Shown here: positions 1 to 64,000 of the stretch, in pieces
How the letters are laid out: every line of letters starts with the position of its first letter
Numbering within the stretch: the stretch's first letter is position 1
Origin: Nitrospirota bacterium
Lineage (GTDB): Bacteria; Nitrospirota; Thermodesulfovibrionia; Thermodesulfovibrionales; Dissulfurispiraceae
Reading direction: 5' to 3'
Assembly: GCA_963790025.1 (NCBI GenBank)
Contig: CAWBMP010000005.1
Location: 575,224 to 639,223, forward strand
DNA: 64,000 nt
Notes under the pieces: generated by a model
The model's input: only the letters and a program-made list of their open reading frames with translations
What the model was told of the DNA's origin: nothing
Databases searched by the model: none
Position numbers and translations under genes: made by a program

Positions 1-240
1 GGAATTGCCATGATGATGGGTCGCTTTTTCATGATGATACCGGTCCTGGCAATAGCAGGCTCCCTTGCTGAAAAAAAGATCCATCCTGAAGGGGAGGGGA
101 CGTTCCCTGCACATGGAGTTCTGTTTACCCTGCTTTTGATAGGCGTAATTATTATTGTGGGAGCGCTCACTTTTTTTCCGACACTGTCTTTGGGACCCAT
201 TGCAGAGCACTTTGAAATGCTCCGCGGAAAATTGTTTTAG
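1..240 (+). CDS. kdpA: K+-transporting ATPase subunit A, 3' fragment (truncated by window start)
   Basis: C-terminus [37 protein letters not shown] is typical of KdpA; lies directly upstream of kdpB. Confidence 0.95.
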
Positions 241-256
241 GGGGGGTTGTATATAA

Positions 257-2287
257 ATGGCTAAGCCGTCGGCAGTAGCAGCATTTGAATCAAACATAAT
301 GCGCAAAGCGGTCCTGGATGCTTTAAAAAAGCTCAGTCCCGGGGTGCTTTATAAGAATCCAGTGATGTTTGTAGTTGAAATCGTGAGCGTTATGACCACG
401 GTCTCTTTTTTCAGTGATCTGTTTTCAAACTCCGGCAATGCCCTATTTACCGGACAAATCAGCGCCTGGCTCTGGTTTACAGTCCTATTTGCAAATTTTG
501 CAGAGGCCCTTGCAGAAGGCCGTGGAAAGGCCCAGGCTGAGACCTTGAGAAAGGCCCGGCGGGACACCCAGGCCGTTGTCCGGAAACCGGACGGAAGTAC
601 GGAGACAATCGCCTCCTCAATGCTTAAAAAAGGCGATATTGTGATAGTCAGCACCGGACAAGCTATTCCGGGCGACGGTACAGTGATAGACGGAGTGGCG
701 CTGGTGGACGAATCAGCCATTACAGGTGAGTCTGCACCTGTGATCCGGGAAGCCGGGGGAGACCGCAGCGCAGTGACCGGCGGAACTACGGTGCTGTCCG
801 ATCAGATTATCATTCAGATTACGCAGGAGCCCGGCAAATCTTTTCTCGATCGCATGATCGCGCTGGTGGAAGGTGCGGTGCGGCAGAAGACGCCCAATGA
901 GATAGCCCTGAGCATCATGCTTTCCGGGCTTACCATAGTATTTCTTCTCGCTGTAGTCACCCTTAAGCCGTTTGCCATGTATAGCAAAGCTGAGGCCTCC
1001 ATGGTCATTCTTGTTGCCCTGCTTGTTTGCCTGATCCCTACAACTATCGGAGGGCTCCTTTCAGCTATCGGTATTGCCGGCATGGACAGGCTGGTCAGAA
1101 GAAATATCCTTGCCACATCGGGCCGGGCGGTGGAGGCAGCCGGCAACATCGATGTGCTGATTCTGGACAAGACCGGGACAATTACGGTTGGCAACCGGAT
1201 GGCAACGGAGTTCATGCCGGCCACGGGTGTGAGCGAAAGGGAGCTTTCAGAGGCGGCTTGCCTTGCGTCGGCATGCGACCTCACTCCGGAGGGCAGGTCC
1301 ATTGTCACACTTGGTGAACAAAAAGGCGTGAAGGCAATTTGCCCTGCGGATGCCCAACTTATTCCTTTTACAGCAGAAACGAGGATGAGCGGAGTGGAAT
1401 TTGGAAGCACGTCGATCAGGAAAGGCGCTATGGACGCTATAGCAACCTGGCTCAAAGGAAACAGTGGAGTGTTGCCTCCTGAAGTCCAAAAGTCGGTTGA
1501 GAAAATTGCTGAATCAGGCGGCACGCCCCTTGTTGTTGCCAATAAGGAAAAAGCGTTAGGCGTCATATTCCTCAAGGACGTAGTCAAACCGGGCATTGCA
1601 GACCGTTTTGCACGTATACGGGCCATGGGGATCCGTACCATAATGATTACTGGAGACAACCGTCTTACCGCGGCAGCTATTGCCAAGGAAGCGGGCGTTG
1701 ACGATTTTCTGGCTGAAGCTACTCCGGAAGACAAGCTTAAGCTTATCCGTTCGATCCAGCAGGAAGGGAGGCTGGTAGCTATGAGTGGTGACGGCACCAA
1801 CGATGCGCCTGCCCTCGCTCAGTCTGACGTGGGGCTTGTCATGAATACAGGCACCCAGGCGGCGCGCGAGGCGGGAAATATGATCGACCTCGATTCCGAT
1901 CCCACAAAAATCATCGACGTGGTCGAAATCGGCAAGCAGTTGCTCATCACGCGGGGGTCCCTTACCACCTTCAGCATTGCGAACGATGTTGCAAAGTACT
2001 TTGCAATCATTCCTGCAATGTTTATGATTGCCTATCCGGGTCTCAAGGCGCTTAATATAATGGGACTCGCGAGTTCAGAAAGCGCTATATTATCGGCGGT
2101 AATATTCAATGCCCTGATCATCATCGGTTTAATACCGCTTGCATTGAAGGGCGTAGCCTACCGCCCGCAATCCGCTGTAAAAATACTGCGCTACAATGTG
2201 TTGGTTTACGGGTTAGGAGGCATCATAGCCCCCTTTATAGGCATAAAAATCATCGATATGCTTATCAGCATGCTTCATATGGCGTAA
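257..2287 (+). CDS. kdpB: K+-transporting P-type ATPase subunit B
   Basis: TGES, DKTGT phosphorylation motif, [26 protein letters not shown]. Confidence 0.98.
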
Positions 2288-2288
2288 A

Positions 2289-2408
2289 GAAGTAAAAAGT
2301 AAATAGTAAGGTCAAAAAAATACAAAGTAAGAACTGAAAAGATGAGAATTTAAAAGTAAGAAGTCCAGGGCGTTAATTTTTACTTTTCGCTTTTTACTTC
2401 TTACTTGC
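2289..2408. repeat. Inverted degenerate heptamer repeat spacer (AGTAAAA)n...(TTTTACT)n
   Basis: agtaaaaagtaaatagtaag...aaagtaagaagt followed by tttttacttttcgctttttacttcttactt. Confidence 0.75.
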
Positions 2409-2427
2409 AGTTTAACGGAGGAATGAA

Positions 2428-3015
2428 ATGATAAAGCCTATTATTAGATCTGCTGTTGTCACGCTGGTTTTGTGTGCTGTCCTTTGTGGAGTGTACCCCC
2501 TTGCTGTTACGCTGGTTGCACGGGTCATATTCCCTGAAAAGGCAAATGGAAGTCTTATTGAGAGGACAGGCAAAATTGTTGGTTCAAGGCTGATTGGCCA
2601 GGCATTCGGCCGTCCTGAATACTTCCATGGCCGTCCCTCGGCGGCAGGGGACAAAGGGTATGATGCAACCAGTTCAGGTGGTTCAAATCTCGGCCCTACC
2701 AGCAAGAAGCTTGCGGACCGTCTGCAAACGGATATTGATGCTGTCATAAAGGAGAACCCAACGATGTCTAAAGGTACGATACCGGTTGATCTTGTTACTG
2801 CGTCGGGGAGCGGCCTGGACCCTCATATTTCTCCGGAGGCGGCACTGGCTCAAGTTGACAGGGTCGCAAAGGTGCGGCATGCTGATCCTAAACAAATAGA
2901 GCAAGTCGTTCTTGCACAGGTGGAGGACCGTGACCTGGGCTTCCTGGGAGAAAAGCATGTCAATGTCCTGCTGCTTAATCTCAAGCTTGACGAGAAGATG
3001 CCGCTTAACAAATAG
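2428..3015 (+). CDS. kdpC: K+-transporting ATPase subunit C
   Basis: GSRLIGQ.F..P.YFHGRPSAAG, SGGSNLGP, TASGSGLDPHISP, VNVLLLNL. Confidence 0.98.
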   Translation: MIKPIIRSAVVTLVLCAVLCGVYPLAVTLVARVIFPEKANGSLIERTGKIVGSRLIGQAFGRPEYFHGRPSAAGDKGYDATSSGGSNLGPTSKKLADRLQTDIDAVIKENPTMSKGTIPVDLVTASGSGLDPHISPEAALAQVDRVAKVRHADPKQIEQVVLAQVEDRDLGFLGEKHVNVLLLNLKLDEKMPLNK

Positions 3016-3025
3016 TATAAAAGAA

Positions 3026-3121
3026 AGTTAGAGGTTCGAGGTTAGAGGCAAAGGCCTGTTGTTCGGTTTTTTTTTGCCTTTCGTCTTCGACTTTTGCCTC
3101 CAACCTCTGATCTCTAACCTT
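3026..3121. repeat. Inverted heptamer repeat spacer (GTTAGAG)n...(CTCTAAC)n
   Basis: agttagaggttcgaggttagaggc ... gcctccaacctctgatctctaacc. Confidence 0.7.
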
Positions 3122-3148
3122 ATAAACTATCTTTCGGAGGCATTAGAA

Positions 3149-4294
3149 TTGACTTTGGAGAGCACCGGCTTTGAAGCGCTTTTGGAGAGAAAGACAAAAG
3201 GCTCTCTGAAAATCTACCTTGGATATGCCGCGGGTGTCGGAAAAACCTATGAAATGCTTCAGGAGGGTCATCGTCTCAAGGAGCAGGGTTACGATGTTGT
3301 GGCGGGGTATATCGAGCCTCACGACCGCCCGGATACTATAAAGCTGATGGAAGGGATTGAAATAGTCGAGCCGCTTCGTCTCAGTATTGCCAATATTAAG
3401 GTGCTTGAGATGGACATCGAGGGTATAATTAAGCGCAACCCTCAAATAGTGCTTGTAGACGAAATGGCCCACACAAATGCAGCGGGTTCAAAGAATGAGA
3501 AGCGATTTCAGGACGTGCTCGAAATTCTTGACCACGGCATCAATGTCATTACCACGCTAAACATCCAGCATTTTGAAACCATCGCCGATAAGGTGGACAC
3601 AGCGCTCAGAGTGCCGGTGGGGGAGCGGGTGCCTGATTATATTCTTCAGCGGGCCGACCAGATCGTCAATGTGGATGTAACTATCGAAGAACTGCGGGAG
3701 AGGCTTCGGTCCGGTAAGATATACGAAATGTCAAAAGCGGAAAGGGCGCTTGTTCAATTTTTTACACATGAGAATCTTTCTCTTCTGCGGAAATTGGCGC
3801 TCCAGGAGGCTGCTGATGACCAGCTAAGGAAGATTGAAGAGGACCGTCTTTTGTCAGAGCTGGCCGCCAAGGAAGCAGATGAGGCGGTCATGGCGGCAAT
3901 GAGTTCTGGCGCTCCCAATGCAGAGGCCCTTATCAGGAAAGCGGCAAAGCTGTCAGCCAGGCTTTCAGCCCGGTGTTATATCGTCTATGTACAGAGAAAA
4001 CAGGAAGCCCCGGAACGTATTAATGCAGCCTTACAAAGAAAGCTCCTGTCCAATTTAAAGCTTGCCAAAATGCTTGGCGCCGAAGTAGTGACACTGCATG
4101 GCGAGGATGTTGCGGAAACATTGGTGAATTTTGCGCAAACCCATAAAGTGCGCCATGCGATCTTCGGCAAGACAGCCAGGTCTCCTATAAAAGAGCGGCT
4201 TTTCGGATCGGTGATTCAGGACTTCATTAATGATTCGGTGGGGATAGATGTTCACATTGTAGCCCCCACACCTTATCGGGAGGACGAAGAATGA
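3149..4294 (+). CDS. kdpD: KdpD N-terminal sensor (KdpD domain + Usp domain), no transmembrane or kinase part
   Basis: GSLKIYLGYAAGVGKTYEML, LVDEMAHTN, KRFQDV, TTLNIQH, ERVPD, then a Usp-like region; start moved to TTG 3149 after GGAGG. Confidence 0.9.
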   Translation: MTLESTGFEALLERKTKGSLKIYLGYAAGVGKTYEMLQEGHRLKEQGYDVVAGYIEPHDRPDTIKLMEGIEIVEPLRLSIANIKVLEMDIEGIIKRNPQIVLVDEMAHTNAAGSKNEKRFQDVLEILDHGINVITTLNIQHFETIADKVDTALRVPVGERVPDYILQRADQIVNVDVTIEELRERLRSGKIYEMSKAERALVQFFTHENLSLLRKLALQEAADDQLRKIEEDRLLSELAAKEADEAVMAAMSSGAPNAEALIRKAAKLSARLSARCYIVYVQRKQEAPERINAALQRKLLSNLKLAKMLGAEVVTLHGEDVAETLVNFAQTHKVRHAIFGKTARSPIKERLFGSVIQDFINDSVGIDVHIVAPTPYREDEE

Positions 4295-6084
4295 CGGTGC
4301 TTCCTCCGCTGCGAAGAAAGATACTCCACGGCTATCTCACCTTCGTTGGCGTGTTCGGGGTCATGTGTATTTTGCTCATCCTTTCCTCTGTTTACATGGC
4401 TACGGGCCTTAGCCCAAGAATCATTCACTCCAATTACGATTCTATCGAGGCCACAAGGAAAATGCAGAAGTCGTGGAACGCGCTTCATTTTCCCTACGCT
4501 TACCCCGGCTCACCGAAAGAAGCCTGGATCAAGCAATTTAATGATGCGTTGCATTTTGAGTTGTCTAATATTACCGAGCCTGGTGAAGATAAAATCGCCG
4601 ACAGGATAGAAGAACTGTGGGACATATGGAAACGCGGCGGCGGGTCTGATGATCTGACGAGGGAAATGAACGACGAGTTCGAAAAATTGACGTTGCTTAA
4701 TGAAAAAGGGATGTTTGAACTTGTCGCCAAATCAGCTAAGGTCCGGCGTGCAGTTGTCATCGGAGTTGCATTATTTTTTGCCGTTACTTTTATTATTACT
4801 CTTTTAGTGGTTGATTCACTTTCAAGCCGATTGGCAAAGCCGCTCAAAGATATCGCCGAGGTGCTCCGCTCAAAGATAAGGCCGGGAGAGAGACTCAAAC
4901 TGCCTGAACCCACGAGTCTGGAAATACGCATACTTAACGAGGAACTCACGTCATTATGGGAGAGAGTGGGCCGTTCGGAGCAGCTTAATGTTGAAAAAAT
5001 TCTGAGACAAAGAAACCAGTTGGAAACACTCCTGTCTGCGGTCGAGGATGCGGTCATTGCCCTGGATGACAAGGGGCGTGTCACTCATGTGAACCAAAGA
5101 ATGGCGCAACTCATCGGCCTTGGCACGGATAGTATAGTCGGCATGCTCTGGGCCGATCTTTCATCTGTTTCGGGTAATTATATCAAGCTTCGGGAGGTGT
5201 TGAGGGAGCGGGAAAAAGAGGGCGCCCAGGTTTTCGAACTCAGGACCGAAAAAGAGGGCAATAGAAGCTTTGAGGCGCGGGTCAGGGAGGTCTCGTCTCC
5301 TTCTGGAGAACTGATTTCGACAATTTTTCTTCTCCATGATGTTACCGAGATACGCCAAAGAGAACGGCTGAAGACGGAATTCATAGGAGTGCTCTCTCAT
5401 GAGCTCAAGACCCCGCTTCAGTCCCTCGGCACGGCCGTAGAACTTCTCGCACAGAAAAAAGACTCCTTTGATGAGCGGTCGCGATTTCTTATTGAGACCC
5501 TTGTGAGCGATGCCGGGCGCATACGCGCGGTTGCCAATCAGTTCATACAGGTTGATCATATGCCGGGGACTGCCATTCACATACACCCGGAGTTGACCAA
5601 AATAAGTGAACTTCTTCCCGAATGGCTCAAACCATTTGAATTGCTTGCGGCTGAGCGTTCGGTCGTTTTGCGCTATGAGAAGGCAAGCGAGGGAGATATT
5701 TGGGCCGAAATTGATCCGGCCAAATTTCCATGGGTGATCTCAAACCTGCTCACTAACTCCCTGAGGGTTTCCCCGCATGACTCGGTTGTCGAAGTGTTCC
5801 TTTCGGTCAGCGGCGGTCATGTCGAGATCGAGGTGAGGAACCAGGGACCAAAAATACCCGAAGAGATCCGCAGGCGTATGTTCGATCCCTATTTTAAAGG
5901 AACAGGTGAGAAAGCCGGCAGTCCCGCCCATGCTCCGGGCTATCTCGGATTGGGATTAACGATCGTTAAAGAGGTGACCGAGGCGCACGGCGGAAGTGTA
6001 GAATACTCGGATGTTGAACCGACCGGGTCATGTTTCAGGATACTTCTGCCGATTCCCCAAATAATCGGTGACATGGGAATATGA
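4291..6084 (+). CDS. Membrane sensor histidine kinase (2 TM, HAMP/PAS, HisKA, HATPase)
   Basis: LSHELKTPL H-box, NLLTNS N-box, FDPYF, GLGLGL; ATGA overlap with kdpD fragment. Confidence 0.93.
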   Translation: MTVLPPLRRKILHGYLTFVGVFGVMCILLILSSVYMATGLSPRIIHSNYDSIEATRKMQKSWNALHFPYAYPGSPKEAWIKQFNDALHFELSNITEPGEDKIADRIEELWDIWKRGGGSDDLTREMNDEFEKLTLLNEKGMFELVAKSAKVRRAVVIGVALFFAVTFIITLLVVDSLSSRLAKPLKDIAEVLRSKIRPGERLKLPEPTSLEIRILNEELTSLWERVGRSEQLNVEKILRQRNQLETLLSAVEDAVIALDDKGRVTHVNQRMAQLIGLGTDSIVGMLWADLSSVSGNYIKLREVLREREKEGAQVFELRTEKEGNRSFEARVREVSSPSGELISTIFLLHDVTEIRQRERLKTEFIGVLSHELKTPLQSLGTAVELLAQKKDSFDERSRFLIETLVSDAGRIRAVANQFIQVDHMPGTAIHIHPELTKISELLPEWLKPFELLAAERSVVLRYEKASEGDIWAEIDPAKFPWVISNLLTNSLRVSPHDSVVEVFLSVSGGHVEIEVRNQGPKIPEEIRRRMFDPYFKGTGEKAGSPAHAPGYLGLGLTIVKEVTEAHGGSVEYSDVEPTGSCFRILLPIPQIIGDMGI

Positions 6085-7424
6085 GTCAACTTCGCGTTCT
6101 TTTGGTAGATGATGATAACAATATCCGCGTGACACTTAATGTTTCATTGTCGGATATGGGGCATCATGTTGTTGCCGTGGCGTCGCTGAAAGAGGCCATA
6201 GAGGCCTTGAAAGCCGGGATTTTTGATCTTGTCCTTACGGATTTCCGTTTGGGCGGACCCACCGGAATTGACGTGATACGGGAGGCGAGACGTATTCAGC
6301 CCGAAGTGATTATGGTAGTGATGACCGCTTATTCTTCGATCGAAAATGCGATCCAGGTCACAAAAGAAGGGGCGTTCGATTATCTTCCGAAGCCTTTTAC
6401 CAATTCCCAACTTGTTCACATGCTGGAAAAGGTCCAGACACTTATCTCTCTCAAGAGAGAGAATGAGGCATTAAGAAGCGAACGTTACCGGCCTGATTAT
6501 TTCTTCGGTTTTGTTTCGACGGCAATGCAGCGGCTCGAAAAATTCGTGAATCAGGTAGCTCCGACAGACGAAACGATACTGATTACCGGAGAAAGCGGGA
6601 CCGGTAAGACAGAACTGGCCAAACTCATTCACAGCCGCTCACGCAGGGCAGCAGGCCTATTTGTAACGGTTTCCTGTACTACTCTCGCAGAGTCGGTCCT
6701 GGAATCCGAGCTTTTCGGGCATGTGAAGGGTGCTTTCACCGGCGCTGTAAGTGAGAAGGTGGGAAAGCTCGAACTGGCCGATAACGGCACTCTTTTCCTG
6801 GATGAGATTGGCGACCTTTCACTTTCAGCCCAGACAAGGCTTTTAAGGTTTCTTCAGGAGAAAATTATCGAGAGAGTCGGCGGAACGGATGAAATCAGGG
6901 TGAATAGCCGTATTATTGCTGCAACCAATCATGATTTAAAAGAGGCCGTAGCAAACCGGGGATTCCGGGAGGACCTGTATTACCGTCTCAATATCCTGGA
7001 AAGTTACGTGGTCCCTCTCAGGCACCGGAAAGAAGATATACCTGTATTGATTCAACGCTTCATAAAGGAGGCTGCAACCCGGCAGGGGAAATCATATGTC
7101 CCGGTGATCCCTAAAAAAATAATGCAGAAGCTCCTTGAATATTACTGGCCCGGCAACGTCCGTGAATTGAAAAACACATTGGAAAGGATAGTGATTCTTA
7201 CTAATGGAGAAGAGGTTGAAGATGCTTACCTTCCCCCTGCAATCCTGGCATCGAACAATACCTATGCTGACAAAGGCAAAAAGCTGAAGACCCTTGAGCA
7301 AATGGAAAAAGAGCAAATACTTGCTGTTTTGGAAGCGGAACAGAACCTGGAGAAAGCAGCCGAAATCCTCGGAATAACTTCGGTCACTCTCTGGCGAAAA
7401 CGCAAACAATACGGAATACCCTGA
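6081..7424 (+). CDS. Sigma54-dependent (NtrC-family) response regulator
   Basis: Receiver [44 protein letters not shown]-terminal Fis HTH. Confidence 0.96.
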
Positions 7425-7429
7425 AAAAA

Positions 7430-7505
7430 CAGGTAAAGGCAAAGGTGAAGGTTAAGATAAAAACAAAATAACAACAAACGCTATGCCTGCATCTATACCT
7501 GCCTC
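7430..7505. repeat. Inverted hexamer repeat spacer (AGGYAA)n...(TRCCTN)n between convergent genes
   Basis: aggtaaaggcaaaggtgaaggttaag ... ctatgcctgcatctatacctgcct. Confidence 0.6.
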
Positions 7506-9183
7506 ACATGCGGTCCGGCGCTTTGACACCGAGTATCTTCAGACCGTGGCGCAGCACTATCTGTATTGCCCGGCAGAGGGCAAGCCGGGCCCTCGTGAGT
7601 TCAATGTCTTCCGTAACGACTTTGTACTTGTGGTAATAATGGTGAAACATTCCTGCAAGTTCCTGAAGGTAGAAAGTTATCCGGTGAGGCTCATGCGCCA
7701 GCGCCGCGTTTCTGAACATCATTGGATAGAGCAGCAGCTTTTTGAGTATGCGCATTTCTTCATCATTAAAATATTCGCAGTTAAATGCGGCCAGGTACTG
7801 CTCCGGATTTTTAAGTGTCAAGTCCCCGGTCACCGCTTCCGATTCCTGTTTGGCCTTTTCAAAAATGCTGTTGATCCGTGCATGGGCATACTGGACGTAA
7901 TACACCGGGTTTTCCGAGGATTGTGCTTTGGCCACTTCGATGTCCACTTCAAGATGACTGTCCGAACGGCGCGTCAAGAACAGGAACTTGGTTGTGTCTG
8001 CACCGATATCATCCATGACCTCGCGCAAGGTAATGAATTCACCGGCGCGCTTTGACATCTGTACAGGCTGCCCTCCTCTTAAAAGAGAGACCAACTGGAC
8101 GAGAAGAACGCGCAAGCTGTCTTTGGTGCATCCGAGGGCCTGTATAACGGCCTGCATACGCGGGATATAGCCATGGTGGTCGGCGCCCCATATATCGATC
8201 AGCTCGTCGAACCCCCTCGCCACTTTTTTCCTGTGATAGGCTATGTCAGGTGCAAAGTAGGTGTATTCACCGTCTTTTTTGATAATGACACGGTCCTTAT
8301 CATCTCCGAATGCCGTTGACTGGAACCATGTTGCGCCATCCGCCTCGTAGATATGACCGTGTTCCCTGAGATCATCGATCGCCTGTGCCACTTCTCCTTT
8401 TTCGTATAACTCCCGTTCACTCTGCCACGTATCAAAAAAAACGCCGAAATCCTCAAGGTCTTTTTTAATGTCCCCCAGCATTTTCTGATAGGAAAAGTCG
8501 ATGAAGGTCTGCGCGGCATCATCAAAGTTTTTTTCAGCAAATGTGTCGCCATATTTTTCTCTGAGGTCCTCTGCAATGTCTTCTATATAATCACCGTGGT
8601 ACCCATCCTCAGGAAAGTGACATTCAATGCCGCACAGAAGTTTGTATTTTGCAAACACGGAAATGCCGAGCAGTTTTACCTGTCGCCCTGCATCGTTAAT
8701 ATAGAATTCTTTTTCGACTGCGTAGCCGGCTTCGCTCAGAAGATTGGATAGCGCCGCTCCAAGGGCGGCCCCTCTGCCGTGGCCCAAATGCATGGGGCCT
8801 GTAGGGTTGGCGCTTACAAATTCTATTTGTATTTTTTTACCGTTGCCGATATTCTCAATAAGGACTGTCTCTCCCAATGTAAGGAGTGAAATCAGCTGTT
8901 TGCAGAGGAACAAACGCGAGAAGGTGAAGTTTATAAAGCCTGGACCTGCGATCTCTATTTTCTCGAAGATGTCGCTATGGCCGATTGCGTTGACTATATC
9001 TTCCGCAACCTTCCTTGGCGGTTTTTTTAAAAGCTTTGTGAGGCCCATCGCGAGTGGAGCGGACAGGTCGCCGAAGCTTTCATCTTTGGGAGGCGCTATT
9101 TCTATGGCATCAAGCTGAATATTATAAACATCGTCAACTGTTTTTTGCAGAAGCCCTCTCAAGACCTTTTCCATAACTTTCAA
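7504..9183 (-). CDS. argS: Arginine--tRNA ligase
   Basis: EFVSANPTGPMHLGHGRGA (HIGH), WGADHHGY, MSKRAG, YYVQYAHAR. Confidence 0.98.
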   Translation of the reverse strand: MKVMEKVLRGLLQKTVDDVYNIQLDAIEIAPPKDESFGDLSAPLAMGLTKLLKKPPRKVAEDIVNAIGHSDIFEKIEIAGPGFINFTFSRLFLCKQLISLLTLGETVLIENIGNGKKIQIEFVSANPTGPMHLGHGRGAALGAALSNLLSEAGYAVEKEFYINDAGRQVKLLGISVFAKYKLLCGIECHFPEDGYHGDYIEDIAEDLREKYGDTFAEKNFDDAAQTFIDFSYQKMLGDIKKDLEDFGVFFDTWQSERELYEKGEVAQAIDDLREHGHIYEADGATWFQSTAFGDDKDRVIIKKDGEYTYFAPDIAYHRKKVARGFDELIDIWGADHHGYIPRMQAVIQALGCTKDSLRVLLVQLVSLLRGGQPVQMSKRAGEFITLREVMDDIGADTTKFLFLTRRSDSHLEVDIEVAKAQSSENPVYYVQYAHARINSIFEKAKQESEAVTGDLTLKNPEQYLAAFNCEYFNDEEMRILKKLLLYPMMFRNAALAHEPHRITFYLQELAGMFHHYYHKYKVVTEDIELTRARLALCRAIQIVLRHGLKILGVKAPDRM

Positions 9184-9391
9184 GTCTACCTTACTTCATT
9201 TATAAAATTCTACCCGGAGAACGTATTGCTGCGTGTACAGTCACGTGTGACGAAGGATGTGCTCTTCCGCTCAGACGCTCCGCTTTTACGATTCTAAAGG
9301 CTCATCCGCTACAGCCGCAAAACTCGTAATTAGCTATTGTCAACAAGAGGGTGTCTTAAGGTAAAATAAAGAAAAACTTGAAGGAGCATAT

Positions 9392-9613
9392 ATGTGTCTT
9401 GCAGTGCCCTCGAAGATTGTGACTATAGACGATATGATGGCAACGGTCGACGTATACGGAGCTCGCCGTGAAGTCAGCCTGCTTCTGATGCCTGAGGAGG
9501 CGTTCATAGGCGATTACGTGCTCGTACACGCGGGTTTCGCTATCAAGAAGGTTGACAGCGATGCTGCAGCAGAGGCGCTGAAGCTTATTAAAGATATCAC
9601 AAACGCCTTATAG
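9392..9613 (+). CDS. hypC: Hydrogenase maturation chaperone HypC/HupF
   Basis: MCLAVP start, GDYVLVHAGFAI; RBS AAGGAG. Confidence 0.95.
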   Translation: MCLAVPSKIVTIDDMMATVDVYGARREVSLLLMPEEAFIGDYVLVHAGFAIKKVDSDAAAEALKLIKDITNAL

Positions 9614-9631
9614 CGCAGTACGGTTCTTGCT

Positions 9632-9659
9632 TTGACAACTTTCTAAAAAATGGTAACAT
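9632..9659 (+). promoter_or_regulatory. Sigma70-type promoter for usp
   Basis: TTGACA-16 nt-TAACAT with TG extension. Confidence 0.55.
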
Positions 9660-9686
9660 TACGTTAATACCAACTTTGAATGAGGG

Positions 9687-10175
9687 GTGAAAGGAATGAA
9701 CAAACTGTTGTTGGCAATAGACGGTTCTGAGAACTCTATGAAAGCGGTTGCTTATACGGGTCGCCAATTTTCAGGCATAAGTGACTTGAGGATAACACTT
9801 TTTCATGTAGTGCCTTTTGTGCCTGCTTTTTTCTGGGATGACGGGCATATCCTCACCAAAGAAGAAAGGGAAGACCGCAAGATAGTTGTCGATAAATGGT
9901 TGACCAACCGGCAAACAATGGCCTGGCCCATATTCGACAAGGCCAAAGGTATCCTTCTCGGCAATGGTATAAAAGCCGAGCAGATCGAGACGAAAGTGGT
10001 ATCTGATTCGACTGATATTATAGACAGTGTTCTTGAAGAGGCACACGATGGAGGTTATCAGACCCTTGTGCTGGGACGCCGCGGCATTTCCAAGGTCGAA
10101 CACCTGCTTATGGGCAGCGTCACAGCCGGAATTGTCAACCGCGGAGCAGGGATAGCGATTTGCATAGTTGAGTAA
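9687..10175 (+). CDS. Universal stress protein (Usp)
   Basis: LLLAIDGSENS..AV; LVLGRRGIS..LLMGSVT. Confidence 0.92.
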   Translation: MKGMNKLLLAIDGSENSMKAVAYTGRQFSGISDLRITLFHVVPFVPAFFWDDGHILTKEEREDRKIVVDKWLTNRQTMAWPIFDKAKGILLGNGIKAEQIETKVVSDSTDIIDSVLEEAHDGGYQTLVLGRRGISKVEHLLMGSVTAGIVNRGAGIAICIVE

Positions 10176-10213
10176 AGGAATATGCGCAGTTCCTGAATTC
10201 CGGATTATCCAGC

Positions 10214-10570
10214 TTATATAGGTATGGTGGCCTTATTACCGGCGTCGTCCAGGCAGACGAAGGTCACGTTTGTGGAGAACACCCCTGTTTCGTCGCCGGT
10301 CTTAATATCTTCAACGAATACATTCACACTATACCGGACCGAAGTGTTTCCAATTTTCACTCTTTCTACGAGAAATCTCAGAATGGAACCCTCCTTTATC
10401 CCTTTCCGGAATTCAATCTTATCCATTCCTATCGTAACAAATTTGCACCCTGGAAAGTCCAAACTCGCAGCTATCCAGGCTATTTCATCAACCCATTTTA
10501 AAAGGTGGCCGCCGAATATGTAACCAAACTGATTAAGATGTTCAGGAAGGACCAATTTATAATTTTCCAT
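10214..10570 (-). CDS. Acyl-CoA thioesterase (hotdog fold)
   Basis: VLPEHLN..GYIFGG.LLKWVDE; VERVKIGNTS; TFVCLD. Confidence 0.9.
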   Translation of the reverse strand: MENYKLVLPEHLNQFGYIFGGHLLKWVDEIAWIAASLDFPGCKFVTIGMDKIEFRKGIKEGSILRFLVERVKIGNTSVRYSVNVFVEDIKTGDETGVFSTNVTFVCLDDAGNKATIPI

Positions 10571-10618
10571 ATCTCTATTTTATCACATTCTATTGCAAAC
10601 AAAATAAACGATAGTTTA

Positions 10619-10660
10619 TTGACTTAAGTCAAAAACAATTAGGGGAAAACAATATATAAT
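10619..10660 (+). promoter_or_regulatory. Crp/Fnr-family binding palindrome plus -10 box upstream of the octaheme-nap operon
   Basis: Perfect TTGAC-TTAA-GTCAA at 10619-10632; TATAAT at 10655-10660. Confidence 0.75.
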
Positions 10661-10773
10661 TAGCTCAAATCAGGAATAAAAATGTCACTTATTGTAAATT
10701 TGGCCTGTTTCGACTATGATTTTAGAAAAGTAACAATAATGTAACCTTTAATTTATTTGGAAGAGGAGGTTTT

Positions 10774-12108
10774 ATGAGGCGGAAGACGGTTTTTGCGAGA
10801 GCGGCTATTTTGCTTTTTTGCATGGTTATGGTTTCCTGGGTCGGCAGGGGAGAAGCGGCGAAAGTCACGGTTTCCAAGGAGGCTCAGGCGTGTATCGGGT
10901 GTCACAAGACACAATCACCCTCTTTCGTGAGAGACTGGGAAACAAGCAGGCATGCCCAGAAGGGTGTGGACTGTTATACATGCCACAAGGCCGAAAAAAC
11001 AAATCCCGGTGCAATGGAACATAACGGCTTTACAATAGCGGTGCTTGTGACCCCCAATGATTGCTCAAAGTGCCATCCGAAGGAAGTGCAGGAAATGACG
11101 ACGAGCCACCATGCGAAGGCCGGGGATATTCTCGGTTCGCTGGACAACTATCTCGGTGAAGTTGTCGGAGGGCCGGAGGCGGCGGCAATAGGATGCGTGC
11201 AGTGCCACGGGGCAAAAGTAAAGGTGCTTGCCAACGGTAAACTCGATACTAACAGTTGGCCCAATACCGGCATTGGACGGATCAACCCTGACGGCTCAAA
11301 GGGTGCGTGCTCTGCATGCCACACAAGGCATAGTTTTTCTAAGATGCAGGCCAGGGAGCCGGAGGCTTGCGGGAAATGCCATCTTGGCCCGGACCATCCC
11401 CAGAAAGAAGTGTACGAAGAGTCCAAGCATGGGATTCTTTACGCTTATAGCAAGGACAAGCTTAATATGTATAGAGAGAAGTGGGTTGTGGGCAGGGACT
11501 ACACTGCGGCCCCGACATGTGCAACCTGTCATATGAGTGCAACCCCTAACCAGCCGGTCACTCATGATGTAGGCGCTAGGATAAGCTGGACCCTGAGGCC
11601 GCCGGTTTCAAAGAAGCTCGAAAATGCTGATAAGAAACGGGAGAGTATGAAGGATGTCTGCAACAGTTGCCATTCTGCTCCGTTTATTGAAGGCCACTAT
11701 AAACAGTTCGATAATCTTGTCAATATGTACAACGACAAGTTTGCAAAGCCCGCCACAGCAATAAGGCAGGAACTTATAGATAAGGGTAAACTCAAGCCGA
11801 ATGATTTTTCTGCCAAGCTTGAATGGATCTATTTTGAACTCTGGCATCATGAAGGCAGGAGGGCACGTCATGGCGCGGCAATGTCCGGACCTGATTACGC
11901 ATGGTGGCACGGGATATATGATGTTTCAAAGAACTTCTACAGCGAGTTTATGCCCGAGGTCAAGCGGGTCGCCGGTCCGGAACTTTACGACGAGCTCGTG
12001 AAGAAGTATATAGAGCCGAATGTAAGTCATGAGTGGTTTATAAAGGGTATGAGCAAGGAGCAGCTTAAGAAAATACAGGACTACTACAAAGAGAGATACG
12101 GAAAGTAA
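10774..12108 (+). CDS. Periplasmic octaheme cytochrome c, HAO family (probably reductive type)
   Basis: Signal peptide; 8 CxxCH (CIGCH, CYTCH, CSKCH, CVQCH, CSACH, CGKCH, CATCH, CNSCH); CHLGPDHPQ.E.YEESKHG, APTCATCH, GPDYAWWHG. Confidence 0.88.
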   Translation: MRRKTVFARAAILLFCMVMVSWVGRGEAAKVTVSKEAQACIGCHKTQSPSFVRDWETSRHAQKGVDCYTCHKAEKTNPGAMEHNGFTIAVLVTPNDCSKCHPKEVQEMTTSHHAKAGDILGSLDNYLGEVVGGPEAAAIGCVQCHGAKVKVLANGKLDTNSWPNTGIGRINPDGSKGACSACHTRHSFSKMQAREPEACGKCHLGPDHPQKEVYEESKHGILYAYSKDKLNMYREKWVVGRDYTAAPTCATCHMSATPNQPVTHDVGARISWTLRPPVSKKLENADKKRESMKDVCNSCHSAPFIEGHYKQFDNLVNMYNDKFAKPATAIRQELIDKGKLKPNDFSAKLEWIYFELWHHEGRRARHGAAMSGPDYAWWHGIYDVSKNFYSEFMPEVKRVAGPELYDELVKKYIEPNVSHEWFIKGMSKEQLKKIQDYYKERYGK

Positions 12109-12142
12109 GAGCGGTTCCGATGTTGGTTACAAGGAGGCGTCT

Positions 12143-12499
12143 GTGACAAAATTGATATTTTTTATTCTTCTTATATTTGCAATGCCAGTTGCAGTTATCG
12201 CAAAGGAGATAAGGCATATCAAGATTCCTGCGGACAGTGAGTGTGCCGAGTGCCATAGCGCTCAGACACAGGTATGGGAGAACGGAAAGCACGGACTTAT
12301 GGGTGTCAAATGCGTAGTATGCCATGGAGATCCCGGCACAGATTTTGTGGTTAAGGCCGGTATTTACCGCTGCAGGGCATGTCATGCTGAGCAGACGAGC
12401 GATGTCGAGAAGAAGCTTCCTCCTAAAGTACGGGACTGTTTTTTGTGTCACGATGCGCATTCTGTAACGGCCCGGTTTCATATTAAAGGAGGAAAATAA
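12143..12499 (+). CDS. Small periplasmic tetraheme cytochrome c (NapM-like)
   Basis: Signal peptide; CAECH, CVVCH, CRACH, CFLCH; immediately upstream of napA. Confidence 0.8.
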   Translation: MTKLIFFILLIFAMPVAVIAKEIRHIKIPADSECAECHSAQTQVWENGKHGLMGVKCVVCHGDPGTDFVVKAGIYRCRACHAEQTSDVEKKLPPKVRDCFLCHDAHSVTARFHIKGGK

Positions 12500-12500
12500 T

Positions 12501-14810
12501 ATGAATATGACCAGAAGGGAAATGCTCAAATACTCTGCAGCACTTGCCGCGGCGTCTGCTATTGGCCTGGAATTACCGCTCCCTGTCGAAGTAGGCGCTT
12601 CGGTCAATGACGCTAACACATGGGTGAAAGGGGTATGCAGGTATTGCGGTGCGGGATGCGGGGTATATGCAGGTGTTTCAAAAGGCAAGGTAGTTGCGGT
12701 AAAGGGAGATAAGGACAACTGGAACAAGGGATTTCTCTGCCTGAAGGGGAACTTCCTGCCGCCTATTCTGTATGCAAATGACAGGGCGAAGTATCCGCTG
12801 GTGAAAAAGGGGAATCAGTTCATACGGGTGTCATGGAAAGAGGCAATGGATTTAATGGTGGAAAAATTTGCCGATGCCATCAAAAAGAACGGTGTCAATT
12901 CTATTGGATTCTATGGTTCCGGGCAGGCATATACCGAGGAATCATACTTTATGAATAAATTTTTCAAGGGGGGGCTCGGCACAAACTCTATAGACGGCAA
13001 CCCAAGGCTCTGCATGGCTTCCGCTGCTGTCGGGTATGTTTCTACGTTCGGGAAGGACGAGCCGATGGGTTCCTATGATGATATCTACCATGCCGACTGC
13101 TTTTTTATTGTCGGCTCGAATATGGCAGAGGCACATCCCGTTCTTTTCAGACTGGTGAATGAGCGGAAACAGAAGGACAGAAATGTAAAAATCATTATGG
13201 TCGATCCGAGAAAGACGCTCTCTGCGCGGATTGCCGATATGCATATGAATTTTCTTCCCGGCACCGACCTTGCGATCATGCATTCGATGGCGCATGTCAT
13301 AGTCAGGGAAAACCTCTACAATAAAGAATTTGTGAACAATCATGTAGTATTCAAGGCGGTAAAGGATGACAAGCCGGTAAAAGTGACATTTGATGAATAC
13401 GTAAAGTTTCTTGATGAGTACACGCCCGAGATTGCTGAGAAATTGTCCCTTTGCCCGAAAGAAGATGTCATCAGGGCGGCACGGTGGTTTGCGCAATCGA
13501 AGGCTACCATGAGTCTCTGGTGCATGGGTCTCAACCAGAGGACGAGAGGGGTATGGGTGAATAATCTGGTGCATAACCTCCATCTCCTGACAGGCCAGAT
13601 ATGCAGGCCTGGTGCGACATCATTTTCACTGACAGGGCAGCCGAATGCATGCGGCGGAGTCAGGGACGGCGGGCTCCTTAGCCATTTGCTTCCCTACGGG
13701 CGTCTTGTCATCAACGACAAAGACCGGGAGGAGATCGAGAAGTTCTGGGGAGTGCCCAGGGGCAGGATTCAGCCGAAGCCGGGACCCACTGCTGTCGATA
13801 TGTTCAGAGCGTTCAACAAAAAAGAGATCAAGGCGCTCTGGATTGCCTGCACCAATCCCGGACAGAGCCTTCCCAATCTTGCCGATTATAGAAAAGGCAT
13901 GGAAAGTGAAGACACATTCCTTGTCGTATCGGAGGCATACCACCCGACACGGACATCCGAACTTGCCGATCTCGTGCTTCCGGCAGCACTTTGGGTGGAA
14001 AAGGACGGGACCTATGGCCAATCGGAAAGGCGTTACCAGTATCTTGAGAAGGCAGTGGAGCCACCTGCGGAGGCAAGGCCTGATTTGATGGTCATGATAG
14101 AATTTGCGAACAAGCTTTTCAAGGCACTCGGCAGAGAAGATGAGGCAAGACAGTTATTTCGCTTCAAAAACTCGGAAGATGTATGGAATGAAATCAGGCG
14201 GTGCTCGAAAGGCACTGCGTACGATTTCATGGGCATGACCAGGGCGAGGATGAAGCGGGAACATGGGATGCAGTGGCCGTGCCCGACGGAAGACCATCCC
14301 GGCACTGTTCGGCGGTACACTGCAAAATTCGGAGATCCCCTGCTGCACAAATTCGATCCCCAAGCCTCAGATGTCTCATTCTACGGAGCGAAGGCTGACG
14401 GCAACAGGGCCACGATATGGCTCAGGCCGTACAAAGGTCCTGCCGAACCGCCCGATGCCGCGTATCCCTTTGTGCTGACAACAGGAAGGCAGATAGAGCA
14501 TTGGCATACCGGGACTATGACGCTTAAAGTGCCTGAACTGAAGCGTTCAGCGCCTGATGCCTATGTCGAAATCAATCCTCGTGATGCTCAGAAGATCGGT
14601 GTTAAAGCAAGGGACAAGGTAAAAATCACCTCGCGAAGAGGGTCCATAGTGCTTGAAGCTCGGGTTGTGGATGTGCCGAGGGAGGGACTTGTTTTTGTTC
14701 CCATGCATTATCCGGACAAACTTATCAATATTCTTACTACCGATGCATATGATGCCCTTTCAAAACAGCCGGAGTTCAAGATATGTGCGGTCAGGATAGA
14801 AAAGGCATAG
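12501..14810 (+). CDS. napA: Periplasmic nitrate reductase catalytic subunit
   Basis: Tat signal TRREMLK; CRYCGAGC..C [4Fe-4S]; NPRLCMASA Mo ligand; SLTGQPNACG; EHWHTGTMT; KQPEFKICAV. Confidence 0.93.
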   Translation: MNMTRREMLKYSAALAAASAIGLELPLPVEVGASVNDANTWVKGVCRYCGAGCGVYAGVSKGKVVAVKGDKDNWNKGFLCLKGNFLPPILYANDRAKYPLVKKGNQFIRVSWKEAMDLMVEKFADAIKKNGVNSIGFYGSGQAYTEESYFMNKFFKGGLGTNSIDGNPRLCMASAAVGYVSTFGKDEPMGSYDDIYHADCFFIVGSNMAEAHPVLFRLVNERKQKDRNVKIIMVDPRKTLSARIADMHMNFLPGTDLAIMHSMAHVIVRENLYNKEFVNNHVVFKAVKDDKPVKVTFDEYVKFLDEYTPEIAEKLSLCPKEDVIRAARWFAQSKATMSLWCMGLNQRTRGVWVNNLVHNLHLLTGQICRPGATSFSLTGQPNACGGVRDGGLLSHLLPYGRLVINDKDREEIEKFWGVPRGRIQPKPGPTAVDMFRAFNKKEIKALWIACTNPGQSLPNLADYRKGMESEDTFLVVSEAYHPTRTSELADLVLPAALWVEKDGTYGQSERRYQYLEKAVEPPAEARPDLMVMIEFANKLFKALGREDEARQLFRFKNSEDVWNEIRRCSKGTAYDFMGMTRARMKREHGMQWPCPTEDHPGTVRRYTAKFGDPLLHKFDPQASDVSFYGAKADGNRATIWLRPYKGPAEPPDAAYPFVLTTGRQIEHWHTGTMTLKVPELKRSAPDAYVEINPRDAQKIGVKARDKVKITSRRGSIVLEARVVDVPREGLVFVPMHYPDKLINILTTDAYDALSKQPEFKICAVRIEKA

Positions 14811-14819
14811 GAGATTGGC

Positions 14820-15050
14820 ATGGCGGTAGTCAGTGTGGTAGTGGAAGTAGAAGACGGCACCGCCGAAACCGTCTTGAACAGCCTTGCCTTTATCAGCCAG
14901 ATAAGCGTTTACGGCGTAAAGGACAATCAGATCGTTGCCGTAGTAGAAGATGATGATGATTTACTTTCGGTTAATAGGCGCATAGAGTGCATATTCGGGA
15001 TTGATAAGGTAACAGGTGTCTATCCCGTCTACGCTGAAGACGATGTATAG
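14820..15050 (+). CDS. napD: NapD-like chaperone
   Basis: 76 aa, MAVVSVVV..QIVAVVE pattern; position right after napA. Confidence 0.75.
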   Translation: MAVVSVVVEVEDGTAETVLNSLAFISQISVYGVKDNQIVAVVEDDDDLLSVNRRIECIFGIDKVTGVYPVYAEDDV

Positions 15051-15516
15051 AAAACCGCTGAGGCCTCCCGGAGCTCTGAAAGAAATAAGTTTCATTGCGC
15101 AATGCCTCAGGTGCGGGAAATGTGCGCAAGTGTGCCCCTTTCGGTCAATTAAGATTGCCGGAGTCATGGATGGCTTGATACTGATGGGCACTCCCTCGAT
15201 AAAGGCCAGGGAGGTCCCGTGCTATCTTTGCATGAAGTGTCCGCCAGCCTGCCCTTCCGGCGCTCTGAACCCGAACCTGAAGAACAAGCTGGATGTCAGA
15301 ATGGGCATCGCCGTTATACAGAAGAATGCGTGCCTTGCATGGCAGTGGACCCTTTGCCGGAGTTGCTACCAGAATTGCCCGATCTTTGACGAAGCAATAA
15401 AAATGGACACGGAGTTGAGACCTGTAGTGGACGCTGCGAAGTGCGTCGGGTGCGGCATTTGCGAGAACGTGTGCCCTGTCGACCCGGCAGCTATAAAGGT
15501 AAGAACCGGTATATAA
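15043..15516 (+). CDS. napG: NapG/MauM-family ferredoxin
   Basis: LRPPGA..F..CLRCGKCAQVCP; four Fe-S Cys clusters; no obvious Tat leader. Confidence 0.85.
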   Translation: MYRKPLRPPGALKEISFIAQCLRCGKCAQVCPFRSIKIAGVMDGLILMGTPSIKAREVPCYLCMKCPPACPSGALNPNLKNKLDVRMGIAVIQKNACLAWQWTLCRSCYQNCPIFDEAIKMDTELRPVVDAAKCVGCGICENVCPVDPAAIKVRTGI

Positions 15517-15519
15517 CAC

Positions 15520-16317
15520 ATGAAGCTGCGTATATGGCGTAGAATAACTCAGACTGCAGCGGCGCTCATGCTGTTTGCAGTACCGGCTCTTACGATTAGA
15601 GGAATATATGTGATTTCGGGCAGCTTTTATTCCTTAGCAATAGGACCTCTTTCTATCAGCGACCCCCTGTGCGTGCTTCAGGTAATTCTATCCACTCTTT
15701 CTGTCACTGCGACGCTAATACTGTCGATAATGGTTCCTCTGATTATTGCATGCATTTTCGGAAGGGTTTTCTGCAGTTGGGTCTGTCCGCAAAATGCGAT
15801 TTCCGAGCTTTTTGATTTTATCGCCCGCAAAGGAGGAATAAAAAGGGCCTTAGAGGTAAAGCCGACTCCGGTGCCGCGATATATATTGTTGGTTGTTTTG
15901 CTGGCAGCAACCCTATTGGCAGGATTTCCAGTTGCAAGCCTTATTTCTTTGCCGGGAATAATCTCCCTGCAGGCTACCAGGTATATTTATGAGGGTGTCA
16001 TAGGGGCGGAATCGGCGCTGGTCTGTATAGCAATTTTATCGGAATGTTTTCTTGTTAGGCGTGCGTGGTGCAACTTCATATGTCCGGTGGGTGGCCTTCT
16101 GGGAGCGTTCAGATTAAAACGGACCATGAAGGTTGCCTATACCGGAGATGAAAAACACACATGCAGCAGGTGTTTTGAATGCAAAAACGCATGTCAGTTG
16201 GGATTGGACCCTATGGGGGGCGTCATTTATCCGTTATGCCACAACTGCGGCGACTGTATTGCCGCCTGCGAGCGCGCGAACGCACACGGCAGGCCTTTAT
16301 CATTTAAGTTCAGATGA
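15520..16317 (+). CDS. napH: NapH/MauN-family membrane ferredoxin
   Basis: TM helices; GRVFCSWVCP, AWCNFICPVG; C-terminal ferredoxin Cys motifs. Confidence 0.9.
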   Translation: MKLRIWRRITQTAAALMLFAVPALTIRGIYVISGSFYSLAIGPLSISDPLCVLQVILSTLSVTATLILSIMVPLIIACIFGRVFCSWVCPQNAISELFDFIARKGGIKRALEVKPTPVPRYILLVVLLAATLLAGFPVASLISLPGIISLQATRYIYEGVIGAESALVCIAILSECFLVRRAWCNFICPVGGLLGAFRLKRTMKVAYTGDEKHTCSRCFECKNACQLGLDPMGGVIYPLCHNCGDCIAACERANAHGRPLSFKFR

Positions 16318-16348
16318 AAGGGACTCAACGCGCCCTAATCTGGGGGGT

Positions 16349-16470
16349 AGTGGGGCGGTAACGTCCGGCTTACATATCGAGAAATGGCTGCCAGATAATC
16401 TTCAGTACATGCCGGTAATTGGAAATGGAAGACTATTTGATCCAGAGAAAAAAGAAACTGACCCGCTACC
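16349..16470 (+). repeat. Copy D of ~170-bp palindromic element (left arm missing)
   Basis: AGTGGGGCGGTAACG..CATATCGAGAAA..AATCTTCAGTACATGCC..AAGACTATTTGATCCAGAG..CTGACCCGCTACC aligns with the 34893-35061 and 48984-49155 copies. Confidence 0.88.
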
Positions 16471-16555
16471 CCTGTAATGATGCATCACGGTTGTAGTATT
16501 ATATTATGATATAATGCAAAAGGTATGCTGTGTGATGTCATAATACAGGGAGGTA

Positions 16556-17056
16556 ATGATGGCGGATGAACATTCGTTCGATGTTGTATGCGAAGTTGAT
16601 ATGCAGGAAGTAACCAATGCTGTAAGCCAGGCCGCAAAGGAGATCGGGCAGCGGTTTGATTTTAAAGGGAGCAAGAGTAACATAGATTTTGACAAGGGGA
16701 AGGGCATCATTACACTTGCATCCGATGATGAACAGAAGATGAAGAGTGTTATCGATATTCTCCAGACTAAGCTCGTGAAGCGTGCCGTTGCACTAAAGGC
16801 GCTCGCTTACGGCAAGCTGGAACCAGCGGCCGGGAATACCGTCAGGCAGGTAATAACGCTCCAACAGGGCATACCCCAGGAGAAAGCCAAGGAAATAGTT
16901 AAAATCATAAAAGACATGAAGCTCAAGGTGAACTCTGAAATTCAGAAAGACCAGGTCCGGGTGAAAGCCAAAAAAATAGATGATTTGCAGGTTATTATGG
17001 CCCACCTCAAGGAAAAGGACCTTGGTATACATATCCAATTTTCCAATTACCGGTGA
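16556..17056 (+). CDS. yajQ: YajQ-family nucleotide/c-di-GMP-binding protein
   Basis: SFDVVCEVDMQEV.NAV; RFDFKGS; QVRV.AKKIDDLQ; QFSNYR. Confidence 0.95.
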   Translation: MMADEHSFDVVCEVDMQEVTNAVSQAAKEIGQRFDFKGSKSNIDFDKGKGIITLASDDEQKMKSVIDILQTKLVKRAVALKALAYGKLEPAAGNTVRQVITLQQGIPQEKAKEIVKIIKDMKLKVNSEIQKDQVRVKAKKIDDLQVIMAHLKEKDLGIHIQFSNYR

Positions 17057-17063
17057 CGGACTA

Positions 17064-17148
17064 GTAAAAAGTTCATAGGCAAGGCGTCAAGCACTCAACA
17101 CGTTGCTTATGGACAATTTGAGCGCTCGAAAGTACATGAGCTTTTTAC
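17064..17148. repeat. Long imperfect palindrome (REP/MITE-like)
   Basis: GTAAAAAGTTCAT...ATGAGCTTTTTAC outer arms; GCACTCAA/TTGAGCGC inner arms. Confidence 0.6.
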
Positions 17149-17229
17149 GGGGCCGCTCAAAAAAGAACTGGAAAATAGAGACTTACCTCTGTTACAATGA
17201 TAGCCGACTTTTAACGGGGAGATAAATAC

Positions 17230-17964
17230 ATGAAGGGACATACAGCTATAATCACCGGGGCAGGGCGCGGCATTGGCAAAGCGGTTGGCGAAGCGCTGGC
17301 CCGGCATGGCGTGAATATCGTTGTTGTTGACGTTAATCTTGAAATGGCGGAAGAGGCGGCATCCGATCTCGAAAAGTTCGGCATCCGGAGTATAGGATTA
17401 AAGGGGGACGTTTCGAACTCGGCTGAGGTGGGTGGAATTTTCGAACAGGCAGTTAAAGATTTCAGTAAAGTCGAGATACTGGTCAACAATGCGGGCATTA
17501 CAAGAGACGGTCTTTTAATGCGCATGAAGGAAGATGATTGGGACGCTGTAATTGACATTAACCTGAAAGGCACGTTCCTCTGTTCAAAAGAGGCCGTAAA
17601 GGTGATGGCGAAACAGCGATATGGCCGCATCATCAACATTTCGTCCGTAGTGGCATTTATGGGCAATCCCGGGCAGGCCAATTACAGTGCTTCCAAGGCA
17701 GGTATTGTAGGCCTGACAAAAACTATAGCAAGAGAGTATGCGAGCAGAGGAATGACGGTCAATGCTGTTGCCCCCGGCTTTATTGAAACGGCCATGACCG
17801 GTGCGCTGCCGGACAATGTCAGGCAGGAAATGATGAAGGCCATTCCGATAGGGAGGTTTGGTACTGTCACGGATGTGGCCAATGCAGTACTGTTTTTCGC
17901 ATCGCCGGAATCGGGTTACATTACAGGGCAGGTAATCCATGTGAACGGCGGCATGTATATGTAA
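17230..17964 (+). CDS. fabG: 3-oxoacyl-ACP reductase
   Basis: TGAGRGIG, NNAGITRD, NYSASK, VAPGFIET. Confidence 0.97.
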   Translation: MKGHTAIITGAGRGIGKAVGEALARHGVNIVVVDVNLEMAEEAASDLEKFGIRSIGLKGDVSNSAEVGGIFEQAVKDFSKVEILVNNAGITRDGLLMRMKEDDWDAVIDINLKGTFLCSKEAVKVMAKQRYGRIINISSVVAFMGNPGQANYSASKAGIVGLTKTIAREYASRGMTVNAVAPGFIETAMTGALPDNVRQEMMKAIPIGRFGTVTDVANAVLFFASPESGYITGQVIHVNGGMYM

Positions 17965-18066
17965 AAAGCATACAGCGTGCTGAGTTGTGCTTTCAGTGTT
18001 AACAAAAACATTCTTTTTGCAGAACGCAATACGTTGTACGCAGAATCTAAATTTTGGAGGTCAATA

Positions 18067-18297
18067 ATGGTAGACGAAAAAGTAAGAGAAATTATATCAA
18101 AGCAGCTTGGAGTGGACCAGTCGGAAGTGACGTCCGAGGCGTCTTTTGTAGAGGACCTTGGCGCCGATTCGCTTGATACTGTTGAGTTGGTTATGGCGTT
18201 CGAGGAGGCATTCAATATCGAGATACCCGATGAGGATGCCGAGAAAATAGCAAAAGTTAACGATGCAATAGATTATATAAAGAAAAAAGTAGGATGA
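18067..18297 (+). CDS. acpP: Acyl carrier protein
   Basis: [18 protein letters not shown]; start 18067 after GGAGG. Confidence 0.98.
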
Positions 18298-19544
18298 CAG
18301 AGAAAAGAAGAGTTGTTGTCACCGGCCTAGGTCTGGTTACCCCTATCGGTATCGGCGTTCAGGAAACATGGGACGCAGCGGTAAACGGAAAGTCGGGCAT
18401 AGGGCCGATAACGCAATTTGATGCGTCCTCAATGCCGGTGCGCATTGCCGGGGAGATAAAAGGTTTCGATCCGGCAAACTACATCGAAGCCAAGGAAATA
18501 AAAAAGATGGACCGTTTTATCCATCTTGCCATGGCTGCTGCAACAATGGCTGTTGAGGATTCCGGTTTCAAGATTACCGGTGAAAATGCGGAAAGAGTAG
18601 GAGTAGTGATAGGTTCCGGCATGGGAGGACTTCCTGCCATCGAGCATTATCATAAGGCATTTTTGGAAAAGGGGTATAGACGGATCTCTCCGTTTTTTAT
18701 TCCCATGCTCATCATCAACCTTGCCTCCGGTTCTGTCTCCATTAAATTTGGTGCAAAGGGGCCTAACTCTGCTGTGGTAACGGCTTGTGCCACCGGCAGC
18801 CATTCCATAGGTGACGCCTTCAAAATAATCCAGCGGGGTGACGCGGATGCGATGATTGCAGGGGGGACTGAATCGGTAATCACAGCGCTTGGTATAGGAG
18901 GGTTTGCGGTTATGAAGACGCTTTCAACCCGGAATGATGAACCTGAAAAGGCCAGCAGGCCTTTTGATAGCGATAGAGATGGCTTTGTCATGGGAGAGGG
19001 CGCCGGGATAGTATTTATCGAGAGTCTTGAAAGTGCCCTTGCAAGGAATGCGAAAATTCACGCCGAAATTATAGGTTACGGCATGTCCAGTGATGCCTAT
19101 CACATCACCACACCAGCTCCCGATGGCGAAGGTGCTGCGCGATGCATGAACGCCGCATTAAAAGATGGCGGCCTTGCGCCTGAAAAGATCGATTATATCA
19201 ATGCTCATGGCACTTCGACAAAATACGGAGATGAACTCGAAACTACGGCAATAAAGACTGTATTTGGAGAACATGCGTACAAATTGTGCGTTAGTTCTAC
19301 GAAGTCTATGGTGGGACATCTTTTGGGAGCCGCAGGCGGGGTGGAGGCTATACTTTCTATTCTCAGTATCTGTCACGGCAAAGTACTTCCGACGATTAAC
19401 CTGGATACCCCTGACCCTGAATGTGATCTCGATTTTGTCCCCAAAACGGCAAAACAGGTTGATGTAACGTTTGCACTATCTAATTCTTTCGGTTTTGGGG
19501 GAACAAATGCCTGTCTTATCTTCGGGAAATATCCACGGAATTGA
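18294..19544 (+). CDS. fabF: Beta-ketoacyl-ACP synthase II
   Basis: [36 protein letters not shown]. Confidence 0.98.
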
Positions 19545-20214
19545 AGCTTCTCTTGGGTATACGTTTAAAAACAAGTCTATTCTTGCCACAGCCCTTACCC
19601 ATAAATCATATCAGCATGAAAATGTCAGCGCCGTCAAGAACCACAATGAGCGGATGGAATTTCTTGGCGATTCGGTGCTCGGTCTTATCATAGCCGAGGC
19701 CCTGTTTATCCTGAAAGAGCCTCTTTCCGAAGCCGGGATGTCAAAAATAAAATCCCATCTTGTGAAAGAGCTGGTACTTTTTGAAATGGCCTCAAAGCTA
19801 TCGCTCGGAGATTATCTGAGCCTTGGAAAAGGGGAGGAATCTACCGGGGGGCGTCAAAAGAGGTCAGTTCTGTCCAATGCATTTGAAGCCCTTGTCGGCG
19901 CTGTTTTTCTGGATAGCGATTATGCAACTGCCAGAGAGGTGGTGCTAAGGCTTTTTAACGAAAGGATAGAACGCGCTATTCTTAAAAAAGAGGCCTACGA
20001 TTTCAAAAGTGATCTTCAGGAGAAGGTCCAGAGCGCTTTAGGTACACTTCCCGAGTACCGGATAGTGAAGCAAGAGGGTGAGGAACACAAAAAAATATTC
20101 ACTACCGAGGTATATATGCACGGGAAGCTGTTCGGAAGCGGCACCGGCAAGAGCAAGAAGGAATCCCAGATGGCAGCAGCAAAAGAAGCTCTGGCAAAAT
20201 TAGAGCGTGAATAA
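19507..20214 (+). CDS. rnc: Ribonuclease III
   Basis: [13 protein letters not shown] signature; dsRBD with [12 protein letters not shown]. Confidence 0.97.
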
Positions 20215-21418
20215 AAAAATAGTCTCCTGGTGCCTGTTTGATTTTGCCGGTGCCAGTTATTCCGCTATTATTCTCGCGGTCATATTTCCTGTTTACTACA
20301 CGAACTTTATTGTCGGCAATGCGTCCGGCCAGGGGGATGTCTGGTGGGGAAGGGCCATATCGATAAGTATGGCTATTGTTGCACTCAGTTCCCCTTTTCT
20401 GGGTGGCATTGCTGATCACGCAAAAATACGAAAAAAGCTCCTTATGGCTTACACTTTTCTGTGCGTCACCTCTGTTGCGTCACTTTATTTCTTGCGGAAA
20501 GGAATGGCGGTGGAGGGATTCATGCTCATCATGCTTGGGAATGTGGGCCAGGAGGGGGGCCTTGTTTTTTATAATTCATTTCTTCCTGAAATTGCTGAAC
20601 CCGGTCACCAGGGCAGGCTTTCGTCCTGGGGTTATGCAACAGGATATGCCGGTTCGATATCCTCGCTTCTGCTTGCGCTGTTGCTGATAGACAAAGGGTT
20701 TCTTACTGCTGCATGGCCCATGTCGGCACTTTTTTTTGCGCTGTTTTCTCTGCCTGCTTTTCTGTTCCTTCCTCATGATAAAAAATCAGCGCTGGGAGTG
20801 CCTGCGGCCGCTAGGGAAGGCCTGCGGCATTCGCTAGCCGCATTAAAGAAGATATGGGCGAACGGTGAGCAAAGGAAACTTCTGATTGCTTATCTCATTT
20901 ACGCGGACGGTGTGAATACGGTTATTGTGTTCGCAAGCATTTTTGCTGCGACAACGCTTCACTTTGCTTCCCGGGAATTGGTCCTGATGTTCCTTACAGT
21001 ACAGTTTATGGCACTGGCAGGGGCGTTTCTATTGGCCAAACCTACGGATGTATGGGGCCCCAAAAAAGTGGTAGTGCTCTCTTTATATTTGTGGACAATG
21101 GTATCGGTGGCAGTATTTTTTGTTACGACAAAGACATATTTCTTCATTATTGCCTCGGCTGCGGGCTTAGGGCTTGGCACGGTCCAGGCAGCGACAAGGG
21201 CATTCTATGCCCAGTTCATTCCCGATGGCCGGGAAGCCGAATATTTCGGCGTCTACGCCCTGATGGGCCGGGCATCTGCCATTGCCGGCCCTCTCCTTTT
21301 CGGTTATATGTCGTTCAAATTCGGCAGCCAGAGACCGGCGGTGCTTTCCGTAGGGGCCTTTTTTATTGTCGGGCTTTTAATAGTCAGGACAGTAAAAGGC
21401 GGCGGGCCTAACGTATAA
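20207..21418 (+). CDS. MFS transporter (UMF1/Atg22-like)
   Basis: SWCLFDFA, SPFLGGIAD, FYNSFLP, EAEYFG; ~12 TM. Confidence 0.88.
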   Translation: MNKKIVSWCLFDFAGASYSAIILAVIFPVYYTNFIVGNASGQGDVWWGRAISISMAIVALSSPFLGGIADHAKIRKKLLMAYTFLCVTSVASLYFLRKGMAVEGFMLIMLGNVGQEGGLVFYNSFLPEIAEPGHQGRLSSWGYATGYAGSISSLLLALLLIDKGFLTAAWPMSALFFALFSLPAFLFLPHDKKSALGVPAAAREGLRHSLAALKKIWANGEQRKLLIAYLIYADGVNTVIVFASIFAATTLHFASRELVLMFLTVQFMALAGAFLLAKPTDVWGPKKVVVLSLYLWTMVSVAVFFVTTKTYFFIIASAAGLGLGTVQAATRAFYAQFIPDGREAEYFGVYALMGRASAIAGPLLFGYMSFKFGSQRPAVLSVGAFFIVGLLIVRTVKGGGPNV

Positions 21419-21599
21419 GCCCGACGCATAAGAACAAAGAGAAAAATAATTGCTTCCAAAATGTGGATAAACCTTGTATAGTTATTTATAAGAAGCATGA
21501 ATATATCTAAGGCGGCATTGCCGTCGCTATTAAATCGGGAGTCGGCGCCGCCCTTCCGCAGCAGATTTGGCAGGGCGATTTTGCCGAAAGGAGAGAAAG

Positions 21600-21815
21600 A
21601 TGCCAGAGAGTGTCTACAAAGTTGTTGAGCTGGTCGGAACAAGCTCTGAATCGTGGGAAAAGGCGGCAGCAGCCGCTGTCGAGACCGCCGCAAAGTCTCT
21701 GAAGGACCTGCGGATCGCCGAAGTTGTAGAGCTTGATATGCAGATCCAGGATGGAAAGGTCCACGCATACAGAGCTAAAGTCAAGGTGTCGTTCAAATAC
21801 CTCAGCAAAGCATAG
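21600..21815 (+). CDS. Dodecin-family protein
   Basis: SVYKVVELVGTSSESWEKAA..YRAKVKVSFKY; RBS AAGGAG. Confidence 0.93.
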   Translation: MPESVYKVVELVGTSSESWEKAAAAAVETAAKSLKDLRIAEVVELDMQIQDGKVHAYRAKVKVSFKYLSKA

Positions 21816-21844
21816 TAAGGCGTACTTTATTATTGATATTTGAA

Positions 21845-21873
21845 CAGGGACGGTCAGGAAAAGAGCCGTCCCT
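21845..21873. terminator. Hairpin between convergent dodecin and rubredoxin-domain genes
   Basis: CAGGGACGG...CCGTCCCTG followed by a T-rich run. Confidence 0.65.
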
Positions 21874-21881
21874 GTCTTATT

Positions 21882-22361
21882 TTATGCGATCTTTTCGAAA
21901 ACGTCCTTTGTCGCTTTACAAACCGGACACTTCCAGTCGGATGGAAGGTCCTCGAACTTCACGCGTTCTTTGTCCTCCTTGTAGAGCCACTTGCAGGCAG
22001 CACACCGCCAGATAGTGCCGTCTTCGCGATCACCGTTTCTAGCGATAATTTCCCATCCGCGATAAGTCCATTCTTCAAGCTTCGGAGGATAGAACCCGGA
22101 AAAAATTGTCTTGTCGCGGGCATCATCAAACATTACTTCAACAATATAATCGCCCTTTTTTACCGTATAGCCCCAGACGAAATTATCTTTAGTTTCCGGG
22201 GTGTCGGTTTTAGCAACGAACGAAAATGTGTTGCCGTGTCTCTTTACTTTAGACCAGCTGAAGCAGCAGGGGAGCACAGAGGTGCAACCGCACTTGCCGC
22301 CTTTGAGTTCAAGCCCGTCGACCAGAAAGCCGCCAGGTGCCTTTTCAATTGCAATTTCCAT
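21882..22361 (-). CDS. Rubredoxin-domain protein with Cys-rich N-terminal domain
   Basis: C-terminal [24 protein letters not shown]-terminal [19 protein letters not shown]. Confidence 0.85.
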
Positions 22362-22383
22362 AATACCTCCGATTTTAAAACGG

Positions 22384-23100
22384 TTATGCGTTTTTTTGAG
22401 GCAATGCCATATATGATTTTACCTTGACCTTTACTTGGTAATTTCTGTAACGGATCGATAAATGGGATTGGTACCATGACATTTCAGGGTCCAGTATGCT
22501 TTCTGTTGTTCCATATTCGCTCCGGACCGGAGTATCGTAAGATATGAATAATTTCTCTCCATTATCGAGTTCTATTGTCTGTTCAAGCGGAAGAAGGTCT
22601 TTTTTCCCGATTATCAGCTTCCTGTTGAAATTTCTTAATATGTAAACATCCTTTTCTTCCTGGACCGTATAGTCTTTGATGGTCCACCACAGAAAGCTGT
22701 TTTTCAGGCCGTTTACCAGAACTATGATCTTGTTCTTGTCCATCTTCGGTTTGCTGTGTATGACGCCGTTGTCCTCGGTCAACTCCCCATACAGAAAACC
22801 CAGATAATAAATTCTGAGGTCCAGTGCAGAAGGTGAAAGGTCCATGTGGGCATCGCCGCTCATCGTCGCGTCATTTTTTTCGTAGTCTATAGCCAAAATC
22901 GCCTCCACGGACTTGACGGTATTCATCTTTTCCATAATATCGGCAAGAGCAAGCCCCTCGCGGGACGGTTTTTCAGCAATTTTGGGCGCACAGGAAACAA
23001 AAAGAAACAGGCAAAGGGCAAAAACAAGCAGTGTTTTACCTTTAACCTTTAACCTTTCGCCTTTACCCTTCTTTAATGTGTTCCATCGTTTCTTCAACAT
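22384..23100 (-). CDS. Putative lipoprotein (start uncertain)
   Basis: Basic n-region, hydrophobic stretch, lipobox FVSC; beta-rich body. Confidence 0.7.
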
Positions 23101-24421
23101 TTTTCACTCCTATTATCGTTAATCCCAAATCGGTCTTAAGGCGCTCCATGTTGCCTTTTGGTATGATCGCTTTTTTAAAGCCTATCTTTGCCGCCTCTTT
23201 GAGCCTTGATTCCCCCTGCGCAACTGCCCGAACTTCACCTGATAGCCCGACCTCTCCGAAAAGAAAGGTCTTGGAATCTATCGGTATCTCTCTGAACGAT
23301 GAGGCGATTGCCGCAATAATGCCGAGGTCGGAGGCCGGCTCGATTACTTTCAGGCCCCCGACAATATTAATAAAGATATCCATTCCCCCCAAGTGCATGC
23401 CCGCTTTTTTTTCGAGCACGGCAACGAGGAGATTTACCCTGTTATAATCAACGCCCATGCTTGTTCTCCTGGGCATCCCGAACGTAGTGGGCGCTACCAG
23501 GGCCTGTATTTCAACGAGTAAGGGACGCGTGCCTTCCATGCTGGCTATTACTGTCGAGCCCGAGACATTGAGAGGTCTCTCTGACAGAAAAAGCTCCGAG
23601 GGGTTGCTGATCTCTGCCAGACCGCTGTCGGTCATTTCGAATACGCCTATTTCATTAGTTGAGCCGAACCTGTTTTTTACTGTGCGGAGAATGCGGTAAG
23701 GATGTCCCCTGTCACCCTCGAAATACAGCACCGTATCAACAAGGTGTTCCAGTACACGGGGCCCCGCAATTGCCCCTTCTTTGGTTACATGTCCTATAAG
23801 GAAAACAGGGACGCGTGTTTTCTTTGCAAAGAGCATCAGTTTGGCTGCCGATTCCCTTACTTGGCCCACTGAACCAGGCGCCGAAGTAAGGTCCTCGGTA
23901 AATATTGTCTGTATGGAATCGACCACAAGGGCGGCAGGCTTGAGTTCCCTGGCAGTTATTATAATATTTTCAACCAGTGTCTCGGGCAGCAGGATAATTG
24001 TTCCGGCATTGATCGAAAGCCGTTCAGCCCTCAATTTGATCTGTTCCGGAGATTCTTCACCAGACACATAAAGAACCGTCTTCTGATGTGCTATTTTTGC
24101 CAACGCCTGGAGGATAAGCGTGGATTTCCCGATGCCCGGATCACCGCCAATAAGCACAATGGAGCCGTCGACCAAGCCTCCGCCGAGCACTCGGTCCAAC
24201 TCCTGTATGCCGATACAGTTTCTCCGCTCCTTTCCCCCGGTAATTGCATTCAGGGGTTGGGCTTCGGCAACGCCGTAGGAGTTTGAGGATTTCAATGCCT
24301 TGGGGCTTTGCCGCTCCTCTGAGAAACTGTTCCATGCGCCGCAATCAGGGCACTTGCCGAGCCATTTAGGGCTCGCATAGCCGCAGGTCTGACACTGAAA
24401 AACAGTTTTAATTTTAGTCAT
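23063..24421 (-). CDS. radA: DNA repair protein RadA/Sms
   Basis: N-terminal C4 zinc finger, GDPGIGKSTL, KNRFG, Lon-like C-terminus. Confidence 0.98.
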   Translation of the reverse strand: MTKIKTVFQCQTCGYASPKWLGKCPDCGAWNSFSEERQSPKALKSSNSYGVAEAQPLNAITGGKERRNCIGIQELDRVLGGGLVDGSIVLIGGDPGIGKSTLILQALAKIAHQKTVLYVSGEESPEQIKLRAERLSINAGTIILLPETLVENIIITARELKPAALVVDSIQTIFTEDLTSAPGSVGQVRESAAKLMLFAKKTRVPVFLIGHVTKEGAIAGPRVLEHLVDTVLYFEGDRGHPYRILRTVKNRFGSTNEIGVFEMTDSGLAEISNPSELFLSERPLNVSGSTVIASMEGTRPLLVEIQALVAPTTFGMPRRTSMGVDYNRVNLLVAVLEKKAGMHLGGMDIFINIVGGLKVIEPASDLGIIAAIASSFREIPIDSKTFLFGEVGLSGEVRAVAQGESRLKEAAKIGFKKAIIPKGNMERLKTDLGLTIIGVKNVEETMEHIKEG

Positions 24422-24423
24422 AG

Positions 24424-24507
24424 CAAGTTAGATGCAGGTATAGGCAGAGGCATAGGTAAAGGAAAGGCCCTGCTGTCATTTGTCTTTACCTCTATCTTTA
24501 CCTTTGT
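24424..24507. repeat. Inverted hexamer repeat spacer (AGGYAW)n...(TTTACC)n
   Basis: aggtataggcagaggcataggtaaagg ... ctttacctctatctttacctttg. Confidence 0.7.
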
Positions 24508-25272
24508 TTATAAATTAAGCAGCCGCATTCCTTTTCCGAGCGTGAAAGCGCTTTCGATAGCCTCTATGACGAATGCCCTGGCTGCACTCGTGGCATCGAT
24601 GACAGAGGCCCCGTTAGCAAGTGACGCAGTGACGGCGGCAGAGAATGCGCATCCGGTTCCGTGGAATTCGCCGGGTATCTTCCTGCCCCTGAACCGGTGA
24701 AATGCCTTGCCGTCATAGAGCAGTTCAAGCGTCTCACCCTCCAGATGTCCGCCGGTGATGATTACCACTTCGGGGCCAATCCTTTTTAATGCAATTGCGG
24801 CCTGCTCCATTGTCTCCTCGTCCGATACGGCAATACCGGTGAGAGTTGAAGCCTCCATGAAATTCGGCGTAATGACTTTTGCCAGAGGAAACAGCTCCTC
24901 CCTCATCACATCGACGGCCTTTTTTTCCAGAAGGCTTGTGCCGGAAGAAGATAAGATAACCGGGTCTACCACGAGATTTTGCAGGTCAAATTCTGTTACT
25001 ACTTTAGCTACCGACTTCACGGCATCAGCGGAGAGAAGCATCCCCGTTTTGAGCGCACCGGGCCGAATATCAGCAAGAATAGTGTTTAATTGTTCATATA
25101 AAAAAGGACCTTCTATCCTTTCAATTGCGCTGACCTTCAAAGTATTTTGCGCCGTAACAGCGGACAGCGCCGAGAGGCCGTAGACGGCAAAGCGGCTAAA
25201 AACCTTTAGATCGGCCTGTATCCCGGCCCCTCCCGAAGGGTCCGAACCTGCTATGGTCAGGGCAATTTTCAT
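24508..25272 (-). CDS. thiD: HMP/HMP-P kinase
   Basis: ALTIAGSDPSGGAGIQADLK, TAQNT, VVDPV, HGTGCAFS. Confidence 0.96.
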   Translation of the reverse strand: MKIALTIAGSDPSGGAGIQADLKVFSRFAVYGLSALSAVTAQNTLKVSAIERIEGPFLYEQLNTILADIRPGALKTGMLLSADAVKSVAKVVTEFDLQNLVVDPVILSSSGTSLLEKKAVDVMREELFPLAKVITPNFMEASTLTGIAVSDEETMEQAAIALKRIGPEVVIITGGHLEGETLELLYDGKAFHRFRGRKIPGEFHGTGCAFSAAVTASLANGASVIDATSAARAFVIEAIESAFTLGKGMRLLNL

Positions 25273-25413
25273 GACACAATTAGTATATCAGAAAGTTATA
25301 GGTTAGAGGATAGAGGTTGGAGACCTCTAACGTTGATGGTTGACAAATGTGTATAATTTTTAGTAACTTAATAATCTTATTAAATTCGCTGTATTTATAT
25401 GGAAGGTGTAACG

Positions 25414-25848
25414 ATGAGAACCAGGTTTGCCAAGAGAAATGAAATTGAGCACAAATGGTATATTGTTGATGCCAAGGACAAGGTGTTGGGCAGGTTGGCA
25501 AGCAGGATTGCAACCTACATAAGGGGAAAACATAAGCCTATATTTACCCCCAATGTCGATACCGGAGATTTTATGATTGTTATCAATGCAGATAAAGTTA
25601 AGGTCACCGGCAACAAACTTTTGGACAAGATGTATCAACACCATACCGGGTATATAGGGAACCTGAAAGAGAAATCACTCAGGGACAGGATGAATACTGA
25701 GCCCGAGAAAGTGATTGAGGATGCGGTCTGGGGAATGCTTCCCAAAAACAGGCTCGGCAGGGCGATGATCAAAAAGCTTAAAGTATACCGGGGTCCGGAG
25801 CACGGTCATGCCGCCCAGAAACCCGAGTTAATAGAAATCACTAAGTAA
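25414..25848 (+). CDS. rplM: 50S ribosomal protein L13
   Basis: [28 protein letters not shown]; upstream TTGACA at 25340. Confidence 0.99.
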
Positions 25849-25862
25849 GGAGTAAATCGATA

Positions 25863-26255
25863 ATGGTGTCTATAAATTATAATTCAACAGGCAGAAGGAA
25901 GCGGTCCATAGCGCGGGTGAGCCTCGTTCCGGGGAAAGGCAACATCATAGTTAATGAAAGGGACATAGATAGCTACTTTCCGAGAGAGACGTTGAGAATG
26001 ATCATCAGGCAGCCGCTCCAGCTTACAGGCACGACGGCGAAATATGACGTGGTTGCCAGGGTTAACGGAGGCGGGCTCAGCGGCCAGGCAGGCGCCTTGC
26101 GGCATGGAATTGCAAGAGCGCTGGTTGCTTCCGATGCCGATATGAAGCCTAAGCTCAAAAAAGAGGGACTCCTTACCAGAGACCCCAGAGAAGTGGAGCG
26201 GAAGAAGTACGGCCAGAAAGGTGCACGCGCAAGGTTCCAGTTCTCCAAGCGGTAA
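25863..26255 (+). CDS. rpsI: 30S ribosomal protein S9
   Basis: [37 protein letters not shown]. Confidence 0.99.
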
Positions 26256-26282
26256 ATTCGCATTTTTTTAAAAATGCAGATA

Positions 26283-26312
26283 GGGCTCGTTCAATGAACG
26301 GGCCTTATGTTT
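26283..26312 (+). terminator. Probable intrinsic terminator after rpsI
   Basis: GGGCTCGTTCA-A-TGAACGGGCC hairpin followed by TTATGTTT. Confidence 0.6.
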
Positions 26313-26328
26313 ATGAGGAGTACTCACT

Positions 26329-27372
26329 ATGATTAAAGTGGCAATTTGCGGCGGCAGCGGGTATGCCGGGGCCGAACTCCTTAGAATACTGTTGCTTCAT
26401 CCCGAGGTGGAAGTGATTGCGGTGACGTCGGAGAAGTCTGCCGGCAGGCGGGTGACCGACCTCTTCCCTCACCTCCATCGTTATGCGCATTTGGTGTTTC
26501 AGCATCTCGGCAGCAAAGAGGGCCTGGTTGAAAAGGCGGAGCTTTTTTTCATGGCTTTGCCCCACGCTGCATCTCAGGAGGCGGTGGACTTTTTCTTCAA
26601 AAAAGGGAAAAAGGTCATCGACCTTTCGGCTGACTACCGTCTGGCCGATTCAACGGTGTACGAAGAATGGTATAAAACCCAGCATCACTATCAGGAGACC
26701 CTGAAAAAATCTGTATACGGCCTGCCTGAGTTGCACCGCGAGCGGATAAGAACAGCAGGGCTCATTGCAAATCCAGGCTGCTATCCGACAGGCGCCATAC
26801 TCGGTCTGTATCCAGCAATCAAAGAGGGAATTATTGACACAGAGACCATTATTATAGACTCCAAATCAGGTACCTCCGGAGCCGGTCGCAAGGCGGAAAC
26901 GGCGTTTTCCTATTGTGAGGTCAATGAAGGTTTCAAGGCATACGGGATTGCAGTGCACCGCCACACTCCCGAGATAGAGCAGGAATTGTCGGCGCTGGCC
27001 GGAAAAAAAGTTGTGGTTAATTTTACTCCCCACCTTGTGGCTATTGACAGGGGGATCGTTTCTACGATTTACGGAAAATTGGCCGGAAGCATCGATACCT
27101 GTGATGTGCTTGCGCTTTACAATAAAGCTTATGGCAAGGAGCCGTTTCTGAATGTCCTCGAAGAGGGCGTATTCCCAAACGCTAAGAATGTCCGCGGCAG
27201 CAATTATTGCGAGATCGGGCTCAAGGTAAACAAAAGGACCGGTACATTGATTATTGTTACCGCAATTGACAATCTTGTGAAAGGGGCATCAGGTCAGGCA
27301 GTGCAGAATATGAACATCATGATGGGCTTCCCGGAGAATACCGCGCTCGAATCCTTGGCGCTCTTCCCATAG
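26329..27372 (+). CDS. argC: N-acetyl-gamma-glutamyl-phosphate reductase
   Basis: GGSGYAG, DLSADYRL, IANPGCYPT, IDNLVKGASGQAVQNMN. Confidence 0.98.
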   Translation: MIKVAICGGSGYAGAELLRILLLHPEVEVIAVTSEKSAGRRVTDLFPHLHRYAHLVFQHLGSKEGLVEKAELFFMALPHAASQEAVDFFFKKGKKVIDLSADYRLADSTVYEEWYKTQHHYQETLKKSVYGLPELHRERIRTAGLIANPGCYPTGAILGLYPAIKEGIIDTETIIIDSKSGTSGAGRKAETAFSYCEVNEGFKAYGIAVHRHTPEIEQELSALAGKKVVVNFTPHLVAIDRGIVSTIYGKLAGSIDTCDVLALYNKAYGKEPFLNVLEEGVFPNAKNVRGSNYCEIGLKVNKRTGTLIIVTAIDNLVKGASGQAVQNMNIMMGFPENTALESLALFP

Positions 27373-27378
27373 TTGTAT

Positions 27379-27481
27379 TTGACATGTTTGGCTGAAAGCT
27401 GTTAGTATTGTAATGTAAAACTGCTTTACCCGGATGAAAATTACGTTATCATAAGCCCCGGATTACGCCGGGGCTTTTTTT
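27379..27481 (+). promoter_or_regulatory. Promoter plus leader with mini-ORF and terminator hairpin (attenuator-like)
   Basis: TTGACA-18-TAGTAT with TG; MKITLS* at 27434-27454; AAGCCCCGG/CCGGGGCTT plus U-tract just before the helicase RBS. Confidence 0.55.
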
Positions 27482-27507
27482 CGACGAGCGCAGAAATAAG
27501 GAGTATT

Positions 27508-28770
27508 ATGGAATTTCAAGCATTTGAGCTTCACCCCCATGTCGCAGCCGGGGTTACGGCTGCGGGCTTTACCACACCAACGCCGATCCAGGAGCAGGCG
27601 ATTCCGCCAGTTATATTGGGACGGGATGTAATGGGTCTTGCACAGACCGGCACTGGTAAAACTGCAGCCTTCGTGCTGCCTATCCTGAATCGCCTCATGC
27701 AAGGGGAGCGCAGGCGGGTTCGGGCCCTTGTTATCGCCCCGACCCGCGAACTGGCCGAGCAGATCCACGAGGCGGTCGTCAGTCTGGGACGGCAGACGCG
27801 TCTTAAAAGTGTAACGGTCTATGGCGGCGTAGGGTTCAATCCGCAGGCAGAAAAGCTGAAACGCGGCGCAGAGATCGTGGTAGCGTGCCCGGGACGGCTC
27901 CTGGACCACATCGGGCAGGGAACAATCGACCTTTCCAAGTTGGAGGTTTTGGTCCTTGACGAAGCCGACCGTATGTTTGACATGGGCTTTTTACCCGATA
28001 TCAAGAAAATTCTGAAGTGTCTCCCTCAGCAGCGGCAGACCCTGCTTTTCTCTGCCACTATGCCCGAAGAGATCCGGCATCTGGCCAACGACATCCTGGA
28101 TAAACCTGTCACACTCCAGGTGGGTGATACCATCCCGCCGATCACGGTCAGCCACGCCCTGTACCCTGTCTCTCAGGACCTGAAGACCCCTCTGCTTATC
28201 GAGCTGTTGCAGCGTTCCGACACCGACTCCGTGCTGATATTTACACGTACCAAGCACCGGGCAAAACGTCTGGGAGAACAACTGGTCAAAAGCGGCTACC
28301 GTGCGGCGTCTTTGCAAGGGAACCTTTCGCAGTCGCGGCGGCAGGCGGCGATGAACGGGTTCCGCGACGGCACGTTCCAAATCCTGGTGGCTACGGATAT
28401 TGCGGCGCGCGGGATTGATGTGACACAGATATCCCACGTTATCAACTACGACATCCCCGATACGACCGATGCATATATCCACCGTATCGGCCGCACTGGT
28501 CGTGCGGCCCGAAGCGGCGATGCATATACACTGGTGACCGGTGAGGATGCGGACATGGTGCGGGCCATCGAGCAGGTCCTCAGAGGCCCGGTCGAGCGCC
28601 GCACTGTGGCTGATTTCGACTATAGTGTCACAGCTCCACGAAAGGACAACAGGGCCTCCCGCCCTATGCAGAGACCGGCAGCAGCCCGCAAGCTGGTTAG
28701 GGCCAAGGCATCCGTAAGACAGTGGGGAGGATATAACTTTCAGCCGAAAAGCGCCGGAATGATAAAATGA
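27508..28770 (+). CDS. DEAD-box RNA helicase (RhlE-like)
   Basis: PTPIQ, AQTGTGKT, PTRELA, DEADRM, SAT, ARGID, HRIGRTGR. Confidence 0.97.
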   Translation: MEFQAFELHPHVAAGVTAAGFTTPTPIQEQAIPPVILGRDVMGLAQTGTGKTAAFVLPILNRLMQGERRRVRALVIAPTRELAEQIHEAVVSLGRQTRLKSVTVYGGVGFNPQAEKLKRGAEIVVACPGRLLDHIGQGTIDLSKLEVLVLDEADRMFDMGFLPDIKKILKCLPQQRQTLLFSATMPEEIRHLANDILDKPVTLQVGDTIPPITVSHALYPVSQDLKTPLLIELLQRSDTDSVLIFTRTKHRAKRLGEQLVKSGYRAASLQGNLSQSRRQAAMNGFRDGTFQILVATDIAARGIDVTQISHVINYDIPDTTDAYIHRIGRTGRAARSGDAYTLVTGEDADMVRAIEQVLRGPVERRTVADFDYSVTAPRKDNRASRPMQRPAAARKLVRAKASVRQWGGYNFQPKSAGMIK

Positions 28771-28967
28771 CCATAGCACTGCCCGATGCCTGGAAGCAGT
28801 TTGAAAAGTATGTTAATGAGAAGGGTTATACCAGGAAACTGTTAGGGGCTTACGTCCTTTGCAATAAAGAAGGTAAACAGATCAAGTTAATCTCGATAAG
28901 GCTGCGCGATTATATAATGATCGTCTGGGAAGATGGAGTGGGTTATTATGAGAGAGATCTAGAATAG
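28767..28967 (+). CDS. Small hypothetical protein
   Basis: 66-aa ORF with ATGA coupling to the helicase stop. Confidence 0.55.
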   Translation: MTIALPDAWKQFEKYVNEKGYTRKLLGAYVLCNKEGKQIKLISIRLRDYIMIVWEDGVGYYERDLE

Positions 28968-29032
28968 AGATTGCAGCAGCAGTCGATGCCGGGCTTGCGC
29001 CTCAGGCTCCGAAGATAAGTTACAATAGTGCC

Positions 29033-30202
29033 ATGGGGCATTATGACATCATCGTTATCGGAGCCGGCGCTGCAGGGCTCATGGCTGCTATTGAATGCGG
29101 CAAAAGAGGCCGTTCGGTGCTGGTTATTGATCATGCCGGCAGTATGGGGAAAAAAATACGTGTCTCCGGAGGGGGCCTCTGTAACTTCAGCAATACTGCG
29201 GTAGACTATCATAATTATATATCGCGCAACCCCCGTTTCTGTAAATCCTCACTTGCCCGTTTTACTGCAAATGATTTTATCGCGATAATGGAAAGACACG
29301 GCAATGCTTATGAAGAGCGTGAACAAGGGCAGTTGTTCTGCGTGCGGGGTTCCCTGGAGATACTAAAAATGCTCGGAGACGAATGCTCCCAAGCCGGAGT
29401 ACAACTGCTTTTAAACCGCCGTATATCTTCTATTGGCAAGGAAGAGGCGTTTACCGTTGTCACTGATAAAGAGACATTTGCCTGCGGGTCCGTGGTGGTC
29501 GCCACTGGCGGACTATCGTATCCCAAGCTGGGCGCAACGGGCCTGGGCTACAGTATAGCCCGGCAGTTCGGCATTAATGTTATTGAAACGAAGCCTGCCC
29601 TGGTCCCGTTTGTTCTGGGCCCTAGTGATTCTGCGGTTTTCGGTGAATTAAGCGGTATTTCGCTTGAAGCCATGGTCAGGTGCAACGGCAAGTATTTTCA
29701 AGGCGGCATACTGTTTACGCATAGAGGGCTGAGCGGTCCACCCATACTCCAGATTTCATCTTACTGGGGTCCTGGTGATACCCTTGCAATCGATATAGCA
29801 CCCGAAATTGATATGCAGGAAATATTCGCGGCAAAAGTGCACAGTACCATGGAAATGCCGACACTGCTTTCGCAGTTCCTGCCCAGACGTTTTGCGCGTA
29901 AATGGTGTGAACGATTTGGTTATTTAAAGCCGGTATGCAGTTACAATAAAAGGGAACTGATGAAGGTTTCACATCACATCCACAAGTGGGAAATTATTCC
30001 GGCAGGTACAGAAGACTACAGTACGGCGGAAGTTACTGCAGGGGGGATCGATACGGACGAGCTCTCGTCAAAAACAATGGAATCCAAAAAAGTGCAGGGC
30101 CTCTATTTTGCCGGTGAGGTCATTGACGTGACGGGGCAGCTGGGAGGCTATAACCTTCAGTGGGCATGGTCATCAGGTTTTGCGGCGGGACAGTATGCAT
30201 AG
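29033..30202 (+). CDS. HI0933/YhiN/BaiN-family flavoprotein
   Basis: GAGAAG, KIRVSGGGLCNFSN, LFTHRGLSGP, GQLGGYNLQWAWSSG. Confidence 0.95.
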   Translation: MGHYDIIVIGAGAAGLMAAIECGKRGRSVLVIDHAGSMGKKIRVSGGGLCNFSNTAVDYHNYISRNPRFCKSSLARFTANDFIAIMERHGNAYEEREQGQLFCVRGSLEILKMLGDECSQAGVQLLLNRRISSIGKEEAFTVVTDKETFACGSVVVATGGLSYPKLGATGLGYSIARQFGINVIETKPALVPFVLGPSDSAVFGELSGISLEAMVRCNGKYFQGGILFTHRGLSGPPILQISSYWGPGDTLAIDIAPEIDMQEIFAAKVHSTMEMPTLLSQFLPRRFARKWCERFGYLKPVCSYNKRELMKVSHHIHKWEIIPAGTEDYSTAEVTAGGIDTDELSSKTMESKKVQGLYFAGEVIDVTGQLGGYNLQWAWSSGFAAGQYA

Positions 30203-30872
30203 ATTAAAACAGATCGTACTTGCATCGGCATCTCCGCGAAGAAGAGATATATTGCAGTTGACCGGCTTGCCCTTTAAGGTTGATCCCGTCAATTGCACAG
30301 AGAACATGGACATCCGTGTATCTCCCCGCAGACTGTCGAGGGTTTTGTCCGCGAAAAAGGCCCGTATAGCTGCCGGAAAATATCCTGATGGACTTATTAT
30401 TGCTGCCGACACATTCGTTGTCTTCAGGGGCAAGATTATGGGAAAGCCCCATACGCCCGCTGAAGCCAGGGAGATGCTTGCGGCTCTGAGCGGCAAAGTG
30501 CATACTGTCATTACCGGTTTTACAATTATTGACACCCGCACCGGAAAGTGCATTTCCCGGTCAGTGGAAACAAAGGTATATTTTGACAAGCTGAGTATTA
30601 AGGAAATAAACGCATACGTGAGGACCGGCGAGCCCCTCGACAAAGCCGGAGCTTATGCCATACAGGGTCTGGGATCGATCTTTGTACGCAGGATCGAAGG
30701 GGACTATTTCAATGTAATCGGATTGCCCCTGAATGCAATGAAATCATGTCTCATCGAATTCGGCATCAACATTCAGCTTTGCGCCTCTATCAACGCCTTC
30801 AACTCCAGGACTCCCGGTGTCGGTCCCAGGTGTTTTTCTGCCAGCTCCAGTTCCATCAGGGCCTTTGCGTAG
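30195..30872 (+). CDS. maf: Maf-family nucleoside triphosphate pyrophosphatase
   Basis: LASASPRRR, AADT, GKP, EPLDKAGAYAIQG, NVIGLP. Confidence 0.95.
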   Translation: MHRLKQIVLASASPRRRDILQLTGLPFKVDPVNCTENMDIRVSPRRLSRVLSAKKARIAAGKYPDGLIIAADTFVVFRGKIMGKPHTPAEAREMLAALSGKVHTVITGFTIIDTRTGKCISRSVETKVYFDKLSIKEINAYVRTGEPLDKAGAYAIQGLGSIFVRRIEGDYFNVIGLPLNAMKSCLIEFGINIQLCASINAFNSRTPGVGPRCFSASSSSIRAFA

Positions 30873-31000
30873 AAGCCGTCTTTGTAAGTGCTTTCGTTTG
30901 CAAGGGCGAGCTTTTTGCTCTCGAGCCACAAATCCTCATTTGAATGGATAAGGGCCTGCAGTTTGATGAATATTGCGTGTTTTGCGTTTCGTTTTCTCAT
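30773..31000 (-). CDS. Small helical hypothetical protein overlapping the maf 3' end
   Basis: 75-aa ORF with ATG start and protein-like composition. Confidence 0.5.
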   Translation of the reverse strand: MRKRNAKHAIFIKLQALIHSNEDLWLESKKLALANESTYKDGFYAKALMELELAEKHLGPTPGVLELKALIEAQS

Positions 31001-31087
31001 CTATATAGTTTAACACACCGTTGCAAGAATGCGTAAAGCGGGATAATATTAGATTACCATTATAAAGGGTTAGATGAGGAGCAGCTT

Positions 31088-31543
31088 ATGAAGAATTTAA
31101 CATTGATTGTTTTTGCTTTAACATCAAGCATAATTCTAAACGCTGCAATATGTGCTGCTGATATGAATGATGAATTAAGGTCATCGATACGCGATAACGA
31201 TATTGAAAAAGTTAAAGAGTTCATGGACAAGGGTGTAGATGTGGAGGCCAAAGACAGGTTTTTTGGTGCGACGCCGTTGATGCAAGCGGCGTTTGAAGGC
31301 AGGATTGAAATTGCACTGCTGTTGATACAGAAGGGTGCAGATGTCAATGCCAAAAACAAATTGGGTGCTACGCCACTGATGTATGCAGTGTCTGCCGGCC
31401 AAATAGAAACTGCTAGGATGCTGATAGAAAAAGGTGCAGATGTGAATGCCAGAGACAACGGGGACGAAACGGCCTTATCCAAGGCAGAAAAACAGGGCAG
31501 AAGTGCCGCCGTTGAATTGCTCAGGCAATATGGGGCCAGGTAA
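31088..31543 (+). CDS. Secreted ankyrin-repeat protein
   Basis: Signal peptide; repeated GATPLM.A..G..LLI.KGADVNA. Confidence 0.93.
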   Translation: MKNLTLIVFALTSSIILNAAICAADMNDELRSSIRDNDIEKVKEFMDKGVDVEAKDRFFGATPLMQAAFEGRIEIALLLIQKGADVNAKNKLGATPLMYAVSAGQIETARMLIEKGADVNARDNGDETALSKAEKQGRSAAVELLRQYGAR

Positions 31544-31568
31544 AAAAAAGAAATAAAGGAGGCGACCC

Positions 31569-32150
31569 ATGCCGGAAGGCCCGGAGATTGAGACTGAAAA
31601 GCTTGAAGAGACGATTAAAGAGGAACTCGATCGTGAAGGTGGAGCATTCCTGAAGCAGATTGCCATTACTACTGCAATCCTTGCTGTCCTGGCAGCCATT
31701 GCCTCACTCCAGGCCGGTACCACCGTCAATACAGCTCTCGCCCTAAAAACGGAAGCCGTGCGTCTCCAGTCGGAGGCATCGGACCAGTGGGCCTTTTACC
31801 AGGCAAAAGGGATAAAGGCGGCCATTCAGGAGGCCTCTCTCACCCCGTGGCTTGCCGGCAGAAAGGAACCACCTGCCCGGTACAAGGAAACGATCAAGCG
31901 TTACAGTGAAGAACAGGCAGCAATTCAAAACAAGGCGCTGCTAAAGGAGCATGAGAGGGACGAGCTGTTGAAGGATTCGGACCACCTTCTCCACAAACAC
32001 CATGGCTTTGCGAGTTCAGTTGCTCTTTTGCAGGTTTCGATCGCCTTAGGCGCTGTGTCGGCCCTGACACGCTTCAGGCTGATCTGGTTTGGCTCGATGT
32101 TAGTTGGCGGCATCGGCATAACAATTTTTGTATTGACCATGTTCCGCTGA
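31569..32150 (+). CDS. DUF4337-like membrane protein
   Basis: IAITTAILAVLAAIASL, ASDQWAFYQAKGIK, LLQVSIAL. Confidence 0.8.
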   Translation: MPEGPEIETEKLEETIKEELDREGGAFLKQIAITTAILAVLAAIASLQAGTTVNTALALKTEAVRLQSEASDQWAFYQAKGIKAAIQEASLTPWLAGRKEPPARYKETIKRYSEEQAAIQNKALLKEHERDELLKDSDHLLHKHHGFASSVALLQVSIALGAVSALTRFRLIWFGSMLVGGIGITIFVLTMFR

Positions 32151-32236
32151 ACAATATTACAGGTTGTAATCTGCTCAAATCATATAGATATCTCATGACC
32201 GATTTTTAAAAAGCGGGAATGTTTATGCTATAATTC

Positions 32237-32326
32237 ATGTATGAAAAGGAGATACCACAGAGATACCTTGAGATGGTCGAAGAGGCCGTGAAGATCGCTA
32301 AAGACTTCGTGCGCAAGCTGGGTTAG
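32237..32326 (+). CDS. Possible 29-aa small protein
   Basis: MYEKEIPQRYLEMVEEAVKIAKDFVRKLG*, amphipathic helix, just after TGCTATAAT. Confidence 0.35.
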   Translation: MYEKEIPQRYLEMVEEAVKIAKDFVRKLG

Positions 32327-32338
32327 TAGTCTGACAGA

Positions 32339-33871
32339 ATGGCTAAATACATACTTCCGCTGGTAATCATCGCTCTTCTCATGTCCTTTTTCAGGCTCGG
32401 ATTTGTTTCACTCTTTGACGTCGACGAGGCTGTGTTCTCAGCCGCTACCAAGGAGATGGTGCAGAGCGGCAATTGGATAACTCCAACCTATAACGGAGAA
32501 AACCGCTACGATAAGCCGGTCCTTTTTTACTGGCTCATGGCGGCCTCTTACAAGGCGTTAGGCGTTAATAACTTCTCTTCACGGTTCCCTTCCGCCCTTG
32601 CCGCTTCATGTCTGGTATTGGCGCTGTTCCTATTTGTAAGGCCATTCCATGGTGAGAAAAGGGCGTTCTATGCGGCACTTTCATTTGTCCTATCGCTCTA
32701 CTACCTTATTTATTCTCATGCTGCTGTTACAGATATGGTATTGACTCTGTTTATCAGCTTATCGCTGTTTTCCTTCTACCTGTTCACGGATAAGAAAACG
32801 CCCGGGTACCTGTACGGTTTTTACTCCTTTTCAGCACTCGCATTTCTTACAAAGGGATTAATAGGGATCGTCTTTCCTTTTGGTATAGCCCTTATTTATC
32901 TTTGCGCCACCGAAGGAAAGACAGGCATCAGAAATATAATTACCCTTAAAGGCATCGCTATTTTTCTGGTTCTGTCGGCCCCGTGGTACTCCGCTCAAAT
33001 CGCCATTAACGGGCGGGAATTTATCGACCAATTTTTTATAAAACATCACTTTAAGCGGTTCGCCGGGGTGATATCGGGCCATAGCGGACCGCTCTATTTT
33101 TACATTCCTGCTCTGCTTATCGGGCTTTTCCCCTGGGTGGCTTTCCTTCCATCAGGAATCAGGGCCGTTTTCAGGGAGAAAGACAGGCTCAATCTATTTG
33201 CCTTTATATGGGTTGCATTTATTGTGGTCTTTTTTTCATTGTCCACTACTAAGCTGCCGAATTATATTCTACCGGCTATTCCTGCGGCAGTGATACTAAT
33301 TGCTTCAGGTATGACGTCAGGAGAAAAGAGCTGGGACCGTTTTGCCTACCTGTTTATGGCGCTTCTAGCGGTTCTTCTGGGTTGCGGCTTTGTGCTTGCA
33401 AGGTCTTATCTGATTAAATATGGAATCCCGGCAGACGGCTGGCTGATGATCACGGGAGCTGTCATGGCTGCCGTGGCGGTGGTGGCCCTCTATACCAGTA
33501 TTACTAACAAGAATCCGTATCCTGTCCTTTGCGCCCTTCTTGGGCTCTTTATGGCAGTGTTGTTAGTGAAAGCACTACCTGCTGCCGACGGGTATCTCCA
33601 GGGCACATTGTACCGGTATAGTTTATATGCGAAAGAAAAACTTCTCCCTGATGAACGTATTATTGCATATGGCATAAACAAACCGAGTATTGTTTTTTAT
33701 TCAGGACATAAGATAATCAATGCCGGCAGTGAAAACGACCTGAAAGGGCTTATGGATAAAACACCGCATGCTTTTGTCATTGCAAAGACAAAAGACAGCG
33801 GGGTAATCGAATCCCTTGGGTTCAATGTTGTGGAGAGTGACGCGCAATATGCACTTTTTGAAAAAAAATAA
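32339..33871 (+). CDS. ArnT/PMT-like (GT39/GT83) glycosyltransferase
   Basis: LFDVDEA..EMVQSGNWITPTYNG..YDKPVLFYW; TKG; KLPNYILPA. Confidence 0.92.
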   Translation: MAKYILPLVIIALLMSFFRLGFVSLFDVDEAVFSAATKEMVQSGNWITPTYNGENRYDKPVLFYWLMAASYKALGVNNFSSRFPSALAASCLVLALFLFVRPFHGEKRAFYAALSFVLSLYYLIYSHAAVTDMVLTLFISLSLFSFYLFTDKKTPGYLYGFYSFSALAFLTKGLIGIVFPFGIALIYLCATEGKTGIRNIITLKGIAIFLVLSAPWYSAQIAINGREFIDQFFIKHHFKRFAGVISGHSGPLYFYIPALLIGLFPWVAFLPSGIRAVFREKDRLNLFAFIWVAFIVVFFSLSTTKLPNYILPAIPAAVILIASGMTSGEKSWDRFAYLFMALLAVLLGCGFVLARSYLIKYGIPADGWLMITGAVMAAVAVVALYTSITNKNPYPVLCALLGLFMAVLLVKALPAADGYLQGTLYRYSLYAKEKLLPDERIIAYGINKPSIVFYSGHKIINAGSENDLKGLMDKTPHAFVIAKTKDSGVIESLGFNVVESDAQYALFEKK

Positions 33872-34478
33872 AGGATTGTTGTGTTTGGGAACTCTCTTGC
33901 CCTTGTTTCTTGCCTCCCAGGACAAAGCAGTCATGGTATGGATGAAGTCCCTGGCCCAGGGTCACAATTCTTTTTACATGCAGTTAAGGCATTTTGATCC
34001 TTTCATAAATTTTATAGGTCATGGCACAACACTGCTTCTTGCTTCCTGCCTCCTTTTTATCATAGGGAAAAAATTCAGCGAAGGCATGTGCTATGCAGGT
34101 AAAGCGTTGGTGTTGAGTTTCTTTGCAGCAGGAATATCCGTCCAGGTGCTTAAGCACATCGTAGGAAGGGCGAGACCCAGGATTACGGAAAGCCTTATGA
34201 TTGCCGGTCCCTCGCTGAAGGGTGGATATGATTCTTTCCCATCCGGCCATTCGGCGGTCGTCTTCTGTTTTGCCTATTTTCTTTCACGTCAATTTCCCCG
34301 TTCCAGCATTATTTTCTATTGCATCGCTGGTATAATAGGCTTAATGAGGGTCGTAGACCTATCTCATTTCCCGTCTGACGTCGCGGCGGGGGCGGTCCTG
34401 GGTGTAATTGTGGGGAGGATATTGTCGGCAAAGGTATTTAACCCGGTTGTGGTTAACCCAAAAACAGCGGTCCCATAG
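33849..34478 (+). CDS. PAP2-family phosphatase
   Basis: K..VGRARP, SFPSGH, R...SHFPSDV. Confidence 0.92.
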   Translation: MHFLKKNKGLLCLGTLLPLFLASQDKAVMVWMKSLAQGHNSFYMQLRHFDPFINFIGHGTTLLLASCLLFIIGKKFSEGMCYAGKALVLSFFAAGISVQVLKHIVGRARPRITESLMIAGPSLKGGYDSFPSGHSAVVFCFAYFLSRQFPRSSIIFYCIAGIIGLMRVVDLSHFPSDVAAGAVLGVIVGRILSAKVFNPVVVNPKTAVP

Positions 34479-34491
34479 ATATGCCATACGG

Positions 34492-34884
34492 ATGAACGAG
34501 GAAGAAAAAAATAAATCAAAAATTTCTAACCGCCGCGTACATATGGCCAACGAGCGGACCTTCCTGGCGTGGATAAGGACCAGTATAGGGATAATGGCAT
34601 TCGGTTTTGTTGTTGAAAAGTTTGCTCTTTTTGTAAGGCAATTATATTTGGTCCTCGGGAAAGGGGTCGTTCCTCCAACTCCGGGATATTCTTCCATATT
34701 CGGGGCCGTGCTTGTCGGTTTTGGAGCACTGATGGGGGTGCTTGCCTTTGCACGGTTTAGAAAAATTGAAAAACAGATCGATAGTGATACTTACCAGCCT
34801 TCGATGCTGCTTGATATAATGGCCACACTATCTATCCTTGCCATAGCTGTCTTTCTTGTTATCTATTTGCTGCACAGCATGTAG
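34492..34884 (+). CDS. YidH/DUF202 membrane protein
   Basis: HMANERTFLAWIRTSIGIMAFGF. Confidence 0.92.
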   Translation: MNEEEKNKSKISNRRVHMANERTFLAWIRTSIGIMAFGFVVEKFALFVRQLYLVLGKGVVPPTPGYSSIFGAVLVGFGALMGVLAFARFRKIEKQIDSDTYQPSMLLDIMATLSILAIAVFLVIYLLHSM

Positions 34885-34892
34885 ACGTATGA

Positions 34893-35061
34893 GGTAGTTG
34901 GTCAGTTTGTTTTTGCTCTGGCTCAAATAGTCTTTCGTTTCCAATCAATGGCATGTACTGAAGATTGCTTTGGATCCCTTTCTCGATATGTGGGGCGGGC
35001 GTTACCGCCCCACTGCTGAGAACTCCGGTGATCCAGAGCAAAAACAAACTGACCAACTGCC
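34893..35061 (-). repeat. Copy B (complete) of ~170-bp palindromic element
   Basis: ~33-bp arms GGCAGTTGGTCAGTTTGTTTTTGCTCTGGATCA / TGAGCCAGAGCAAAAACAAACTGACCAACTACC. Confidence 0.92.
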
Positions 35062-35131
35062 TAGTATTAAGTGCTCTATTTAAGTTTTACGTGATATAAT
35101 TATCATACCTAATCAATCAGGAGGAGTTTTT

Positions 35132-35593
35132 ATGGGCAAGATAAGTTTGTTGTACGTGGTTTCTTTTTGTTTGCTGTTATGCGCGGCGCCGGCCATGGCT
35201 GAGATTAATTGGTTGAAGCTTGACGAGGGCAAGAGTCTGTCTGCGAGTGAGGGGAAGCCTATTATCATCGATTTTTTCTTCGGAAAGGGATGTCCTCGCT
35301 GTGAGAATCTGGACAAAAAAGTGTATCATAATCCTGACATTGCCAAAAAAATAACGGATGATTTTATACCGGTGCGTGTAGATCTCACTAAGAAACTTAC
35401 AGAGCAGGAGACTGCTCTCGGGAACCAGTACAATTTCAGAAACGACTGTCTCCTGCTTTTTCTTGATCATAAAGGCAATATAATCAAGGATAGTGGTGGA
35501 AAAAACCTTTGTTTCGCCAGGGAGATAGAACCGGAGCAGTTTATACTATATCTCGACTATATCAAGGAAGAATATAAGGAACACAAGTTTTAA
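35132..35593 (+). CDS. Secreted thioredoxin-fold protein
   Basis: Signal peptide; GKPIIIDF..GCPRC; FIPVRVD. Confidence 0.88.
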   Translation: MGKISLLYVVSFCLLLCAAPAMAEINWLKLDEGKSLSASEGKPIIIDFFFGKGCPRCENLDKKVYHNPDIAKKITDDFIPVRVDLTKKLTEQETALGNQYNFRNDCLLLFLDHKGNIIKDSGGKNLCFAREIEPEQFILYLDYIKEEYKEHKF

Positions 35594-35615
35594 CTGCAAC
35601 CTTGCCGGATATGAG

Positions 35616-36389
35616 TCAAGCCGGGCTTGTCTTCCTTTGGATATCTCTATCTATTAATTTCCGGCAGTGGACTGCGGAGTTTACATGCGCCAGAATAAGG
35701 TCTGTATAGCCGTTTGAGCGGAAACTGTCAAGGACCTCTTTTGGCAGGGCGCAGAATTTCTGCGCATTCACAACGTGCAGGAAAAGCTTTTCTCCTCTGT
35801 GATCGCAGCAGCCTACCGAAATCAAATCATGCTTGACCAGCGTCTCAACAAATGTTTGTGTCTCTTCGGCAGCTTCAGCTACGCTCATCGCTGGTTTGAT
35901 ACATTCCTGATAAATAACAGGGTTTATGGAGCCGTCCGGCATGAAGATGGAAGCCCCGGATTCATCGGAAAGTCCAGGGCAGGAAGGCTTTAACGCTATG
36001 CAATATTCGCCGGCCTGATCTCTCACCATGCAAAAGGGGAATTGCTTGCATGAGAGTGGTCTTTCTTCGCCGAGAGAGCATCCTACTCCCTCGTTCAAAT
36101 AAAAACAGGGTGTCTTCTCCAGCGCTGTTCTCAGCAAAACGACGAGAGAAATCTCCTTTTTTTCGCCGGGGCGGACCAGCACATTAAAAGTAAGAGGAAA
36201 ATACTGCGATAGATGGAAGACCTCGTGAATAAAAATCCTGGCCTGCTGGAACCTCAAGCCGCAACAAGAATCCCGGCAATTGGCCCCGACACAGCGCCAT
36301 CTTCTGTTTCTGTCTCTAAGGGAGTCGAGTAGTTCGATCTCTTCTTTCAGAGGCTGTTCATGAGGAATTACATTTTCCTCCATATACAT
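35616..36389 (-). CDS. YkgJ-like cysteine-cluster (Zn/Fe-chelating) protein
   Basis: C...C..SCCG; PCFYL..GCS...ERPLSCKQFPF; CPG. Confidence 0.75.
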   Translation of the reverse strand: MYMEENVIPHEQPLKEEIELLDSLRDRNRRWRCVGANCRDSCCGLRFQQARIFIHEVFHLSQYFPLTFNVLVRPGEKKEISLVVLLRTALEKTPCFYLNEGVGCSLGEERPLSCKQFPFCMVRDQAGEYCIALKPSCPGLSDESGASIFMPDGSINPVIYQECIKPAMSVAEAAEETQTFVETLVKHDLISVGCCDHRGEKLFLHVVNAQKFCALPKEVLDSFRSNGYTDLILAHVNSAVHCRKLIDRDIQRKTSPA

Positions 36390-36494
36390 CTCCCCATAAC
36401 AAGAGAACGGTATGACGCACCGTTCCCGTTTGTATTATAACAGAACTGCAGGCAGGTCTTCAGCCGGAAGGAAATTGCGGTATTGGGTCATTAG

Positions 36495-36605
36495 TACGTA
36501 CTGAAGATTACTTTGACAGCCCTTTCTTGATATGTGGTCAGTGCGTTACCCGCCCACTGTTGATAACCCAAATGATCCAGAGCAAAAACAAAATAACCCG
36601 CTACC
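36495..36605 (-). repeat. Copy C of ~170-bp palindromic element (right arm missing)
   Basis: Minus strand GGTAGCGGGTTATTTTGTTTTTGCTCTGGATCA..CAACAGTGGGCGGGTAACG..CACATATCAAGAAAGG..AATCTTCAGTAC. Confidence 0.88.
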
Positions 36606-36690
36606 GTTTCCCTCAAACGCTCAAATATTGTATAGTTTGAATACGCGATAAGATATCGCAGATCGCCATAGCACATAAGGGGTGGTAAGC

Positions 36691-37176
36691 ATGAAAAACA
36701 TTTTCTCGGGAGCAATGAGTGGAGCACTGGCATTATCTTTTTTGATGACGGCGTTAGGTTCATATGCCCACGGCGACCAGGCTAAGCTGGTATTCACAAA
36801 ACACTTTAAGGAAAGCCTCTTTGATGTTACTAAAAAGGCCGAATTCAGTGTGGAGATTTTGTTGGACGACAAAGAATATAAGATCGGCAAGGACGTGATC
36901 GGCATCGTAGTGCATAATTCTCATAATCAAGACGTGGAGAAGGCAGACATTACTATCGACTTTAGTAATGCCGATACCGGCGAGCTCGCTGCCCAGACGC
37001 CTGTTGTGAAAGAAAAGGGCAGAGGTCTTTATATCGTGTCAAATCTTGATATTAAAAAAGATGGCCGGTGGAAGTTGACGATAACGGTCAGGAAAGATGG
37101 CCTTGAGGACAGTGCGCAATTTCTTTTTCCCGAGGTGTTAAAGAATCGATGGCCGGCCGGAAAGTATAATCCTTAG
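36691..37176 (+). CDS. Secreted FixH/YtkA-like Ig-fold protein
   Basis: Signal peptide ending AYA-HG; EKGRGLY..GRWKLTITV pattern. Confidence 0.65.
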   Translation: MKNIFSGAMSGALALSFLMTALGSYAHGDQAKLVFTKHFKESLFDVTKKAEFSVEILLDDKEYKIGKDVIGIVVHNSHNQDVEKADITIDFSNADTGELAAQTPVVKEKGRGLYIVSNLDIKKDGRWKLTITVRKDGLEDSAQFLFPEVLKNRWPAGKYNP

Positions 37177-37220
37177 GGGTGGACGTTACAGCAACTAATT
37201 GTTCATAATAGAAGATTCGT

Positions 37221-37308
37221 GGAGAGGTGCCAGAGCGGTTGAATGGGGCGGTCTCGAAAACCGTTGTGGGATTATGTCTCACCCAGGGTTCGAATCCCTG
37301 CCTCTCCG
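37221..37308 (+). tRNA. tRNA-Ser (CGA)
   Basis: GGAGAGG/CCTCTCC acceptor stem, CT-CGA-AA loop, long variable arm, GGTTCGAATCC; CCA not encoded (followed by TCA). Confidence 0.97.
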
Positions 37309-37470
37309 TCAGTTTTAACTGCGTTTGTGACATCCCATTTGCGGGGCCGGTCGGCCTTGGTATATCAATCAGTTACCTCACGACTGCGGTCCATATGCCA
37401 GTATTTTCAATTACATCCTTCATATGTTATATTAAAGCGAAAAATGACAGAGGTATATAACGGAGTGGAA

Positions 37471-38959
37471 ATGAGAAAATCAGGCTTGTTGTTCTCTATT
37501 TTGTTCCTGTTCTGTTTTTTGTCCTCCTCATTTGCCGATACTAATCCGGCCGCGAAAAAAAGCCCACCGGCGGCTGCCAGTGCAGCGGAGCATAAGACAG
37601 AAAGCGAGGGGGCGGATATTGTACTGCTCATTGACAGCTCCGGGAGCATGAAGAAGACCGATCCGCATGACTACAGAAAAACCGCCGCGAAACTTTTTAT
37701 ATCCCTCCTGGGCAGAGATGACCGGGCAGGTATTGTGAGTTTCGGCGAAAACGCAAAGCTTCTGTTGCCTCTTACGCAAAACACGGGAAAAGAACCGTGA
37801 CAAATTTTTCTCCGCTATAAACAGGATATCATCCAGGGAATTATTTACCAATATTTATGACGGGGTAAAAAAGGGGTTCGATGAGCTAAAAGCCTCCGCG
37901 AGCAAAAAGAAAGTATTGGTACTTATGTCGGATGGACAAATTGACCTCGGCTCAAAAGAGAGAGATGCGGCCGCAACTGAGGCCCTTTCCCAATTGCTTC
38001 CGGAACTGGCAAAATCCCAAATTTTGCTTTCTTCGATAGCCTTTAGCGAATTGGCCGATGCACGATTTCTTGAGGACCTTGCAAGGGCTGGAGGCGGCTT
38101 CTTTAAGCTCGCCTTCACTGATCAGGATATTCATATTATTTTTGCCTCGATGTTTGAGAAAATCAAAGCTCCCGACACGGTGCCTTTTGACGGGGACTCA
38201 TTCAGCATCGATAAGGACATAAAGGAGGCGACAGTTTTTGTTACCAAGAAAGCGGGGACAACGACATCCTTGACAGAGCCATCCGGCAAGAAAAACACCC
38301 CGGTAAAGTTCGAACGGAACATCCGGTGGTATGGGACGAAACTTTTCGATTTGATAACAATTACCGGACCTGCCCCTGGAAAGTGGAGGGTAAACTTAAG
38401 TACAAAAGAGGGGAACAGGGTTTATGTCATAACCAATCTTACCCTCAAGAGTTCGTTCAACAGTAATTTTGTGAATAAGAATGATAAAGTGAGGGCAGAC
38501 GTATGGCTTGAGAAAGACGGCGGCCTGATTAAAGAAAAGGATGTCCTCGATCAGATATCATTCTCGGCTGATTTGATCGGTCCGGATGGCAAGCCGTTCA
38601 AAATCAGCCCTCAAAGCGGCCGCGAACCGGGTGTAACGACATTTGAATTCGTTGTCCCTATAACCGGTGATTATGCTCTTACTCTCACGGCTGATGGCAA
38701 AATATTCAAGCGCGCCAAGACGATCCAGTTTAAGGTCGTCGTGCCGGCTCCGGCAGCGCAGTCTGTGCAGAAAACCCCACCGGCGCCTGAGCCGATCAAA
38801 AAGCCCGCACCCCCTGTAAACAGTTGGGGGCCGACGCTGATAAAGTTTGGTATTCTCAACGGAGTGCTGCTCGCCGCAGCCGGTGTCTTCTTTTTGATTA
38901 AGAAAGTTAAGGAAAAGGCAAGCAACAAAAAAAAGACGAAAAGTAAAGGTAAAAAATGA
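37471..38959 (+). pseudogene. Exported VWA-domain protein with C-terminal membrane anchor, interrupted by a +1 frameshift near 37786-37792
   Basis: Signal peptide and MIDAS DSSGSM in one frame; continuation NRDKFF..TNIYDGV..LMSDG in the next frame; Pro-rich linker, TM, Lys tail. Confidence 0.8.
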
Positions 38960-39031
38960 GACAGGCAAGGCAGAGACAGAATCTTGCATTTGTATGTGTC
39001 CTGTGCCGGACCTTTATGGGGTACCAACAAA

Positions 39032-39904
39032 ATGATAAAACTTGATCCCTTTTATTTTTTATCAGCGATAGAGCTTGCCCTGGTATTGTCAGTGCTTTCT
39101 CTTTTCCTATTTTTCAGGAACAGGAAGTACAAAGACCTGTACGAGAAAACACTGCGAAAATTAAACGACCTCCAAAGCAAAGAGAACACCGAGACATATA
39201 TTAGTCAGCATCGGGCAGCGGAGGCCCCTCCGGTGAACCTGCCTGAAGAACCGCCCATAGATATAACCAAAGATATTTTTGACCGGCAACTAACCGATTC
39301 GGTCTTCACGGAATCTCCAGATACAGATGAAACATCTTCTGACCAGTTGAGCCGCCTGCAAAGGATGGTTAATTTTCAGAAAAAAGCCATACTTGAATTG
39401 ATGTGCTACAAGGATATCTTCGAGAGTGCCAGAAGCCGTTTGAATAGCCTTAGTCAGAGCAACTATGATTTGCAGGAAAGGATAAGGGGACTGCTGGAAG
39501 GAGGGATGGATGGCGTGGGGGTTGGAGAGGCTATCACTGCGTTAGAAACAAACAACCACGAACTGGAAAAGTTCATTACTATCCTTGACAGGGAGAACAC
39601 AACGCTTTCCGGGAAGTTTCATATATGGGAAGAGAAGTTCAAGCGCATTGCCGAGGATGCGAAAGAGAGCAGCGACAACCAAGTTCCGGACGATGTTAAA
39701 TACTCCCAGGTTGCGGACGATGTCAGGCACACCGAGGTAACGCAGGAAAAAGAAGAGCTGCTGTCCAGGATAAAGGAATTCGAGGAAAAAATCGAAGAAA
39801 AGGATAAAAGCCTCGAATCAATGCAAGCTCAGTACGAAGACCTGGAAAAGGAATATATGATTCTTTACCGGCAGCAGCAGGCACAGGAGCAGAAACAGCC
39901 CTAA
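39032..39904 (+). CDS. Membrane-anchored coiled-coil protein
   Basis: N-terminal TM; long E/K/Q heptad regions. Confidence 0.75.
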   Translation: MIKLDPFYFLSAIELALVLSVLSLFLFFRNRKYKDLYEKTLRKLNDLQSKENTETYISQHRAAEAPPVNLPEEPPIDITKDIFDRQLTDSVFTESPDTDETSSDQLSRLQRMVNFQKKAILELMCYKDIFESARSRLNSLSQSNYDLQERIRGLLEGGMDGVGVGEAITALETNNHELEKFITILDRENTTLSGKFHIWEEKFKRIAEDAKESSDNQVPDDVKYSQVADDVRHTEVTQEKEELLSRIKEFEEKIEEKDKSLESMQAQYEDLEKEYMILYRQQQAQEQKQP

Positions 39905-39926
39905 ATACCGAAATAAAAAATCAAAG

Positions 39927-40976
39927 CTATCTCGCTGTCCTTTTCTCGGCTTGTTTTCTGTCTCTTGAAGGAGCGGCATGAGCTTTTAAATAATGCGCGG
40001 CTTTCTTATTGCCTAATTGAGCGGCCTTTCTCATGTCCCGGTACGCCCTGTTTTTATTGCCCATGTCGTTGTGGATCGTAGCTCTCTGATAATATGAGTA
40101 TGCGTAATTTGGACTGTATTTGACTGCCCGATCAGCTTCTGCCAAAGCCCTGTTCCTGTCTCCCGTTTTCTGGAAAACAACCGCTCTGTTCAGGTATGCC
40201 CGTTTTCGATATTTGGGGTCCAGTTTGGCCGCAATGGACAACTCTTCAAGTGCTCTCCTGCGGTCATTCATCCTTAAATATACAAAGCTTCTTGCTATGT
40301 TAATGCCTGGATCACGCACAGGACTGATTACTTGAGCTTCGTTCAGCAGGACCAATGCGGTCTGATACTGTCCGGCGTTATAATAAGTCCAACTGTTTTG
40401 CACAAGGTCCAGTGCCTTCACCTGGTTGATCGTATAAACATATCGGTCCTGATATTGTCCCTGATTCTGCCCCTGATATTGCCCTTGATCCTGCTCCTGT
40501 GCCCCCAAGGAGGCTACCTCCGATTTCAAGTCCTCCACTTCCTTTAATAACTCGTCAATCTTTTCCTTGGTAGCTTCAAGCTCGGCAACCTGGCTCTGAT
40601 CCTGCAACACTTTGTTTATTGCCCGGGCTACCTCGTCGGGGTCGACAGTACACCTGGCCTTCATATAATAGGTTTTACCGTCCCATGATTCTTTTTCTAT
40701 GTCGGCTCCCACAATTCCTGCAGTTACGGCAGTTATCTGATCGGATGACGACTGGTAATCATTAACTATAGTAGTGCTCGAAACGTAGGTCCCAACTTGT
40801 TCGAGAACAAGTCTTTTTACCTGTTCCATGGCAATAGCCCTGCTGGAAACCTTGCTGTCAAGCTCACTTGCCTGGTAGTAGTATTCCTTTTCGATAGTTA
40901 CAAGATTGGCGGACGCTTCGTTGCCGGTAGATGCAATAATTAACAAAATGAAAAAAACTTTAACTAACCTTGGCAC
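39927..40976 (-). CDS. Secreted TPR-repeat protein
   Basis: Signal peptide; coiled coil; QGQY repeats; TPR-like AYLNRA..A...D.AVK..P.YA.SYYQRA; DMRKAAQLGN. Confidence 0.85.
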   Translation of the reverse strand: MPRLVKVFFILLIIASTGNEASANLVTIEKEYYYQASELDSKVSSRAIAMEQVKRLVLEQVGTYVSSTTIVNDYQSSSDQITAVTAGIVGADIEKESWDGKTYYMKARCTVDPDEVARAINKVLQDQSQVAELEATKEKIDELLKEVEDLKSEVASLGAQEQDQGQYQGQNQGQYQDRYVYTINQVKALDLVQNSWTYYNAGQYQTALVLLNEAQVISPVRDPGINIARSFVYLRMNDRRRALEELSIAAKLDPKYRKRAYLNRAVVFQKTGDRNRALAEADRAVKYSPNYAYSYYQRATIHNDMGNKNRAYRDMRKAAQLGNKKAAHYLKAHAAPSRDRKQAEKRTAR

Positions 40977-41018
40977 TAACTTTCACCCTCAACTGGAATT
41001 GCCTGCCCCGCCTCAAAA

Positions 41019-42385
41019 TGTTGTCAACAAATAGAGTTGTCCGGTTTTAGAGCAAATAAACTGTCCGGTTCTGTAGGGTGGCTGCACATGGAACATGGCA
41101 GGCCACCGATGTTAGTTTTTTAAGTCTCATGCCGCTGCATGTGAGCAAATTGCAATCTCCTTTCCTTTAGCGTTATAGGCAGCCAGTTTTCTCGGTCCAT
41201 GGAAGATAGCAAGGCTGCCATCGGGATAACGATGAACGCTTACCTGAACCCTGACGTAGTGGCAACGATATTGATTTTGCGGGATCTGAAGTTTTAGTCC
41301 ACAGAACTTTACACAGTTATCGTTGCCGACGGTGCGGTCATACTGTTCGGATAGGATTTCTTCCAAGGCACTGCCTGCCCAAGTCACGAACATGCTCTCT
41401 GGTTCTTGAGGGACAACGGCAAACTCAGCATTATGGGCCGGCATATATGTATTGGCAAGATAATCATTGGCCTGTTTCATCCCAGTGATGCCAGCCATCG
41501 CAAGCTCCTTAACGAGTCGGTCTTGATGGGTCTCGAAGGCTCGCTCAGAACGGCCCCTGGCCTCAGGAGAATATGCAGCAATCATCTTAATCCCCAGTTG
41601 GCTCATTGCACGACCAAACTGGGTAAGATTTGATTTGTCCACTTTCCCTCCGGCCTCCGGAGTATGCCAATAGTGACTTCCGCGATCCGTATACAACGAA
41701 GCAAACAATCCGTGTTGCTCTATAACTTCTTTTACCCCCTGAAAGCTGCTTTGCGTGCCTTCTTCCTTAACAAAAAACATCGAGTAGTGTTCACTACTGG
41801 CATCATCCATCGTCACGATTAGATACCCAGAATTTGCCAGGAACCCACTGGTGCCGGGAGCCATCTTGATGAAGCATCATACCAATGTATGGAGCCCTGG
41901 TCCTTCTTTTCCTGTGTGCTCCTTTCAGTGCTGATTTAGGTACCAATCCCTTTTCCTGAAGGGTGTTTTTGACCCATGTGTAGCTTCTTCTTCCTTGATA
42001 AACACGGCGATACCAGCTAAAAAAATGTTTGACATTAAAACCATAAAAACGACCTCTATAAAGATCCGATAGCGCTATCACTTCGTCAACCGGTGCCCGG
42101 CGGTGAGATATTTGCCCTAATCGTTTATCTACAAGCCCCTCCATCCCTTTATCCTCATACCTCAGCAAATACCGCCGAAACGTTCTGTCACAGACTCCAA
42201 GGAGCATCGCTGCTTCCTCCTGGGTTAGCCGTCCACGTTTCCAGCCCTCATAGCCTTCTTCAAATCTCATCTTCCGTACCTCCTGCAACACCTCCGAACG
42301 TTTCATGGATAGCCCCCCTTGCTATCCATATAACACCCGGACAGTTTATGTGCTACAGATACGGACAGTTTATCTGCTCGCTACA
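41019..42385 (-). mobile_element. IS1202-family-like (formerly ISNCY) insertion sequence, 1367 bp, 17-bp target duplication
   Basis: TGT...ACA ends with tandem AGCAnATAAACTGTCCG-like motifs; CCTGCCCCGCCTCAAAA at 41002-41018 and 42386-42402. Confidence 0.9.
41127..42306 (-). pseudogene. DDE transposase with +1 frameshift near 41825
   Basis: HTH (LTQEEAAMLLGVCDRTFRR), MLHQDGS.HQW / LIVTMDDA, YTDRGSHY, SPEARGRSER. Confidence 0.88.
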
Positions 42386-42525
42386 CCTGCCCCGCCTCAA
42401 AATTGCATTGGCATTCAACTATGATATTATTATATCGTAAAATTGAGGAATAAGTTTAACCCACAATTTGGGTTGGCTTATATATCATATTCGACGAGAC
42501 ATCTGTTCATGTTATATTTAACAAT

Positions 42526-43227
42526 ATGACCAATAAGAGAACGTGCATAGGTCCTTCACAACTTTATTTTCATTTCGGACATGATCGGGAGTTTCTTGTC
42601 CGTACCTTTGAAATGGCTGCAGGGATGGCTGTTATGCTTGTACTGACCGATAATACTACCAGCATGCTTTCGGTCAGCAAAAAGGGGACTGTGGCCTGTG
42701 TAAGACTGCACCGGATGTTTCTGCTGGCCGATGAAGAGACGCTCAAAGAGATTGCTTCATTTATAAAGCGCGGCGGCGGCAGGATGCCCAGGTTCAGGGC
42801 CTTCGTTAATGAAATGCGTGACACGATCAGGCGTAAGCCGGCCAGATCTTTTAAGGCAAGGACACAGGGGAAGCACCATGATCTGCACCCGATATTTGAA
42901 CGGCTCAACAGCCAATATTTCGAGGGAAAGCTTGCTTCTGTAATAACATGGGGGAGCAGTTGTGCGAGGCATTGCGTGCGGAAACGGACTCTGGGCAGCT
43001 ATAGCAGTCATACGGATACTATACGGGTCAACCCTGTCCTTGACCGAAAGACAGTGCCGCTCCATTATATCGAATTCATTGTTTACCACGAAATGCTTCA
43101 CGCAAGTATGGGAACTGAGAAAAAAAACGGCAGGCGCGCGGTCCATACAAGCGATTTCAGAAAGCGGGAACGGCTTTTCAGGGATTATGAGAAGTCCATG
43201 CTATGGGAAAAAGAAAGGCAAAGGTAG
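42526..43227 (+). CDS. SprT-like/M48 zinc metalloprotease-domain protein
   Basis: F..LN.QYF; LGSY; I.VNPVLD; YHEMLH (HExxH) and downstream H. Confidence 0.85.
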   Translation: MTNKRTCIGPSQLYFHFGHDREFLVRTFEMAAGMAVMLVLTDNTTSMLSVSKKGTVACVRLHRMFLLADEETLKEIASFIKRGGGRMPRFRAFVNEMRDTIRRKPARSFKARTQGKHHDLHPIFERLNSQYFEGKLASVITWGSSCARHCVRKRTLGSYSSHTDTIRVNPVLDRKTVPLHYIEFIVYHEMLHASMGTEKKNGRRAVHTSDFRKRERLFRDYEKSMLWEKERQR

Positions 43228-43310
43228 AGATAGAGGTAAAGGTAAAGATACAATCATAGTTATTTTATCTTAGCCTATACCTATACCTTTACCTTTACCT
43301 TTGCCTTTCT
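43212..43310. repeat. Inverted hexamer (AGGTAA)n/(TTACCT)n hairpin joining two convergent gene ends
   Basis: Perfect 15-bp arms AGAAAGGCAAAGGTA / TACCTTTGCCTTTCT plus further hexamers. Confidence 0.8.
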
Positions 43311-44612
43311 CTATCTAGGATTTTTCCGACAGTATTTAACGCTTCAGTCCTTGTGCTGACCTTACCCTCCAGGATGTCATCTTCCAGTTCGGACAATATG
43401 CTTTTGAATCGGGGGGAAGGGTGGAGGCCGAATTCCGTTATAAGATCCTTACCGGTAATTATTTTGAGAAGTCGCGTGCGCGGCATGACCTCATTCACAT
43501 ATAATGAGAAGACCTCTTTGCAAAAGGAGAAGACCCGCGTATCCGGTACAGGTACCCCCCGCGCAGACAGGCACTTATGGACCTGTCCGGCAGCAGCGGC
43601 AAGGACCATCACAGGATAGACATTTTCTTGAGCATCCTTTAGAAATCTGACTATCTCTCTTTTTCCAGCCCCGGCGCCGGCAAGAAACAGGATATTTTCG
43701 TATCCTGATGCGATCGAGGCGATAAGTTCGGTCTCTTTCTTTGACATCTTCAACCTAAATGCGGCTTCCAGCGTATGTGCCGTTCCTGAAAAAAGGGCGG
43801 TCAGCTTAAGGCATGTCCGCCTCGAAGGAAGTTCGAAGTATGCCAGTATACGCTCCGGGCAGAAAGGGAAATAGAGCGCCGGGTCGCCTATGATGTCCTC
43901 GCACTGTCTGTAGCAGGCAACGCCATGCTTCATGCTAATACCAGTGGCAACTAAAAATTCTGGAAACAGCACGGACATAACATTGTCTTCTTCCATGTTG
44001 CTTATTATTGCATACGAATCACCCAGGGCCGTTATATGCCGTAATTCTTCCGCTATCCGTTCTGTTGCAATGTCCTTGAGCAATGCATTATGAGCTTTTA
44101 GGGCGCGACGTGTGTTTGTTTCGATAGAAGCATGCAGTGCAGCCGAGAAACGATAGATCCTCAGGGTCCGCAGCGGGTCACTGATAATATTTCTCTCGGA
44201 AACCATCCTGACAGTGCGGGCCTTAAGATTCTTCCTGTCCGCCAAATGGATCAATTAAATGTGTTTTTGATTCCCATTCACGCAAAGGCAGGGCCATCGC
44301 ATTGATGGTTATATCACGGTCCGCGAGGTCTGAGGCAATCGAGCCGCCTCTCATGGCTGATATATCGAGAAAGACGGAATCTTTCACCACCCTGGCGATA
44401 CCGTAAGTGCTGTCAAGGAGGACAAAAGAACTGCCTGAGGTCCGTGCAAACTCCTGCGAGATTGAGATGGCATCCCCCGCGACAGCAAGGTCAATGTCTT
44501 TTGTCTCAATTCCGGAGAGCATATCACGCACAGCGCCGCCGACAATATAGGTGTCGTCAGCAATGCCTTTTTTCAGACAGAACTCTTTAAAGAGCTCAAG
44601 GAGCTGGTGCAT
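43295..44612 (-). pseudogene. Class II tRNA nucleotidyltransferase (probably CC-adding type), split by a +1 frameshift near 44230
   Basis: VGGAVRD..DIDL, DRDITINAMA, DPFGG / DPLRTLR.YRF, ATERI.EEL, ITGKDL. Confidence 0.8.
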
Positions 44613-44836
44613 GCCTTACTTTGAGGCCATATTGAAACCGAATTGTTTTGACCCAGGTTGAGATATCTTAATCCCCAACTGTCTGATTAGTGTTCTTTTT
44701 AGTGCGGACATGCGCTCTCCAGCTATGATGTATATTATATACGTCACAAAAAAAGTTTGCAAAATATCCCCTGTCTCATTAACTTTTTGAAGTCGGTAAT
44801 GGACTTGCCTATCGGCAGGTGTAGTAGAATAAATAT

Positions 44837-45823
44837 ATGTCTGAGAAGAATATTCATCAATCACATGAGGCGATTTTAAACTGCATGACTGAGGCGGTTT
44901 ATGTCATTAATACCGATATGGAAATTTTATACGCAAATCCAGCCTCGGAAACCCTGACAGGATATTCCATTTCCGAAGTTATCGGGAAAAAGTGCGAAAA
45001 TATATTTTGTGAGGCTTCATTCAGATGTGAAGACATATGCCCGCCCAAAGTCGCCATGAGAGAACAGAGGTCTATTCTTCACCGTGAAGCAGATACCAGG
45101 GCAAAAGGTGGTGAGGTAAAGAATACTCAAATCTCCTTCTCCCCTTTCTATGGAGGTGATAGGTGTATTGGTGCAGTTGTGGTTATCAAAGATATTACTG
45201 AAATCAGGAAGGCTGAAGAAGAAATCAAACGGCAGAACAGGTTTCTTACTTTAACCATAGACTCCCTTCCTGATCCCTTTTATGTAATTGATGCAAACAG
45301 CTATATGATAATGATGGCCAATCAAGTCGGTATGTACAACAAATCGCCCGAGGGGTTGACATGTTTTGCTTACACTCATGATAAAGCCGGGCCCTGTGAA
45401 GATGCGGACCATCCATGCCCACTTACCGTAGTTAAGAAAACAAAGCAGCCATATGTTGTAGAGCATTTGCATAGAGGGCCCGGTGGTGAATTCAGAAACT
45501 GCGAAATCCATGGCTATCCCATTCTCGATGACAACGAAAACGTTGTTCAGATGATAGAATATTCGGTAGATATTACTAACCGCAAAAACGTTGAACTTGA
45601 ACGGGAGAAACTTATCTTTCAACTTCAGGAAGCACTTGCCAAGGTCAAGCAATTAAGCGGTTTCCTTCCGATCTGCGCATCGTGTAAAAAGATAAGAGAC
45701 GACAAGGGATATTGGAACCAGATTGAAACCTATATAAGTAATCATTCCGAAGCAGAATTCAGTCATGGTATATGTCCCGACTGTGCAAAGAAACTTTATG
45801 CGGATTTTTACAAGAAAAGTTGA
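44837..45823 (+). CDS. PAS-PAS sensor with C-terminal Cys/His zinc-ribbon-like domain, no kinase
   Basis: Two PAS/PAC domains; LPICASCKKIRDDKGYW..FSHGICPDC. Confidence 0.85.
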   Translation: MSEKNIHQSHEAILNCMTEAVYVINTDMEILYANPASETLTGYSISEVIGKKCENIFCEASFRCEDICPPKVAMREQRSILHREADTRAKGGEVKNTQISFSPFYGGDRCIGAVVVIKDITEIRKAEEEIKRQNRFLTLTIDSLPDPFYVIDANSYMIMMANQVGMYNKSPEGLTCFAYTHDKAGPCEDADHPCPLTVVKKTKQPYVVEHLHRGPGGEFRNCEIHGYPILDDNENVVQMIEYSVDITNRKNVELEREKLIFQLQEALAKVKQLSGFLPICASCKKIRDDKGYWNQIETYISNHSEAEFSHGICPDCAKKLYADFYKKS

Positions 45824-46053
45824 ACAAAAGGTGAAGGTAAAGGATAAAACACTTTACCATTTATAGTCTTGTATTTAGCAGGACTGCCCCCGAAAATAGG
45901 GGCACAAAACTACTGTATTGCGGACGGGCTGACACGTATCTTTATGCGCCATCCTGGACCGGTCAACCAATTCTTTCAGAATAAATCTGCTCAGGAATTG
46001 CTATTCCGGTCAAGCGCAAAAAAATTGGGGGAACTCCCGGGTGTATTTATGTA

Positions 46054-46082
46054 TTGACAACCTCTTAAAAAAGTGCTACCTT
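46054..46082 (+). promoter_or_regulatory. Sigma70 promoter with no downstream gene
   Basis: TTGACA-17-TACCTT with TG extension. Confidence 0.6.
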
Positions 46083-46114
46083 TTAACTTAGAACGATTGC
46101 ACACATATATTCTT

Positions 46115-46232
46115 AGAGCCATACTTGAACAGAGGCACGTTGTGCGCGTAAGGTGGACTTTCAGTTTTGCCCTGCGTTAAAGCATCGAGCCCGTCCAATA
46201 AAATGGAAAATTGTATGGCTTTATTTATTTTT
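46115..46232 (+). ncRNA. Candidate structured small RNA or orphan leader
   Basis: Closing stem AGCCATAC/GTATGGCT then U-rich tail; inner GCAC/GTGC and TGGAC/GTCCA. Confidence 0.35.
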
Positions 46233-46390
46233 CAACTTTCTGCTCATCCATTTCCGACAGAATAGCCGACTTCAATTTTAGGAAATATTCCCATTGTATG
46301 CGTATATTATACCGCTTCCTATGAATTTTTCTTCGAGAAGAACTGAAAATACGTGGCTATTCCTAACCAGACATTTGAAAGCAAAATACT

Positions 46391-48571
46391 TTAATACCAC
46401 ATAAGCGTTTCGTAATCGGGTGAGGGAACGGTAACTGTAATATGTCCCCGCCACGGGCAGCGTTCAACTTCATCGCCGTTCCGCCTTATTTCTATGGAAA
46501 GGTGGATCTCATCATTCACTTTGGCCTTCAAATCTGAAAACGGTACCTCCAGTTCGAAGATGTCCCGGGCTGCCACATTCTCTAGAGGCTTAATTGCTTT
46601 CCAGTCTTCCCGGACCTTCTCACTAAACACAGCAACGTGCGGGTCGCCTTGCGTGTCAAATATAATCCTGAATTCGAAAGGCTTAACTATGTTTATATGG
46701 ATAACGGTTTTTTCCTTGGTCTCCGTAAACGATATTTTGGGATCGATCCTTATAAATAAACTATCCTTGTTGAACCCGTAGTGTATAGAAGAGATAAAGC
46801 TCTCTGATTTGTGCATGCTTCCGCCCGCACGCTTGGCATCTACCATAGCGGCCTGGTTCCATTCATAGTAGCTTGTTATATACCCGTCTATTTTGGGCTT
46901 GATAAAACCGCGAATCTGCACCGACGGCATGATGCTTCTGTCCTGGATGAGTATCGGCACATGAAGCTGCGGCGGGATTTCCTTTTCCATTACTTTATAA
47001 ACCTTCATTAAATAGCTTCTGAAGAGTTCGTCAAAGTCTTCCTGCGTATCGGTGGTGTGATCGTCTCCATACCACCAGTTCCAGTCGCTTCCTTCGGCGG
47101 CGTACATAGCGGTCCAGGCTTCGGAAAGGTCCATATCGGGATTTGCCCTGGCGAATATATCAAGATCATCTCTTGTCTGAGAAAGATAGTCCCATGCCGT
47201 ATTGTCTTCCTCATGGCCGAGCCAGATACCGAAGTTTGCGTTTATCCATGAACCGGCATGCACGCGCGGAAGCTGGTCCCCGGCGCCGTGTTCATTTATA
47301 AAATCGGAAATGGTTACCGTCCTGAAACGGTCGTCATTGCTCAGGGCACGGTAAAGGCCGGCCAGGAAATCGTGGCCGTCATTGACAAAATATTCCCAGG
47401 CGTTCTCCCCATCCAAAATCACAGGCACTATGTAGTCCATGCCTCCCGGGAGCGCATTCCGGATCTCTGCCAATTTCCCGATGAAGTCATCAACGGCTTT
47501 TTCGGCTTTCCATCCTGAATAGGTAAAGCCTATAAGGTCCGAGAGTTTGTGGTCTCTGAATAGCATGGACACGCCGCTGAATTGATGCATCCGGTAAAGA
47601 GTGGCAGCATCAATGAGATGACCCTCCGGACTTCTCAAGGGCCTCTGAAGTGACCGGGAGAGCACTTCTTCATCCGTTGCTATCCATTTAATCCCCGCAT
47701 TGCCTATCGCCCTGACTACGTCCTCACTCACAGATCCCTCGGAGGGCCACATGCCGGCCGGCTTTTTCCCGAAAAGACGTTCAAAATACGCCAGAGCCAT
47801 TTCGATCTGCTTAATTGCATCTTCCGGATGGGAGAAGCGTTTTTTGGGAAGGGTCACCTGTGGCATTGCGATCCTGGCAACGTTGGTGTCCCATATCAGC
47901 GGAAGTATGGGATGGTAAAAGGGGGTCACCGAAAGTTCGACCTGTCCGCAGTCACTCATCTTTTTGTACTCCGGGATTATTTTTTTTAAAATTGCCATTT
48001 GTTTTTCGATAAGAAGCTGTTTTTCTTCTTCAGTGAAATCCCTTCCTTTTTTTATAAGTCCGTGCAGAAACGGGTCGCTATCGTTCCTGAACATGGGGTC
48101 TATCCATGCAAGGTTGAATAATACCTGCAGGTCTCGGATGTCGTGGTCGTCGAAATACCTGGAGGCACGTTCGAGATCGCTCTTCGTCATTCTGACGCCC
48201 CTTTTGATGAGCAACTCATAGTAGCGCGGGAAGGGTGCTATCATATTGTCCCAGTTTGCAAGGAAAAAGTTTTCAATGATAAACCGCTTCTCTTCCCCGG
48301 TAAGGTCCGACGGGGGCTTCAATGTCAGGCAAAGATAGGTGTCCTTGGCATTGTTGTCGACATAATCGACAAGTTGCTCCAGCAGAGACGGTACGAGGTT
48401 AAAAGTTTGTCGAATTTTGGGAAAATCGGAAAGGATGGTTACCATATCCAGGTAGTCCTTGACGCCGTGCAATCTCACCCAGGGGAGTCTGGAGACACCT
48501 GTAAAGGGGTCTTTGTAATAGGGCTGATGCATGTGCCACAGGAATGCAACGGAAAGCTGGTTACCGGTCAT
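46391..48571 (-). CDS. Glycoside hydrolase family 57 (amylopullulanase-like)
   Basis: FLWHMHQPYY, PFYHPILPL, GMWPSEGSVS, ILDGENAWEY, AEGSDWNWW. Confidence 0.95.
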   Translation of the reverse strand: MTGNQLSVAFLWHMHQPYYKDPFTGVSRLPWVRLHGVKDYLDMVTILSDFPKIRQTFNLVPSLLEQLVDYVDNNAKDTYLCLTLKPPSDLTGEEKRFIIENFFLANWDNMIAPFPRYYELLIKRGVRMTKSDLERASRYFDDHDIRDLQVLFNLAWIDPMFRNDSDPFLHGLIKKGRDFTEEEKQLLIEKQMAILKKIIPEYKKMSDCGQVELSVTPFYHPILPLIWDTNVARIAMPQVTLPKKRFSHPEDAIKQIEMALAYFERLFGKKPAGMWPSEGSVSEDVVRAIGNAGIKWIATDEEVLSRSLQRPLRSPEGHLIDAATLYRMHQFSGVSMLFRDHKLSDLIGFTYSGWKAEKAVDDFIGKLAEIRNALPGGMDYIVPVILDGENAWEYFVNDGHDFLAGLYRALSNDDRFRTVTISDFINEHGAGDQLPRVHAGSWINANFGIWLGHEEDNTAWDYLSQTRDDLDIFARANPDMDLSEAWTAMYAAEGSDWNWWYGDDHTTDTQEDFDELFRSYLMKVYKVMEKEIPPQLHVPILIQDRSIMPSVQIRGFIKPKIDGYITSYYEWNQAAMVDAKRAGGSMHKSESFISSIHYGFNKDSLFIRIDPKISFTETKEKTVIHINIVKPFEFRIIFDTQGDPHVAVFSEKVREDWKAIKPLENVAARDIFELEVPFSDLKAKVNDEIHLSIEIRRNGDEVERCPWRGHITVTVPSPDYETLMWY

Positions 48572-48908
48572 TATCTTTAAACTGAAAGATATATTCGCCC
48601 GGCTTGGCCAGGCCGTATTCTTCTCTCGCGTATTTCTCTATGTAATAATTATCATCTTTGAGAGCGGTGATGTGTTTTTTTAATGCTTTATTTTCATTAT
48701 CAACTGCACGTATCTCCGCTTCCAGCCTGTTCTTTGTTTTTGTAAGCGCGAGGTATTTAAGGAACCCCATGTTGCCGAACAAGAGAGTTATGCCCATGTA
48801 AAAAAAGGCGAGGGTAACTATGGTGAAGAATATGATGTTCCTTCTTCTCCGTTCAACAGTAACCTGCTGTCTGAGATTACTCTTACTCTGTAATATTCTC
48901 CCTCTCAT
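48561..48908 (-). CDS. ftsB: Septum formation initiator FtsB/DivIC
   Basis: TM, coiled coil, YIEKYAREEYGLAKPGE; downstream of eno. Confidence 0.88.
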   Translation of the reverse strand: MRGRILQSKSNLRQQVTVERRRRNIIFFTIVTLAFFYMGITLLFGNMGFLKYLALTKTKNRLEAEIRAVDNENKALKKHITALKDDNYYIEKYAREEYGLAKPGEYIFQFKDNDR

Positions 48909-48983
48909 CGCCGGACCTGTTCTATATAATGTTACACGGTTATGTTATCACTATGAAAGCATAAAATCAATCTTATATGAAAC

Positions 48984-49155
48984 GGCAGCGGGGCAGTTTG
49001 TTTTTGATCTGGATCACCGGGGTTCTCAACAGTGGGCGGGTAACCGCCCCGCCCACATATATAGCAAGAGTTGCCAAAGCAATCTTCAGTATTTGCCAGG
49101 GACTGGAAGCAAAAGACTATTTAAGCCAGAGCAAAAAACAAACTGCCCCGCTGCC
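48984..49155 (+). repeat. Copy A (complete) of ~170-bp palindromic element
   Basis: Arms GGCAGCGGGGCAGTTTGTTTTTGATCTGG / CCAGAGCAAAAAACAAACTGCCCCGCTGCC; 2 nt from the eno stop codon. Confidence 0.92.
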
Positions 49156-49157
49156 TA

Positions 49158-50450
49158 TTACACGCCCTTTAGTGCAGGCACATTATAAAAGGCGCTCAGT
49201 CCCTTAAATTGTGCCGTATTCCCCAGCGCTTCTTCAATCCCGAGCAGGCGGTTATATTTAGCGGTCCTTTCGGTCCTCGATAAAGAGCCTGTTTTGATAA
49301 AACCGGTATTGCAGGCAACGGCAAGGTCCGAAATGGTAGTGTCCTCTGTCTCTCCCGAACGGTGTGAGATTACAGCGGTGTACCGTGCCTTCTTTGCCAT
49401 TTCAATGGCATCGAGCGTTTCCGTGACAGAGCCGATCTGGTTCAGCTTTATCAGGATAGAGTTTGCGATCCCCTTAACGATGCCTTCTTTTAAAATTTTT
49501 GTATTGGTGACAAAAAGGTCATCGCCGACCAGCTGTATTTTGTCCCCGAGACTTTCTGTGAGGTGTTTCCAGCCGGCCCAATCGTTTTCAGCCATGCCGT
49601 CCTCGATAGAGAGAATAGGGTATTTTTTTACAATTCTCCTATAGTATGCGGTCAGTTCCTCTGGCGACATCTTTTTGCCTTCGAAGGTGTACTTGCCTTT
49701 ATCAAAAAATTCCGATGATGCTGCATCGATGGCCAGGAAGACATCTTTGCCCGGGGTATAGCCGCTCTCTTTTATTGCCTGCATGATTATTGAAAGGGCA
49801 TCTTCATTTGAATTAAGATTTGGAGCAAATCCGCCCTCGTCGCCTACAGCAGTATTGAGGCCTTTTTTCTTCAGGATGGATTTAAGGGAATGAAAGATCT
49901 CTACGCCGGCCCTCAATGCTGAAGCAAACGTATCAAAACCGGCAGGCATGATCATGAACTCCTGGATGTCTAAATTATTATCAGCGTGTACGCCGCCATT
50001 TACAATATTCATCATGGGAACGGGGAGCTCTTTCGCGTTGCATCCGCCAATATATTGATAGAGGGGCAATCCGAGCTCATTTGCTGAAGCACGGCATACG
50101 GCCATTGATACCCCCAGAATAGCATTGGCTCCGAGTTTGGCTTTATTCTGGGTCCCGTCGAGTTCTATCATCGTCATATCGACAAGGCCCTGGTCCATCG
50201 ATTCAAGACCGATCAGATGAGGCGCTATTTTTTCTTTTATGTTCCTTACCGCCTTGAGAACACCTTTGCCATCAAATCTCTTTTTATCGCCATCCCTCAG
50301 CTCCAGCGCCTCTCTCTGTCCGGTGGATGCGCCTGATGGCACCATTGCTCCGCCTGTTGCGCCGCAGTCCAGCAGTACCTCGACCGCCACAGTAGGGTTG
50401 CCTCTCGAATCCAGTATCTCTGCCGCATGTATATCCAGAATCTCACCCAT
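49158..50450 (-). CDS. eno: Enolase
   Basis: [43 protein letters not shown]. Confidence 0.99.
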
Positions 50451-50477
50451 AACATCCTCCTATAGCAAGAATTTAAA

Positions 50478-50598
50478 AGCAAGTAAAAAGTAAAAAGTAA
50501 AACGTGAAGAATAAGAAACAAAAAAATATACTTACGCTTTTATTTTTAGCTGCTTACTGCTATTTATGCGTTTGCTTCCGGCTTTTTACTTTTTACTT
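50478..50598. repeat. Inverted heptamer repeat spacer (AGTAAAA)n...(TTTTACT)n
   Basis: aagtaaaaagtaaaaagtaaaacg ... gctttttactttttactt. Confidence 0.75.
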
Positions 50599-51981
50599 GT
50601 CTTTCATCGCGTGTATCGCTTCGCCGCTGACGTCCGCTGCAGCTTCCATTATACCCTCAGAGAGGGTAGGATGGGAATGGATCATTTCGGCCACGGCTTC
50701 TGCAGTCAAGCCGGCCTGTAGAGCCAAAGCTCCTTCATGGACGAGGTCCGATGCATGAGGGCCGATAATATGCACGCCCAAAACTTTGCCGGTGTCTGCA
50801 CCGGCAAGGACCTTTACCATACCGGTTACTTCCCCTAACGCATGGGCTTTGCCCAACATTCTGAACTGAAAACGCCCAATTTTCACGTCTATTCCATTTT
50901 TTGCGGCCTGTTGCTCTGTCAGGCCGACAGAGCCTATTTCCGGAGAAGTGAAGATGCCGGCAGGCACTACCGAATAGTCCATCTTCTTATCCACACCGCA
51001 AGCATTGTATGCAGCCACTATCCCTTCCCTGGAAGCCACGTGGGCGAGAAGCCGGCCTCCTGTGACATCTCCCACCGCATAAATGCCGCCGATGTTTGTT
51101 TCCATCCTATCGTTTACCAGTATTTCACCCCGGGGACCTTTTCGTATGCCAAGGGCTTCCAGGCCGATATTTTCGGTGTTCAATTCTCTTCCTATAGACA
51201 CAAGAAGCTTCTCGGCAAAGAGTTCCTCCCCGCTATCAAGGGATACGTTGACACCGTTACCGGCGACCTCGACCCTGTTTACCTTCACCGAGAGTATCAA
51301 CTTGATTTTTTTCTTTTTAAACTCTCTTTCAAGTAATGCGGATATTTCTTGGTCCTCTGTAGAGATCGCCCCCGGCATCATCTCCACCATTGTTATTTCG
51401 GTCCCGAGTTCTCTGAATATGCAGGCAAATTCACAGCCTATGACCCCTGCGCCGAGGATGATCAAACTTGTGGGTACGGATTTGATTGCCACCGCGTGGT
51501 CGCTCGAAAGGATGCGTTCCCCATCAAGAGGAAACATCGGCAACAGGGCAGGACGCGAGCCGGTTGCGATAATAACCTTATCAGTTTCAATTATCTCTGC
51601 CGGGCCGTCTTTTTTCCTGACTTCCACCCTTTCAGGTGAGAGAAGCGTCCCCCTGCCTTCAACAAGCATTATCCCCCAGCTTTTGAAGAGTGCCCTTATG
51701 CCTCTCACATTGGTGGCAACTATTTTGTCCTTCCTCTCCATTATCCTGGAAAGGTTAGGGTGTATCGGGCCCTGCACATCTATCCCGTATTCTTCCAGTC
51801 GTCTTGCCTTCTGCAGTACCTCAACAGAAGCGACTAATGATTTGGTCGGAATACATCCCCAGTTGAGGCATGTTCCCCCCACTTCACTGTCTTCTATTAC
51901 AGTGACCTGAGCCCCCAGGCGGGCTGCTTTTAACGCCGCAACATATCCTCCGGGTCCTGCCCCGATGATCGTTAATTTCAA
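50593..51981 (-). CDS. lpdA: Dihydrolipoyl dehydrogenase
   Basis: GAGPGGY, GGTCLNWGCIPTK, GAGVIGCE, HSHPTLSE. Confidence 0.97.
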   Translation of the reverse strand: MKLTIIGAGPGGYVAALKAARLGAQVTVIEDSEVGGTCLNWGCIPTKSLVASVEVLQKARRLEEYGIDVQGPIHPNLSRIMERKDKIVATNVRGIRALFKSWGIMLVEGRGTLLSPERVEVRKKDGPAEIIETDKVIIATGSRPALLPMFPLDGERILSSDHAVAIKSVPTSLIILGAGVIGCEFACIFRELGTEITMVEMMPGAISTEDQEISALLEREFKKKKIKLILSVKVNRVEVAGNGVNVSLDSGEELFAEKLLVSIGRELNTENIGLEALGIRKGPRGEILVNDRMETNIGGIYAVGDVTGGRLLAHVASREGIVAAYNACGVDKKMDYSVVPAGIFTSPEIGSVGLTEQQAAKNGIDVKIGRFQFRMLGKAHALGEVTGMVKVLAGADTGKVLGVHIIGPHASDLVHEGALALQAGLTAEAVAEMIHSHPTLSEGIMEAAADVSGEAIHAMKDK

Positions 51982-52364
51982 CCTGCTTCCTCTTCTATAA
52001 ACTTTTCGTAATCGTCGGCATCCATAAGTTCATCGAGTTCGGAAATATCATCCATTTCGATTATCGCGACCCATCCTTTGCCGTAAGGGTCCTCATTAAT
52101 GATCTCAGGAGAGTCTGCAAGCTTGTCGTTGGTGTCTATAACAATCCCGCTGACAGGCGAGACAATTGATGACGTTGCTTTTGTCGACTCGATTTCTGCC
52201 AATTCGGCGCCTGCTTCGGCGGTGGATTCCACTTCCGGCAGGTCAATGTATACGACATCTCCGAGGGTGTCCTGCGCATAATCGGTAATACCTATGGTTG
52301 CCTTCTTTCCCGACGCTTTCACCCACGTGTGTTCTCTGTGATACTTGAGTTCATCCGGATTCAT
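51978..52364 (-). CDS. gcvH: Glycine cleavage system H protein (lipoyl carrier)
   Basis: EHTWV, IGITDYAQDTLGDVVYIDLP, IESTKA lipoyl-Lys, INEDPYGKGW. Confidence 0.95.
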   Translation of the reverse strand: MNPDELKYHREHTWVKASGKKATIGITDYAQDTLGDVVYIDLPEVESTAEAGAELAEIESTKATSSIVSPVSGIVIDTNDKLADSPEIINEDPYGKGWVAIIEMDDISELDELMDADDYEKFIEEEAG

Positions 52365-52384
52365 AATAGTCCCTCCTTATTGAG

Positions 52385-52545
52385 AAGAAGTAAAAAGTTA
52401 AAAGTAAAAAGTTAAAAGGTTAAGACCAAAGCTAAAGACTTATTGCAATTTCTTAACATAGTTCACATCCTTTGTCAACAAAAAAGCAAATTCTTCTTTT
52501 TGACCCTTCTTTACTTTTTACTTCTCACTTTTTACTTTTTACTTG
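52385..52545. repeat. Inverted heptamer repeat spacer
   Basis: aagtaaaaagttaaaagtaaaaagttaaaa ... ttactttttacttctcactttttactttttactt. Confidence 0.75.
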
Positions 52546-52576
52546 TGTTAGCTATGGTATCATAAAAATCGTGGAA

Positions 52577-53428
52577 ATGGTGAAAAATAAGATGGTCCTT
52601 TTTTTGCGGATGATAAAGTTCTCCCACTCGGTATTTGCACTGCCTTTTGCATTTACAGGGGCCCTGCTGGCATCGGAGGGATTCCCGCCTTTTGAAAAGC
52701 TCTTCTGGATCAGCGTCGCAATGGTCGGAGCGCGTTCCGGCGCTATGGGATTGAACAGGATTATAGACAGCAAAATTGATGCCGCAAACCCCAGGACGGC
52801 AAACAGGGAGATACCTTCAGGCAAGATAAGTGTTTTGGAAGCGTCGTTTTTTACCGTCGCAGCTTTTGCACTCATGGTCTTTGCCGCTTACCGTCTTAAT
52901 TCGCTCTGCCTTGAGCTTTCTCCGGTGGCTATAGCGGTCCTGGTTCTTTACTCCTATACCAAGCGTTTTACCTGGATGGCCCATTTTGTCCTAGGCATCT
53001 GCATTGCGGCCGCCCCTCTTGGGGCATGGATAGCCATAAGGGGGACCCTTGACAAAGAGATACTGCCCCTCGGCATAGCCGTTGTTTTCTGGCTGGCCGG
53101 GTTCGATGTTCTCTATGCCCTTCAGGACATCGAATTCGACCGGGGATACGGGCTTCGCTCGATTCCACAGCGGTTCGGGATAAAAGGGGCACTTGTCCTT
53201 TCCAGGGCGTTCCATTTGATTACATGGTTTTTACTTGCCGCTACAGGCGTTATATTTTCGCTGCATGTCATATACTGGATAGGGATAACAGTGATTGCAG
53301 CGCTTCTTTTATATGAACATTCGCTGGTGAAACCCTGGGATTTGAGAAGGTTGGATATGGCTTTTTTCAATATGAACGGCTATATAAGCGTCGCGGTTTT
53401 TGTGTTTACGCTTTTTGCCCTGATTTAA
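52577..53428 (+). CDS. UbiA-family prenyltransferase (MqnP-like, futalosine menaquinone pathway)
   Basis: IKFSHSVFALPFA, NRIIDSKIDAANPRT.NREIP, YSYTKRF, GFDVLYALQD. Confidence 0.9.
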   Translation: MVKNKMVLFLRMIKFSHSVFALPFAFTGALLASEGFPPFEKLFWISVAMVGARSGAMGLNRIIDSKIDAANPRTANREIPSGKISVLEASFFTVAAFALMVFAAYRLNSLCLELSPVAIAVLVLYSYTKRFTWMAHFVLGICIAAAPLGAWIAIRGTLDKEILPLGIAVVFWLAGFDVLYALQDIEFDRGYGLRSIPQRFGIKGALVLSRAFHLITWFLLAATGVIFSLHVIYWIGITVIAALLLYEHSLVKPWDLRRLDMAFFNMNGYISVAVFVFTLFALI

Positions 53429-53606
53429 AGTCTGCCACAGAGAAACGAATATACAGAGAAAAGATAGTGATAAGTGAAATATGGAGAGCCTTTATTTAGA
53501 AAATGGTTTATTTAGTTTTATTTTTCCCAGTGTCTCTGTGTCTCGGTGGTAAGGCTTGAGACACAGAGCAAAATGAATCCTACTATAGAGTAAACTGACG
53601 ACCATA

Positions 53607-54920
53607 ATGGAACAGGCAGACTGTATTATTTACGGCGATCATGTACTGACTATGAACACGAGTCTGGATATCGTTCATAACGGTGCGGTGGCGGTAAAGG
53701 GCGGCATAATCGCGGATGTTGACGTTGCGGAGAACATTCGTAAGAAATATTCGTCAACGTGTTTAATAGGTGGCCGGGAAAGACTTGTGCTTCCGGGATT
53801 TATCAATACCCATACTCATGCGGCAATGGTGTATTTCAGAGGACTTGCCGATGATCTTCCGTTGAAGGACTGGCTCGAAAAACACATATGGCCCGCTGAA
53901 AACAGGCTTCTCAGCCCTGAGTTCGTATATGATGCCGTGTCCCTTGCCTGTCTGGAGATGCTTAAGTCTGGAACTACCACTTATAATGATATGTATTTTT
54001 TCGCCGACAGCGCTGCCAGGGCCTCGAAGGATCTTGGCCTCCGCGCGCTTCTTGGCGCCGGTATTCTCGACTTCCCTACCATGACTGCAAAGACTGTAGA
54101 TGACTATCTCGGCAATGCTGAACGTTTCATGGAAACGTGGAAGGGAGATCCGCTGATTACCCCGTGCATAGCGCCGCATTCCGCTTATGCCTGTGGGACA
54201 CGGACGTTGGAGCGTGTGAAAGAACTTGCAGACCGAAGCGATGTACTGACCACCATACATCTGTCCGAAACAGCATGGGAGATCGGCGAACTTGCGCGTC
54301 TCTACGGCAAAAGGCCCGTCGAGTATCTCGAAGATATCGGGTTTCTCGGTGATAGGCTGCTTGCCGCTCATTGCGTGTGGGTGAATGGCGGGGAGATAGA
54401 CCTCCTTGCCCGAAGGGGTGTTTCAGTTTCCCATTGCATTGAGAGCAATCTGAAACTTGCTTCAGGCATAGCACCTGTTCCCAGGATGCTTGCTGCCGGA
54501 GTGAAAGTCTCTCTGGGTACCGACGGTGCAGCAAGCAACAATGATCTGAACATCCTTAGTGAAATGGCTACGGCTGCCAAAGTTCACAAGGCCGTGGCAA
54601 ACGATCCCACAGTTGTCGACTCGAAAACTGCGTTGCTGATGGCAACACGATGGGGCGCGGAGGCACTGGGTCTCGGCAGCCGGATCGGAAGCATAGAACC
54701 CGGAAAGCGCGCCGACATACTCACCGTGAATTTGAGAAAGCCCCACCTGACACCGCTATACGACTTTTATTCTCTCATTGTTTATGCGGCAATGGCGTCT
54801 GATGTCGAGGATGTTATTATCGACGGCGTGCCGGTCATCCAGGGCAGGATGCTGCTCACAGGCGACGAAGAGGGGATTTTGCAAAAGGCCAGGGAGTGGG
54901 GCCGCAAATTGCGCGTTTAA
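53607..54920 (+). CDS. MtaD-like amidohydrolase (MTA/SAH deaminase family)
   Basis: PGFINTHTHAAM, APHSAY, IHLSET, AHCV, GTDGAASNN. Confidence 0.9.
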   Translation: MEQADCIIYGDHVLTMNTSLDIVHNGAVAVKGGIIADVDVAENIRKKYSSTCLIGGRERLVLPGFINTHTHAAMVYFRGLADDLPLKDWLEKHIWPAENRLLSPEFVYDAVSLACLEMLKSGTTTYNDMYFFADSAARASKDLGLRALLGAGILDFPTMTAKTVDDYLGNAERFMETWKGDPLITPCIAPHSAYACGTRTLERVKELADRSDVLTTIHLSETAWEIGELARLYGKRPVEYLEDIGFLGDRLLAAHCVWVNGGEIDLLARRGVSVSHCIESNLKLASGIAPVPRMLAAGVKVSLGTDGAASNNDLNILSEMATAAKVHKAVANDPTVVDSKTALLMATRWGAEALGLGSRIGSIEPGKRADILTVNLRKPHLTPLYDFYSLIVYAAMASDVEDVIIDGVPVIQGRMLLTGDEEGILQKAREWGRKLRV

Positions 54921-54978
54921 CATTTTCTTTGAGAATTCCTTATAATTAATATCTCATATAATTTTGTGGGGGGATTAG

Positions 54979-57387
54979 ATGGCTTATCCTTTTAAGGAAA
55001 TAGAGAATAAATGGCAGAACATCTGGCTTCAGAACAAGGCGTTCAATGCTTCCAATAGCAGCGACAAACCTAAGTATTACGCCTTGATCGAATTCCCATA
55101 CCCTTCAGCGGAAGGCCTTCACGTCGGGCACCCCAGAAGCTTTACCGCCATGGATATTATTGCGAGAAAAAGACGCATGGAGGGTTACAACGTATTGTTT
55201 CCCATCGGGTGGGACGCTTTTGGCCTGCCTGCCGAAAACTTTGCCATAAAACACGGGGTGCATCCGCGGGAATCGACAAAGAAGAATATTGCAAACTTTA
55301 AAAGGCAATTAAAGATGCTCGGGTTCTCTTTTGACTGGGACCGTGAGATTAATACAACAGACCCCGGTTACTATAAATGGACCCAATGGATTTTTTTACG
55401 TTTATTTGAAAGAGGACTGGCCTATAAGGCGGACATACCTATTAACTGGTGTGTTTCCTGCAAAGTCGGTCTTGCAAATGAGGAAGTTGTTGACGGCAGA
55501 TGTGAACGATGCGGCGCTCCCGTAATCAAAAAAAATAAGAACCAGTGGATGTTGAAAATTACCGAATATGCCGAAAGATTGATCACCGATCTGGAAGAAG
55601 TTGATTATCTCGAGAGGATCAAAACCCAGCAAATTAATTGGATAGGTAAAAGCTACGGGGCGGAGATTGATTTTTTTGTAAACGCCGATGTCAGCTTAAG
55701 AGTATTTACTACGAGGCCCGATACTATTTTTGGGGCCACCTATTTAGTGCTTTCCCCCGAACATCCCTCACTGGAAAAACTGGTGGGATTGATAAGCAAT
55801 GGTGACGAAGTTGAAAAATACCGTATAGAAGCTACTTACAAGTCTGACCTCGAAAGGACAGACCTTGCAAAGGAAAAGACCGGGGTGCAGTTGGAGGGAG
55901 TTATTGCATTAAACCCCGGGACCGGGCGGGAAATTCCAATTTGGGTGTCGGACTATGTTCTTATGGGTTATGGGACCGGCGCTATTATGGCTGTTCCTGC
56001 TCACGACAAGAGAGATTACGAGTTTGCAAAGAAATATCAACTTCCCATTGTGGAGGTCATAACGGGTGGCGATATATCCATTGATGCATATGAAGGAGAC
56101 GGTCGGTTAATCAATTCCGATTTTTTAAATGGCTTATCCGTGCAAAAAGCCAAAGAAAAAATAGTCGAATGGATTTCCGCCAATAAAATCGGCAACAGCA
56201 AAATAAATTATAAATTGAGGGACTGGGTTTTTTCGCGGCAGAGATACTGGGGTGAAGTGATCCCGATGGTCCAGTGTGAAAAATGCGGCTGGGTCGCGGT
56301 GCCGGAAAATGAATTGCCTGTTCTGCTTCCTGAGGTGACATCTTTCATTTCCGGGGAAGATGGAAAATCCGTGCTGGAGGGACTCGCCGATTGGGTCGAT
56401 ACAAAATGCCCGAAGTGCGGGGGGCCCGGCAAGCGGGAAACTGATACGATGCCCCAGTGGGCGGGGTCATCCTGGTACTTCCTCCGATATACCGATCCCG
56501 CTGATAATAGAGAGTTTGCCTCAAGGGAAAGTCTTGATTACTGGCTGCCGGTTGACTGGTATAACGGGGGGATGGAGCACACAACCTTACATTTATTATA
56601 CTCCAGGTTCTGGCATAAATTTTTGTATGATGAAGGCCTTGTGCCATGTAAGGAGCCTTACAGAAAACGGACCTCGCATGGAATGATCCTCGGATCGGAT
56701 GGCGAAAAGATGTCGAAATCGCGGGGTAATGTTGTAAATCCCGATGATATAGCCAATGAATTCGGCGCCGATGTATTCAGGGTGTTTCTAATGTTTATCG
56801 GAGCCTTCGATCTTGCGGTGATGTGGAATACAGAGGGCCTGATAGGTATTTCGAGGTTTTTGAACCGCGTTTGGAGCTGTGTGGAAAAAATCGATGACGG
56901 TCTCACGCCCCGGGAAAAGGACCTAAGGCTTATGCATAGAACCATTAAGAACGTTTCCGAGAGAATTGAAAAAATGCGTTACAACACGGGAGTATCTGAA
57001 ATAATGTCTTATACCAATGAACTTTCAGCGATGGCGGCGATACCGAAGAAAATGTTTGAAGTGCTTTGTCTTCTTTTGTATCCTTTTGCCCCGCACTTGA
57101 CCGCTGAAATGTGGGAAAGGGCAATAAGTGAAGACTCAGGGCTGATCTGCCAGAAATGGCCGGAGTATGACAGCAGTCTGATAATCGAGGAGACGGCAAC
57201 CATAGCAGTCCAGGTAAACGGCAAATTGCGGGGGACCGTAGAAGCTGAAAAGGGGATGTCTCAGGATAATTTGTTTGAACTTGTCGTCAATGACGTTAAG
57301 TTCAGCAAGCATATCTACGGGAAAGACATCAAAAAAGTAATTCATGTCCCCGACAAGCTGTTGAATATAGTTGTCGGGAAAGATTAG
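54979..57387 (+). CDS. leuS: Leucine--tRNA ligase
   Basis: FPYPSAEGLHVGH, GWDAFGLPAEN, FTTRPDT, SRQRYWG, KMSKSRGN, VQVNGKLR. Confidence 0.98.
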   Translation: MAYPFKEIENKWQNIWLQNKAFNASNSSDKPKYYALIEFPYPSAEGLHVGHPRSFTAMDIIARKRRMEGYNVLFPIGWDAFGLPAENFAIKHGVHPRESTKKNIANFKRQLKMLGFSFDWDREINTTDPGYYKWTQWIFLRLFERGLAYKADIPINWCVSCKVGLANEEVVDGRCERCGAPVIKKNKNQWMLKITEYAERLITDLEEVDYLERIKTQQINWIGKSYGAEIDFFVNADVSLRVFTTRPDTIFGATYLVLSPEHPSLEKLVGLISNGDEVEKYRIEATYKSDLERTDLAKEKTGVQLEGVIALNPGTGREIPIWVSDYVLMGYGTGAIMAVPAHDKRDYEFAKKYQLPIVEVITGGDISIDAYEGDGRLINSDFLNGLSVQKAKEKIVEWISANKIGNSKINYKLRDWVFSRQRYWGEVIPMVQCEKCGWVAVPENELPVLLPEVTSFISGEDGKSVLEGLADWVDTKCPKCGGPGKRETDTMPQWAGSSWYFLRYTDPADNREFASRESLDYWLPVDWYNGGMEHTTLHLLYSRFWHKFLYDEGLVPCKEPYRKRTSHGMILGSDGEKMSKSRGNVVNPDDIANEFGADVFRVFLMFIGAFDLAVMWNTEGLIGISRFLNRVWSCVEKIDDGLTPREKDLRLMHRTIKNVSERIEKMRYNTGVSEIMSYTNELSAMAAIPKKMFEVLCLLLYPFAPHLTAEMWERAISEDSGLICQKWPEYDSSLIIEETATIAVQVNGKLRGTVEAEKGMSQDNLFELVVNDVKFSKHIYGKDIKKVIHVPDKLLNIVVGKD

Positions 57388-57480
57388 TAAAAAGTAAAAA
57401 ATAAGAAGTAAAAAGTAAAGAGAAACAGATGACATTTTTTTGTCTTTACTTTTAACTTTTAACTTCTTATTTTTTACTTA
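57386..57480. repeat. Inverted heptamer repeat spacer
   Basis: agtaaaaagtaaaaaataagaagtaaaaagtaaag ... ctttacttttaacttttaacttcttattttttactt. Confidence 0.8.
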
Positions 57481-57495
57481 AATATGGGGGGAGCC

Positions 57496-59124
57496 ATGTT
57501 AAATAAATATACTGATGCGGCGGCATGCTGGAAGGAACTGCTGCTAAAGACGTCTCCGGACAGAGAGATGCTTGCCGCTGTTGAACACTTTGCGATCGAG
57601 AACACGCAGTCCGCGAAAATAGTTTTCGGCACCTCGGGATGGAGAGGGGAAATAGGCAGCGACTTCACATTCAATAATGTGCGTATTGTTATATCGGCGA
57701 TTATAGAGATGTTTAAAAACGGCGGGGAACCGGTCATGAGGGCGCTCGGAGTGAGGAATTTCGATGAGGTGAGAAACCGCGGGATTATTGTCGGGCATGA
57801 TAACCGGCTCCTCGGTCATGAATTCTCCAGGGAAGTCCTCGGATACCTTCAGAAGGAAGGTATCAGGACATGGTATGCGGGAGAGGCGGCGACGCCCGAA
57901 TTCTCAGCGGCGATAGAAATGCTGCATGCCGCATGCTCTATCAATCTGACGCCGTCTCATAATCCGGCCAATTACGCAGGCTTCAAATTCAATCCTTCTG
58001 ACGGGGGGCCTGCCGGTACTGAGATTACCTCAAAAATAGAAGAGCTGGCCAATAAAATGATGCGGGAAGGTGCGATACTTCCATCCTTAAGGGCAGCACA
58101 TGTTGAGCAACTTGACCTTACAGGCATTTACCTGTCTTTTGTTACCGGGCGTAAAACGCTCGATATCGAAAAAATCCGTGATTTCATAAACAGGGCTGAC
58201 TGTACAATCTGTATTGACAATGTCCATGGCGCTACACGAGGCCGCATGGAAAAGGTCCTTTGCGACAGCAGCAAGATTGTTTACCTGAGGACCGAAAATA
58301 ATGTTCTCTTCGGGGGTGTAGCCCCTGAACCCTCCGAGAAAAATATGGCAGGGGTAGACAGCGTATTGAGGGAGAGCTCTGCGCGTTTGAAGCTTGGGGT
58401 GATTATGGACCCGGACGGCGACCGTATCAGGTTCAGTGACGGATCGATGCAAATACCGATGAATTATTTCGGAGCAATGGCGCTGCACTTTTTGCATGAA
58501 TATAAGGGGATACAGGGTGTTGCGGCTAAATCGGTGGGTACCAGTAATTTAGTCAATGCCATTGCCGGACAACTCGGCATCCCTGTCAAAGAGACACAGG
58601 TAGGATTTAAACATTTCAGGCCCTATCTGATCGGAAACGCGAAAGAAAGAGCGATAGTCGCTTTCGAAGAATCTGACGGCATATCCGGTTACAATAATAC
58701 CCTGGAAAAAGACGCTTTTTTCGGACTGCTTCTCGCTATTGAGATGATGGCGGTGACAGGTAAGAATTTGAGCACTTACCTTGACGACGTGATGGACCAG
58801 TTCGGGCACTTCTATCCGGACCGGTCGGGTATCGCTGTGGACCGCTCACTTGTAGGGGAGCCGCTGCTGCAGAAGCTGTCGATAATAAGGGAACGCTACA
58901 GGAAGGGGACGGTGACGAAAATCGGCAGCGAAAACAGAACAGTTACGGACTTGATAACGGTAGACGGTTCAAAAGTTGTTTTTGATGACGGGTCCTGGCT
59001 GATGATAAGGCCCTCGGGAACAGAGCCCAAGGTCAGGTTTTACATAGAAGCCCGCACCATGCAAGGCAAACAGGCCATATTTGAAGCAGCAGAACGTATT
59101 ACCAGAGAGGCACTGGGGAAATGA
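57496..59124 (+). CDS. Phosphoglucomutase/phosphomannomutase
   Basis: FGTSGWRG, TPSHNP, DPDGDR, FEESDG, RPSGTEPKVRFY. Confidence 0.95.
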   Translation: MLNKYTDAAACWKELLLKTSPDREMLAAVEHFAIENTQSAKIVFGTSGWRGEIGSDFTFNNVRIVISAIIEMFKNGGEPVMRALGVRNFDEVRNRGIIVGHDNRLLGHEFSREVLGYLQKEGIRTWYAGEAATPEFSAAIEMLHAACSINLTPSHNPANYAGFKFNPSDGGPAGTEITSKIEELANKMMREGAILPSLRAAHVEQLDLTGIYLSFVTGRKTLDIEKIRDFINRADCTICIDNVHGATRGRMEKVLCDSSKIVYLRTENNVLFGGVAPEPSEKNMAGVDSVLRESSARLKLGVIMDPDGDRIRFSDGSMQIPMNYFGAMALHFLHEYKGIQGVAAKSVGTSNLVNAIAGQLGIPVKETQVGFKHFRPYLIGNAKERAIVAFEESDGISGYNNTLEKDAFFGLLLAIEMMAVTGKNLSTYLDDVMDQFGHFYPDRSGIAVDRSLVGEPLLQKLSIIRERYRKGTVTKIGSENRTVTDLITVDGSKVVFDDGSWLMIRPSGTEPKVRFYIEARTMQGKQAIFEAAERITREALGK

Positions 59125-59139
59125 ACGCAGGACGCAGAA

Positions 59140-59445
59140 GTGGAGTGTATGTTTAAACGCTACATAAAACGGATATTGATAGCCAACAGGGATTTCTTGC
59201 TTAAAGAGGCGGTTGCGGCCAACGGTATTATGCGACTGTTGATGAAGAACCGTAACACGGGTGAGCAATGGACGAAGAACGAACTGGGGCAGCTCAGATC
59301 ATACTTTCTGAGCCTATTGCTGATTGTTCCGGCATTGATTATTTTTCTCCTGCCATTCGGCTCCCTGCTGCTGCCTATCCTCGCCGAGGTGCTGGAACGG
59401 AGGAGCAAACCCCGTCAAGCGCAAGACGAAAAAAGGGACGCTTGA
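59140..59445 (+). CDS. Small membrane hypothetical protein
   Basis: LLMK.RNTGEQWT..E; hydrophobic IFLLPFGSLLLP. Confidence 0.7.
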   Translation: MECMFKRYIKRILIANRDFLLKEAVAANGIMRLLMKNRNTGEQWTKNELGQLRSYFLSLLLIVPALIIFLLPFGSLLLPILAEVLERRSKPRQAQDEKRDA

Positions 59446-59450
59446 CGCCG

Positions 59451-60038
59451 TTACAGTGAGCGTCTCCCTTCCAGTGCTTTGGCGAGAGTTACTTCATCTG
59501 CGAATTCTATGTCACTCCCTATGGGCAGACCATAGGCAATCCTCGAAATACTTACACCGGACTGCCTCAGCATTTCGGTGATATACTGGGCCGTCATTTC
59601 CCCTTTTGTGTTGGGATTGGTAGCCAGTATTATCTCCTTAACACCCCCGGATTGTATCCTGGCGGCAAGTTCCCGGATCTTCAACTTGTCAGGCGTAATT
59701 CCGTCAAGCGGAGAGAGCGCACCTAGCAGTACGTGGTAAAGGCCTTTGAAGCTCCTAGTCCGTTCCACAGCAAGAATATTGCTCGGTTCCTCGACAACGC
59801 AGATTCTGCTCCGGTCCCGCGAAGAGTCGCTGCATATTTCGCAGGGATCTACGGCAGTTATATTGAAGCAAATTGAGCAAAACCTGGCGTTGTTCTTGAC
59901 ATCGATAATCGCATCGGCAATGCCCTTTGCCTCAGCAGCGGGCATGGTCAGTATAAAGAACGCCAGCCGCTGGGCACTCTTCCTTCCAATGCCCGGCAAT
60001 TTGGTAAGCTGTGATATAAGATTTTCGATTATGGCCAT
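59451..60038 (-). CDS. recR: Recombination mediator RecR
   Basis: LPGIGRKSAQRLAF, C4 zinc finger, Toprim ATNP..GE.TA.YI. Confidence 0.98.
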   Translation of the reverse strand: MAIIENLISQLTKLPGIGRKSAQRLAFFILTMPAAEAKGIADAIIDVKNNARFCSICFNITAVDPCEICSDSSRDRSRICVVEEPSNILAVERTRSFKGLYHVLLGALSPLDGITPDKLKIRELAARIQSGGVKEIILATNPNTKGEMTAQYITEMLRQSGVSISRIAYGLPIGSDIEFADEVTLAKALEGRRSL

Positions 60039-60052
60039 AAAAGAGTCCCTGG

Positions 60053-60397
60053 CTATTTTCCAAACAGGTTTCCCAGCCCTCCCATGCCCGGCAGCTGCAT
60101 GCCCATAGTGAGTTTCGACATATCATCGTTTACCATTTGTTGAGCTCTCCGCAATGCTTCGTTTGTTGCGGCAAGGATCAAATCCTGAAGCATCTCCACG
60201 TCGTCGGGGTTCACCACATCTTTCTCTATTTTTATCGAGACAAGCTCTCCCCCCCCATTTGCCACGACTGTTATCATCCCTCCGCCTGCGGTAGCCTCGA
60301 CAGTCTGCTTTTTTGCTTCCTCCTGCATTCGCGCCATTTCCACCTGCAGCTTCTGGGCCTCGCGCATTATGTCGCCAAGCATTTTCTTAGACATCAT
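60053..60397 (-). CDS. ybaB: YbaB/EbfC nucleoid-associated protein
   Basis: AQKLQ..VEATAGGGM..DDVEMLQDLILAATNEA; between dnaX and recR. Confidence 0.96.
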   Translation of the reverse strand: MMSKKMLGDIMREAQKLQVEMARMQEEAKKQTVEATAGGGMITVVANGGGELVSIKIEKDVVNPDDVEMLQDLILAATNEALRRAQQMVNDDMSKLTMGMQLPGMGGLGNLFGK

Positions 60398-61979
60398 TGC
60401 CTCCCTTATTATTTATTGGAATCACATCCACAATCCTTCCTTCAAAGAGTTCAAGGGCTTCTTTGACAATGGGATTCTGGAGAGCTTTTTCTTTCAGCTC
60501 TTTTTTACTCAAAGATGTAGCTGTTGCGGTTTCAATCGAAACTGTTATGCTTTTTCCGGAGAGGGTGAACAGCAATTCCTTTATAAGCGGCAGGTTCTCC
60601 CTTACCGATTCCTCGTGCATGGCACAACCGCCGGTGAAAACAATTTTAACAGTATTTGTGCCGAATACAATGTCGCCCTCTCTCAACTTGCTGGCAAGCG
60701 GGTGATTAATCTCGTCCACTTTCCCAATCATGGCATCCCAAATATCGGCCAAGCACTCAACACGCTGCTTACAGCCACCCCCAAAGTCTGTGAGTTTCGG
60801 GTACTCAGCAGCGGTTTGAGTGCTCAGCTTATTGGCGGTTTGAGTGGCCGGGGCACCCCCGAGCATTTTCAGGGCTTCATTTATGGTTTTGAAACGGTTT
60901 AGCATGCCCAGTTTTAGAAGCGTCATTTCGAGTGCTATGCGGGGATAAAAAGCACTTCTGATGCCGGGCTCCGCTTTAATAAGTTCTGAGAGAATGAGGG
61001 CCAGATGTTCCTCAGTAGAAGTGTCCATGATACGTGTGATGGCCCTCGATTCCTCCTCTCCCAGATCCAGGATACCGCCGGTATCATCCGTGATTTTAGC
61101 CACCAGAAGATTTCTGATGAACTGCAAAAAGTCCCTGGTGAAGGACTTGAGGTCAGTACCGCTATCCGTCAGTGTTGCTATTAATGCAATAATTTCCTTA
61201 CTGTTTCCGTCGATGACTGAATCAGCAAGCCTTGCGAGTGTTTCAGCATCCGTAATGCCGAGCAGGTCCTGCACATCAGAAGCAGTGATATCGTCGGAGA
61301 ATGAAGTTATCTGATCAAGTAGAGTAAGCGCATCTCTCATACTCCCGTCAGCGGCGCGCGCTATCATTTCGAGCGGCGGGGAAGCAACCGTTATTCCTTC
61401 AGAACGTGCGATTGTCTGAAGCCTGTCCTTGATTTTGTGGCCGCTTATCCGTGAAAAAGGAAGGTGCTGGCACCTGGAGAGCACTGTGGGAGGGATCTTT
61501 TTTGGCTCGGTGGTGGCAAGCACAAAAATAACATGGGGCGGCGGTTCCTCAAGCGTTTTCAGAAGGGCATTGAAGGCGGATGTGGAAAGCATATGTGCCT
61601 CATCGATGATGTATACCTTATAGGGACCGGCTGAAGGAGCGTAGCGAATTTTTTCCCTGAGGTCCCTTATATTATCCACGCCGGTGTTGGATGCCCCATC
61701 TATTTCAGAAACATCGATAGAAGAGCCATCAGCAACCGCAATGCATGACTGACATTTTCCGCAGGGGTCAGGTGTTGGACCGTTTTCGCAATTCAACGCC
61801 TTTGCCAGAATCCGGGCCGTTGAGGTCTTGCCGACCCCCCGGGGTCCGGAAAAGATATAGGCATGCGCTACCTTATTATTGGCAAGCGCGTTTTTTAAAA
61901 TACGCGCTATAGGCTCCTGGCCGGTCAAATCATCGAAGATTTGCGGTCTCCACTTTCTGGCCAAAACCATGTATGACAT
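60387..61979 (-). CDS. dnaX: DNA polymerase III subunit gamma/tau
   Basis: SYMVLARKWRPQ.F, GPRGVGKT, IIDEAHML, LKTLEEPP, SRC. Confidence 0.98.
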   Translation of the reverse strand: MSYMVLARKWRPQIFDDLTGQEPIARILKNALANNKVAHAYIFSGPRGVGKTSTARILAKALNCENGPTPDPCGKCQSCIAVADGSSIDVSEIDGASNTGVDNIRDLREKIRYAPSAGPYKVYIIDEAHMLSTSAFNALLKTLEEPPPHVIFVLATTEPKKIPPTVLSRCQHLPFSRISGHKIKDRLQTIARSEGITVASPPLEMIARAADGSMRDALTLLDQITSFSDDITASDVQDLLGITDAETLARLADSVIDGNSKEIIALIATLTDSGTDLKSFTRDFLQFIRNLLVAKITDDTGGILDLGEEESRAITRIMDTSTEEHLALILSELIKAEPGIRSAFYPRIALEMTLLKLGMLNRFKTINEALKMLGGAPATQTANKLSTQTAAEYPKLTDFGGGCKQRVECLADIWDAMIGKVDEINHPLASKLREGDIVFGTNTVKIVFTGGCAMHEESVRENLPLIKELLFTLSGKSITVSIETATATSLSKKELKEKALQNPIVKEALELFEGRIVDVIPINNKGGNDV

Positions 61980-62102
61980 AAAACCCTCTCAAGTGTAGAG
62001 CGTTCTGAGTACGTTTTTCCATACCCGGGGACCGGCAACAGCGCTCAACGAAGCGCAGTCTTCTTATCCTTTAGCGCTGAACGCACAACGCAGTACGCTA
62101 TT

Positions 62103-62200
62103 GGGGCCGGCTTGCTGCGGCACCCAGACAGAATGCTTACCGGTGCTTCCTTCCGGACCTGGCGGATTTCACACCTGCCTGCTGCGCAGGGCCAGCCCCC
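62103..62200 (-). ncRNA. ffs: SRP 4.5S RNA
   Basis: Long hairpin with GCCAGGTCCGGAAGGAAGCA core; conserved position upstream of dnaX. Confidence 0.95.
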
Positions 62201-62218
62201 GGCTATAGAAAAACAATG

Positions 62219-62306
62219 TGGCGGAGAGGGAGGGAGTCGAACCCTCGATGAGTTACCCCATACACGATTTCCAGTCGTGCTCCTTCGGCCACTCGGACAC
62301 CTCTCC
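62219..62306 (-). tRNA. tRNA-Ser (GGA)
   Basis: GGAGAGG acceptor, CT-GGA-AA loop, long variable arm, encoded CCA. Confidence 0.97.
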
Positions 62307-62461
62307 ATAGCATTGAAAATAAAGGAAAGTCCTTTACTCTCAACGAATTATATATCATAGCATACTTTGGCAAAATCCGGCAAAAGCGGTTGTTATGAAA
62401 GGATATGAGGGTTTATACTATAGTTAGCGCCATGACACCTCCGCAGGCTATGCCTGATTAG

Positions 62462-63715
62462 TCATGGCTGAGACTCCCTTGCCTTTGGCAGGGTAAAGTA
62501 AAATGTTGCGCCCTGTCCTATAGAACCTTCTGCCCAGGTCCTTCCGGCATGGCGGGAAATGATACGCCGAACATTGGCAAGGCCGATGCCTGTGCCCTCA
62601 AATTCATCCTGGGTATGCAAACGCTGGAATACCCCAAAGAGCTTATCCACATTATTCATGTCAAACCCTACGCCATTGTCTTTAACAAAAAAAATGAATT
62701 CGTCTCCCTTATCTTCGCAACCGATCCTGATTTCAGCCTGGGAACGTGGACTGGTGTATTTAACTGCATTAGAGATCAGATTGACAAACACGAGCTTCAG
62801 CAACGACTGATCACCGTGTACATCAGGCAGTTCGTCGATTTTCCAAACGATGTCCCGCTCCTTCGTTTCATCATGAGTGTCCCGGACAGCCTCTCTTACA
62901 AGATCATTCAATCTGGCTGTTCTCTTCTTAATGCCCGTACGTCCTATTTTGGAAAAGGCGAGCAGGTCGTCGATCAGCATCAGCATCTTTATTGATGCTC
63001 CGGCTATCAGGGCCATATAACTGTGAGTTTTTTCATCCGGGTAGTCCGCTATTCTTTTTTGGAGCAGTTTCACAAAGCCTGACATCTGCCGGAGGGGGGC
63101 GCGAAGGTCATGTGAAACCGAGTAGCTGAAGGCCTCGAGTTCTTTATTTGCATTTATCAGTTGCTCTTCAGCCAGCTTGCGATCTGTGATATCAATTGCA
63201 ACAATGTGCATTTGACCGCTGTTCTGCAATGCAATTCCCTGAATTTGAGCATAAATGCCTGTTTTATTGCTTGCCGGGATATTCACTTCACATGGCTGTC
63301 CCGTATTTGTCTCAAGCATCGCGTTACGGAACGAACTGAATTCCCGCATGGATTCCGGACTTATTAAAAGATCAAAGCGCAGGCCGATCAGTTGACTCCT
63401 CTCACGATTAAACATCCTGGCCCCCGCAGTGTTTGTCTCAACTATCAGGCCGTTCTCATCCAGGGTAAAATACCCTACTGGCGCAAAGTCGTAAAGTCCG
63501 GTATATTTGCTGAGTAAGTCGTCAACTTTCTGCTTGGAATTCCGGAGTTCTTCATTTTGTGTTTCGAGTTCGAGCTGGTGTGTCCCGAGTTCACGAATAA
63601 GACGTTGCAGGTCATGTGGACTGAGTTCATTCACCGGATCGGTCTGGTCTTGAAGCGGCACTTCAGCCTTCCTGGGGAGGGATGAGGTTGTATCAGGTGT
63701 TTTCCGGGCTTTCAT
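62462..63715 (-). CDS. Cytoplasmic PAS sensor histidine kinase
   Basis: HQLELETQNEEL coiled coil, LYDFAPVGY PAS, FSYSVSHDLRAPL, NLISNAVKY, DNGVGF, GTGIGLA. Confidence 0.95.
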   Translation of the reverse strand: MKARKTPDTTSSLPRKAEVPLQDQTDPVNELSPHDLQRLIRELGTHQLELETQNEELRNSKQKVDDLLSKYTGLYDFAPVGYFTLDENGLIVETNTAGARMFNRERSQLIGLRFDLLISPESMREFSSFRNAMLETNTGQPCEVNIPASNKTGIYAQIQGIALQNSGQMHIVAIDITDRKLAEEQLINANKELEAFSYSVSHDLRAPLRQMSGFVKLLQKRIADYPDEKTHSYMALIAGASIKMLMLIDDLLAFSKIGRTGIKKRTARLNDLVREAVRDTHDETKERDIVWKIDELPDVHGDQSLLKLVFVNLISNAVKYTSPRSQAEIRIGCEDKGDEFIFFVKDNGVGFDMNNVDKLFGVFQRLHTQDEFEGTGIGLANVRRIISRHAGRTWAEGSIGQGATFYFTLPKARESQP

Positions 63716-64000
63716 GGTTTCGTGTTTTGCTGCCTGAGCTATAAAAAAGGTAACAAGTAAGACAAGTATATACTATTTGTTAAAAACTTTAATAGTTTGA
63801 GAATTTGGGTTATTAAATCATACTCAATGTTACAAGGTTATGAAAACTGCGTTAATTTCGAGCAAAGCTGTGAAACACCGCACCGCAAATATTATGAAAT
63901 CCGCCTGCCCGCTTCCGTGATATTTACTACAAAGATTTCAATCTGCCCCCTCTTCGAAAGATCCCATAATTCGTGGGCTGACCGGAACGATAACTTCTGG

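Follow-up and report, generated by a model that had tools for sequence, protein, structure and literature searches.

A probable hairpin-shaped MITE family of about 170 bp, with paired changes in its stems, in an uncultured Nitrospirota lineage

A REPIN inserts without duplicating its target and relies on a Y1 transposase whose gene is present once and bordered by REP sequences; repeated palindromes (REP/BIME) are the targets of IS1397 and IS621. Bacterial MITEs, such as the Correia/nemis elements of Neisseria, have been reviewed (PMC3184786, cited here and below for its passages on the elements named). Those passages also describe bcr1, which has 5-bp direct repeats, forms a cruciform with two stem-loops and is transcribed (PMC3184786). 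Here we analyze a palindromic element found in a 64,000-nucleotide stretch of a Nitrospirota genome (the window). Our reading, to which we assign a probability of roughly 80%, is that it represents a hairpin-shaped MITE family of ~170 bp that inserted with an 8-bp duplication, was moved in trans and kept its pairing through paired changes. The kind of element is already known; what is undescribed is the family itself, a MITE superfamily that is abundant in this uncultured lineage of Nitrospirota, and our literature search found no description of such an element in Nitrospirota.

The element is 165-175 bp long and has no transposase gene. It is built of terminal arms of ~30 bp (27-34 bp) that are mutually complementary, an asymmetric core of ~110 bp and a 9-bp GC-rich inner hairpin. 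The four copies claimed for the window in the original prediction, two full and two partial, are real, and they are listed here with their associated features.

48984..49155, + strand: copy A, full length, 172 bp (180.3 bits, model positions 1-170)
48976..48983, no strand: left copy of the decayed 8-bp duplication at copy A, TATGAAAC
49156-49163: right copy of the decayed 8-bp duplication at copy A, TATTACAC
49032..49056, + strand: inner GC-rich hairpin of copy A, GTGGGCGGG / CCCGCCCAC
34893..35061, - strand: copy B, full length, 169 bp (196.7 bits)
16346..16470, + strand: internally deleted copy (model positions 46-170), downstream of a NapH-like gene
36483..36605, - strand: 3'-truncated copy (model positions 1-123)
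~24430..24500 (approximate), - strand: remnant of ~50 bp, with arm-like GTATAGGCAGAGGC, left by an old insertion between radA and thiD

The neighboring genes are those originally named, encoding enolase, FtsB/DivIC, DUF202 and a NapH-like Fer4_5 protein. Copy A lies between the enolase stop codon and ftsB and copy B between the DUF202 gene and a thioredoxin-like gene, both antisense to the flanking transcription. The only ORFs over copy A, of 122 and 76 aa, extend past the element into its flanks. The copy at 16346-16470 had been described as half-deleted; it retains the terminal GGTAGTGGG and has lost ~45 nt between two AGTGGG direct repeats, and its arm tip now directly adjoins the inner hairpin. 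In the copy at 36483-36605 the 3' third is gone. The location just after stop codons proposed from the window does not extend to copies in general: a rough ORF heuristic places 8 of the 13 full copies in the genome between divergent genes, and orientation relative to neighboring genes is mixed. Elsewhere in the window, Rfam at gathering thresholds identifies a small SRP RNA and two tRNA genes (62101-62198, - strand; 62222-62306, - strand; 37221-37308, + strand).

The genome that holds the window (G000; 3.45 Mb, 47% G+C, 5 contigs) contains 13 full copies by profile search, one of them with an insertion of ~38 bp, as well as 8 partial copies and several solo arms. With a covariance model based on 12 of these copies, we detected the element in 16 of 61 related genomes, among them all nine others of the genus, 14 of the family's 36 and one from another family. 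A 22-mer taken from the element is matched exactly in 27 stretches of a public species-genome collection; 26 are titled Nitrospirota, Nitrospirae or Dissulfurispiraceae and the exception is titled Chloroflexia. In the sister genome G008 the arm is matched 76 times, in 15 cases without a difference from the consensus. Neither the plasmid collection nor the phage collection gave a match. For comparisons across genomes we used 91 copies from 11 genomes, compiled from 80 stretches fetched from relatives and 12 loci of the window's genome (matches at E <= 1e-18). The main "GGTAG" type accounts for 68 of the 91.

In an Rfam scan of the whole window, no family reached its gathering threshold over the element. 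At permissive E-values the long hairpin matched mainly plant microRNA precursors, with 25-42 bits against thresholds of 65-180. The element thus matches no Rfam family, and its arms are unlike the ends of the insertion sequences examined, which agrees with the initial failure to match it to a named family. The genus seems rich in nested hairpin repeats. For instance, G008 has a related palindromic family of ~165 bp (L196, L201, L206) with arms ~AAGGAAGGCAGGAGAGGGGAGCACTTGTTTTTCGACGCG and the same inner-hairpin motif, which in three places is inserted at one point of a main-family arm, after GTTTTTGC. Another palindromic repeat, with arms GGAAGGGATCGGCAGGGGCAGGCTGTTTATCGGAGC, abuts fragments of the element (L204, L215). 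Such intergenic hairpins matter for annotation, because assemblies break at them, they resemble regulatory RNAs, and other insertion sequences are drawn to them.

The original prediction saw no evident target duplication. At the window copies the duplications have decayed: the flanks of copy A agree at 6 of 8 positions (TATGAAAC/TATTACAC) and those of copy B at 5 of 8 (TAATACTA/TCATACGT). Family-wide, 8-bp duplications are clear. In the same genome, the copy at C5:308804 has GCTCTTGC on both flanks, and the flanks of three further copies agree at 7 of 8 positions. Of the 68 main-type copies, 35 are bordered by 8-bp direct repeats that differ at no more than two positions (10 with none, 11 with one and 14 with two mismatches), compared with 0, 0 and 3 of 91 offset control flanks, respectively. 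The 21 best duplications give an A/T-rich, roughly palindromic target consensus, ~AAAWWTTT. On insertion, 8 bp of target are duplicated, with a preference for A/T-rich, roughly palindromic sites of this form. Just 3 of the 23 copies with divergent arms have flanks with two or fewer mismatches, and this after their arms had been extended.

Comparison with relatives, which the original prediction had proposed for the eno-ftsB site, showed the element to be absent in all eight of the relatives that have the locus; the spacer measures 25 bp in G008 vs 201 bp here. At the site of copy B, three relatives (G005, G007 and G002) are shorter by 176-179 bp, approximately the element plus 8 bp, in spacers that, as at copy A, are too diverged for base-exact reconstruction of the empty site. 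The family is therefore polymorphic between species, and it has been recently active in G008. Separately, the eno-ftsB spacer of G002, G003 and G004 (L176, L179, L180) carries a different insert of ~100 bp, with GGTTAAGG-like repeats in G002 and G003. We also observed a degenerate arm remnant in G002 (L241, C3:419552) that is orthologous to a composite site in G008 (L090, contig C2), where an insertion sequence sits within the element; the insertion of the element at that site is thus older than the split of G002 and G008.

Because the copies bear 8-bp duplications and the orthologous sites of copies A and B are empty, we consider the element a MITE, spread by cut-and-duplicate transposition, and not of the REPIN/RAYT type. 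The original prediction had suggested an HUH/RAYT enzyme, and an element of REPIN or IS200/IS605 type, transposed in single-stranded form by such a Y1 enzyme, would share the palindromic architecture with compensated changes, as reported for REPINs in the sections of PMC3116915 that concern them. The genome does have 11 Y1_Tnp matches, but a search for a RAYT gene flanked by the same arms found none among the 11. The nearest arm fragment is ~620 bp from a Y1 gene, with two putative tRNA-like sequences between them, and copies show no orientation bias relative to the replication strand as judged by GC skew (7 vs 12). Together with the duplications, these observations make the Y1 route highly improbable. 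The 11 matches are C5:249450, C2:671964, C2:673191, C4:1215216 and seven more; two of the 11 are 1.2 kb apart. Many lie in open frames of 300-330 aa, which is longer than usual for IS200-like transposases.

Five features were considered for the MITE reading. Four are present: small size without a transposase gene, terminal inverted repeats, a target duplication of fixed length, and presence or absence at orthologous sites. The fifth, an autonomous partner with matching ends, was not found in the searches described below. The label rests on the arms, the duplications, the polymorphism and the copy number, and these support the first description of the element as dispersed, non-coding, MITE-like and moved in trans. 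The mobilizing enzyme would probably be a DDE-type transposase. No autonomous element with matching arms was found across all the loci and families searched. Three solo-arm loci of the window's genome have no transposase by Pfam searches of their ORFs. In relatives, 40 solo arms were assessed by their inward sequence and by lists of ORFs, and proved to be truncated copies or to border on other repeats. At 20 metagenome loci with an exact 24-mer of the arm, facing arms are MITE-sized and the rest are single, with no pair spaced as in an insertion sequence. Family searches for IS6, IS1, IS256, ISL3 and IS1595 likewise found no element with these arms: IS6 (PF13610) occurs in 1 of 10 genomes of the genus, IS1 (PF03400) gave only weak matches, IS256 and ISL3 occur in some relatives but are not similar in their arms, and IS1595 is present in 0 of 5. 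Since no matching transposase was found in their genome, the copies there appear stranded.

Two other loci of this genome came up in the search. An IS1-like transposase gene (G000:C4:1488449-1489273; L221 1381-2205, - strand) is a single ORF of 274 aa with a weak PF03400 match, and the candidate ends of its element, CGGTCAAATATA / CGGTCAAGTATA, are unrelated to the MITE arms. A 1.9-kb repeat containing GGTAGTGGGTCA was rejected as an insertion sequence, being a duplicated gene with no sign of one. This 1934-bp repeat (G000:C4:734625-736558 and C4:761864-763797, 99.7% identical) has a 639-aa open frame that, by eye, we take to encode an acyl/acetyl-CoA synthetase-like protein.

In G008, an IS4-family element of 1386 bp is present in seven identical copies, five of which were inspected. 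It encodes a 387-aa protein with DDE_Tnp_1 (1.8e-29) and DUF4372 (6.7e-24) domains. Five of the seven copies occupy one fixed position in a MITE arm, three as seen in the sequence and two as inferred from the spacing between arm and ORF. The three seen directly stand between MITE arms.

G008 C1:552694-556854: stretch with a MITE-nested IS4-family copy (L188)
G008 C1:948230-952390: stretch with a MITE-nested IS4-family copy (L192)
G008 C2:550509-554669: stretch with a MITE-nested IS4-family copy (L194)

This arrangement raises the question of whether the MITE is a deletion derivative of the IS4-family element, which we find scarcely credible. The element has ends of its own, CAGACTTGTCC...GGACAGCAATG (13 of 18 positions inverted), that differ from the MITE ends, and it makes its own 9-bp duplications inside the MITE (GCTCTGTAT or ATATAGAGC). 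Two of the seven copies are not in a MITE at all and have duplications CCCTAACAC and ATATTTAGC. The same MITE position is occupied in either orientation; for instance, two aligned nested copies have identical cores with the MITE body on opposite sides. Finally, the window's genome has MITEs but no homologue of the IS4-family transposase (best tblastn E-value 1.2). We therefore rejected it as the parent on the basis of its ends, its 9-bp duplications and its copies outside MITEs. Two composite copies (MITE plus nested insertion sequence) have outer 8-bp duplications of their own and share an arm mismatch, which suggests that a MITE carrying the nested element moved as a unit; a moving MITE can take such a passenger with it. 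Other nested arrangements were also seen in the collected loci, namely an IS200-like element (L092 1920-2490; Y1_Tnp, 6.1e-39) within a MITE beside the IS4-family element, and an IS200-like transposase gene interrupted by the IS4-family element (L190).

Both strands of copy A are predicted to form a long hairpin, one at -79.7 kcal/mol (z = -6.7, 200 shuffles) and the opposite one at -83.7 kcal/mol (z = -7.8, 200 shuffles). The arm and inner-hairpin pairings first quoted are present in the sequence, and their covariation holds both among the 12 copies of the window's genome, where 8 of 47 pairs have changed on both sides, and in the 91-copy alignment, where two-sided changes occur at 36 of 47. 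In that alignment 95.2% of the cells form standard pairs vs 79.5% in shuffles, a value that none of 500 shuffles reached, although the alignment was fitted to the model's structure and so leans towards pairing. When partners are slid by 1-3 columns, 35-48% of the cells are paired. Pairing is 97.7% in the outer stem and 91.1% in the inner hairpin. The third small stem of the original prediction is weak, with 81% of its cells paired, and is lost in divergent subfamilies. Covariation of the hairpin is nonetheless real and strong. In the main subfamily each arm is ~8% off the consensus, yet pairing is lost at just 4.4% of arm positions; divergence of the unpaired middle is 21%. The arms of this subfamily contain 108 compensated cells in 29 distinct states, 13 of which are private to one copy, and 75 cells with a one-sided change.

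After insertion, then, one arm changes in concert with the other, as do the opposite sides of the inner hairpin, and pairing is kept. The paired changes may come from selection on a single-stranded hairpin, of RNA or DNA, or from extrusion of a hairpin in which mismatches are corrected with the opposite arm as template. The earlier claim that the fold is under selection stands in part: the fold is kept by compensated changes and selection is plausible, but it is not separated from a hairpin-templated homogenization at the DNA level.

In such a DNA-level process, extrusion of a hairpin or cruciform followed by mismatch repair or template switching would copy one arm from the other, and the fold itself would be unselected. 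We regard this as a tenable explanation that falls short of even odds. In several genomes, arm variants private to one copy appear in exact mirror form in both of its arms (e.g., G009:C22 and G002:C5:364677). At L149, L153 and L160 the flanks match perfectly as inverted complements for 8-10 bp, with two mismatches as direct repeats, and at G001:C196 a 5-nt inverted copy of the left flank lies between the right arm and a displaced GTATT duplication. Arms-only forms of 54-68 bp also exist, two in the window's genome and seven in G008. A formal test for a tendency of duplication mismatches to render the flanks palindromic gave a borderline outcome (6 of 32 copies vs a null mean of 3.3, P ~0.04), and the flank symmetry is partly explained by the preference for palindromic targets. 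Copying between arms also does not explain the conserved unpaired core in orthologs, described below, or the excess of inherited G.T over A.C. On the modelled strand of the main subfamily, one-sided G.T changes number 40 cells (17 states, 9 shared) and one-sided A.C changes 13 cells (11 states, 2 shared).

That inherited excess would fit a mobile element that is also a functional structured RNA, co-transcribed or with its own promoter, whose fold and ~110-nt core are under purifying selection. We consider this possible but rather doubtful. The inner hairpin offers some further indications. Its center is CT/AG in 26 copies, CA/TG in 6 and GC/GC in 5, a form with a tandem G.A pair occurs in ~21 of 70 parsed copies, and another variant ends in a GGAA loop; the last two are the variants that bear on an RNA. 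On the other hand, private G.T and A.C changes in the main subfamily are equal (8 vs 9), and the mixed orientation of the copies, the antisense placement of A and B and the frequent location between divergent genes also speak against it.

The subfamilies bear on the same question. In 23 of the 91 copies the arm sequence is quite different, although the arms are still complementary within each copy. These copies share with the rest the core motifs CACCTGGGTT, the inner hairpin, AATATTC-AGTATA and GGCACAGAAGGCTAATTG, and core motifs common to subfamilies with unrelated arms are a further point in favor of an RNA. Varied arms around a constant core run counter to what is usual, namely terminal repeats that are more conserved than the rest, and weigh against the MITE reading.

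One copy with divergent arms is orthologous in G006, G004 and G001, where it lies between thiD and radA and both flanks align. Its arm sequence is single-copy in each of the three genomes, and it is in sense orientation ~30 bp before radA. Among the three species the element is 88-92% identical, compared with 80-87% for the adjacent gene (900 bp), 57-70% for the adjacent 30-bp spacer and 73-80% for the 200 bp on the other side. In two arm pairs both partners have been replaced (T:A to C:G, A:T to G:C), and the copy of G004 carries a T.G intermediate. Conservation above that of the adjacent gene is not predicted for a purely selfish relic, at this one locus, and the sense orientation and the two compensated changes likewise speak for a structured RNA. 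Against it, this copy is reduced to the ~50-bp remnant in the window's own genome, and a single orthologous set was analyzed. A second candidate pair (G000:C3:99351 and G001:C196) was set aside; its insertion points are ~10 bp apart and its arms come from different subfamilies.

A broader proposal would make the ~110-nt core, held in a drifting but compensated stem, the functional unit of the family, either as a mobile structured RNA or as DNA recognized by its shape, with a function of its own and an enzyme that reads the fold instead of the terminal sequence. It would draw on the constancy of the core across subfamilies and on the one old single-copy insertion, in which the core is more tightly kept than the adjacent gene. 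We think this unlikely. Three things set the family apart: its core is conserved while the arms drift, one ortholog is strongly conserved, and no transposase was found. It brings together young copies in large numbers, old copies shared as orthologs and subfamilies that surround one core with differing arms, and it is a clean natural case for asking whether compensated changes in transposon hairpins reflect selection on the fold or self-templated repair of DNA.

The MITE that we propose resembles the bacterial MITEs in the review passages (PMC3184786) in being <200 bp and non-coding, with terminal inverted repeats, target duplications, many intergenic copies and a long predicted stem-loop. It differs from those covered there in its 8-bp duplication, in having no sequence relation to a named family, in that its parent insertion sequence was not found, and in that its outer arms vary between subfamilies while the core is conserved (PMC3184786). 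With REPINs, as presented in the relevant sections of PMC3116915, it shares a palindromic, hairpin-forming doublet, two-sided compensated changes and long persistence within a lineage; unlike REPINs, it has 8-bp duplications and no associated Y1 gene. The IS4-family passenger of G008, at one fixed MITE-arm position in five of seven copies, is reminiscent of IS1397 and IS621; this likeness concerns the passenger of the MITE, and some of the copies may reflect the composite moving as a unit. Compared with bcr1 of the Bacillus cereus group, the duplication here is 8 bp, the structure is one long outer stem plus an inner hairpin, and the family is known from DNA alone. Both are nonetheless mobile elements of similar size (~155-170 bp for bcr1), flanked by direct repeats, with compensated changes that keep a double-stranded structure (bcr1 as described in PMC3184786).
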